Part shown: one piece after another, positions 1 through 64,000 of the stretch
Layout of the letters: each line of letters begins with the position of its first letter
How positions within the stretch are numbered: position 1 is the first letter of the stretch
Assembly (NCBI GenBank): GCA_964016885.1
Contig: OZ024741.1
Location: 397,916,001 to 397,980,000, forward strand
Direction of reading: 5' to 3'
Source: Eledone cirrhosa
Taxonomy: Eukaryota
DNA length: 64,000 bases
Translations under genes and position numbers: made by a program
The notes under the pieces: model-generated
Databases searched by the model: none
What the model was told of the DNA's origin: nothing
The model's input: only the letters and a program-made list of their open reading frames with translations

Positions 1-3000
1 TCTTAGTCTCTCTAGTCCCTCAATAGTCACCTAGTATCTACTAAACTATATCTTAGTCTCTCTAGTCCCTCAATAGTCACCTAGTATCTACTAAACTATA
101 TATTATCTCTCTACTCCCTCAATAGTCATCTAGTATCTACTAAACTACATCTTAGACTCTCTACTCCCTCAATAGTCACCTTGTATCTACTAAACTATAT
201 CTTAGTCTCTCTAGTCCCTCAATAGTCAGCTAGTATCTACTAAACTATATCTTACACTCTCTACTCCCTCAATAGTCACCTAGTATCTACTAAACTATAT
301 CTTAGTCTCTCTAGACCCTCAATAGTCACCTATTATCTACTAAACTATATCTTAGTCTCTCTTGTCCCTCAATAGTCACCTAGTATCTACTAACCTATAT
401 CTTAGTCTCTCTAGTCCCTCAATAGTCAGCTAGTATCTACTAAACTATATCTTACACTCTCTACTCCCTCAATAGTCACCTAGTATCTACTAAACTATAT
501 CTTAGTCTCTCTAGACCCTCAATAGTCACCTATTATCTACTAAACTATATCTTAGTCTCTCTTGTCCCTCAATAGTCACCTAGTATCTACTAAACTATAT
601 CTTAGTCTCTCTAGTCCCTCAATGGTCACCTAGTATCTACTAAACTATATCTTAGTCTCTCTACTCCCTCAATAGTCACCTAGTATCTACTAAACTATAT
701 CTTACTCTCTCTACTCCCTCAATAGTCACCTATTATCTACTAAACTACATCTTAGTCTCTCTAGTCCTTCAATAGTCACCTAGTATCTACTAAACTATAT
801 CTTAGTCTCTCTAGTCCCTCAATAGTCACCTAGTATCTACTAAACTATATCTTATCTCTCTACTCCCTCAATAGTCATCTAGTATCTACTAAACTACATC
901 TTAGACTCTCTACTCCCTCAATAGTCACCTTGTATCTACTAAACTATATCTTAGTCTCTCTAGTCCCTCAATAGTCAGCTAGTATCTACTAAACTATATC
1001 TTACACTCTCTACTCCCTCAATAGTCACCTAGTATCTACTAAACTATATCTTAGTCTCTCTAGACCCTCAATAGTCACCTATTATCTACTAAACTATATC
1101 TTAGTCTCTCTTGTCCCTCAATAGTCACCTAGTATCTACTAACCTATATCTTAGTCTCTCTAGTCCCTCAATGGTCACCTAGTATCTACTAAACTATATC
1201 TTAGTCTCTCTACTCCCTCAATAGTCACCTAGTATCTACTAAACTATATCTTAGTCTCTCTACTCCCTCAATAGTCATCTAGTATCTACTAAACTACATC
1301 TTAGACTCTCTACTCCCTCAATAGTCACCTTGTATCTACTAAACTATATCTTAGTCTCTCTAGTCCCTCAATAGTCACCTAGTATCTACTAAACTATATG
1401 TTAGTCTCTCTACTCCCTCAATAGTCACCTAGTATCTACTAAACTACATCTTAGTATCTCTAGTCCCTCAATTGTCACCTAGTATCTACTAAACTATATC
1501 TTAGTCTCTCTAGTCCCTCAATTGTCACCTAGTATCTATTAACTATATCTTAATCTCTCTACTCCCTCAATAGTCACCTAGTATCTACTAAACTATATCT
1601 TAGTCTCTCTAGTCCCTCAATAGTCACCTAGTATCTACTAAACTATATCTTAGTCTCTCTAGTCCCTCAATAGTCACCTAGTATCTATTAAACTATATCT
1701 TAGTCTCTCTAGTCCTTCAATAGTCACCTAGTATCTACTAAAGTATATCTTACACTCTCTACTCCCTCAATAGTCACCTAGTATCTACTAAACTATATCT
1801 GACACTCTCTACTCCCTCAATAATCACCTAGTGTCTATTAAACTATATCCTAGTCACTCTAGTCCCTCAATAGTCACCTAGTATCTACTAAACTACATCT
1901 TAATATATCTAGTCCCTCAATTGTCACCTAGTATCTACTAAACTATATCTTACACTCTCTACTCCCTCAATAGTCACCTAGTATCTACTAAACTATATCT
2001 TAGTCTCTCTAGACCCTCAATAGTCACCTATTATCTACTAAACTATATCTTAGTCTCTCTTGTCCCTCAATAGTCACCTAGTATCTACTAAACTATATCT
2101 TAGTCTCACTAGTCCCTCAATGGTCACCTAGTATCTACTAAACTATATCTTAGTCTCTCTACTCCCTCAATAGTCACCTAGTAGCTACTAAACTATATCT
2201 TAGTCTCTCTACTCCCTCAATAGTCACCTAGTATCTACTAAACTATATCTTAGTCTCTCTAGTCCCTCAATAGTCACCTTGTATCTACTAAACTATATCT
2301 TAGTCTCTCTAGTCCCTCAATAGTCACCTTGTATCTACTAAACTATATCTTATCTCTCTACTCCCTCAATAGTCATCTAGTATCTACTAAACTACATCTT
2401 AGACTCTCTACTCCCTCAATAGTCACCTTGTATCTACTAAACTATATCTTAGTCTCTCTAGTCCCTCAATAGTCACCTAGTATCTACTAAACTATATCTT
2501 AGTCTCTCTAGTCCCTCAATAGTCACCTAGTATCTACTAAACTATATCTTACACCCTCTACTCCCTCAATAGTCACCTAGTATCTACTAAACTACATCTT
2601 AGTATCTCTAGTCCCTCAATAGTCACCTAGTATCTACTAAACTACATCTTAGGCTCTCTAGTCCCTCAATAGTCACCTAGTATCTATTAAACTATATCTT
2701 AGTCTCTCTAGTCCCTCAATAGTCACCTAGTATCTACTAAACTATATCTTACACTCTCTACTCCCTCAATAGTCACCTAGTATCTACTAAACTATATCTG
2801 ACACTCTCTACTCCCTCAATAGTCACCTAGTGTCTATTAAACTATATCCTAGTCTCTCTAGTCCCTCAATAGTCACCTAGTATCTATAAAACTACATCTT
2901 AATATATCTAGTCCCTCAATTGTCACCTAGTATCTACTAAACTATATCTTAGACTCTCTACTCCCTCCATAGTCACCTAGTATCTACTAAACTATATCTT

Positions 3001-6000
3001 AGTCTCTCTAGTCCCTCAATGGTCACCTAGTATCTACTAAACTATATCTTAGTCTCTCTGCTCCCTCAATAGTCACCTAGTATCTACTAAACTATATCTT
3101 AGTCTCTCTACTCCCTCAATAGTCACCTAGTATCTACTAAACTACATCTTAGTCTCTCTAGTCCCTCAATAGTCACCTAGTATCTACTAAACTATATCTT
3201 AGTCTCTCTAGTCCCTCAATAGTCACCTAGTATCTACTAAACTATATCTTATCTCTCTACTCCCTCAATAGTCATCTAGTATCTACTAAACTACATCTTA
3301 GACTCTCTACTCCCTCAATAGTCACCTTGTATCTACTAAACTATATCTTAGTCTCTCTAGTCCCTCAATAGTCACCTAGTATCTACTAAACTATATCTTA
3401 CATTCTCTACTCCCTCAATAGTCACCTAGTATCTACTAAACTACATCTTAGTATCTGGAGTCCCTCAATTGTCACGTAGTATCTACTAAACTATATCTTA
3501 GTCTCTCTAGTCCCTCAATAGTCACCTAGTATCTACTAAACTATATCTTACACTCTCTACTCCCTCAATAGTCGCCTAGTATCTACTAAACTACATCTTA
3601 GTATCTCTAGTCCCTCAATAGTCACCTAGTATCTACTAAACTACATCTTAGGCTCTCTAGTCCCTCAATAGTCACCTAGTATCTATTAAACTATATCTTA
3701 GTCTCTCTAGTCCCTCAATAGTCACCTAGTATCTACTAAACTATATCTTACACTCTCTACTCCCTCAATAGTCACCTAGTATCTACTAAACTATATCTGA
3801 CACTCTCTACTCCCTCAATAGTCACCTAGTGTCTATTAAACTATATCCTAGTCTCTCTAGTCCCTCAATAGTCACCTAGTATCTACTAAACTACATCTTA
3901 ATATATCTAGTCCCTCAATTGTCAGCTAGTATCTACTAAACTATATCTTAGTCTCTCGACTCCCTCCATAGTCACCTAATATCTACTAAACTATATCTTA
4001 GTCTCTCTAGTCCCTCAATAGTCAACTAGTATCTACTAAACTATATTTTAGTCTCTCTAGTGCCTCAATAGTCACCTAGTATCTACTAAACTATATTTAA
4101 TCTCTCTACTCCCTCAATAGTCACCTAGTATCTACTAAACTATATCTTAGTCTCTCTACTCCCTCAATAGTCATCTAATATCTACTAAACTACATCTTAG
4201 ACTCTCTACTCTTTCAATAGTCACCTTGTATCTACTAAACTATATCTTAGTCTCTCTAGTCCCTCAATAGTCACCTAGTATCTACTAAACTATATGTTAG
4301 TCTCTCTGCTCCCTCAATAGTCACCTAGTATCTACTAAACTACATCTTAGTATCTCTAGTCCCTCAATTGTCACCTAGTATCTACTAAACTATATCTTAG
4401 TCTCTCTAGTCCCTCAATAGTCACCTAGTATCTACTAAACTACATCTTAATATATCTAGTCCCTCAATTGTCACCTAGTATCTACTAAACTATATCTTAG
4501 TCTCTCTACTCTCTCCATAGTCACCTAGTATCTACTAAACTATATCTTAGTCTCTCTAGTCCCTCAATAGTCAACTAGTATCTACTAAACTATATTTTAG
4601 TCTCTCTAGTCCCTCAATAGTCACCTAGTATCTACTAAACTATATTTAATCTCTCTACTCCCTCAATAGTCACCTAGTATCTACTAAACTATATCTTAGT
4701 CTCTCTACTCCCTCAATAGTCATCTAGTATCTACTAAACTACATCTTAGACTCTCCACTCCCTCAATAGTCACCTTGTATCTACTAAACTATATCTTAGT
4801 CTCTCTAGTCCCTCAATAGTCAGCTAGTATCTACTAAACTATATCTTACACTCTCTACTCGCTCAATAGTCACCTAGTATCTACTAAACTATATCTTAGT
4901 CTCTCTAGACCCTCAATAGTCACCTATTATCTACTAAACTATATCTTAGTCTCTCTTGTCCCTCAATAGTCACCTAGTATCTACTAAACTATATCTTAGT
5001 CTCTCTAGTCCCTCAATGGTCACCTAGTATCTACTAAACTATATCTTAGTCTCTCTACTCCCTCAATAGTCACCTAGTATCTACTAAACTATATCTTACT
5101 CTCTCTACTCCCTCAATAGTCATCTAGTGTCTACTAAACTACATCTTAGTCTCTCTAGTCCCTCAATAGTCACCTAGTATCTACTAAACTATATCTTAGT
5201 CTCTCTAGTCCCTCAATAGTCACCTAGTATCTACTAAACTATATCTTATCTCTCTACTCCCTCAATAGTCATCTAGTATCTACTAAACTACATCTTAGAC
5301 TCTCTACTCCCTCAATAGTCACCTTGTATCTACTAAACTATATCTTAGTCTCTCTAGTCCCTCAATAGTCAGCTAGTATCTACTAAACTATATCTTACAC
5401 TCTCTACTCCCTCAATAGTCACCTAGTATCTACTAAACTATATCTTAGTCTCTCTAGACCCTCAATAGTCACCTATTATCTACTAAACTATATCTTAGTC
5501 TCACTTGTCCCTCAATAGTCACCTAGTATCTACTAACCTATATCTTAGTCTCTCTAGTCCCTCAATGGTCACCTAGTATCTACTAAACTATATCTTAGTC
5601 TCTCTACTCCATCAATAGTCACCTAGTATCTACTAAACTATATCTTAGACTCTCTACTCCCTCAATAGTCACCTAGTATCTACTAAACTACATCTTAGTC
5701 TCTCTAGTCCCTCAATAGTCACCTAGTATCTAGTAAACTATATCTTACACTCTCTACTCCCTCAATAGTCACCTAGTATCTACTAAACTACATCTTAGTA
5801 TCTCTAGTCCCTCAATTGTCACCTAGTACCTACTAAACTATATCATAGTCTCTCTACTCCCTCAATAGTCACCTAGAATCTACTAAACTATATCTTAGTC
5901 TCTCTAGTCCTTCAATAGTCACCTAGTATCTACTAAACTATATCTTAGTCTCTCTAGTCCCTCAATAGTCACCTAGTATCTACTAAACTATATCTTACAT

Positions 6001-9000
6001 TCTCTACTCCCTCAATAGTCACCTAGTATCTACTAAACTACATCTTAGTATCTCTAGTCCCTCAATTGTCACGTAGTATCTACTAAACTATGTCTTAGTC
6101 TCTCTAGTCCCTCAATAGTCACCTAGTATCTACTAAACTATATCTTAGTCTCTCTAGTCCCTCAATAGTCACCTAGTATCTACTAAACTATATCTTACAC
6201 TCTCTACTCCCTCAATAGTCACCTAGTATCTACTAAACTACATCTTAGTATCTCTAGTCCCTCAATAGTCACCTAGTATCTACTAAACTACATCTTAGGC
6301 TCTCTAGTCCCTCAATAGTCACCTAGTATCTATTAAACTATATCTTAGTCTCGCTAGTCCCTCAATAGTCACCTAGTATCTACTAAACTATATCTTACAC
6401 TCTCTACTCCCTCAATAGTCACCTAGTATCTACTAAACTATATCTGACACTCTCTACTCCCTCAATAGTCACCTAGTATCTACTAAACTACATCTTAGAC
6501 TCTCTACTCCCTCAATAGTCACCTTGTATCTACTAAACTATATCTTAGTCTCTCTAGTCCCTCAATAGTCAGCTAGTATCTACTAAACTATATCTTACAC
6601 TCTCTACTCCCTCAATAGTCACCTAGTATCTACTAAACTATATCTTAGTCTCTCTAGACCCTCAATAGTCACCTATTATCTACTAAACTATATCTTAGTC
6701 TCTCTTGTCCCTCAATAGTCACCTAGTATCTACTAAACTATATCTTAGTCTCTCTAGTCCCTCAATGGTCACCTAGTATCTACTAAACTATATCTTAGTC
6801 TCTCTACTCCCTCAATAGTCACCTAGTATCTACTAAACTATATCTTACTCTCTCTACTCCCTCAATAGTCACCTAGTATCTACTAAACTACATCTTAGTC
6901 TCTCTAGTCCCTCAATAGTCACCTAGTATCTACTAAACTATATCTTAGTCTCTCTAGTCCCTCAATAGTCACCTAGTATCTACTAAACTATATCTTATCT
7001 CTCTACTCCCTCAATAGTCATCTAGTATCTACTAAACTACATCTTAGACTCTCTACTCCCTCAATAGTCACCTTGTATCTACTAAACTATATCTTAGTCT
7101 CTCTAGTCCCTCCATAGTCAGCTAGTATCTACTAAACTATATCTTACACTCTCTACTCCCTCAATAGTCACCTAGTATCTACTAAACTATATCTTAGTCT
7201 CTCTAGACCCTCAATAGTCACCTATTATCTACTAAACTATATCTTAGTCTCTCTTGTCCCTCAATAGTCACCTAGAATCTACTAACCTATATCTTAGTCT
7301 CTCTAGTCCCTCAATGGTCACCTAGTATCTACTAAACTATATCTTAGTCTCTCTACTCCCTCAATAGTCACCTAGTATCTACTAAACTATATCTTAGACT
7401 CTCTACTCCCTCAATAGTCACCTAGTATCTACTAAACTACATCTTAGTCTCTCTAGTCCCTCAATAGTCACCTAGTATCTAGTAAACTATATCTTACACT
7501 CTCTACTCCCTCAATAGTCACCTAGTATCTACTAAACTACATCTTAGTATCTCTAGTCCCTCAATTGTCACCTAGTACCTACTAAACTATATCATAGTCT
7601 CTCTACTCCCTCAATAGTCACCTAGAATCTACTAAACTATATCTTAGTCTCTCTAGTCCTTCAATAGTCACCTAGTATCTACTAAACTATATCTTAGTCT
7701 CTCTAGTCCCTCAATAGTCACCTAGTATCTACTAAACTATATCTTACATTCTCTACTCCCTCAATAGTCACCTAGTATCTACATCTTAGTATCTCTAGTC
7801 CCTCAATTGTCACGTAGTATCTACTAAACTATATCTTAGTCTCTCTAGTCCCTCAATAGTCACCTAGTATCTACTAAACTATATCTTAGTCTCTCTAGTC
7901 CCTCAATAGTCACCTAGTATCTACTAAACTATATCTTACACTCTCTACTCCCTCAATAGTCACCTAGTATCTACTAAACTACATCTTAGTATCTCTAGTC
8001 CCTCAATAGTCACCTAGTATCTACTAAACTACATCTTAGGCTCTCTAGTCCCTCAATAGTCACCTAGTATCTATTAAACTATATCTTAGTCTCTCTAGTC
8101 CCTCAATAGTCACCTAGTATCTACTAAACTATATGTTACACTCTCTACTCCCTCAATAGTCACCTAGTATCTACTAAACTATATCTGACACTCTCTACTC
8201 CCTCAATAGTCACCTAGTGTCTATTAAACTATATCTTAGTCTCTCTAGTCCCTCAATAGTCACCTAGTATCTACTAAACTACATCTTAATATATCTAGTC
8301 CCTCAATTGTCACCTAGTATCTACTAAACTATATCTTAGTCTCTCTACTCCCTCCATAGTCACCTAGTATCTACTAAACTATATCTTAGTCTCTCTAGTC
8401 CCTCAATAGTCAACTATTATCTACTAAACTATATTTTAGTCTCTCTAGTCCCTCAATAGTCACCTAGTATCTACTAAACTATATTTAATCTCTCTACTCC
8501 CTCAATAGTCACCTAGTATCTACTAAACTATATCTTAGTCTCTCTACTCCCTCAATAGTCATCTAGTATCTACTAAACTACATCTTAGACTCTCTACTCC
8601 CTCAATAGTCACCTTGTATCTACTAAACTATATCTTAGTCTCTCTAGTCCCTCAATAGTCACCTAGTATCTACTAAACTATATGTTAGTCTCTCTACTCC
8701 CTCAATAGTCACCTAGTATCTACTAAACTACATCTTAGTATCTCTAGTCCCTCAATTGTCACCTAGTATCTACTAAACTATATCTTAGTCTCTCTTGTCC
8801 CTCAATAGTCACCTAGTATCTACTAAACTATATCTTAGTCTCTCTAGTCCCTCAATGGTCACCTAGTATCTACTAAACTATATCTTAGTCTCTCTACTCC
8901 CTCAATAGTCACCTAGTATCTACTAAACTATATCTTACTCTCTCTACTCCCTCAATAGTCACCTAGTATCTACTAAACTACATCTTAATATATCTAGTCC

Positions 9001-12000
9001 CTCAATTGTCACCTAGTATCTACTAAACTATATCTTAGTCTCTCTACTCCCTCCATAGTCACCTAGTATCTACTAAACTATATCTTAGTCTCTCTAGTCC
9101 CTCAATAGTCAACTATTATCTACTAAACTATATTTTAGTCTCTCTAGTCCCTCAATAGTCACCTAGTATCTACTAAACTATATTTAATCTCTCTACTCCC
9201 TCAATAGTCACCTAGTATCTACTAAACTACATCTTAGACTCTCTACTCCCTCAATAGTCACCTTGTATCTACTAAACTATATCTTAGTCTCTCTAGTCCC
9301 TCAATAGTCACCTAGTATCTACTAAACTATATGTTAGTCTCTCTACTCCCTCAATAGTCACCTAGTATCTACTAAACTACATCTTAGTATCTCTAGTCCC
9401 TCAATTGTCACCTAGTATCTACTAAACTATATCTTAGGCTCTCTTGTCCCTCAATAGTCACCTAGTATCTACTAAACTATATCTTAGTCTCTCTAGTCCC
9501 TCAATGGTCACCTAGTATCTACTAAACTATATCTTAGTCTCTCTACTCCCTCAATAGTCACCTAGTATCTACTAAACTATATCTTACTCTCTCTACTCCC
9601 TCAATAGTCACCTAGTATCTACTAAACTACATCTTAGTCTCTCTAGTCCCTCAATAGTCACCTAGTATCTACTAAACTATATCTTAGTCTCTCTAGTCCC
9701 TCAATAGTCACCTAGTATCTACTAAACTATATATTATCTCTCTACTCCCTCAATAGTCATCTAGTATCTACTAAACTACATCTTAGACTCTCTACTCCCT
9801 CAATAGTCACCTTGTATCTACTAAACTATATCTTAGTCTCTCTAGTCCCTCAATAGTCAGCTAGTATCTACTAAACTATATCTTACACTCTCTACTCCCT
9901 CAATAGTCACCTAGTATCTACTAAACTATATCTTAGTCTCTCTAGACCCTCAATAGTCACCTATTATCTACTAAACTATATCTTAGTCTCTCTTGTCCCT
10001 CAATAGTCACCTAGTATCTACTAACCTATATCTTAGTCTCTCTAGTCCCTCAATAGTCAGCTAGTATCTACTAAACTATATCTTACACTCTCTACTCCCT
10101 CAATAGTCACCTAGTATCTACTAAACTATATCTTAGTCTCTCTAGACCCTCAATAGTCACCTATTATCTACTAAACTATATCTTAGTCTCTCTTGTCCCT
10201 CAATAGTCACCTAGTATCTACTAAACTATATCTTAGTCTCTCTAGTCCCTCAATGGTCACCTAGTATCTACTAAACTATATCTTAGTCTCTCTACTCCCT
10301 CAATAGTCACCTAGTATCTACTAAACTATATCTTACTCTCTCTACTCCCTCAATAGTCACCTAGTCTCTACTAAACTACATCTTAGTCTCTCTAGTCCTT
10401 CAATAGTCACCTAGTATCTACTAAACTATATCTTAGTCTCTCTAGTCCCTCAATAGTCACCTAGTATCTACTAAACTATATCTTATCTCTCTACTCCCTC
10501 AATAGTCATCTAGTATCTACTAAACTACATCTTAGACTCTCTACTCCCTCAATAGTCACCTTGTATCTACTAAACTATATCTTAGTCTCTCTAGTCCCTC
10601 AATAGTCAGCTAGTATCTACTAAACTATATCTTACACTCTCTACTCCCTCAATAGTCACCTAGTATCTACTAAACTATATCTTAGTCTCTCTTGTCCCTC
10701 AATAGTCACCTAGTATCTACTAACCTATATCTTAGTCTCTCTAGTCCCTCAATGGTCACCTAGTATCTACTAAACTATATCTTAGTCTCTCTACTCCCTC
10801 AATAGTCACCTAGTATCTACTAAACTATATCTTAGACTCTCTACTCCCTCAATAGTCACCTAGTATCTACTAAACTACATCTTAGTCTCTCTAGTCCCTC
10901 AATAGTCACCTAGTATCTAGTAAACTATATCTTACACTCTCTACTCCCTCAATAGTCACCTAGTATCTACTAAACTACATCTTAGTATCTCTAGTCCCTC
11001 AATTGTCACCTAGTACCTACTAAACTATATCATAGTCTCTCTACTCCCTCAATAGTCACCTAGAATCTACTAAACTATATCTTAGTCTCTCTAGTCCTTC
11101 AATAGTCACCTAGTATCTACTAAACTATATCTTAGTCTCTCTAGTCCCTCAATAGTCACCTAGTATCTACTAAACTATATCTTACATTCTCTACTCCCTC
11201 AATAGTCACCTAGTATCTACTAAACTACATCTTAGTATCTCTAGTCCCTCAATTGTCACGTAGTATCTACTAAACTATATCTTAGTCTCTCTAGTCCCTC
11301 AATAGTCACCTAGTATCTACTAAACTACATCTTAATATATCTAGTCCCTCAATTGTCACCTAGTATCTACTAAACTATATCTTAGTCTCTCTACTCCCTC
11401 CATAGTCACCTAGTATCTACTAAACTATATCTTAGTCTCTCTAGTCCCTCAATAGTCAACTATTATCTACTAAACTATATTTTAGTCTCTCTAGTCCCTC
11501 AATAGTCACCTAGTATCTACTAAACTATATTTAATCTCTCTACTCCCTCAATAGTCACCTAGTATCTACTAAACTACATCTTAGACTCTCTACTCCCTCA
11601 ATAGTCACCTTGTATCTACTAAACTATATCTTAGTCTCTCTAGTCCCTCAATAGTCACCTAGTATCTACTAAACTATATGTTAGTCTCTCTACTCCCTCA
11701 ATAGTCACCTAGTATCTACTAAACTACATCTTAGTATCTCTAGTCCCTCAATTGTCACCTAGTATCTACTAAACTATATCTTAGTCTCTCTTGTCCCTCA
11801 ATAGTCACCTAGTATCTACTAAACTATATCTTAGTCTCTCTAGTCCCTCAATGGTCACCTAGTATCTACTAAACTATATCTTAGTCTCTCTACTCCCTCA
11901 ATAGTCACCTAGTATCTACTAAACTATATCTTACTCTCTCTACTCCCTCAATAGTCACCTAGTATCTACTAAACTACATCTTAGTCTCTCTAGTCCCTCA

Positions 12001-15000
12001 ATAGTCACCTAGTATCTACTAAACTATATCTTAGTCTCTCTAGTCCCTCAATAGTCACCTAGTATCTACTAAACTATATATTATCTCTCTACTCCCTCAA
12101 TAGTCATCTAGTATCTACTAAACTACATCTTAGACTCTCTACTCCCTCAATAGTCACCTTGTATCTACTAAACTATATCTTAGTCTCTCTAGTCCCTCAA
12201 TAGTCAGCTAGTATCTACTAAACTATATCTTACACTCTCTACTCCCTCAATAGTCACCTAGTATCTACTAAACTATATCTTAGTCTCTCTAGACCCTCAA
12301 TAGTCACCTATTATCTACTAAACTATATCTTAGTCTCTCTTGTCCCTCAATAGTCACCTAGTATCTACTAACCTATATCTTAGTCTCTCTAGTCCCTCAA
12401 TGGTCACCTAGTATCTACTAAACTATATCTTAGTCTCTCTACTCCCTCACTAGTCACCTAGTATCTACTAAACTATATCTTAGTCTCTCTACTCCCTCAA
12501 TAGTCACCTAGTATCTACTAAACTACATCTTAGTCTCTCTAGTCCCTCAATAGTCACCTAGTATCTAGTAAACTATATCTTACACTCTCTACTCCCTCAA
12601 TAGTCACCTAGTATCTACTAAACTACATCTTAGTATCTCTAGTCCCTCAATTGTCACCTAGTACCTACTAAACTATATCATAGTCTCTCTACTCCCTCAA
12701 TAGTCACCTAGAATCTACTAAACTATATCTTAGTCTCTCTAGTCCTTCAATAGTCACCTCGTATCTACTAAACTATATCTTAGTCTCTCTAGTCCCTCAA
12801 TAGTCACCTAGTATCTACTAAACTATATCTTACATTCTCTACTCCCTCAATAGTCACCTAGTATCTACTAAACTACATCTTAGTATCTCTAGTCCCTCAA
12901 TTGTCACGTAGTATCTACTAAACTATATCTTAGTCTCTCTAGTCCCTCAATAGTCACCTAGTATCTACTAAACTATATCTTACACTCTCTACTCCCTCAA
13001 TAGTCACCTAGTATCTACTAAACTACATCTTAGTATCTCTAGTCCCTCAATAGTCACCTAGTATCTACTAAACTACATCTTAGGCTCTCTAGTCCCTCAA
13101 TAGTCACCTAGTATCTATTAAACTATATCTTAGTCTCTCTAGTCCCTCAATAGACACCTAGTATCTACTAAACTATATCTTACACTCTCTACTCCCTCAA
13201 TAGTCACCTAGTATCTACTAAACTATATCTGACACTCTCTACTCCCTCAATAGTCACCTTGTGTCTATTAAACTATATCCTAGTCTCTCTAGTCCCTCAA
13301 TAGTCACCTAGTATCTACTAAACTACATCTTAATATATCTAGTCCCTCAATTGTCACCTAGTATCTACTAAACTATATCTTAGTCTCTCTACTCCCTCCA
13401 TAGTCACCTAGTATCTACTAAACTATATCTTAGTCTCTCTAGTCCCTCAATAGTCAACTATTATCTACTAAACTATATTTTAGTCTCTCTAGTCCCTCAA
13501 TAGTCACCTAGTATCTACTAAACTATATTTAATCTCTCTACTCCCTCAATAGTCACCTAGTATCTACTAAACTATATCTTAGTCTCTCTAGTCCCTCAAT
13601 AGTCACCTAGTATCTACTAAACTACATCTTAATATATCTAGTCCCTCAATTGTCACCTAGTATCTACTAAACTATATCTTAGTCTTTCTACTCTCTCCAT
13701 AGTCACCTAGTATCTACTAAACTATATCTTAGTCTCTCTAGTCCCTCAATAGTCAACTAGTATCTACTAAACTATATTTTAGTCTCTCTAGTCCCTCAAT
13801 AGTCACCTAGTATCTACTAAACTATATTTAATCTCTCTACTCCCTCAATAGTCATCTAGTATCTACTAAACTACATCTTAGACTCTCTATTCCCTCAATA
13901 GTCACTTTGTATCTACGAAACTATATCTTAGTCTCTCTAGTCCCTCAATAGTCAGCTAGTATCTACTAAACTATATCTTACACTCTCTACTCCCTCAATA
14001 GTCACCTAGTATCTACTAAACTATATCTTAGTCTCTCTAGACCCTCAATAGTCACCTATTATCTACTAAACTATATCTTAGTCTCTCTTGTCCCTCAATA
14101 GTCACCTAGTATCTACTAAACTATATCTTAGTCTCTCTAGTCCCTCAATGGTCACCTAGTATCTACTAAACTATATCTTAGTCACTTTACTCCCTCAATA
14201 GTCACCTAGTATCTACTAAACTATATCTTAGTCTCTCTACTCCCTCAATAGTCACCTAGTATCTACTAAACTACATCTTACTCTCTCTAGTCCCTCAATA
14301 GTCACCTAGTATCTACTAAACTATATCTTAGTCTTTTTAGTCCCTCAATAGTCACCTAGTATCTACTAAACTATATCTTATCTCTCTACTCCCTCAATAG
14401 TCATCTAGTATCTACTAAACTACATCTTAGACTCTCTACTCCCTCAATAGTCACCTTGTATCTACTAAACTATATCTTAGTCTCTCTAGTCCCTCAATAG
14501 TCAGCTAGTATCTACTAAACTATATCTTACACTCTCTACTCCCTCAATAGTCACCTAGTATCTACTAAACTATATCTTAGTCTCTCTAGTCCCTCAATAG
14601 TCACCTAGTATCTACTAAACTATATATTATCTCTCTACTCCCTCAATAGTCATCTAGTATCTACTAAACTACATCTTAGACTCTCTACTCCCTCAATAGT
14701 CACCTTGTATCTACTAAACTATATCTTAGTCTCTCTAGTCCCTCAATAGTCAGCTAGTATCTACTAAACTATATCTTACACTCTCTACTCCCTCAATAGT
14801 CACCTAGTATCTACTAAACTATATCTTAGTCTCTCTAGACCCTCAATAGTCACCTATTATCTACTAAACTATATCTTAGTCTCTCTTGTCCCTCAATAGT
14901 CACCTAGTATCTACTAACCTATATCTTAGTCTCTCTAGTCCCTCAATGGTCACCTAGTATCTACTAAACTATATCTTAGTCTCTCTACTCCCTCAATAGT

Positions 15001-18000
15001 CACCTAGTATCTACTAAACTATATCTTAGTCTCTCTACTCCCTCAATAGTCACCTAGTATCTACTAAACTACATCTTAGTCTCTCTAGTCCCTCAATAGT
15101 CACCTAGTATCTAGTAAACTATATCTTACACTCTCTACTCCCTCAATAGTCACCTAGTATCTACTAAACTACATCTTAGTATCTCTAGTCCCTCAATTGT
15201 CACCTAGTACCTACTAAAATATATCATAGTCTCTCTACTCCCTCAATAGTCACCTAGAATCTACTAAACTATATCTTAGTCTCTCTAGTCCTTCAATAGT
15301 CACCTAGTATCTACTAAACTATATCTTAGTCTCTCTAGTCCCTCAATAGTCACCTAGTATCTACTAAACTATATCTTACATTCTCTACTCCCTCAATAGT
15401 CACCTAGTATCTACTAAACTACATCTTAGTATCTCTAGTCCCTCAATAGTCACCTAGTATCTACTAAACTACATCTTAGGCTCTCTAGTCCCTCAATAGT
15501 CACCTAGTATCTATTAAACTATATCTTAGTCTCTCTAGTCCCTCAATAGTCACCTAGTATCTACTAAACTATATCTTAGTCTCTCTAGTCCCTCAATAGT
15601 CACCTAGTATCTACTAAACTATATCTTACACTCTCTACTCCCTCAATAGTCACCTAGTATCTACTAAACTACATCTTAGTATCTCTAGTCCCTCAATAGT
15701 CACCTAGTATCTACTAAACTACATCTTAGGCTCTCTAGTCCCTCAATAGTCACCTAGTATCTATTAAACTATATCTTAGTCTCTCTAGTCCCTCAATAGT
15801 CACCTAGTATCTACTAAACTATATCTTACACTCTCTACTCCCTCAATAGTCACCTAGTATCTACTAAACTATATCTGACACTCTCTACTCCCTCAATAGT
15901 CACCTAGTGTCTATTAAACTATATCCTAGTCTCTCTGGTCCCTCAATAGTCACCTAGTATCTACTAAACGACATCTTAGTCTCTATACTCCCTCAATAGT
16001 CACCTAGTATCTACTAAACTATATTTAATCTCTCTACTCCCTCAATAGTCACCTAGTATCTACTAAACTATATCTTAGTCTCTCTAGTCCCTCAATAGTC
16101 ACCTAGTATCTACTAAACTACATCTTAATATATCTAGTCCCTCAATTGTCACCTAGTATCTACTAAACTATATCTTAGTCTCTCTACTCTCTCCATAGTC
16201 ACCTAGTATCTACTAAACTATATCTTAGTCTCTCTAGTCCCTCAATAGTCAACTAGTATCTACTAAACTATATTTTAGTCTCTCTAGTCCCTCAATAGTC
16301 ACCTAGTATCTACTAAACTATATTTAATCTCTCTACTCCCTCAATAGTCACCTAGTATCTACTAAACTATATCTTAGTCTCTCTACTCCCTCAATAGTCA
16401 TCTAGTATCTACTAAACTACATCTTAGACTCTCTATTCCCTCAATAGTCACTTTGTATCTACTAAACTATATCTTAGTCTCTCTAGTCCCTCAATAGTCA
16501 GCTAGTATCTACTAAACTATATCTTACACTCTCTACTCCCTCAATAGTCACCTAGTATCTACTAAACTATATCTTAGTCTCTCTAGACCCTCAATAGTCA
16601 CCTATTATCTACTAAACTATATCTTAGTCTCTCTTGTCCCTCAATAGTCACCTAGTATCTACTAAACTATATCTTAGTCTCTCTAGTCCCTCAATGGTCA
16701 CCTAGTATCTACTAAACTATATCTTAGTCACTTTACTCCCTCAATAGTCACCTAGTATCTACTAAACTATATCTTAGTCTCTCTACTCCCTCAATAGTCA
16801 CCTGGTATCTACTAAACTACATCTTACTCTCTCTAGTCCCTCAATAGTCACCTAGTATCTACTAAACTATATCTTAGTCTCTCTAGTCCCTCAATAGTCA
16901 CCTAGTATCTACTAAACTATATCTTATCTCTCTACTCCCTCAATAGTCATCTAGTATCTACTAAACTACATCTTAGACTCTCTACTCCCTCAATAGTCAC
17001 CTTGTATCTACTAAACTATATCTTAGTCTCTCTAGTCCCTCAATAGTCAGCTAGTATCTACTAAACTATATCTTACACTCTCTACTCCCTCAATAGTCAC
17101 CTAGTATCTACTAAACTATATCTTAGTCTCTCTAGACCCTCAATAGTCACCTATTATCTACTAAACTATATCTTAGTCTCTCTTGTCCCTCCATAGTCAC
17201 CTACTATCTACTAACCTATATCTTAGTCTCTCTAGTCCCTCAATGGTCAACTAGTATCTACTAAACTATATCTTAGTCTCTCTACTCCCTCAATAGTCAC
17301 CTAGTATCTACTAAACTATATCTTAGTCTCTCTACTCCCTCAATAGTCACCTAGTATCTACTAAACTACATCTTAGTCTCTCTAGTCCCTCAATAGTCAC
17401 CTAGTATCTACTAAACTATATCTTAGTCTCTCTAGTCCCTCAATAGTCACCTAGTATCTACTAAACTATATCTTATCTCTCTACTCCCTCAATAGTCACC
17501 TAGTATCTACTAAACAATATCTTAGTCTCTCTAGTCCCTCAATAGTCACCTAGTATCTACTAAACTACATCTTACTCTCTCTAGTCCCTCAATTGTCACC
17601 TAGTATCTACTAAACTATATCTTAGTCTCTCTAGTCCCTCAATAGTCACCTAGTATCTACTAAACTATATCTTAGTCTCTCTAGTCCCTCAATAGTCACC
17701 TAGTATCTACTAAACTACATCTTAGTCTCTCTAGTCCCTCAATTGTCACCTAGTATCTACTAAATTATATCTTAATCTCTCTACTCCCTCAATAGTCACC
17801 TAGTATCTACTAAACTACATCTTATTCTCTCTAGTCCCTCAATTGTCACCTAGTATCTACTAAACTATATCTTAGTCTCTCTACTCCCTCAATAGTCACC
17901 TAGTATCTACTAAACTACATCTTATACTCTCTACTCCCTCAATTGTCACCTAGTATCTACTAAACTACATCTTAGTCTCTCTAGTTCCTCAATAGTCACC

Positions 18001-21000
18001 TAGTATCTATTAACTACATCTTAGTCTCTCTACTCCCTCAATAGTCACCTGGTATCTACTAAACTATATCTTAGTCTCTCTAGTCCCTCAATAGTCACCT
18101 AGTATCTACTAAACTACATCTTAGTCTCTCTAGTCCCTCAATAGTCACCTAGTATCTACTAAACTACATCTTCGTCTCTCTAGTCCCTCAATAGTCACGT
18201 AGTATCTATTAAACTATATCTTAGTCTCTCTAGTCCCTCAATAGTCACCTAGTATCTAGTAAACTATATCTTACACTCTCTACTCCCTCAATAGTCACCT
18301 AGTATCTACTAAACTACATCTTAGTATCTCTAGTCCCTCAATTGTCACCTAGTACCTACTAAACTATATCTTAGTCTCTCTACTCCCTCAATAGTCACCT
18401 AGTATCTACTAAACTATATCTTAGTCTCTCTAGTCCCTCAATAGTCACCTAGTATCTACTAAACTATATCTTACACTCTCTACTCCCTCAATAGTCACCT
18501 AGTATCTACTAAACTACATCTTAGTATCTCTAGTCCCTCAATAGTCACCTAGTATCTACTAAACTACATCTTAGGCTCTCTAGTCCCTCAATAGTCACCT
18601 AGTATCTATTAAACTATATCTTAGTCTCTCTAGTCCCTCAATAGTCACCTAGTATCTACTAAACTATATCTTACACTCTCTACTCCCTCAATAGTCACCT
18701 AGTATCTACTAAACTATATCTGACACTCTCTACTCCCTCAATAGTCACCTAGTGTCTATTAAACTATATCCTAGTCGCTCTAGTCCCTCAATAGTCACCT
18801 AGTATCTACTAAACTACATCTTAATATATCTAGTCCCTCAATTGTCACCTAGTATCTACTAAACTATATCTTAGTCTCTCTACTCCCTCCATAGTCACCT
18901 AGTATCTACTAAACTATATCTTAGTCTCTCTAGTCCCTCAATAGTCAACTAGTATCTACTAAACTATATTTAATCTCTCTACTCCCTCAATAGTCACCTA
19001 GTATCTACTAAACTATATCTTAGTCTCTATACTCCCTCAATAGTCATCTAGTATCTACTAAACTACATCTTAGACTCTCTACTCCCTCAATAGTCACCTT
19101 GTATCTACTAAACTATATCTTAGTCTCTCTAGTCCCTCAATAGTCACCTAGTATCTACTAAACTATATGTTAGTCTCTCTACTCCCTCAATAGTCACCTA
19201 GTATCTACTAAACTACATCTTAGTATCTCTAGTCCCTCAATTGTCACCTCGTATCTACTAAACTATATCTTAGTCTCTCTAGTCCCTCAATTGTCACCTA
19301 GTATCTATTAACTATATCTTAATCTCTCTACTCCCTCAATAGTCACCTAGTATCTACTAAACTATATCTTAGTCTCTCTAGTCCCTCAATAGTCACCTAG
19401 TATCTACTAAACTACATCTTAATATATCTAGTCCCTCAATTGTCACCTAGTATCTACTAAACTATATCTTAGTCTCTCTACTCTCTCCATAGTCACCTAG
19501 TATCTACTAAACTATATCTTAGTCTCTCTAGTCCCTCAATAGTCAACTAGTATCTACTAAACTATATTTTAGTCTCTCTAGTCCCTCAATAGTCACCTAG
19601 TATCTACTAAACTATATTTAATCTCTCTACTCCCTCAATAGTCACCTAGTATCTACTAAACTATATCTTGGTCTCTCTACTCCCTCAATAGTAATCTAGT
19701 ATCTACTAAACTACATCTTAGACTCTCTATTCCCTCAATAGTCACTTTGTATCTACTAAACTATATCTTAGTCTCTCTAGTCCCTCAATAGTCAGCTAGT
19801 ATCTACTAAACTATATCTTACACTCTCTACTCCCTCAATAGTCACCTAGTATCTACTAAACTATATCTTAGTCTCTCTAGACCCTCAATAGTCACCTATT
19901 ATCTACTAAACTATATCTTAGTCTCTCTTGTCCCTCAATAGTCACCTAGTATCTACTAAACTATATCTTAGTCACTTTACTCCCTCAATAGTCACCTAGT
20001 ATCTACTAAACTATATCTTAGTCTCTCTAGTCCCTCAATGGTCAACTAGTATCTACTAAACTATATCTTAGTCTCTCTACTCCCTCAACAGTCACCTAGT
20101 ATCTACTAAACTATATCTTAGTCTCTCTACTCCCTCAATAGTCACCTAGTATCTACTAAACTACATCTTAGTCTCTCTAGTCCCTCAATAGTCACCTAGT
20201 ATCTACTAAACTATATCTTAGTCTCTGTAGTCCCTCAATAGTCACCTAGTATCTACTAAACTATATCTTATCTCTCTACTCCCTCAATAGTCACCTAGTA
20301 TCTACTAAACTATATCTTAGACTCTCTAGTCCCTCAATAGTCACCTAGTATCTACTAAACTACATCTTACTCTCTCTAGTCCCTCAATTGTCACCTAGTA
20401 TCTACTAAACTATATCTTAGTCTCTCTAGTCCCTCAATAGTCACCTAGTATCTACTAAACTATATCTTAGTCTCTCTAGTCCCTCAATAGTCACCTAGTA
20501 TCTACTAAACTACATCTTAGTCTCTCTAGTCCCTCAATTGTCACCTAGTATCTACTAAATTATATCTTAATCTCTCTACTCCCTCAATAGTCACCTAGTA
20601 TCTACTAAACTACATCTTATTCTCTCTAGTCCCTCAATTGTCACCTAGTATCTACTAAACTATATCTTAGTCTCTCTACTCCCTCAATAGTCACCTAGTA
20701 TCTACTAAACTACATCTTATACTCTCTACTCCCTCAATTGTCACCTAGTATCTACTAAACTACATCTTAGTCTCTCTAGTCCCTCAATAGTCACCTATTA
20801 TCTATTAACTACATCTTAGTCTCTCTACTCCCTCAATAGTCACCTGGTATCTACTAAACTATATCTTAGTCTCTCTAGTCCCTCAATAGTCACCTAGTAT
20901 CTACTAAACTACATCTTAGTCTCTCTAGTCCCTCAATAGTCACCTAGTATCTACTAAACTACATCTTCGTCTCTCTAGTCCCTCAATAGTCACGTAGTAT

Positions 21001-24000
21001 CTATTAAACTATATCTTAGTCTCTCTAGTCCCTCAATAGTCACCTAGTATCTAGTAAACTATATCTTACACTCTCTACTCCCTCAATAGTCACCTAGTAT
21101 CTACTAAACTACATCTTAGTATCTCTAGTCCCTCAATTGTCACCTAGTACCTACTAAACTATATCTTAGTCTCTCTACTCCCTCAATAGTCACCTAGAAT
21201 CTACTAAACTATACCTTAGTCTCTCTAGTCCTTCAATAGTCACCTAGTATCTACTAAACTATATCTTAGTCTCTCTAGTCCCTCAATAGTCACCTAGTAT
21301 CTACTAAACTATATCTTACATGCTCTACTCCCTCAATAGTCACCTAGTATCTACTAAACTACATCTTAGTATCTCTAGTCCCTCAATTGTCACGTAGTAT
21401 CTACTAAACTATATCTTAATATATCTAGTCCCTCAATTGTCACTTAGTATCTACTAAACTATATCTTACACTCTCTACTCCCTCAATAGTCACCTAGTAT
21501 CTACTAAACTATATCTGACACTCTCTACTCCCTCAATAGTCACCTAGTGTCTATTAAACTATATCCTAGTCTCTCTAGTCCCTCAATAGTCACCTAGTAT
21601 CTACTAAACTACATCTTAATATATCTAGTCCCTCAATTGTCACTTAGTATCTACTAAACTATATCTTACACTCTCTACTCCCTCAATAGTCACCAAGTAT
21701 CTACTAAACTATATCTTACACTCTCTACTCCCTCAATAGTCACCTAGTATAAACTAAACTATACCTTACACTCTCTACTCCCTCAATAGTCACCTAGTAT
21801 CTACTAAACTATATCTTAGTCTCTCTAGTCCCTCAATCGTCACCTAGTATCTACTAAACTATATCTTAGTCTCTCTAGTCCCTTAATAGTCACCTAGTAT
21901 CTACTAAACTATATCTTAATCTCTCTACTCCCTCAATAGTCACCTAGTATCTACTAAACTATATCTTAGTCTCTCTAGTCCCTCAATAGTCAACTAGTAT
22001 CTACTAAACTATATCTTAGTCTCTCTAGTCCCTCAATAGTGAACCTAGTATCTACTAAACTATATCTTACACTCTCTACTCCCTCTATAGTCACCTAGTC
22101 TAAACTAAACTATATCTTACACTCTCTACTCCCTCAATAGTCACCTAGTAGCTACTAAACTATATCTTAGTCTCTCTTGTCCCTCAATTGTCACCTAGTA
22201 TCTACTAAACTATATCTTAGTCTCTCTACTCCCTCAATAGTCACCTAGTATCTACTAAACTACATCTTAGTCTCACTTGTCCCTCAATAGTCACCTAGTA
22301 TCTACTAAACTATATCTTTGTCTCTCTACTCCCTAAATAGTCACCTAGTATCTACTAAACTATATCTTAGTCTCTCTACTCCCTCAATAGTCACCTAGTA
22401 TCTACTAAACTACATCTTAGTCTCTCTACTCCCTCAATAGTCACCTAGTATCTACTAAACTATATCTTAGTCTCTCTAGTCCCTCAATAGTCACCTTGTA
22501 TCTACTAAACTATATCTTAGTCTCTCTACTCCCTCAATAGTCACCTAGTATCTACTAAACTATATCTTAGTCTCTCTAGTCCCTCAATAGTCACCTAGTA
22601 TCTACTAAACTATATCTTCGTCTCTCTACTCCTTCAATAGTCACCTAGTATCTACTAAACTATATCTTTGTCTCTCTACTCCCTCAATAGTCACCTAGTA
22701 TCTACTAAACTATATCTTCGTCTCTCTACTCCTTCAATAGTCACCTAGTACCTACTAAACTATATCTTTGTCTCTCTACTCCCTCAATAGTCACCTAGTA
22801 TCTACTGAACTATATCTTAGTCTCTCTAGTCCCTCAATAGTCACCTAGTATCTACTAAACTATATCTTAGTCTCTCTACTCCCTCAATAGTCACATAGTA
22901 TCTACTAAACTACATCTTAGACTCTCTAGTCCCTCAATAGTCACCTAGTATGTACTAAACTATATCTTACACTCTCTATTCCCTCAATAGTCACCTAGTA
23001 TCTACTAAACTATATCTTACACTCTCTATTCCCTCAATAGTCACCTAGTATCTACTAAACTATATCTTAGTCTCTCTAGTCCCTCAATAGTCACCTCATA
23101 TCTACTAAACTATATCTTACACTCTCTACTCCCTCAATAGGCACCTAGTATCTACTAAACTACATCTTAGTCTCTCTAGTCCCTCAATAGTCACCTAGTA
23201 TCTACTAAACTATATCTTAGTCTCTCTAGTCCCTCAATAGTGAACCTAGTATCTACTAAACTATATCTTACACTCTCTACTCCCTCAATAGTCACCTAGT
23301 ATAAACAAAACTATACCTTACACTCTCTACTCCCTCAATAGTCACCTAGTATCTACTAAACTATATCTTAGTCTCTCTAGTCCCTCAATCGTCACCTAGT
23401 ATCTACTAAACTATATCTTAGTCTCTCTAGTCCCTTAATAGTCACCTAGTATCTACTAAATTATATCTTAATCTCTCTACTCCCTCAATAGTCACCTAGT
23501 ATCTACTAAACTATATCTTACACTCTCTACTCCCTCAATAGTCAACTAGTATCTACTAAACTATATCTTAGTCTCTCTAGTCCCTCAATAGTCACCTACT
23601 ATCAACTAAACTATATTTTAGTCTCTCTACTCCCTAAATAGTCACCTAGTATCTACTAAACTATATCTTAGTCTCTCTACTCCCTCAATAGTCACCTAGT
23701 ATCTACTAAACTACATCTTAGTCTCTCTACTCCCTCAATAATCACCTAGTATCTACTAAACTATATCTTAGTCTCTCTTCTCCCTTAATAGTCACCTAGT
23801 ATATACTAAACGACATCTTAGTCTCTATACTCCCTCAATAGGCACCTATTAGCTACTAAACTATATCTTAGTCTCTCTAGTCGCTCAATAATCACCTGGT
23901 ATCTACTAAACTATATCTTAGTCTCTCTAGTCCCTCAATAGTCACTTAGTATCTACTAAACTACATCTTAGTCTCTCTAGTCCCTCAATAGTCACCTAGT

Positions 24001-27000
24001 ATCTACTAAACTATATCTTAGTCTCTCTACTCCCTCAATAGTCACCTAGTATCTACTAGACTACATCTTAGTCTCTTTAGTCCCTCAATAGTCACCTAGT
24101 ATCTACTAAACTACATCTTAGTCTCTCTAGTCCCACAATAGTCACCTATTATCTACTAAACTATATCTTAGTCTCTCTAGTCCCTCAATAGTCACCTTGT
24201 ATCTACTAAACTACATCTTAGTCTCTCTAGTCCCTCAATAGTCACCTAGTATCTACTAAACTACATCTTAGTCTCTCTAGTCCCTCAATAGTCACCTAGT
24301 AGCCACTAAACTATATCTTAGTCTCTCTACTCCCTCAATAGTCACATAGTCTCTACTAAACTACATCTTAGTCTCTCTAGTCCCTCAATAGTCACCTAGT
24401 ATCTACTAAACTATATCTTACTCTCTCTAGTCCCTCAATAGTCACCTAGTATCTACTAAACTATATCTTAGTCTCTCTAGTCCCTCAATAGTCACCTAGT
24501 ATCTACTAAACTATATCTTAGTCTCTCTACTCCCTCAATAGTCACCTAGTATCTACTAAACTACATCTTAGTCTCTCTACTCCCTCAATAATCACCTAGT
24601 ATCTACTAAACTATATCTTAGTCTCTCTAGTCCCTTAATAGTCACCTAGTATCTACTAAACGACATCTTAGTCTCTCTACTCCCTCAATAGTCACCTATT
24701 AGCTACTAAACTATATCTTAGTCTCTCTACTCCCTCAATAGTCACCTAGTATCTACTAAACTATATCTTAGTCTCTCTCTAGTCCCTCAATAGTCACCTA
24801 GTATCTACTAAACTATATCTTTGTCTCTCTACTCCTTCAATAGTCACCTAGTACCTACTAAACTATATCTTTGTCTCTCTACTCCCTCAATAGTTATCTA
24901 GTAGCTACTAAACTATATCTTAGTCTCTCTACTCCCTCAATAGTCACATAGTATCTACTAAACTACATCTTAGACTCTCTAGTCCCTCAATAGTCCCCTA
25001 GTATGTACTAAACTATATCTTACTCTCTCTAGTCCCTCAATAGTCACCTAGTATCTACTAAACTATATCTTGGTCTCTCTAGTCCCTTAATAGTCACCTA
25101 GTATCTACTAAACTATATCTTAGTCTTTCTAGTCCCTCAATAGTCATCTAGTATCTACTAAACTACATCTTAGTCTCTCTAGTCTCTCAATTGTCAACTA
25201 GTATCTACTAAACTACATCTTAGTCACTCTAGTCTCTCAATTGTCACCTAGTATCTACTAAACTACATCTTAGTCTCTCTACTCCCTCAATAGTCACCTA
25301 GTATCTACTAAACTATATCTTAGTCTCTCTAGTCCCTCAATAGTCACCTAGTATCTACTAAACTATATCTTAGTCTCTCTACTCCCTCAATAGTCACCTA
25401 GTATCTACTAAACTATATCTTAGTCTCTCTAGTCCCTCAATAGTCACCTAGTATCTACTAAACTATATCTTCGTCTCTCTACTCCTTCAATAGTCACCTA
25501 GTATCTACTAAACTATATCTTTGTCTCTCTACTCCCTCAATAGTCACCTAGTATCTACAAAACTATATCTTCGTCTCTCTACTCCTTCAATAGTCACCTA
25601 GTACCTACTAAACTATATCTTTGTCTCTCTACTCCCTCAATAGTCACCTAGTATCTACTGAACTATATCTTAGTCTCTCTAGTCCCTCAATAGTCACCTA
25701 GTATCTACTAAACTATATCTTAGTCTCTCTACTCCCTCAATAGTCACATAGTATCTACTAAACTACATCTTAGACTCTCTAGTCCCTCAATAGTCACCTA
25801 GTATGTACTAAACTATATCTTACACTCTCTATTCCCTCAATAGTCACCTAGTATCTACTAAACTATATCTTACACTCTCTATTCCCTCAATAGTCACCTA
25901 GTATCTACTAAACTATATCTTAGTCTCTCTAGTCCCTCAATAGTCACCTCATATCTACTAAACTATATCTTACACTCTCTACTCCCTCAATAGGCACCTA
26001 GTATCTACTAAACTACATCTTAGTCTCTCTAGTCCCTCAATAGTCACCTAGTATCTACTAAACTATATCTTAGTCTCTCTAGTCCCTCAATAGTGAACCT
26101 AGTATCTACTAAACTATATCTTACACTCTCTACTCCCTCAATAGTCACCTAGTATAAACTAAACTATACCTTACACTCTCTACTCCCTCAATAGTCACCT
26201 AGTATCTACTAAACTATATCTTAGTCTCTCTAGTCCCTCAATCGTCACCTAGTATCTACTAAACTATATCTTAGTCTCTCTAGTCCCTTAATAGTCACCT
26301 AGTATCTACTAAATTATATCTTAATCTCTCTACTCCCTCAATAGTCACCTAGTATCTACTAAACTATATCTTACACTCTCTACTCCCTCAATAGTCACCT
26401 AGTATCTACTAAACTATATCTTAGTCTCTCTAGTCCCTCAATAGTCACCTACTATCAACTAAACTATATCTTAGTCTCTCTACTCCCTAAATAGTCACCT
26501 AGTATCTACTAAACTATATCTTAGTCTCTCTACTCCCTCAATAGTCACCTAGTATCTACTAAACTACATCTTAGTCTCTCTACTCCCTCAATAATCACCT
26601 AGTATCTACTAAACTATATCTTAGTCTCTCTTCTCCCTTAATAGTCACCTAGTATATACTAAACGACATCTTAGTCTCTATACTCCCTCAATAGGCACCT
26701 ATTAGCTACTAAACTATATCTTAGTCTCTCTAGTCGCTCAATAATCACCTGGTATCTACTAAACTATATCTTAGTCTCTCTAGTCCCTCAATAGTCACTT
26801 AGTATCTACTAAACTACATCTTAGTCTCTCTAGTCCCTCAATAGTCACCTAGTATCTACTAAACTATATCTTAGTCTCTCTACTCCCTCAATAGTCACCT
26901 AGTATCTACTAGACTACATCTTAGTCTCTTTAGTCCCTCAATAGTCACCTAGTATCTACTAAACTACATCTTAGTCTCTCTAGTCCCACAATAGTCACCT

Positions 27001-30000
27001 ATTATCTACTAAACTATATCTTAGTCTCTCTAGTCCCTCAATAGTCACCTTGTATCTACTAAACTACATCTTAGTCTCTCTAGTCCCTCAATAGTCACCT
27101 AGTATCTACTAAACTACATCTTAGTCTCTCTAGTCCCTCAATAGTCACCTAGTAGCCACTAAACTATATCTTAGTCTCTCTACTCCCTCAATAGTCACAT
27201 AGTCTCTACTAAACTACATCTTAGTCTCTCTAGTCCCTCAATAGTCACCTAGTATCTACTAAACTATATCTTACTCTCTCTAGTCCCTCAATAGTCACCT
27301 AGTATCTACTAAACTATATCTTAGTCTCTCTAGTCCCTCAATAGTCACCTAGTATCTACTAAACTATATCTTAGTCTCTCTACTCCCTCAATAGTCACCT
27401 AGTATCTACTAAACTACATCTTAGTGTCTCTACTCCCTCAATAATCACCTAGTATCTACTAAACTATATCTTAGTCTCTCTTCTCCCTTAATAGTCACCT
27501 AGTATCTACTAAACGACATCTTAGTCTCTCTACTCCCTCAATAGTCACCTATTAGCTACTAAACTATATCTTAGTCTCTCTACTCCCTCAATAGTCACCT
27601 AGTATCTACTAAACTATATCTTAGTCTCTCTAGTCCCTCAATAGTCACCTAGTATCTACTAAACTATATCTTTGTCTCTCTACTCCCTCAATAGTTATCT
27701 AGTAGCTACTAAACTATATCTTAGTCTCTCTACTCCCTCAATAGTCACATAGTATCTACTAAACTACATCTTAGACTCTCTAGTCCCTCAATAGTCCCCT
27801 AGTATGTACTAAACTATATCTTACTCTCTCTAGTCCCTCAATAGTCACCTAGTATCTACTAAACTATATCTTGGTCTCTCTAGTCCCTTAATAGTCACCT
27901 AGTATCTACTAAACTATATCTTAGTCTTTCTAGTCCCTCAATAGTCATCTAGTATCTACTAAACTACATCTTAGTCTCTCTAGTCTCTCAATTGTCAACT
28001 AGTATCTACTAAACTACATCTTAGTCACTCTAGTCTCTCAATTGTCACCTAGTATCTACTAAACTATAAACTTAATCTTTCTACTCCCTCAATAGTCACC
28101 TAGTATGTACTAAACTATATCTTACTCTCTCTAGTCCCTCAATAGTCACCTAGTATCTACTAAACTATATCTTGGTCTCTCTAGTCCCTCAATAGTCACT
28201 TAGTATCTACTAAACTACATCTTAGTCTCTCTAGTCCCTCAATAGTCACCTAGTATCTACTAACCTATATCTTAGTCTCTCTACTCCCTCAATAGTCACC
28301 TAGTATCTACTAAACTATATCTTAGACTCTCTAGTCCTTCAATAGTCACCTAGAATCTACTAAACTATATCTAACACTCTCTACTCCCTCAATAGTCACC
28401 TAATATCTACTAAATTATATCTTACACTCTCTACTCCCTCAATAGGCACCTAGTATCTACAAAACTACATCTTAGTCTCTCTACTCCCTCAATAGTCAAT
28501 TAGTATCTACTAAACTATATTTTAGTCTCTCTACTCCCTCAATAGTCACCTAGTATCTACTAAACTATATCTTAGTCTCTCTACTCCCTCAATAGTCACC
28601 TAGTATCTACTAAACTACATCGTAGTCTCTCTACTCCCTTAATAGTCACCTAGTATCTACTACACTATATCTTAGTCTCTCTACTCCCTCAATAGTCACC
28701 TAGTATCTACTAAACTATATCTTAGTCTCTCTAGTCCCTCAATAGTCACCTAGTATCTACTAAACTATATCTTAGTCTTTCTAGTCCCTCAATAGTCACC
28801 TAGTATCTACTAAACTACATCTTAGTCTCTCTCGTCCCTCAATTGTCAACTAGTATCTACTAAACTACATCTTAGTCTCTCTAGTCCCTCAATTGTCACC
28901 TAGTATCTACTAAACTATAATCTTAATCTCTCTACTCCCTCAATAGTCACCTAGTATCTACTAAACTATATCTTAGTCTCTCTAGTCCCTCAATAGTCAC
29001 CTAGTATCTACTAAACTATATGTTAGTCTTTCTAGTCCCTCAATAGTCACCTAGTATCTACTAAACTACATCTTAGTATCTCTAGTCCCTCAATTGTCAC
29101 GTAGTATCTACTAAACTATATCTTAGTCTCTCTAGTCCCTCAATAGTCACCTAGTATCTACTAAACTATATCTTAGTCTCTCTAGTCCCTCAATAGTCAC
29201 CTAGTATCTACTAAACTATATCTTACACTCTCTACTCCCTCAATAGTCACCTAGTATCTACTAAACTACATCTTAGTATCTCTAGTCCCTCAATAGTCAC
29301 CTAGTATCTACTAAACTACATCTTAGGCTCTCTAGTCCCTCAATAGTCACCTAGTATCTATTAAACTATATCTTAGTCTCTCTAGTCCCTCAATAGTCAC
29401 CTAGTATCTACTAAACTATATCTTACACTCTCTACTCCCTCAATAGTCACCTAGTATCTACTAAACTATATCTGACACTCTCTACTCCCTCAATAGTCAC
29501 CTAGTGTCTATTAAACTATATCCTAGTCTCTCTAGTCCCTCAATAGTCACCTAGTATCTACTAAACTACATCTTAATATATCTAGTCCCTCAATTGTCAC
29601 CTAGTATCTACTAAACTATATCTTACACTCTCTACTCCCTCAATAGTCACCAAGTATCTACTAAACTATATCTTACACTCTCTACTCCCTCAATAGTCAC
29701 CTAGTATAAACTAAACTATACCTTACACTCTCTACTCCCTCAATAGTCACCTAGTATCTACTAAACTATATCTTAGTCTCTCTAGTCCCTCAATCGTCAC
29801 CTAGTATCTACTAAACTATATCTTAGTCTCTCTAGTCCCTTAATAGTCACCTAGTATCTACTAAACTATATCTTAATCTCTCTACTCCCTCAATAGTCAC
29901 CTAGTATCTACTAAACTATATCTTAGTCTCTCTAGTCCCTCAATAGTCACCTAGTATCTACTAAACTATATCTTAGTCTCTCTAGTCCCTCAATAGTGAA

Positions 30001-33000
30001 CCTAGTATCTACTAAACTATATCTTACACTCTCTACTCCCTCTATAGTCACCTAGTCTAAACTAAACTATATCTTACACTCTCTACTCCCTCAATAGTCA
30101 CCTAGTAGCTACTAAACTATATCTTAGTCTCTCTAGACCCTCAATAGTCACCTAGTATCTACTAAACTATATCTTAGTCTCTCTTGTCCCTCAATTGTCA
30201 TCTAGTATCTACTAAACTATATCTTAGTCTCTCTACTCCCTCAATAGTCACCTAGTATCTACTAAACTACATCTTAGTCTCACTTGTCCCTCAATAGTCA
30301 CCTAGTATCTACTAAACTATATCTTTGTCTCTCTACTCCCTAAATAGTCACCTAGTATCTACTAAACTATATCTTAGTCTCTCTACTCCCTCAATAGTCA
30401 CCTAGTATCTACTACACTACATCTTAGTCTCTCTACTCCCTCAATAGTCACCTAGTATCTACTAAACTATATCTTAGTCTCTCTAGTCCCTCAATAGTCA
30501 CCTAGTATCTACTAAACTATATCTTAGTCTCTCTACTCCCTCAATAGTCACCTAGTATCTACTAAACTATATCTTAGTCTTTCTTCTCCCTCAATAGTCA
30601 CCTAGTATCTACTAAACTATATCTTAGTCTCTCTACTCCCTCAATAGTCACCTATTAGCTACTAAACTATATCTTAGTCTCTCTAGTCCCTTAATAGTCA
30701 CCTAGTATCTACTAAACTATATCTTAATCTCTCTACTCCCTCAATAGTCACCTAGTATCTACTAAACTATATCTTAGTCTCTCTAGTCCCTCAATAGTCA
30801 CCTAGTATCTACTAAACTATATCTTAGTCTCTCTAGTCCCTCAATAGTGAACCTAGTATCTACTAAACTATATCTTACACTCTCTACTCCCTCTATAGTC
30901 ACCTAGTCTAAACTAAACTATATCTTACACTCTCTACTCCCTCAATAGTCACCTAGTAGCTACTAAACTATATCTTAGTCTCTCTTGTCCCTCAATTGTC
31001 ACCTAGTATCTACTAAACTATATCTTAGTCTCTCTACTCCCTCAATAGTCACCTAGTATCTACTAAACTACATCTTAGTCTCACTTGTCCCTCAATAGTC
31101 ACCTAGTATCTACTAAACTATATCTTTGTCTCTCTACTCCTTAAATAGTCACCTAGTATCTACTAAACTATATCTTAGTCTCTCTACTCCCTCAATAGTC
31201 ACCTAGTATCTACTAAACTACATCTTAGTCTCTCTACTCCCTCAATAGTCACCTAGTATCTACTAAACTATATCTTCGTCTCTCTACTCCTTCAATAGTC
31301 ACCTAGTATCTACTAAACTATATCTTTGTCTCTCTACTCCCTCAATAGTCACCTAGTATCTACTAAACTATATCTTCGTCTCTCTACTCCTTCAATAGTC
31401 ACCTAGTACCTACTAAACTATATCTTTGTCTCTCTACTCCCTCAATAGTCACCTAGTATCTACTGAACTATATCTTAGTCTCTCTAGTCCCTCAATAGTC
31501 ACCTAGTATCTACTAAACTATATCTTAGTCTCTCTACTCCCTCAATAGTCACATAGTATCTACTAAACTACATCTTAGACTCTCTAGTCCCTCAATAGTC
31601 ACCTAGTATGTACTAAACTATATCTTACACTCTCTATTCCCTCAATAGTCACCTAGTATCTACTAAACTATATCTTACACTCTCTATTCCCTCAATAGTC
31701 ACCTAGTATCTACTAAACTATATCTTAGTCTCTCTAGTCCCTCAATAGTCACCTCATATCTACTAAACTATATCTTACACTCTCTACTCCCTCAATAGGC
31801 ACCTAGTATCTACTAAACTACATCTTAGTCTCTCTAGTCCCTCAATAGTCACCTAGTATCTACTAAACTATATCTTAGTCTCTCTAGTCCCTCAATAGTG
31901 AACCTAGTATCTACTAAACTATATCTTACACTCTCTACTCCCTCAATAGTCACCTAGTATAAACTAAACTATACCTTACACTCTCTACTCCCTCAATAGT
32001 CACCTAGTATCTACTAAACTATATCTTAGTCTCTCTAGTCCCTCAATCGTCACCTAGTATCTACTAAACTATATCTTAGTCTCTCTAGTCCCTTAATAGT
32101 CACCTAGTATCTACTAAATTATATCTTAATCTCTCTACTCCCTCAATAGTCACCTAGTATCTACTAAACTATATCTTACACTCTCTACTCCCTTAATAGT
32201 CACCTAGTATCTACTAAACTATATCTTAGTCTCTCTAGTCCCTCAATCGTCACCTAGTATCTACTAAACTATATCTTAGTCTCTCTTGTCCCTCAATTGT
32301 CACCTAGTATCTACTAAACTATATCTTAGTCTCTCTACTCCCTCAATAGTCACCTAGTATCTACTAAACTACATCTTAGTCTCACTAGTCCCTCAATAGT
32401 CACCTACTATCTACTAAACTATATCTTAGTCTCTCTACTCCCTAAATAGTCACCTAGTATCTACTAAACTATATCTTAGTCTCTCTACTCCCTCAATAGT
32501 CACCTAGTATCTACTAAACTACATCTTAGTCTCTCTACTCCCTCAATAATCACCTAGTATCTACTAAACTATATCTTAGTCTCTCTTCTCCCTTAATAGT
32601 CACCTAGTATATACTAAACGACATCTTAGTCTCTATACTCCCTCAATAGTCACCTATTAGCTACTAAACTATATCTTAGTCTCTCTACTCCCTCAATAGT
32701 CACCTAGTATCTACTAAACTATATCTTAGTCTCTCTAGTCCCTCAATAGTCACCTAGTATCTACTAAACTATATCTTCGTCTCTCTACTCCTTCAATAGT
32801 CACCTAGTACCTACTAAACTATATCTTTGTCTCTCTACTCCCTCAATAGTCATCTAGTAGCTACTAAACTATATCTTAGTCTCTCTACTCCCTCAATAGT
32901 CACGTAGTATCTACTAAACTACATCTTAGACTCTGTAGTCCCTCAATAGTCACCTAGTATGTACTAAACTATATCTTACTCTCTCTAGTCCCTCAATAGT

Positions 33001-36000
33001 CACCTAGTATCTACTAAACTATATCTTGGTCTCTCTAGTCCCTCAATAGTCACCTAGTATCTACTAAACTATAAACTTAATCTCTCTACTCCCTCAATAG
33101 TCACCTAGTATCTACTGAAATATATCTTAGTCTCTCTAGTCCCTCAATAGTCACGTAGTATCTACTAAACTACATCTTAGACTCTCTAGTCCCTCAATAG
33201 TCACCTAGTATGTACTAAACTATATCTTACTCTTTCTAGTCCCTCAATAGTCATCTAGTATCTACTAAACTACATCTTAGTCACTCTAGTCCCTCAATTG
33301 TCACCTAGTATCTACTAAACTATAAACTTAATCTCTCTACTCCCTCAATAGTCACCTAGTATCTACTAAACTATATCTTAGTCTCTCTAGTCCCTCAATA
33401 GTCACCTAGTATCTACTAAACTATATCTTAGTCTCTCTACTCCCTCAATAGTCACCTAGTATCTACTAGACTACATCTTAGTCTCTTTAGTCCCTCAATA
33501 GTCACCTAGTATCTACTAAACTACATCTTAGTCTCTCTAGTCCCACAATAGTCACCTATTATCTACTAAACTATATCTTAGTCTCTCTAGTCCCTCAATA
33601 GTCACCTTGTATCTACTAAACTACATCTTAGTCTCTCTAGTCCCTCAATAGTCACCTAGTATCTACTAAACTACATCTTAGTCTCTCTAGTCCCTCAATA
33701 GTCACCTAGTAGCCACTAAACTATATCTTAGTCTCTCTACTCCCTCAATAGTCACATAGTCTCTACTAAACTACATCTTAGTCCCTCTAGTCCCTCAATA
33801 GTCACCTAGTATCTACTAAACTATATCTTACTCTCTCTAGTCCCTCAATAGTCACCTAGTATCTACTAAACTATATCTTAGTCTCTCTAGTCCCTCAATA
33901 GTCACCTAGTATCTACTAAACTATATCTTAGTCTCTCTACTCCCTCAATAGTCACCTAGTATCTACTAAACTATATCTTAGTCTCTCTTCTCCCTTAATA
34001 GTCACCTAGTATCTACTAAACGACATCTTAGTCTCTCTACTCCCTCAATAGTCACCTATTAGCTACTAAACTATATCTTAGTCTCTCTACTCCCTCAATA
34101 GTCACTTAGTATCTACTAAACTACATCTTAGTCTCTCTAGTCCCTCAATAGTCACCTAGTATCTACTAACCTATATCTTAGTCTCTCTACTCCCTCAATA
34201 GTCACCTAGTATCTACTAAACTATATCTTAGACTCTCTAGTCCTTCAATAGTCACCTAGAATCTACTAAACTATATCTAACACTCTCTACTCCCTCAATA
34301 GTCACCTAATATCTACTAAATTATATCTTACACTCTCTACTCCCTCAATAGGCACCTAGTATCTACAAAACTACATCTTAGTCTCTCTACTCCCTCAATA
34401 GTCAATTAGTATCTACTAAACTATATTTTAGTCTCTCTACTCCCTCAATAGTCACCTAGTATCTACTAAACTATATCTTAGTCTCTCTACTCCCTCAATA
34501 GTCACCTAGTATCTACTAAACTACATCGTAGTCTCTCTACTCCCTTAATAGTCACCTAGTATCTACTACACTATATCTTAGTCTCTCTACTCCCTCAATA
34601 GTCACCTAGTATCTACTAAACTATATCTTAGTCTCTCTAGTCCCTCAATAGTCACCTAGTATCTACTAAACTATATCTTAGTCTTTCTAGTCCCTCAATA
34701 GTCACCTAGTATCTACTAAACTACATCTTAGTCTCTCTCGTCCCTCAATTGTCACCTAGTATCTACTAAACTACATCTTAGTCTCTCTAGTCCCTCAATT
34801 GTCACCTAGTATCTACTAAACTATAATCTTAATCTCTCTACTCTCTCAATAGTCACCTAGTATCTACTAAACTATATCTTAGTCTCTCTAGTCCCTCAAT
34901 AGTCACCTAGTATCTACTAAACTATATGTTAGTCTTTCTAGTCCCTCAATAGTCACCTAGTATCTACTAAACTACATCTTAGTCTCTCTAGTCCCTCAAT
35001 TGTCACCTAGTATCTACTAAACTACATCTTAGTGTCTCTACTCCCTCAATAGTCACCTAGTATCTACTAAACTACATCTTAGAGTCTCTACTCCCTCAAT
35101 AGTCACCTAGTATCTACTAAACTATCTCTTAGTCTCTCTAGTCCCTCAATAGTCACCTAGTATCTACTAAACTATATCTTAGTCTCTCTACTCCCTCAAT
35201 AGTCACCTAGTATCTACTAAACTACATCTTAGTCTCTTTAGTCCCTCAATAGTCACCTAGTATCTACTAAACTACATCTTAGTCTCTCTAGTCCCACAAT
35301 AGTCACCTAGTATCTACTAAACTATATCTTAGTCTCTCTAGTCCCTCAATAGTCACCTAGTATCTACTAAACTATAAACTTAATCTCTCTACTCCCTCAA
35401 TAGTCACCTAGTATCTACTGAACTATATCTTAGTCTCTCTACTCCCTCAATAGTCACCTAGTATCTACTAAACTACATCTTAGTCTCTTTAGTCCCTCAA
35501 TAGTCACCTAGTATCTACTAAACTACATCTTAGTCTCTTTAGTCCCTCAATAGTCACCTAGTATCTACTAAACTACATCTTAGTCTCTCTAGTCCCACAA
35601 TAGTCACCTAGTATCTACTAAACTATATCTTAGTCTCTCTAGTCCCTCAATAGTCACCTTGTATCTACTAAACTACATCTTAGTCTCTCTAGTCCCTCAA
35701 TAGTCACCTAGTATCTACTAAACTACATCTTAGTCTCTCTAGTCCCTCAATAGTCACCTAGTAGCTACTAAACTATATCTTAGTCTCTCTACTCCCTCAA
35801 TAGTCACATAGTGTCTACTAAACTACATCTTAGTCTCTCTAGTCCCTCAATAGTCACCTAGTATCTACTAAACTATATCTTACTCTCTCTAGTCCCTCAA
35901 TAGTCACCTAGTATCTACTAAACTATATCTTAGTCTCTCTAGTCCCTCAATAGTCACCTAGTATCTACTAAACTACATCTTAGTCTCTCTCGTCCCTCAA

Positions 36001-39000
36001 TTGTCACCTAGTATCTACTAAACTACATCTTAGTCTCTCTAGTCCCTCAATTGTCACCTAGTATCTACTAAACTATAATCTTAATCTCTCTACTCCCTCA
36101 ATAGTCACCTAGTATCTACTAAACTATATCTTAGTCTCTCTAGTCCCTCAATAGTCACCTAGTATCTACTAAACTATATGTTAGTCTTTCTAGTCCCTCA
36201 ATAGTCACCTAGTATCTACTAAACTACATCTTAGTCTCTCTAGTCCCTCAATTGTCACGTAGTATCTACTAAACTACATCTTAGACTCTCTAGTCCCTCA
36301 ATAGTCACCTAGTATGTACTAAACTATATCTTAGTCTTTCTAGTCCCTCAATAGTCATCTAGTATCTACTAAACTACATCTTAGTCACTCTAGTCCCTCA
36401 ATTGTCACCTAGTATCTACTAAACTATAAACTTAATCTCTCTACTCCCTCAATAGTCACCTAGTATCTACTAAACTATATCTTAGTCTCTCTAGTCCCTC
36501 AATAATCACCTAGTATCTACTAAACTATATCTTAGTCTCTCTAGTCCCTCAATAGTCACTTAGTATCTACTAAACTACATCTTAGTCTCTCTAGTCCCTC
36601 AATAGTCACCTAGTATCTACTAAACTATATCTTAGTCTCTCTACTCCCTCAATAGTCACCTAGTATCTACTAAACTACATCTTAGTCTCTTTAGTCCCTC
36701 AATAGTCACCTAGTATCTACTAAACTACATCTTAGTCTCTCTAGTCCCACAATAGTCACCTAGTATCTACTAAACTATATCTTAGTCTCTCTAGTCCCTC
36801 AATAGTCACCTTGTATCTACTAAACTACATCTTAGTCTCTCTAGTCCCTCAATAGTCACCAATATCTACTAAACTACATCTTAGTCTCTCTAGTCCCTCA
36901 ATAGTCACCTAGTAGCTACTAAACTATATCTTAGTCTCTCTACTCCCTCAATAGTCACATAGTGTCTACTAAACTACATCTTAGTCTCTCTAGTCCCTCA
37001 ATAGTCACCTAGTATCTACTAAACTATATCTTACTCTCTCTAGTCCCTCAATAGTCACCTAGTATCTACTAAACTATATCTTAGTCTCTCTAGTCCCTCA
37101 ATAGTCACCTAGTATCTACTAAACTATATCTTAGTCTCTCTACTCCCTCAATAGTCACCTAGTATCTACTAAACTACATCTTAGTCTCTCTACTCCCTCA
37201 ATAATCACCTAGTATCTACTAAACTATATCTTAGTCTCTCTTCTCCCTTAATAGTCACCTAGTATCTACTAAACGACATCTTAGTCTCTCTACTCCCTCA
37301 ATAGTCACCTATTAGCTACTAAACTATATCTTAGTCTCTCTACTCCCTCAATAGTCACCTAGTATCTACTAAACTATATCTTAGTCTCTCTAGTCCCTCA
37401 ATAGTCACCTAGTATCTACTAAACTATATCTTCGTCTCTCTACTCCTTCAATAGTCACCTAGTACCTACTAAACTATATCTTTGTCTCTCTACTCCCTCA
37501 ATAGTCATCTAGTAGCTACTAAACTATATCTTAGTCTCTCTACTCCCTCAATAGTCACGTAGTATCTAATAAACTACATCTTAGACTCTCTAGTCCCTCA
37601 ATAGTCCCCTAGTATGTACTAAACTATATCTTACTCTCTCTAGTCCCTCAATAGTCACCTAGTATCTACTAAACTATATCTTGGTCTCTCTAGTCCCTCA
37701 ATAGTCACCTAGTATCTACTAAACTATATCTTAGTCTTTCTAGTCCCTCAATAGTCATCTAGTATCTATTAAACTACATCTTAGTCTCTCTAGTCTCTCA
37801 ATTGTCAACTAGTATCTTCTAAACTACATCTTAGTCACTCTAGTCTCTCAATTGTCACCTAGTATCTACTAAACTATAAACTTAATCTTTCTACTCCCTC
37901 AATAGTCACCTAGTATCTACTAAGCTATATCTTAGTCTCTCTAGTCCCTCAATAATCACCTAGTATCTACTAAACTATATCTTAGTCTCTCTAGTCCCTC
38001 AATAGTCACTTAGTATCTACTAAACTACATCCTAGTCTCTCTAGTCCCTCAATAGTCACCTAGTATCTACTAACCTATATCTTAGTCTCTCTACTCCCTC
38101 AATAGTCACCTAGTATCTACTAAACTATATCTTAGACTCTCTAGTCCTTCAATAGTCACCTAGAATCTACTAAACTATATCTGACACTCTCTACTCCCTC
38201 AATAGTCACCTAATATCTACTAAATTATATCTTACACTCTCTACTCCCTCAATAGGCACCTAGTATCTACAAAACTACATCTTAGTCTCTCTACTCCCTC
38301 AATAGTCACCTAGTATCTACTAAACTATATCTTAGTCTCTCTACTCCCTCAATAGTCACCTAGTATCTACTAAACTACATCGTAGTCTCTCTACTCCCTT
38401 AATAGTCACCTAGTATCTACTACACTATATCTTAGTCTCTCTACTCCCTCAATAGTCACCTAGTATCTACTAAACTATATCTTAGTCTCTCTAGTCCCTC
38501 AATAGTCACCTAGTATCTACTAAACTATATCTTAGTCTTTCTAGTCCCTCAATAGTCACCTAGTATCTACTAAACTACATCTTAGTCTCTCTCGTCCCTC
38601 AATTGTCACCTAGTATCTACTAAACTACATCTTAGTCTCTCTAGTCCCTCAATTGTCACCTAGTATCTACTAAACTATAATCTTAATCTCTCTACTCCCT
38701 CAATAGTCACCTAGTATCTACTAAACTATATCTTAGTCTCTCTAGTCCCTCAATAGTCACCTAGTATCTACTAAACTATATGTTAGTCTTTCTAGTCCCT
38801 CAATAGTCACCTAGTATCTACTAAACTACATCTTAGTGTCTCTACTCCCTCAATAGTCACCTAGTATCTACTAAACTACATCTTAGTGTCTCTAGTCCCT
38901 CAATAGTCACGTAGTATCTACTAAACTACATCTTAGACTCTCTAGTCCCTCAATAGTCACCTAGTATGTACTAAACTATATCTTAGTCTTTCTAGTCCCT

Positions 39001-42000
39001 CAATAGTCATCTAGTATCTACTAAACTACATCTTAGTCACTCTAGTCCCTCAATTGTCACCTAGTATCTACTAAACTATAAACTTAATCTCTCTACTCCC
39101 TCAATAGTCACCTAGTATCTACTAAACTATATCTTAGTCTCTCTAGTCCCTCAATAATCACCTAGTATCTACTAAACTATATCTTAGTCTCTCTAGTCCC
39201 TCAATAGTCACTTAGTATCTACTAAACTACATCTTAGTCTCTCTAGTCCCACAATAGTCACCTAGTATCTACTAAACTATATCTTAGTCTCTCTAGTCCC
39301 TCAATAGTCACCTTGTATCTACTAAACTACATCTTAGTCTCTCTAGTCCCTCAATAGTCACCTAGTATCTACTAAACTACATCTTAGTCTCTCTAGTCCC
39401 TCAATAGTCACCTAGTAGCTACTAAACTATATCTTAGTCTCTCTACTCCCTCAATAGTCACATAGTGTCTACTAAACTACATCTTAGTCTCTCTAGTCCC
39501 TCAATAGTCACCTAGTATCTACTAAACTATATCTTACTCTCTCTAGTCCCTCAATAGTCACCTAGTATCTACTAAACTATATCTTAGTCTCTCTAGTCCC
39601 TCAATAGTCACCTAGTATCTACTAAACTATATCTTAGTCTCTCTACTCCCTCAATAGTCACCTAGTATCTACTAAACTACATCTTAGTCTCTCTACTCCC
39701 TCAATAATCACCTAGTATCTACTAAACTATAGCTTAGTCTCTCTTCTCCCTTAATAGTCACCTAGTATCTACTAAACGACATCTTAGTCTCTCTACTCCC
39801 TCAATAGTCACCTATTAGCTACTAAACTATATCTTAGTCTCTCTACTCCCTCAATAGTCACCTAGTATCTACTAAACTATATCTTAGTCTCTCTAGTCCC
39901 TCAATAGTCACCTAGTATCTACTAAACTATATCTTCGTCTCTCTACTCCTTCAATAGTCACCTAGTACCTACTAAACTATATATTTGTCTCTCTACTCCC
40001 TCAATAGTCATCTAGTAGCTACTAAACTATATCTTAGTCTCTCTACTCCCTCAATAGTCACGTAGTATCTAATAAACTACATCTTAGACTCTCTAGTCCC
40101 TCAATAGTCCCCTAGTATGTACTAAACTATATCTTACTCTCTCTAGTCCCTCAATAGTCACCTAGTATCTACTAAACTATATCTTGGTCTCTCTAGTCCC
40201 TCAATAGTCACCTAGTATCGACTAAACTATATCTTAGTCTTTCTAGTCCCTCAATAGTCATCTAGTATCTACTAAACTACATCTTAGTCTCTCTAGTCTC
40301 TCAATTGTCAACTAGTATCTACTAAACTACATCTTAGTCACTCTAGTCTCTCAATTGTCACCTAGTATCTACTAAACTATAAACTTAATCTTTCTACTCC
40401 CTCAATAGTCACCTAGTATCTACTAAACTATATCTTAGTCTCTCTAGTCCCTCAATAATCACCTAGTATCTACTAAACTCTATCTTAGTCTCTCTAGTCC
40501 CTCAATAGTCACTTAGTATCTACTAATCTACATCCTAGTCTCTCTAGTCCCTCAATAGTCACCTAGTATCTACTAACCTATATCATAGTCTCTCTACTCC
40601 CTCAATAGTCACCTAGTATCTACTAAACTATATCTTAGACTCTCTAGTCATTCAATAGTCACCTAGAATCTACTAAACTATATCTGACACTCTCTACTCC
40701 CTCAATAGTCACCTAATATCTACTAAATTATATCTTACACTCTCTACTCCCTCAATAGGCACCTAGTATCTACCAAACTACATCTTAGTCTCTCTACTCC
40801 CTCAATAGTCACCTAGTATCTACTAAACTATATCTTAGTCTCTCTACTCCCTCAATAGTCACCTAGTATCTACTAAACTACATCGTAGTTTCTCTACTCC
40901 CTTAATAGTCACCTAGTATCTACTACACTATATCTTAGTCTCTCTACTCCCTCAATAGTCACCTAGTATCTACTAAACTATATCTTAGTCTCTCTAGTCC
41001 CTCAATAGTCACCTAGTATCTACTAAACTATATCTTAGTCTTTCTAGTCCCTCAATAGTCACCTAGTATCTACTAAACTACATCTTAGTCTCTCTCGTCC
41101 CTCAATTGTCACCTAGTATCTACTAAACTACATCTTAGTCTCTCTAGTCCCTCAATTGTCACCTAGTATCTACTAAACTATAATCTTAATCTCTCTACTC
41201 CCTCAATAGTCACCTAGTATCTACTAAACTATATCTTAGTCTCTCTAGTCCCTCAATAGTCACCTAGTATCTACTAAACTATATGTTAGTCTTTCTAGTC
41301 CCTCAATAGTCACCTAGTATCTACTAAACTACATCTTAGTCTCTCTAGTCCCTCAATTGTCACCTAGTATCTACTAAACTACATCTTAGTGTCTCTACTC
41401 CCTCAATAGTCACCTAGTATCTACTAAACTACATCTTAGAGTCTCTACTCCCTCAATAGTCACCTAGTATCTACTAAACTATCTCTTAGTCTCTCTAGTC
41501 CCTCAATAGTCACCTAGTATCTACTAAACTATATCTTAGTCTCTCTACTCCCTCAATAGTCACCTAGTATCTACTAAACTACATCTTAGTCTCTTTAGTC
41601 CCTCAATAGTCACCTAGTATCTACTAAACTACATCTTAGTCTCTCTAGTCCCACAATAGTCACCTAGTATCTACTAAACTATATCTTAGTCTCTCTAGTC
41701 CCTCAATAGTCACCTTGTATCTACTAAACTACATCTTAGTCTCTCTAGTCTCTCAATAGTCACCTTGTATCTACTAAACTACATCTTAGTCTCTCTAGTC
41801 CCTCAATAGTCACCTAGTAGCTACTAAACTATATCTTAGTCTCTCTACTCCCTCAATAGTCACATAGTCTCTACTAAACTACATCTTAGTCTCTCTAGTC
41901 CCTCAATAGTCACCTAGTATCTACTAAACTATATCTTACTCTCTCTAGTCCCTCAATAGTCACCTAGTATCTACTAAACTATATCTTAGTGTCTCTACTC

Positions 42001-45000
42001 CCTTAATAGTCACCTAGTATCTACTAAACTATATCTTAGTCTCTCTAGTCCCTCAATAGTCACCTAGTATCTACTAAACTATATCTAACACTCTCTACTC
42101 CCTCAATAGTCACCTAGTATCTACTAAACTACATCTTAGTCTCTCTAGTCCCTCAATAGTCACCTAGTATCTACTAAACTATATCTTAGTCTCTCTAGTC
42201 CCCAAATAGTAACCTAGTATCTACTAAACTATATCTTAATCTCTTTAGCCCCTCAATAGTCACCTAGTATCTACTAAACTATATCTTACACTCTCTACTC
42301 CCTCAATAGTCACCTAGTATCTACTAAACTATATTTTACACTCTCTACTCCCTCAATAGTCACCTAGTATCTACTAAACTATATTTTAGTCTCTCTACTC
42401 CCTCAATAGTCACCTAGTATCTACTAAACTACATCTTAATCTCTCTAGTCCCTCAATAGTCACCTAGTATCTACTAAACTATATCTTACTCTCTCTAGTC
42501 CCTCAATAGTCACCTAGTATCTACTAAACTATATCTTAGTCTCTCTAGTCCCTCAATAGTCACCTAGTATCTACTAAACTATATCTTAGTCTTTCTAATC
42601 CCTCAATAGTCACCTAGTATCTACTAAACTACATCTTAGTCTCTCTATTCCCTCAATTGTCACATAGTATCTACTAAACTACATCTTAGTGTCTCTACTC
42701 CCTTAATAGTCACCTAGTATCTACTAAACTATATCTTAGTCTCTCTAGTCCCTCAATAGTCACCTAGTATCTACTAAACTATATCTTAGTCTCTCTAGTC
42801 CCCAAATAGTAACCTAGTATCTACTAAACTACATCTTAGTCTCTCTAGTCCCTCAATTGTCACCTAGTATCTACTAAACTATAATCTTAATCTCTCTACT
42901 CCCTCAATAGTCACCTAGTATCTACTAAACTATATCTTAGTCTCTCTAGTCGCTCAATAGTCACCTAGTATCTACTAAACTATATGTTAGTCTTTCTAGT
43001 CCCTCAATAGTCACCTAGTATCTACTAAACTACATCTTAGTCTCTCTAGTCCCTCAATTGTCACCTAGTATCTACTAAACTACATCTTAGTGTCTCTACT
43101 CCCTCAATAGTCACCTAGTATCTACTAAACTACATCTTAGAGTCTCTACTCCCTCAATAGTCACCTAGTATCTACTAAACTATCTCTTAGTCTCTCTAGT
43201 CCCTCAATAGTCACCTAGTATCTACTAAACTGTATCTTAGTCTCTCTACTCCCTCAATAGTCACCTAGTATCTACTAAACTACATCTTAGTCTCTTTAGT
43301 CCCTCAATAGTCACCTAGTATCTACTAAACTACATCTTAGTCTCTCTAGTCCCACAATAGTCACCTAGTATCTACTAAACTATATCTTAGTCTCTCTAGT
43401 CCCTCAATAGTCACCTTGTATCTACTAAACTACATCTTAGTCTCTCTAGTCCCTCAATAGTCACCTTGTATCTACTAAACTACATCTTAGTCTCTCTAGT
43501 CCCTCAATAGTCACCTAGTAGCTACTAAACTATATCTTAGTCTCTCTACTCCCTCAATAGTCACATAGTCTCTACTAAACTACATCTTAGTCTCTCTAGT
43601 CCCTCAATAGTCACCTAGTATCTACTAAACTATATCTTACTCTCTCTAGTCCCTCAATAGTCACCTAGTATCTACTAAACTATATCTTAGTGTCTCTACT
43701 CCCTTAATAGTCACCTAGTATCTACTAAACTATATCTTAGTCTCTCTAGTCCCTCAATAGTCACCTAGTATCTACTAAACTATATCTAACACTCTCTACT
43801 CCCTCAATAGTCACCTAGTATCTACTAAACTACATCTTAGTCTCTCTAGTCCCTCAATAGTCACCTAGTATCTACTAAACTACATCTTAATCTCTCTAGT
43901 CCCTCAATAGTCACCTAGTATCTACTAAACTACATCTTAGTCTCTCTATTCCCTCAATTGTCACCTAGTATCTACTAAACTATATTTTAGTCTCTCTACT
44001 CCCTCAATAGTCACCTAGTATCTACTAAACTACATCTTAATCTCTCTAGTCCCTCAATAGTCACCTAGTATCTACTAAACTATATCTTACTCTCTCTAGT
44101 CCCTCAATAGTCACCTAGTATCTACTAAACTATATCTTAGTCTCTCTAGTCCCTCAATAGTCACCTAGTATCTACTAAACTATATCTTAGTCTTTCTAAT
44201 CCCTCAATAGTCACCTAGTATCTACTAAACTACATCTTAGTCTCTCTATTCCCTCAATTGTCACATAGTATCTACTAAACTATATCTTACTCTCTCTAGT
44301 CCCTCAATAGTCACCTAGTATCTACTAAACTATATCTTAGTGTCTCTACTCCCTTAATAGTCACCTAGTATCTACTAAACTATATCTTAGTCTCTCTAAT
44401 CCCTCAATAGTCACCTAGTATCTACTAAACTATATCTAACACTCTCTACTCCCTCAATAGTAACCTAGTATCTACTAAACTATATCTTAATCTCTTTAGC
44501 CCCTCAATAGTCACCTAGTATCTACTAAACTATATCTTACACTCTCTACTCCCTCAATAGTCACCTAGTATCTACTAAACTATATTTTACACTCTCTACT
44601 CCCTAAATAGTCACCTAGTATCTACTAAACTATATTTTAGTCTCTCTACTCCCTCAATAGTCACCTAGTATCTACTAAACTACATCTTAATCTCTCTAGT
44701 CCCTCAATAGTCACCTAGTATCTACTAAACTATATCTTACTCTCTCTAGTCCCTCAATAGTCACCTAGTATCTACTAAACTATATCTTAGTCTCTCTAGT
44801 CCCTCAATAGTCACCTAGTATCTACTAAACTATATCTTAGTCTTTCTAATCCCTCAATAGTCACCTAGTATCTACTAAACTACATCTTAGTCTCTCTATT
44901 CCCTCAATTGTCACATAGTATCTACTAAACTACATCTTAGTGTCTCTACTCCCTTAATAGTCACCTAGTATCTACTAAACTATATCTTAGTCTCTCTAGT

Positions 45001-46125
45001 CCCTCAATAGTCACCTAGTATCTACTAAACTATATCTAACACTCTCTACTCCCTCAATAGTCACCTAGTATCTACTAAACTACATCTTAGTCTCTCTAGT
45101 CCCTCAATAGTCACCTAGTATCTACTAAACTATATCTTAGTCTCTCTAGTCTCTCAATAGTCACCTAGTATCTACTAAACTATATCTTAGTCTCTCTAGT
45201 CCCCAAATAGTAACCTAGTATCTACTAAACTATATCTTAGTCTCTTTAGCCCCTCAATAGTCACCTAGTATCTACTAAACTATATCTTACACTCTCTACT
45301 CCCTCAATAGTCACCTAGTATCTACTAAACTATATTTTACACTCTCTACTCCCTCAATAGTCACCTAGTATCTACTAAACTATATTTTAGTCTCTCTACT
45401 CCCTCAATAGTCACCTAGTATCTACTAAACTATATCTTAGTCTCTCTATTCCCTCAATAGTCATCTAGTATCTACTAAACTACTTCTTAGTCTCTCTACT
45501 CCCTCAATAGTCACCTAGTATCTACTAAACTATATCTTAGTCTCCCTAGTCCCTCAATAGTCACCTAGTATCTACTAAACTATATCTTAGTCTCTCTACT
45601 CCCTCAATAGTCACCTAGTAGCTACTAAACTATATCTTAGTCTCTTCACTCCCTCAATAGTCACATAGTATCTACTAAACTACATCTTAGTCTCTCTAGT
45701 CCCTCAATAGTCAGCTATTATCTACTAAACTATATCTTAGTCTCTCTAGTCCCTCAATAGTCACCTAGTATCTACTAAACTATATGTTACACTCTCTACT
45801 CCCTCAATAGTCACCTAGTATCTACTAAACTATATCTTACACTCTCTACTCCCTCAATAGTCACCTAGTATCTACTAAACTATATCTTAGTCTCTATAGT
45901 CCCTCAATAGTCACCTAGTATCTACTAAACTATATCTTAATCTCTCTACTCCCTCAATAGTCACCTAGTATCTACTAAACTATATCTTACACTCTCTACT
46001 CCCTCAATAGTCACCTAGTATCTACTAAACTATATCTTATACTCTCTACTCCCTCAATAGTCACCTAGTATCTACTAAACTATATCTTACTCTCTCTAGT
46101 CCCTCAATAGTCACCTAGTATCTAC
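1..46125. repeat. Tandem satellite SatA, 50-bp monomer TCTTAGTCTCTCTA(G/C)TCCCTCAATAGTCACCTAGTATCTACTAAACTA(T/C)A, about 920 copies, continues beyond the left edge
   Basis: Uninterrupted head-to-tail 50-bp periodicity with occasional 49/51/52-bp and one 42-bp monomer. Consensus composition is T18 C14 A14 G4 with no CpG. It is rich in TAG/TAA and CTA/TTA, and the ORF track is empty across it. Confidence 0.99.
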
Positions 46126-46190
46126 CAACTTAAGTGTTACATTCCCTACTTTTCTCAACAGTCAATCTACTACTAAACTAATTACTCTAC
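46126..46190. repeat. Highly diverged terminal SatA monomer (array edge)
   Basis: TAAGTGTTACATTCCCTACTTTTCTCAACAGTCAATCTACTACTAAACTA aligns in phase with the monomer TATATCTTACACTCTCTACTCCCTCAATAGTCACCTAGTATCTACTAAACTA. Confidence 0.75.
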
Positions 46191-46592
46191 ACTGAAACAC
46201 AGAAAGTACATTCACTTCCAAGCCTGACGTCACCACTCAGACAATTGTGTTAACAATTATATCACAATCGACATAGTTTTCTTGTAAGCTTCTCACCTCG
46301 ACCATCTAATTTTATACATAGTTACCACTTAGCTCTATTGTATTTCTATTTAAATTGGAGACAGCAGACACTTATCTAAATGGTAGTCACAGCAGCAACC
46401 ATTAATTCTCTCAATGTCAGTGTTATATAACATTGTTGTAAATCTTTGCAGCCGACAACGATTGAATGATTGGATGATTGAATGACTAGTTTGTCATCTC
46501 TTGGTGAAACGAAATATAAAACAATGTTTACAATAAACACAGGAATATGGGGGGGGGGGTGCCAAAAATGTTTGGTCAAACGAAATAAAAAA

Positions 46593-46760
46593 CAATTTTA
46601 TGATAATTGTTTCTACTTTCGGCACAAGGCCAGCAATTACCCAGTGTATTACTGGTACTTTATTTTATCGACCCTGTAAGGATGAAAGGCAAAGTTAACC
46701 TCAGCGGGATTTGAACTCAGATCATAAAGAGACGTAATTCTTTGCTGCAATGCATGGCGT
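46593..46760 (-). mobile_element. 5'-truncated tRNA-derived SINE fragment (second family)
   Basis: The minus strand has a Pol III B box GTTCAAATCC (46707-46716), followed by CTTTGCCTTTCATCCTTACAGGGTCGATAAAATAAAGTACCAG and a tail AATTGCTGGCCTTGTGCC. I recall this body from abundant octopus SINEs. No A box is left. Confidence 0.7.
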
Positions 46761-46775
46761 CCTTTTATAATAATG

Positions 46776-47773
46776 TCGAAAGTCTTTCTTGAGCCTGGAG
46801 GCTCATCAGGCCAATGCTTATCTCGTTTCCATGGCATTAATTGGCTGAGAGTACAATACTCCCCCCTGGACAGGACGCCAGTCCATCGCAGGGTTAATAC
46901 TCCCCCAACTGTTGCTGGTACTCATTTTCAGCTTAGTATACTGGAGTAACATGAAATGAAGTGTTTTGCTCAAGAACACAACATACCACCCAGTCCAGGA
47001 ATTGAACCCACGACATTATGGTCAGAAGTCCAACACCCTTACCATTAGGTCACATACCACCCATCCCAGGAATTGAACCCACGACATTATGGTCAGAAGT
47101 CCAACACCCTTACCACTAGGTCACATACCACCCATCCCAGGAATTGAACCCACGACATTATGGTCAGAAGTCCAACACCCTTACCACTAGGTCACATACC
47201 ACCCATCCCAGGAATTGAACCCACGACATTATGGTCAGAAGTCCAACACCCTTACCATTAGGTCACATACCACCCATCCCAGGAATTGAACCCACAACAT
47301 TATGGTCATAAGTCTAACACCCTTACCACTAGGTCACATACCACCCATCCCAGGAATTGAACCCACGACATTATGGTCAGAAGTCTAACACCCTTACCAC
47401 TAGGTCACATACCACCCATCCCAGGAATTGAACCCACGACATTATGGTCAGAAGTCTAACACCCTTACCACTAGGTCACATACCACCCATCCCAGGAATT
47501 GAACCCACAACATTATGGTCAGAAGTCTAACACCCTTACCATTAGGTCACATACCACCCATCCCAGGAATTGAACCCACGACATTATGGTCAGAAGTCTA
47601 ACACCCTTACCACTAGGTCACATACCACCCATCCCAGGAATTGAACCCACGACATTATGGTCAGAAGTCTAACACCCTTACCACTAGGTCACATACCACC
47701 CATCCCAGGAATGGAACCCACAACATTATGGTCAGAAGTCTAACACCCTTACCATTAGGCCACACATCTCCAC
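46776..47773 (-). mobile_element. Full-length tRNA-Arg-derived SINE (MetaSINE/MESC-like body) with tandemly amplified head, flanked by a 10-bp TSD
   Basis: TSD TATAATAATG lies at 46766-46775 and 47774-47783. The minus strand starts GGAGATGTGTGGCCTAATGGTAAGG (A box), with head copies reading TTGGACTTCTGACC...GGGTTCAATTCC (tRNA-Arg-like, B box). The body is TGTTGTGTTCTTGAGCAAAACACTT...AAATGAGTACCAGC...AACCCTGCGATGGACTGGCGTCCTGTCCAGGGGGGAGTA, and the 3' hairpin is GAGCCT-CC-AGGCTC. The family assignment is from recall. Confidence 0.85.
46980..47760 (-). repeat. 11 x 71-bp tandem array of the SINE tRNA-like head (A box + B box per unit)
   Basis: Units start at 46980, 47051, 47122, 47193, 47264, 47335, 47406, 47477, 47548, 47619 and 47690. 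The unit is CACATACCACCCATCCCAGGAATTGAACCCACGACATTATGGTCAGAAGTCYAACACCCTTACCAYTAGGT. Confidence 0.97.
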
Positions 47774-47800
47774 TATAATAATGACAGGGGTAAATATCCA

Positions 47801-47886
47801 AAATGAAATATAAAACAATGTTTATAATAATTGTTTCTACTTTAGGCACAAGGCCAGCAATTTGAAGGGCAGAGGGAAGTCGATTA
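47801..47886 (-). mobile_element. SINE 3'-tail fragment plus flank, duplicate of 46578-46638
   Basis: AAATGAAATATAAAACAATGTTTATAATAATTGTTTCTACTTTAGGCACAAGGCCAGCAATT matches 46578-46638 and continues with GAGGGAAGTCGATTA, which is absent from the first copy. Confidence 0.65.
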
Positions 47887-47887
47887 A

Positions 47888-47998
47888 AGTTTGGCTTAGT
47901 GGTTAGGATGTTTGATTCACAAGCGTGAGGTTGTGAGTTCGATTCCCAGGCTGGGCAATGTGTTTTGTCCTTGAACAAGACACTTTATTTCATGTTGC
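47888..47998 (+). mobile_element. 3'-truncated tRNA-derived SINE (same superfamily as 46776-47773), plus strand
   Basis: A box TGGCTTAGTGG (47892-47902) and B box GTTCGATTCC (47937-47946), then TGTGTTTTGTCCTTGAACAAGACACTTTATTTCATGTTGC, which is homologous to the reverse complement of 46945-46985. Confidence 0.8.
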
Positions 47999-48170
47999 GC
48001 CTTCTGCTAGGACTTATGACTAGTAGATAGTATCAACAATTTGAAAGATCAATGGAAACATTGTTTCCTTGGTCCGATCTGATGAGTTCCACCCCACTCA
48101 GTAAGTGAATGAGGTTTTGGATCTTGTTGATTCATATATATTTATTGGTGAATATATTCATACATGATTT

Positions 48171-48545
48171 CATCATCATCATCATCATCATTGTTTTAAT
48201 GGCTGCTTTCCCTGCTAGCAAGGGATGGGCGGTCGCTACTGATCTCCCAAGCAATCCAGGGATCTGTTATCTTGCTTATGTGTGGTCTCACATTCTACCG
48301 AGTGCACAAGAGAGGTTGTTATGTCTTTGACACAACTGAGGATCCTCCCAACCTTTTGTTTGGTAAGCTTTCTATGGCTGGATACCCTTTCTATCACCAA
48401 CCACTTTACAGCATGTACTGAGTGCTTTTAATGTGTAGATCTCCAACACTAGAGAGGTTGACATGAGTGAGGTGTCCTTCTGACACTTTGTTTGGCAAGC
48501 TATCTATGGCAGGATGCCCTTCCTATCACCAACCACATATACTGG
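48171..48545 (-). mobile_element. Degenerate RTE-type LINE 3' UTR fragment with (ATG)n tail
   Basis: (CAT)7 at 48171-48191 followed by TTTTAATGGCTGCTTTCCCTGCTAGCAAGGG is the reverse complement of the 3' end at 51428-51475. TTCTATGGCTGGATACCCTTTCTATCACCAACCACTTTACAG is the reverse complement of 51308-51352 and occurs twice. Confidence 0.7.
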
Positions 48546-48650
48546 TTTGTGTAGTCTTATCTCTAACAGAAAGGAAAGACCAAGAGAATAAAGAAGAATT
48601 TGCACTCCAATATCTAACGAAAATATTTCTCTGGAAGTTCCCACGGTTGG

Positions 48651-48651
<1 letters not shown>

Positions 48652-48700
<49 letters not shown>
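48652..48700. repeat. (TA)n microsatellite, left flank of the hammerhead element
   Basis: Pure TA run of about 24 units. Confidence 0.98.
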
Positions 48701-48704
<4 letters not shown>

Positions 48705-48773
48705 TATGAAGAGAGAAGAAACATTTAGATATAATTAGTAATAAAATGTATCATACCTAAACTGTTCCTAAAT

Positions 48774-48861
48774 TCCTCGACTACGTAGTTTCGTGGCATA
48801 AACAAAAACAATATATCAAAGATATAGAGTCCTTGCGAGGTCTGCCGACTTATCAAGAGGA
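48774..48861 (-). ncRNA. Type I hammerhead ribozyme, copy 1 (U3-A8 core variant)
   Basis: The minus strand reads UCCUC-UUGAUAA-GUCGGCA-[44 nt]-UGCCAC-GAAA-CUACGUAG-UC^GAGGA. Helix I is UCCUC/GAGGA, helix II is GU(C)GGCA/UGCCAC, helix III is the palindrome ACUACGUAGU, and the cleavage triplet is GUC (cut between 48779 and 48778). Confidence 0.8.
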
Positions 48862-49364
48862 TACCTCATTTTACTAGTCTCAAGAACGCGTCTACACGAC
48901 GCGAGAAAGAATCCCAAAAGGCGGAGGGGGAGACAGTCACGCGATATAACGGTCGAGAAACGGAGCTAAGCCTCTTATAACCACGAAGAAAATACCACGG
49001 AGGCGGAGGGGGTATTCACATCGAGGCCGCAGAAGAGGTAGTGAAGAAGGCGAGAAGTATGAGTAATGGAAGCTTTCCAGTTGTCCCCACACTTCAAAGA
49101 TTGCTCGACCAGAGGGAGTTATTAATATATTTAGAAACACACAGATACATGCGGACACACACATATATACATGAATGCATCCGCACCCAACTGTGAGTTA
49201 AGGGTGCCAACTTCACCGATGTTGCTCAATGAATGACTGGGACAGACTAATTCAGTTTGAACCAGACTGAACCAGTATCAGAGTTAAAAATACATTATGA
49301 AGAGAGAAGAAACATTTAGATATAATTAGTAATAAAATGTATCATACCTAAACTGTTCCTAAAT

Positions 49365-49452
49365 TCCTCGACTACGTAGTTTCGTGGCATAAACAAAAAC
49401 AATATATCAAAGATATAGAGTCCTTGCGAGGTCTGCCGACTTATCAAGAGGA
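49365..49452 (-). ncRNA. Type I hammerhead ribozyme, copy 2 (identical)
   Basis: Same sequence as 48774-48861 shifted by 591 bp. The predicted cut is between 49370 and 49369. Confidence 0.8.
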
Positions 49453-49715
49453 TACCTCATTTTACTACTCTCAAGAACGCGTCTACACGACGCGAGAAAG
49501 AATCCCAAAAGGCGGAGGGGGAGACAGTCACGCGATATAACGGTCGAGAAACAGAGCTAAGCCTCTTATAACCACGAAGAAAATACCACGGAGGCGGAGG
49601 GGGTATTCACATCGAGGCCGCAGAAGAGGTAGTGAAGAAGGCGAGAAGTATGAGTAATGGAAGCTTTCCAGTTGTCCCCACACTTCAAAGATTGCTCGAC
49701 CAGAGGGAGTTATTA

Positions 49716-49918
49716 ATATATTTAGAAACACACAGATACATGCGGACACACACATATATACATGAATGCATCCGCACCCAACTGTGAGTTAAGGGTGCCA
49801 ACTTCACCGATGTAGTCATTCATTGAGCAACATCGGTGAAGTTGGCACCCTTAACTCACAGTTGGGTGCGGATGCATTCATGTATATATGTGTGTGTCCG
49901 CATGTATCTGTGTGTTTC

Positions 49919-49927
<9 letters not shown>
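49716..49927. repeat. Perfect inverted repeat, 98-bp arms with 16-nt spacer
   Basis: 49716-49813 is the reverse complement of 49830-49927. The spacer is AGTCATTCATTGAGCA (49814-49829). Confidence 0.95.
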
Positions 49928-50017
<90 letters not shown>

Positions 50018-50083
50018 GTGTATATATATATATATATATATGTTTATATATATATGTGTGTGTTTATATGTTTATATATATAT
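49922..50083. repeat. (TA)n microsatellite degenerating into TA/TG mix, right flank of the hammerhead element
   Basis: Pure TA run to 50000, then interrupted by CA/TG/TT variants. Confidence 0.97.
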
Positions 50084-50771
50084 GGTAATCTGGTAAATAA
50101 AACATAAAAAAGAATATTGCACGCAATAAGGTTCTTTTTAAATATCTCAAATAATTTGCTAGACAGGTGGGTGTGGAGGATCGGGTGTTGGATAGTGGGG
50201 GTGTAGGGAGCAGGGATGGAGAGCAGGGTTGGGGGTGAGGTGGGGAGCAAAGGTCGGGAAGTATCCCAGCAAAAAGGATTTCTTTCCCACAACAAACAAA
50301 CTCTGAAGATCAGACTTAAATGTTCCAGTCTTTACATTGACAAATGTCTGTAGTTTGTAAAATTGTTATTTGCAGCATTCTTCTCACTTTGTTGTAACCG
50401 ACACTAAAGACGTCTGCTATGGTTCTTAACCAAACTATTTAAATACTCCAGACTTCTTTGAATCTATCTTAAACACCGGAAAAACGATATTTTATTAAAT
50501 TTTCTTTTTCATTAACATTTTAATGAATTATTTTGGTGTTTGTTTAAAGAAATTCTTGTTTATTATTTAAATATAGTAATTTATTCTGCATAGTAATAGA
50601 GTCTGCAGGATGGTAGTTGGATAACAACCAATATTTTTACAATTATACAGCAGAATTTTGCTGGTTTTTGTTTTGTTTTTCTGTTACACCAACAATACAG
50701 TCTGAGAAAATATTCTAGAATGTTTTCATTATTCCTGAATTCAGTTCTCTATCATCACTTATGTCTTTCTG

Positions 50772-50772
<1 letters not shown>

Positions 50773-50870
<98 letters not shown>
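50773..50870. repeat. Compound (CT)n-(AT)n microsatellite
   Basis: About 30 CT units from 50773, then (AT)13 at 50845-50870. Confidence 0.97.
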
Positions 50871-51476
50871 CATGCGTGATGCGCATGAAAGACGACAGCT
50901 GTATAAAAACGTGCAGGCTGAGCAAAATTGATGGAAGTTACGGAGTAGGTAGACCCAGAAAAACCTGGGACAACATGATAAAGTCCAACCTTACACACTT
51001 ACACCTCTCTAAGACAATGTCACTGGATCGAGATCTTTGGCGCCACGCAGTAATACAGAAGACCCGCCTTGCCTACATGCAAAGTTAACCTACAGTCAGT
51101 AGGCCCCTCCAAACCAAACACACCGCAACCCACTACCCCACTCCATCCTCCCACTCCCGCCAACACCACCCTTTCTCTATAAAGTTATGTTGGTATCACA
51201 ACATCCAGTCCAAAGTAATGAGGTCGTGTAGGTGTCACGACAAAAAACACACAGTCCACGTTGTAATGTGGCCGTGTAGATAACACGGTAAAACGTTCCC
51301 AGTCCACACTGTAAACGTGGTTGGTGTTAGGAAAGGCATCCAGCCATAAAAACCTGCCAGATAGTCCTATACGAGCGAGACACGGTCACCCGAACAATCT
51401 TACCTCAAGTGGGACAATTCCCGACTAACCCATGCTAGCGTGGAAGATGGACATTAAACGAAGATGATGATGATAA
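50871..51476 (+). mobile_element. 5'-truncated RTE-clade LINE: ORF C-terminus + 3' UTR + (GAT)n tail
   Basis: The translation VMRMKDDSCIKTCRLSKIDGSYGVGRPRKTWDNMIKSNL...DRDLWRHAV carries the GRPxxxW and DRxxWR motifs typical of RTE ORF C-termini, with a stop at 51088. It ends in CCCATGCTAGCGTGGAAGATGGACATTAAACGAAGATGATGATGAT and is flanked by (AT)n on both sides. Confidence 0.85.
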
Positions 51477-51587
51477 TATATATATATATAAAGTCTTCAA
51501 CCTATTTGGTTGCTTTTCTTGGTGTCACACTTTATTACCTTTTCTGTTTACTCTGGACGATAATGTATTGACTTCTTGCTCCATTGA

Positions 51588-51787
51588 NNNNNNNNNNNNN
51601 NNNNNNNNNNNNNNNNNNNNNNNNNNNNNNNNNNNNNNNNNNNNNNNNNNNNNNNNNNNNNNNNNNNNNNNNNNNNNNNNNNNNNNNNNNNNNNNNNNNN
51701 NNNNNNNNNNNNNNNNNNNNNNNNNNNNNNNNNNNNNNNNNNNNNNNNNNNNNNNNNNNNNNNNNNNNNNNNNNNNNNNNNNNNNNN
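51588..51787. other. Assembly gap, exactly 200 N
   Basis: Run of 200 N, probably a fixed-size scaffolding placeholder, so the true distance is unknown. Confidence 0.99.
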
Positions 51788-54700
51788 CAGTTACTTCCCC
51801 TGTCAATTCTACTCTCCTCTCACAACCTATTACTTTACAGTTACTTCCCCTGTCACTTCTACTCTCCTCTCACAACATATTACATTACAGTTACTTCCCC
51901 TGTCACTTCTACTCTCCTGTCACAACCTATTACTTTACAGTTACTTACCCTGTCACTTCTACTCTCCTCTCACAACCTATTACATTACAGTTACTTACCC
52001 TGTCACAACCTATTACATTACAGTTACTTCCCCTGTCACAACCTATTACATTACAGTTACTTACCCTGTCACTTCTACTCTCCTCTCACAACCTATTACT
52101 TTACAGTTACTTACCCTGTCACTTCTACTCTCCTCTCACAATCTATTACATTACAGTTACTTACCCTGTCACAACCTATTGCATTACAGTTACTTCCCCT
52201 GTCAATTCTACTCTCTTCTCACAACCTATTACTTTACAGTTACTTACTCTGTCACAACCTATTACATTACAGTTACTTCCCCTGCCACTTCTACTCTCCT
52301 CTCACAACATTACATTACAGTTACTTCCCCTGTCAATTCTACTCTCCTGTCACAACCTATTACATTACAGTTACTTCCCCTGTCACAACCTATTACATTA
52401 CAGTTACTTCCCCTGTCACAACCTATTACATTACAGTTACTTCCCCTGTCACTTCTACTCTCCTCTCACAACCTATTACTTTACAGTTACTTCCCCTGTC
52501 ACTTCTACTCTCCTGTCACAACCGATTACTTTACAGTTACTTACCCTGTCACTTCTACTCTCCTCTCACAACCTATTATATTACAGTTACTTACCCTGTC
52601 ACAACCTATTACATTACAGTTACTTCCCCTGTCACAACCTATTACATTACAGTTACTTACCCTGTCACTTCTACTCTCCTCTCACAACCTATTACTTTAC
52701 AGTTACTTACCCTGTCACTTCTACTCTCCTCTCACAATCTATTACATTACAGTTACTTACCCTGTCACAACCTATTGCATTACAGTTACTTCCCCTGTCA
52801 ATTCTACTCTCCTCTCACAACCTATTACTTTACAGTTACTTACCCTGTCACAACCTATTACATTACAGTTACTTCCCCTGTCACTTCTACTCTCCTCTCA
52901 CAACCTATTACTTTACAGTTACTTCCCCTGTCACTTCTACTCTCCTCTCACAACCTATTACTTTACAGTTACTTCCCCAGTCACTTCTACTCTCCTCTCA
53001 CAACCTATTACTTTACAGTTACTTCCCCTGTCAATTCTACTCTCCTCTCACAACCTAATACATTACAGTTACTTCCCCTGTCACAACCTATTACTTTAGA
53101 GTTACTTCCCCTGTCACTTCTACTCTCCTCTCACAACCTATTACATTACAGTTACTACCCCTGTAAATTCTACTCTCCTCTCAAAACCTATTACTTTACA
53201 GTTACTTCCCCTGTCACTTCTACTCTCCTCTCACAACCTATTACTTTACAGTTACTTCCCCTGTCACTGCTACTCTCCTCTCACAACCTATTATATTACA
53301 GTTACTTCCCCTGTCAATTCTACTCTCCTCTCACAACTTATTACTTTACAGTTACTTCCCCTGTCACTTCTACTCTCCTCTCACAACATATTACATTACA
53401 GTTACTTCCCCTGTCACTTATACTCTCCTCTCACAACCTATTACATTACAGTTACTTACCCTGTCACTTCTACTCTCCTCTCACAACCTATTACTTTACA
53501 GTTACTTCCCCTGTCACTTCTACTCTCCTCTCACAACCTATTACATTACAGTTACTTACCCTGTCACAACCTATTACATTACAGTTACTTCCCCTGTCAA
53601 TTCTACTCTCCTGTCACAACCTATTACTTTACAGTTACTTACCCTGTCACAACCTATTACATTACAGTTACTTCCCCTGTCACTTCTACTCTCCTATCAC
53701 AACCTATTACTTTACAGTTACTTCCCCTGTCACTTCTACTCTCCTCTCACTACCTATTACATTACAGTTACTTCCCCTGTCACTTCTACTCTCCTCTCAC
53801 AACCTATTACTATACAGTTACTTCCCCTGTCACTTCTACTCTCCTCTCACAACCTATTACATTACAGTTACTTCCCCTGTCACTTCTACTCTCCTCTCAC
53901 AAGCTATTACTTTACAGTTACTTCCCCTGTCACTTCTACTCTCCTATCACAACCTATTACTTTACAGTTACTTCCCCTGTCACTTCTACTCTACTCTCAC
54001 AACCTATTACATTACAGTTACTTCCCCTGTCACTTCTACTCTCCTCTCACAACCTATTACATTACAGTTACTTCCCTGTCACTTCTACTCTCCTCTCACA
54101 ACCTATTACATTACAGTTACTTCCCCTGTCACTTCTACTCTTCTCTCACAACCTATTACTTTACAGTTACTTCCCCTGTCACTTCTACTCTCCTCTCACA
54201 ACCTATTACATTACAGTTACTTCCCCTGTCACTTCTACTCTCCTCTCACAACCTATTACATTACAGTTACTTCCCCTGTCACAACCTATTACATTACAGT
54301 TACTTCCCCTGTCACTTCTACCCTCCTCTCACAACCTATTACTTTACAGTTACTTACCCTGTCACAGCCTATTACATTACAGTTACTTCCCCTGTCACTT
54401 CTACTCTCCTCTCACAACCTATTACTTTACAGTTACTTACCCTGTCACAACCTATTACATTACAGTTACTTCCCCTGTCACTTCTACTCTCCTCTCACAA
54501 CCTACTACTTTACAGTTACTTACCCTGTCACAGCCTATTACATTACAGTTACTTCCCCTGTCACTTCTACTCTCCTCTCACAACATTACATTACAGTTAC
54601 TTCCCCTGTCACTTCTACTCTCCTCTCACAACCTATTACAATACAGTTACTTACCCTGTCACAACCTATTACATTACAGTTACTTCCCCTGTCACATCTA

Positions 54701-57700
54701 CTCTCCTCTCACAACCTATTACATTACAGTTACTTCCCCTGTCACTTCTACTCTCCTGTCACAACCTATTACTTTACAGTTACTTCCCCTGTCACTTCTA
54801 CTCTCCTCTCACAACCTATTACTTTACAGTTACTTCCCCTGTCACTTCTACTCTCCTCTCACAACCTATTACATTACAGTTACTTCCCCTGTCACTTCTA
54901 CTCTCCTCTCACAACCTATTACTTTACAGTTACTTCCCCTGTCACTTCTACTCTCCTCTCACAACCTATTACTTTACAGTTACTTACCCTGTCACAGCCT
55001 ATTACATTACAGTTACTTCCCCTGTCACTTCTACTCTCCTCTCACAACCTATTACTTTACAGTTACTTACCCTGTCACAACCTATTACATTACAGTTACT
55101 TCCCCTGTCACTTCTATTCTCCTCTCACAACCTATTACTTTACAGTTACTTACCCTGTCACAGCCTATTACATTACAGTTACTTCCCCTGTCACTTCTAC
55201 TCTCCTCTCACAACCTATTACAATACAGTTACTTACCCTGTCACAACCTATTACATTACAATTACTTCCCCTGTCACTTCTACTCTCCTCTCACAACCTA
55301 TTACATTACAGTTACTTCCCCTGTCACTTCTACTCTCCTCTCACAACCTATTACTTTACAGTTACTTACCCTGTCACAACCTATTACTTTACAGTTACTT
55401 CCCCTGTCAATTCTACTCTCCTCTCACAAGCTATTACTTTACAGTTACTTACCCTGTCACAACCTATTACTTTACAGTTACTTACCCTGTCACAACCTAT
55501 TACTTTACAGTTACTTCCCCTGTCACTTCTACTCTCCTCTCACAACCTATTACTTTACAGTTATTTACCCTGTCACAACCTATTACTTTACAGTTACTTA
55601 CCCTGTCACAACCTATTACTTTACAGTTACTTCCCCTGTCACTTCTACTCTCCTCTCACAACCTATTACATTACAGTTACTTCCCCTGTCACTTCTACTC
55701 TCCTCTCACAACCTATTACTTTACAGTTACATACCCTGTCACAACCTATTACTTTACAGTTACTTACCCTGTCACAACCTATTACTTTACAGTTACTTAC
55801 CCTGTCACTTCTACTCTCCTCTCACAACCTATTACATTACTGTTACTTCCCCTGTCACTTCTACTCTCCTCTCACAACCTATTACTTTACAGTTACTTAC
55901 CCTGTCACAACCTATTACTTTACAGTTACTTCCCCTGTCACTTCTACTCTCCTCTCACAACCTATTACATTACAGTTACTTCCCCTGTCACTTCTACTCT
56001 CCTCTCACAACCTATTACTTTACAGTTACTTACCCTGTCACAACCTATTACTTTACAGTTACTTCCCCTGTCACTTCTACTCTCCTCTCTCAACCTATTA
56101 CTTTACAGTTACTTACCCTGTCACAACCTATTACTTTACAGTTACTTCCCCTGTCACTTCTACTCTCCTCTCACAAGCTATTACATTACAGTTACTTCCC
56201 CTGTCACTTCTCCTCTCCTCTCACAACCTATTATTTACAGTTACTTACCCTGTCACAACCTATTACTTTACAGTTACTTCCCCTGTCACTTCTACTCTCC
56301 TCTCACAACCTATTACTTTACAGTTACTTACCCTGTCACAACCTATTACTTTACAGTTACTTCCCCTGTCACTTCTACTCTCCTCTCACAACCTATTACA
56401 TTACAGTTACTTCCCCTGTCATTCTACTCTCCTCTCACAAGCTATTACTTTACAGTTACTTCCCCTGTCACTTCTACTCTCCTATCACAACCTATTACTT
56501 TACAGTTACTTCCCCTGTCACTTCTACTCTCCTCTCACAACCTATTACATTACAGTTACTTCCCCTGTCACTTCTACTCTCCTCTCACAACCTATTACAT
56601 TACAGTTACTTCCCCTGTCACTTCTACTCTCCTCTCACAACCTATTACATTACAGTTACTTCCCCTGTCACTTCTACTCTCCTCTCACAACCTATTACAT
56701 TACAGTTACTTCCCCTGTCACTTCTACTCTCCTCTCACAACCAATTACATTACAGTTACTTCCCCTGTCACAACCTATTACATTACAGTTACTTCCCCTG
56801 TCACTTCTACCCTCCTCTCACAACCTATTACTTTACAGTTACTTACCCTGTCACAGCCTATTACATTACAGTTACTTCCCCTGTCACTTCTACTCTCCTC
56901 TCACAACCTATTACTTTACAGTTAATTACCCTGTCACAACCTATTACATTACAGTTACTTCCCCTGTCACTTCTACTCTCCTCTCACAACCTATTACTTT
57001 ACAGTTACTTACCCTGTCACAGCCTATTACATTACAGTTACTTCCCCTGTCACTTCTACTCTCCTCTCACAACATTACATTACAGTTACTTCCCCTGTCA
57101 CTTCTACTCTCCTCTCACAACCTATTACAATACAGTTACTTACCCTGTCACAACCTATTACATTACAGTTACTTCCCCTGTCACTTCTACTCTCCTCTCA
57201 CAACCTATTACATTACAGTTACTTCCCCTGTCACTTCTACTCTCCTGTCACAACCTATTACTTTACAGTTACTTCCCCTGTCACTTCTACTCTCCTCTCA
57301 CAACCTATTACTTTACAGTTACTTCCCCTGTCACTTCTACTCTCCTCTCACAACCTATTACATTACAGTTACTTCCCCTGTCACTTCTACTCTCCTCTCA
57401 CAACCTATTACTTTACAGTTACTTCCCCTGTCACTTCTACTCTCCTCTCACAACCTATTACTTTACAGTTACTTACCCTGTCACAGCCTATTACATTACA
57501 GTTACTTCCCCTGTCACTTCTACTCTCCTCTCACAACATTACATTACAGTTACTTCCCCTGTCACTTCTACTCTCCTCTCACAACCTATTACAATACAGT
57601 TACTTCCCCTGTCACAACCTATTACATTACAGTTACTTCCCCTGTCACTTCTACTCTCCTCTCACAACCTATTACATTACAGTTACTTCCCCTGTCACTT

Positions 57701-60700
57701 CTACTCTCCTCTCACAACCTATTACTTTACAGTTACTTACCCTGTCACAACCTATTACTTTACAGTTACTTCCCCTGTCACTTCTACTCTCCTCTCACAA
57801 CCTTTTACTTTACAGTTACTTACCCTGTCACAACCTATTACTTTACAGTTACTTCCCCTGTCACTTCTACTCTCCTCTCACAACCTATTACATTACAGTT
57901 ACTTCCCCTGTCACTTCTACTCTCCTCTCACAACCTATGACTTTACAGTTACTTACCCTGTCACAACCTATTACTTTACAGTTACTTCCCCTGTCACTTG
58001 TACTCTCCTCTCACAACCTATTACTATACAGTTACTTCCCCTGTCACTTCTACTCTCCTCTCACAACCTATTACATTACAGTTACTTCCCCTGTCACAAC
58101 CTATTACATTACAGTTACTTCCCCTCTCACAACCTATTACTTTACAGTTACTTACCCTGTCATTCTACTCTCCTATCACAACCTATTACTTTACAGTTAC
58201 TTCCCCTGTCACTTCTACTCTCCTATCACAACCTATTACTTTACAGTTACTTACCCTGTCACCTCTACTCTCCTGTCACAACCTATTACATTACAGTTAC
58301 TTCCCCTGTCACTTCTACTCTCCTCTCACAACCTATTACTTTACAGTTACTTACCCTGTCACAACCTATTACTTTACAGTTACTTCCCCTGTCACTTCTA
58401 CTCTCCTCTCACAACCTATTACATTACAGTTACTTACCCTGTCACAACCTATTACATTACAGTTACTTCCCCTGTCACTTCTACTCTCCTCTCACAACCT
58501 ATTACTTTACAGTTACTTCCCCTGTCACTTCTACTCTCCTCTCACAACCTATTACTTTACAGTTACTTCCCCTGTCACTTCTACTCTCCTCTCACAACAT
58601 AATAAATTACAGTTACTTCCCCTGTCACTTCTACTCTCCTCTCACAACCTAATACATTACAGTTACTTCCCCTGTCACTTCTACTCTCCTCTCACAACCT
58701 ATTACTTTACAGTTACTTCCCCTGTCACTTCTACTCTCCTCTCACAACCTATTACATTACAGTTACTTCCCCTGTCACAACCTATTACATTACAGTTACT
58801 TACCCTGTCACTTCTACTCTCCTCTCAGAACCTATTACTTTACAGTTACTTACCCTGTCACTTCTACTCTCCTCTCACAATCTATTACATTACAGTTACT
58901 TACCCTGTCACAACCTATTGCATTACAGTTACTTCCCCTGTCAATTCTACTCTCCTCTCACAACCTATTACTTTACAGTTACTTACCCTGTCACAACCTA
59001 TTACATTACAGTTACTTCCCCTGTCACTTCTACTCTCCTCTCACAACCTATTACTTTACAGTTACTTCCCCTGTCACTTCTACTCTCCTCTCACAACCTA
59101 TTACTTTACAGTTACTTCCCCAGTCACTTCTACTCTCCTCTCACAACCTATTACTTTACAGTTACTTCCCCTGTCAATTCTACTCTCCTCTCACAACCTA
59201 ATACATTACAGTTACTTCCCCTGTCACAACCTATTACTTTAGAGTTACTTCCCCTGTCACTTCTACTCTCCTCTCACAACCTATTACATTACAGTTACTA
59301 CCCCTGTCAATTCTACTCTCCTCTCAAAACCTATTACTTTACAGTTACTTCCCCTGTCACTTCTACTCTCCTCTCACAACCTATTACTTTACAGTTACTT
59401 CCCCTGTCACTGCTACTCTCCTCTCACAACCTATTATATTACAGTTACTTCCCCTGTCAATTCTACTCTCCTCTCACAACCTATTACTTTACAGTTACTT
59501 CCCCTGTCACTTCTACTCTCCTCTCACAACATATTACATTACAGTTACTTCCCCTGTCACTTCTACTCTCCTGTCACAACCTATTACTTTACAGTTACTT
59601 ACCCTGTCACTTCTACTCTCCTCTCACAACCTATTACATTACAGTTACTTACCCTGTCACAACCTATTACATTACAGTTACTTCCCCTGTCACAACCTAT
59701 TACATTACAGTTACTTACCCTGTCACTTCTACTCTCCTCTCACAACCTATTACTTTACAGTTACTTACCCTGTCACTTCTACTCTCCTCTCACAATCTAT
59801 TACATTACAGTTACTTACCCTGTCACAACCTATTGCATTACAGTTACTTCCCCTGTCAATTCTACTCTCTTCTCACAACCTATTACTTTACAGTTACTTA
59901 CTCTGTCACAACCTATTACATTACAGTTACTTCCCCTGCCACTTCTACTCTCCTCTCACAACATTACATTACAGTTACTTCCCCTGTCAATTCTACTCTC
60001 CTGTCACAACCTATTACATTACAGTTACTTCCCCTGTCACAACCTATTACATTACAGTTACTTCCCCTGTCACAACCTATTACATTACAGTTACTTCCCC
60101 TGTCACTTCTACTCTCCTCTCACAACCTATTACTTTACAGTTACTTCCCCTGTCACTTCTACTCTCCTGTCACAACCGATTACTTTACAGTTACTTACCC
60201 TGTCACTTCTACTCTCCTCTCACAACCTATTATATTACAGTTACTTACCCTGTCACAACCTATTACATTACAGTTACTTCCCCTGTCACAACCTATTACA
60301 TTACAGTTACTTACCCTGTCACTTCTACTCTCCTCTCACAACCTATTACTTTACAGTTACTTACCCTGTCACTTCTACTCTCCTCTCACAATCTATTACA
60401 TTACAGTTACTTACCCTGTCACAACCTATTGCATTACAGTTACTTCCCCTGTCAATTCTACTCTCCTCTCACAACCTATTACTTTACAGTTACTTACCCT
60501 GTCACAACCTATTACATTACAGTTACTTCCCCTGTCACTTCTACTCTCCTCTCACAACCTATTACTTTACAGTTACTTCCCCTGTCACTTCTACTCTCCT
60601 CTCACAACCTATTACTTTACAGTTACTTCCCCAGTCACTTCTACTCTCCTCTCACAACCTATTACTTTACAGTTACTTCCCCTGTCAATTCTACTCTCCT

Positions 60701-63700
60701 CTCACAACCTAATACATTACAGTTACTTCCCCTGTCACAACCTATTACTTTAGAGTTACTTCCCCTGTCACTTCTACTCTCCTCTCACAACCTATTACAT
60801 TACAGTTACTACCCCTGTAAATTCTACTCTCCTCTCAAAACCTATTACTTTACAGTTACTTCCCCTGTCACTTCTACTCTCCTCTCACAACCTATTACTT
60901 TACAGTTACTTCCCCTGTCACTGCTACTCTCCTCTCACAACCTATTATATTACAGTTACTTCCCCTGTCAATTCTACTCTCCTCTCACAACTTATTACTT
61001 TACAGTTACTTCCCCTGTCACTTCTACTCTCCTCTCACAACATATTACATTACAGTTACTTCCCCTGTCACTTATACTCTCCTCTCACAACCTATTACAT
61101 TACAGTTACTTACCCTGTCACTTCTACTCTCCTCTCACAACCTATTACTTTACAGTTACTTCCCCTGTCACTTCTACTCTCCTCTCACAACCTATTACAT
61201 TACAGTTACTTACCCTGTCACAACCTATTACATTACAGTTACTTCCCCTGTCAATTCTACTCTCCTGTCACAACCTATTACTTTACAGTTACTTACCCTG
61301 TCACAACCTATTACATTACAGTTACTTCCCCTGTCACTTCTACTCTCCTATCACAACCTATTACTTTACAGTTACTTCCCCTGTCACTTCTACTCTCCTC
61401 TCACTACCTATTACATTACAGTTACTTCCCCTGTCACTTCTACTCTCCTCTCACAACCTATTACTATACAGTTACTTCCCCTGTCACTTCTACTCTCCTC
61501 TCACAACCTATTACATTACAGTTACTTCCCCTGTCACTTCTACTCTCCTCTCACAAGCTATTACTTTACAGTTACTTCCCCTGTCACTTCTACTCTCCTA
61601 TCACAACCTATTACTTTACAGTTACTTCCCCTGTCACTTCTACTCTACTCTCACAACCTATTACATTACAGTTACTTCCCCTGTCACTTCTACTCTCCTC
61701 TCACAACCTATTACATTACAGTTACTTCCCTGTCACTTCTACTCTCCTCTCACAACCTATTACATTACAGTTACTTCCCCTGTCACTTCTACTCTTCTCT
61801 CACAACCTATTACTTTACAGTTACTTCCCCTGTCACTTCTACTCTCCTCTCACAACCTATTACATTACAGTTACTTCCCCTGTCACTTCTACTCTCCTCT
61901 CACAACCTATTACATTACAGTTACTTCCCCTGTCACAACCTATTACATTACAGTTACTTCCCCTGTCACTTCTACCCTCCTCTCACAACCTATTACTTTA
62001 CAGTTACTTACCCTGTCACAGCCTATTACATTACAGTTACTTCCCCTGTCACTTCTACTCTCCTCTCACAACCTATTACTTTACAGTTACTTACCCTGTC
62101 ACAACCTATTACATTACAGTTACTTCCCCTGTCACTTCTACTCTCCTCTCACAACCTACTACTTTACAGTTACTTACCCTGTCACAGCCTATTACATTAC
62201 AGTTACTTCCCCTGTCACTTCTACTCTCCTCTCACAACATTACATTACAGTTACTTCCCCTGTCACTTCTACTCTCCTCTCACAACCTATTACAATACAG
62301 TTACTTACCCTGTCACAACCTATTACATTACAGTTACTTCCCCTGTCACATCTACTCTCCTCTCACAACCTATTACATTACAGTTACTTCCCCTGTCACT
62401 TCTACTCTCCTGTCACAACCTATTACTTTACAGTTACTTCCCCTGTCACTTCTACTCTCCTCTCACAACCTATTACTTTACAGTTACTTCCCCTGTCACT
62501 TCTACTCTCCTCTCACAACCTATTACATTACAGTTACTTCCCCTGTCACTTCTACTCTCCTCTCACAACCTATTACTTTACAGTTACTTCCCCTGTCACT
62601 TCTACTCTCCTCTCACAACCTATTACTTTACAGTTACTTACCCTGTCACAGCCTATTACATTACAGTTACTTCCCCTGTCACTTCTACTCTCCTCTCACA
62701 ACCTATTACTTTACAGTTACTTACCCTGTCACAACCTATTACATTACAGTTACTTCCCCTGTCACTTCTATTCTCCTCTCACAACCTATTACTTTACAGT
62801 TACTTACCCTGTCACAGCCTATTACATTACAGTTACTTCCCCTGTCACTTCTACTCTCCTCTCACAACCTATTACAATACAGTTACTTACCCTGTCACAA
62901 CCTATTACATTACAATTACTTCCCCTGTCACTTCTACTCTCCTCTCACAACCTATTACATTACAGTTACTTCCCCTGTCACTTCTACTCTCCTGTCACAA
63001 CCTATTACTTTACAGTTACTTCCCCTGTCAATTCTACTCTCCTCTCACAACCTATTACTTTACAGTTACTTCCCCTGTCACTTCTACTCTCCTCTCACAA
63101 CCTATTACAATACAGTTACTTACCCTGTCACAACCTATTACATTACAATTACTTCCCCTGTCACTTCTACTCTCCTCTCACAACCTATTACATTACAGTT
63201 ACTTCCCCTGTCACTTCTACTCTCCTGTCACAACCTATTACTTTACAGTTACTTCCCCTGTCAATTCTACTCTCCTCTCACAACCTATTACTTTACAGTT
63301 ACTTCCCCTGTCACTTCTACTCTCCTCTCACAACCTATTACATTACAGTTACTTCCCCTGTCACTTCTACTCTCCTCTCACAACCTATTACTTTACAGTT
63401 ACTTACCCTGTCACAACCTATTACTTTACAGTTACTTCCCCTGTCACTTCTACTCTCCTTTCACAACCTATTACTTTACAGTTACTTACCCTGTCACAAC
63501 CTATTACTTTACAATTACTTCCCCTGTCACTTCTACTCTCCTCTCACAACCTATTACTTTACAGTTACTTACCCTGTCACAACCTATTACTTTACAGTTA
63601 CTTACCCTGTCACTTCTACTCTCCTCTCACAACCTATTACATTACAGTTACTTCCCCTGTCACTTCTACTCTCCTCTCACAACCTATTACTTTACAGTTA

Positions 63701-64000
63701 CTTACCCTGTCACAACCTATTACTTTACAGTTACTTACCCTGTCACAACCTATTACTTTACAGTTACTTACCCTGTCACAACCTATTACTTTACAGTTAC
63801 TTACCCTGTCACTTCTACTCTCCTCTCACAACCTATTACATTACAGTTACTTCCCCTGTCACTTCTACTCTCCTCTCACAACCTATTACTTTACAGTTAC
63901 TTACCCTGTCACAACCTATAACTTTACAGTTACTTCCCCTGTCACTTCTACTCTCCTCTCACAACCTATTACTTTACAGTTACTTACCCTGTCACAACCT
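51788..64000. repeat. Tandem satellite SatB with interspersed 50-bp (CAGTTACTTCCCCTGTCACTTCTACTCTCCTCTCACAACCTATTACWTTA) and 33-bp (CAGTTACTTMCCCTGTCACAACCTATTACWTTA) units, continues beyond the right edge
   Basis: Continuous head-to-tail units. The short unit lacks the 17 bp TTCTACTCTCCTCTCAC. The long consensus is C19 T19 A10 G2 and has no stop codon on the plus strand. Confidence 0.99.

Follow-up and report, generated by a model that had tools for sequence, protein, structure and literature searches.

Non-LTR retrozymes of metazoa were described by Cervera and de la Pena in 2020 (PMC7229834) and in a 2026 preprint by Li, Clavereau and Pollet (10.64898/2026.07.22.740005), the invertebrate sampling of which comprised four species. 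Use of retrozyme circles as templates by the enzymes of Penelope-like elements (PLEs) was put forward as a hypothesis in PMC7229834. The PAc protein, from a Poseidon element of Anolis, cuts and extends both strands, displays two internal starts and is predicted to be dimeric; its ribozyme is assisted by protein, and its insertion proceeded without need for cleavage and made use of uncut RNA (PMC11167929). The origin of inverted, one-side-tailed PLE insertions was called open in both PMC3846280 and PMC8557442. Hammerheads of metazoan PLEs cleaved poorly in vitro (PMC4209133), and eight out of nine predicted Xenopus dimers displayed no cleavage (2026 preprint).

The locus considered here is situated in a window of 64,000 nucleotides from Eledone cirrhosa (contig OZ024741.1), this term designating the whole stretch of DNA analysed. 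It belongs to a family of the known retrozyme type, being composed of mobile, tandem, non-coding units with one hammerhead each, and it is distinguished by the variant core of its putative ribozyme and by the length of its tail.

The window copy and its family

The element was organized with a tandem period of 591 bp. The original prediction of a near-identical tandem was confirmed, segments 48700-49222 and 49291-49813 displaying two mismatches in 523 bp, which were located at 48877/49468 and 48962/49553. Both were private to the window copy: the C of 49468 was encountered in none of 144 passes of the family, and position 48962, a G in the window copy, was an A in 128 out of 128 family passes. 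Absence of coding capacity and insertion in (TA)n also held, with no stop-to-stop frame longer than 86 aa inside the element and a TA run on each side (Table 1). The inverted terminal segment was correctly recognized as an inversion; what had been missed is that it represents another arm, ending at the second of two fixed and probable start sites. This arm corresponds to unit positions 537 to 424 (counted from 48702) and stops 55 nt short of site S, and the left end of the element is one of the two fixed family ends, not a random break. The unit length, initially considered unusual, is in fact inside the 51-972 bp reported in the 2026 preprint.

Table 1. Coordinates of the features of the retrozyme copy in the window
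Feature	Position	Strand	Remark
(TA)25, left half of target microsatellite	48652..48701	.	TA run
S arm, 1,112 nt = 1.88 units; 3' end (hammerhead sense) at fixed site S, 48702 = unit position 1	48702..49813	-	2,040 exact TA-S junctions genome-wide
Type I hammerhead motif, copy 1	48774..48861	-	predicted cut 3' of C17 at 48779
Predicted 591-nt monomer between two predicted cut sites	48779..49369	-	prediction
Internal copy of the 'tail', 168 nt from site S (49293) to site L (49125)	49125..49292	-	two family ends
Second copy of the type I hammerhead motif, with C17 at 49370	49365..49452	-	fold drawn on minus strand
Near-perfect hairpin from arm junction: 103-nt arms, 98%, 16-nt loop	49711..49932	.	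arm inversion
Inverted L arm of 114 nt, reaching from unit 537 to its 3' end at fixed site L (unit position 424)	49814..49927	+	986 exact TA-L junctions of window subfamily
(AT)n, right half of target microsatellite	49922..50083	.	TA run

The retrozyme sits in a 5-kb island flanked by two satellite blocks. Positions 1-46125 of the window were occupied by a 50-bp satellite (923 copies) and positions 51788-64000 by a 33/50/83-bp composite satellite, and a 71-bp repeat (11 copies) was found at 46981-47764. By eye, a tRNA-like SINE head with A-box-like and B-box-like words could be distinguished at 47890-47990; ARAGORN detected no tRNA gene at 46000-52000.

Searching the 3.0-Gb genome with the unit yielded 975 candidates, and the 40 of them that were scored were nearly all 98-100 % identical. 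Exact 20-mers of the hammerhead core numbered 6,067 genome-wide. Besides the exact TA junctions at unit positions 1 and 424 (Table 1), internal (non-junction) versions of these two positions occurred 4,781 and 1,530 times, respectively. Eighty regions were taken from the pattern lists in positional order (C1:0-68.5 Mb) and 48 more were picked for the 424 end; extrapolation led to an estimate of ~3,400 loci genome-wide if C1 is typical. Copies were spread over many contigs with differing flanks and displayed no LTR-type ends, being bounded by S or L in (TA)n; the flanks were TA runs, which would mask any target site duplication. One two-armed insertion was itself tandemly duplicated with an identical junction, 2,554 nt apart (L043:2475-6325). 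An older sister family (L162-L180; 2,565 candidates) was ~80 % identical, with a unit of ~595 nt, the same S and L ends and a conserved hammerhead. The view of a young, multi-copy, non-coding and hammerhead-bearing family of the PLE type was upheld. In two of four independent sequencing runs (X1 and X5) the unit was recovered as a closed contig of 621 and 620 nt, respectively, at a depth of ~8; these contigs are no evidence for a circle because a head-to-tail tandem gives the same result.

The hammerhead motif

The type I hammerhead announced twice on the minus strand, with sites 591 nt apart, was recovered in the folds drawn for both copies (Table 1). Its core is non-canonical, which had been overlooked: the first box reads UUGAUAA (U3-A8) and not CUGAUGA, and the canonical C3-G8 word CUGANGA was absent from both strands of the element. 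In copy 1, stem I is formed by pairing of 48861-48857 with 48778-48774 and is followed by the UUGAUAA box (48856-48850), stem II (48849-48793), which holds an insert of ~55 nt, the GAAA box (48792-48789) and a palindromic stem III (48789-48780). Type I features were otherwise present, namely U3-A8 as a published variant, GAAA, G10.1-C11.1, A15.1-U16.1, an NUH triplet and stems I to III. Rfam returned no hammerhead match at the gathering threshold nor at E<=10; weak matches to miRNA models corresponded to the inversion hairpin and to TA runs and were discarded. Screens based on CUGANGA, like Rfam, therefore overlook a family with more than 6,000 hammerhead cores.

Between the young and the sister family, one out of 44 hammerhead columns differed, against 94 out of 557 other columns (Fisher P 0.008), and this sole change retains stem I as a U-G pair. 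Only 11 of 557 sliding windows were as conserved as the hammerhead. A single locus or unconserved helices, named originally as counter-evidence, were thus not what was found: copies numbered in the thousands and the helices were maintained. The case for a ribozyme rests on this conservation because two-sided covariation was weak (4 out of 152 pairs in a 15-sequence alignment).

Stem III amounted to +1.5 kcal/mol as a hairpin and to -12.9 as a duplex, and its palindrome is typical of metazoan hammerheads working as dimers. The monomer circle of the hammerhead strand folded at -177, against -133.5 +/- 5.7 for 40 shuffles (z = -7.6) and -134.6 for the other strand. Relative to the ensemble, the active fold was predicted to cost ~9 kcal/mol when placed in the circle, 7-9 within long linear RNA and 2.4 locally. 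According to these models, such an uphill fold could protect the circle or could mean poor cleavage. A long-range helix over the cut site was predicted in both families (alignment columns 268-278 with 528-538); by covering this site, it may keep the circle from re-cleaving. On the strength of its conserved motif, the hammerhead is probably active in vivo.

Fixed ends and haplotypes of the insertions

Intact copies displayed a 3' end (hammerhead sense) at either of two sites, S (unit 1) or L (unit 415-428), located 77 and 245 nt 3' of the predicted cut, respectively, and hence 168 nt apart. As to circularly permuted ends, for which the original prediction had proposed a test, 5' ends were scattered and 3' ends of intact copies were confined to these two sites. 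The 131 insertions consisted of 54 one-armed (30 L and 24 S) and 77 two-armed copies. In 72 of the latter, including one later duplicate (L043), an S arm and an L arm were joined head-to-head; neither S+S nor L+L was encountered, and the five others (L057, L089, L093, L202 and L204) displayed an end elsewhere. Independent choice of sites would make about half of the pairs mixed.

Arm statistics were based on 69 two-armed and 51 one-armed copies, after exclusion of L047, L093, L059 (which contains a gap), the duplicate of L043 and two copies that were not contiguous. Arms reached 4.9 units, the longest being 2,904 nt. They crossed the predicted cut site 246 times and terminated no more than 6 nt away from it in four cases, and no indel was found around this site (unit 71-83) in 77 loci. 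Among the two-armed L arms reaching 140 nt, six out of 56 ended at 160-168 nt, immediately before S, where 0.78 were expected (P ~1.6e-4, an approximate value since the width was picked after seeing the data and a constant drop-off rate was assumed). None of 26 one-armed L copies ended at 140-172 nt. No mirror pile-up at L was displayed by S arms, of which one out of 43 ended at 395-430 nt. Short L arms were encountered in 14 of 44 two-armed versus two of 19 one-armed copies, which is not significant (P 0.11), and a stall after a full round (555-600 nt) in one-armed copies gave a mixed picture (five of 18 for L, one of 15 for S). Arm junctions (n=69) displayed overlaps, mostly of a few nt, in 44 cases, blunt joining in 10 and inserts in 15.

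Insertions were remarkably uniform internally. Substitutions amounted to 0.29 % within an arm, to 0.50 % (same round) and 0.31 % (different round) between arms, and to 1.89 % between insertions; for the first 80 regions, the values were 0.40 % within and 2.26 % between insertions. Common alleles were uniform inside an insertion in 451 out of 478 cases, and a rare variant was present in every pass of 34 of the 93 multi-pass insertions. Priming of a heterogeneous linear multimer at neighbouring sites should leave each round of one arm with the same variants as the corresponding round of the other. Of the 54 rare variants informative in this respect, 14 were present throughout the rounds and 40 were restricted to one arm; none was shared in register. 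Exceptions were L106, L232 and L057, carrying variants that started mid-array and then persisted, and L216, the arms of which differed at two sites, one of them a common allele.

These haplotypes are best accounted for by a bottleneck at the monomer stage and subsequent re-multimerisation, for which a circle would be the simplest route. Reverse transcription for more than one round on a circular template had been proposed from the 1.9-mer of the window; multi-round copying of a monomer gained support from the family-wide uniformity, the 1.9-mer alone being insufficient. Linear cut monomers were rejected as templates, since arms run on past the predicted cut. The template was probably a circle, and it is likely that both arms were copied from one RNA.

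Candidate helper, proposed mechanism and relation to known systems

A search for GIY-YIG domains yielded 10,595 candidates, 150 of which were scored. The original prediction had called for an autonomous PLE with RT and GIY-YIG domains sharing the hammerhead. A coding PLE with a U3-A8 hammerhead, an ACCGGU stem III and TA flanks in its terminal repeat was indeed found; no significant alignment to the unit was obtained (score 89 against one PLE end; shuffles 104 +/- 10), and for the 50 GIY-YIG loci compared, the matches listed included none between the unit and a pLTR. The short and long ends of the coding PLE were 82 and 146 nt past the cut, the long end reading TTTCTAATAT as compared with TTTCTAAATAT in the young retrozyme. 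Its two-armed copies with both ends seen followed the S+L rule in 11 out of 11 cases (L050, L087, L146, L150, L152, L179, L182, L184, L185, L186 and L191; L192 was left out on account of a gap). U3-A8-like cores were present in at least four PLE families of the genome, so that this core was rejected as a unique tag of one helper. U3-A8-like cores combined with the ACCGGU palindrome characterised several further PLE families (loci L157, L112, L153, L159, L143 and L144), two of which displayed a short end and a tail with a ACTCGTGT-like motif. As no significant alignment was obtained and U3-A8-like cores are common to several PLEs, a helper of this clade is likely and may belong to any of these families. 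From the Zn-finger-like CxxxxCxxC linker between RT and the C-terminal EN, the candidate helper is provisionally placed in the Neptune/Nematis clade.

A 775-aa RT-EN frame was open in 11 of 12 PLE copies fetched. A defined in vitro test is thereby made possible, since this PLE, young and with intact RT-EN frames, resides alongside the retrozyme. In the coding PLE (e.g. G000:C2:375819500-375829000), an ORF1 of ~400 aa overlaps this frame in the -1 frame, and the heptamer U UUU UUA, which we take to be of slippery-site form, was located at the overlap in all five copies printed (L181, L182, L184, L190 and L192). Programmed -1 frameshifting is thus likely at this junction, as judged from its sequence. 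The 35-nt hammerhead of this PLE occurred in 10,767 exact copies; in the first 100 of them, inverted hammerhead pairs were often only 80-130 nt apart, so that the two arms often stop just 5' of the hammerhead. Two candidates were rejected: selenocysteine at an in-frame TGA of PLE copies, the TGA being upstream of the RT frame and not in EN, and a retrozyme-PLE chimera at L047, where a retrozyme arm abuts a separate small two-armed PLE insertion with microhomology.

Mobilisation of the family by a PLE is very likely. We lean, with less assurance, towards the fuller reading of a non-autonomous retrozyme moved by a PLE RT/GIY-YIG protein and twin-primed at (TA)n on one RNA, the predicted 591-nt circle. 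Transcripts of a tandem copy would undergo cleavage at two hammerheads, likely acting as a dimer through the palindromic stem III, and the product would be closed by ligation into a circle. Insertions in (TA)n were seen to end at S or L and never at the predicted cut; S and L would be internal start sites of RT, one per target strand. RT would then travel round the circle, displacing the strand ahead of it, and synthesis of the L arm would at times halt at the S primer. The two 5'-truncated cDNAs would then be joined head to head by microhomology, which would result in the inverted structure, and one-armed copies would represent events with a single strand extended. In its most specific form, which is put forward tentatively and could well be wrong, the family would record twin-primed rolling-circle reverse transcription, a PLE dimer loading a ribozyme-made RNA circle at two dedicated starts, one per strand. 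If true, this would explain retrozyme arrays and inverted one-side-tailed PLE insertions together and supply a matched helper-and-circle pair for testing.

S arms should stall at L on a single circle carrying both primers and should not do so on a linear multimer, so that stalling at S and not at L speaks for PLE twin priming on uncut linear multimers of homogeneous source arrays, with no circle and the hammerhead being a weak or protein-binding fold. The dispensable ribozyme of PAc, which takes uncut RNA (PMC11167929), the inactive Xenopus dimers of the 2026 preprint and the energetically disfavoured active fold point the same way. This possibility nevertheless appears unlikely: it requires many separately homogenised sources, given the insertions with their own uniform rare variant, as well as a length-rebuilding step for the 3-5-unit arrays present in several lineages. 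Variants were never shared in register, and no long array was found among the 131 insertions.

The 16-nt loop of the window copy would suit one priming event, the inverted arm being made by fold-back or self-priming of the cDNA and EN trimming at the other site, ideas found in PMC3846280 and PMC8557442. Inner ends lay within 16 nt in nine of 69 copies (4.1 expected, P 0.017), but within 40 nt there was no excess (12 versus 9.1 expected, P 0.19); as 60 of the 69 junctions were unlike fold-back and S arms often contained sequence absent from the L arm (1,112 versus 114 nt in the window), this origin is very unlikely. Hardly more plausible, indeed slightly less so, are arms from two RNA molecules in a protein dimer with subunits committed to S and L. 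The predicted dimer of PAc (PMC11167929) and the arms of L216 and L108, which differ at shared alleles, would agree with it; arms were nevertheless as similar as rounds of one arm, far more than different insertions, and a stall at S requires a shared template. A satellite locally amplified by unequal exchange, or an assembly artefact, is least credible of all. The window consists mostly of satellite DNA and local duplication also yields uniform arrays, but copies lay on dispersed contigs with different flanks, fixed ends and inverted arms, the unit and the L junction were found in independent runs, and the fixed-end rule contradicts it.

Earlier publications already cover PLE-dependent retrozymes, the proposal of circles as templates, U3-A8 cores, tails restricted to one side, pLTR inversion and the occurrence of two internal starts. 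Like metazoan non-LTR retrozymes, the family consists of non-coding tandem units with one type I hammerhead each, low GC, a self-paired monomer and co-resident PLEs; it differs by its U3-A8 core, the ~55-nt insert of stem II, short dispersed two-armed insertions in (TA)n and two fixed ends. Circles and cleavage were demonstrated for metazoan retrozymes, whereas this family is known here from its sequence. No two-end rule for retrozymes was found in the available parts of PMC7229834 or the 2026 preprint. With EN+ PLEs (PMC3846280, PMC8557442) the family shares 5' truncation, partial tandems, head-to-head inversion, extension at one end, a bias for (TA)n and the lack of a visible target duplication. 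Unlike them, the retrozyme has no ORF and its tail is 168 nt long, versus 30-40 bp; its one-sided rule was counted (72 out of 72), and repeated rounds of a single short unit make up both arms.

PAc resembles it in its AT-rich target, in the extension of both strands (which for the retrozyme would follow from the arms) and in two internal starts 3' of the cut, at +111-118 versus a cut at +26, i.e. ~85-92 nt, as compared with 77 and 245 nt. In contrast to the retrozyme, PAc is autonomous, with a C3-G8 core and a linear template in vitro, and a strand preference for the start site is unreported in the available text (PMC11167929). The minimal hammerheads of the Schistosoma PLE Cercyon (PMC4209133) likewise display U3-A8 covariation, a palindromic helix III and a dimer model; they are mostly single motifs in coding PLEs, whereas in the retrozyme the motif, with its long stem II, belongs to a tandem unit devoid of coding capacity.

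In the available parts of the literature searched (subscription journals, Repbase, Dfam and supplements being outside its scope), the one-site-per-arm rule, the stall and haplotype evidence for a monomer template were not found, nor was a combination of retrozyme, rolling circle and twin priming. The family represents a countable genomic record of the PLE insertion reaction, with strict S+L pairing, a stall at the second primer and one haplotype shared by arms and rounds. In L1 twin priming, two target strands are primed on one RNA, leaving an inverted 5' part and junction microhomology; the 3' poly(A) and a variable internal site of a linear RNA are used. In the retrozyme, by contrast, neither site varies, both are internal, and overlap between the arms extends over several rounds.
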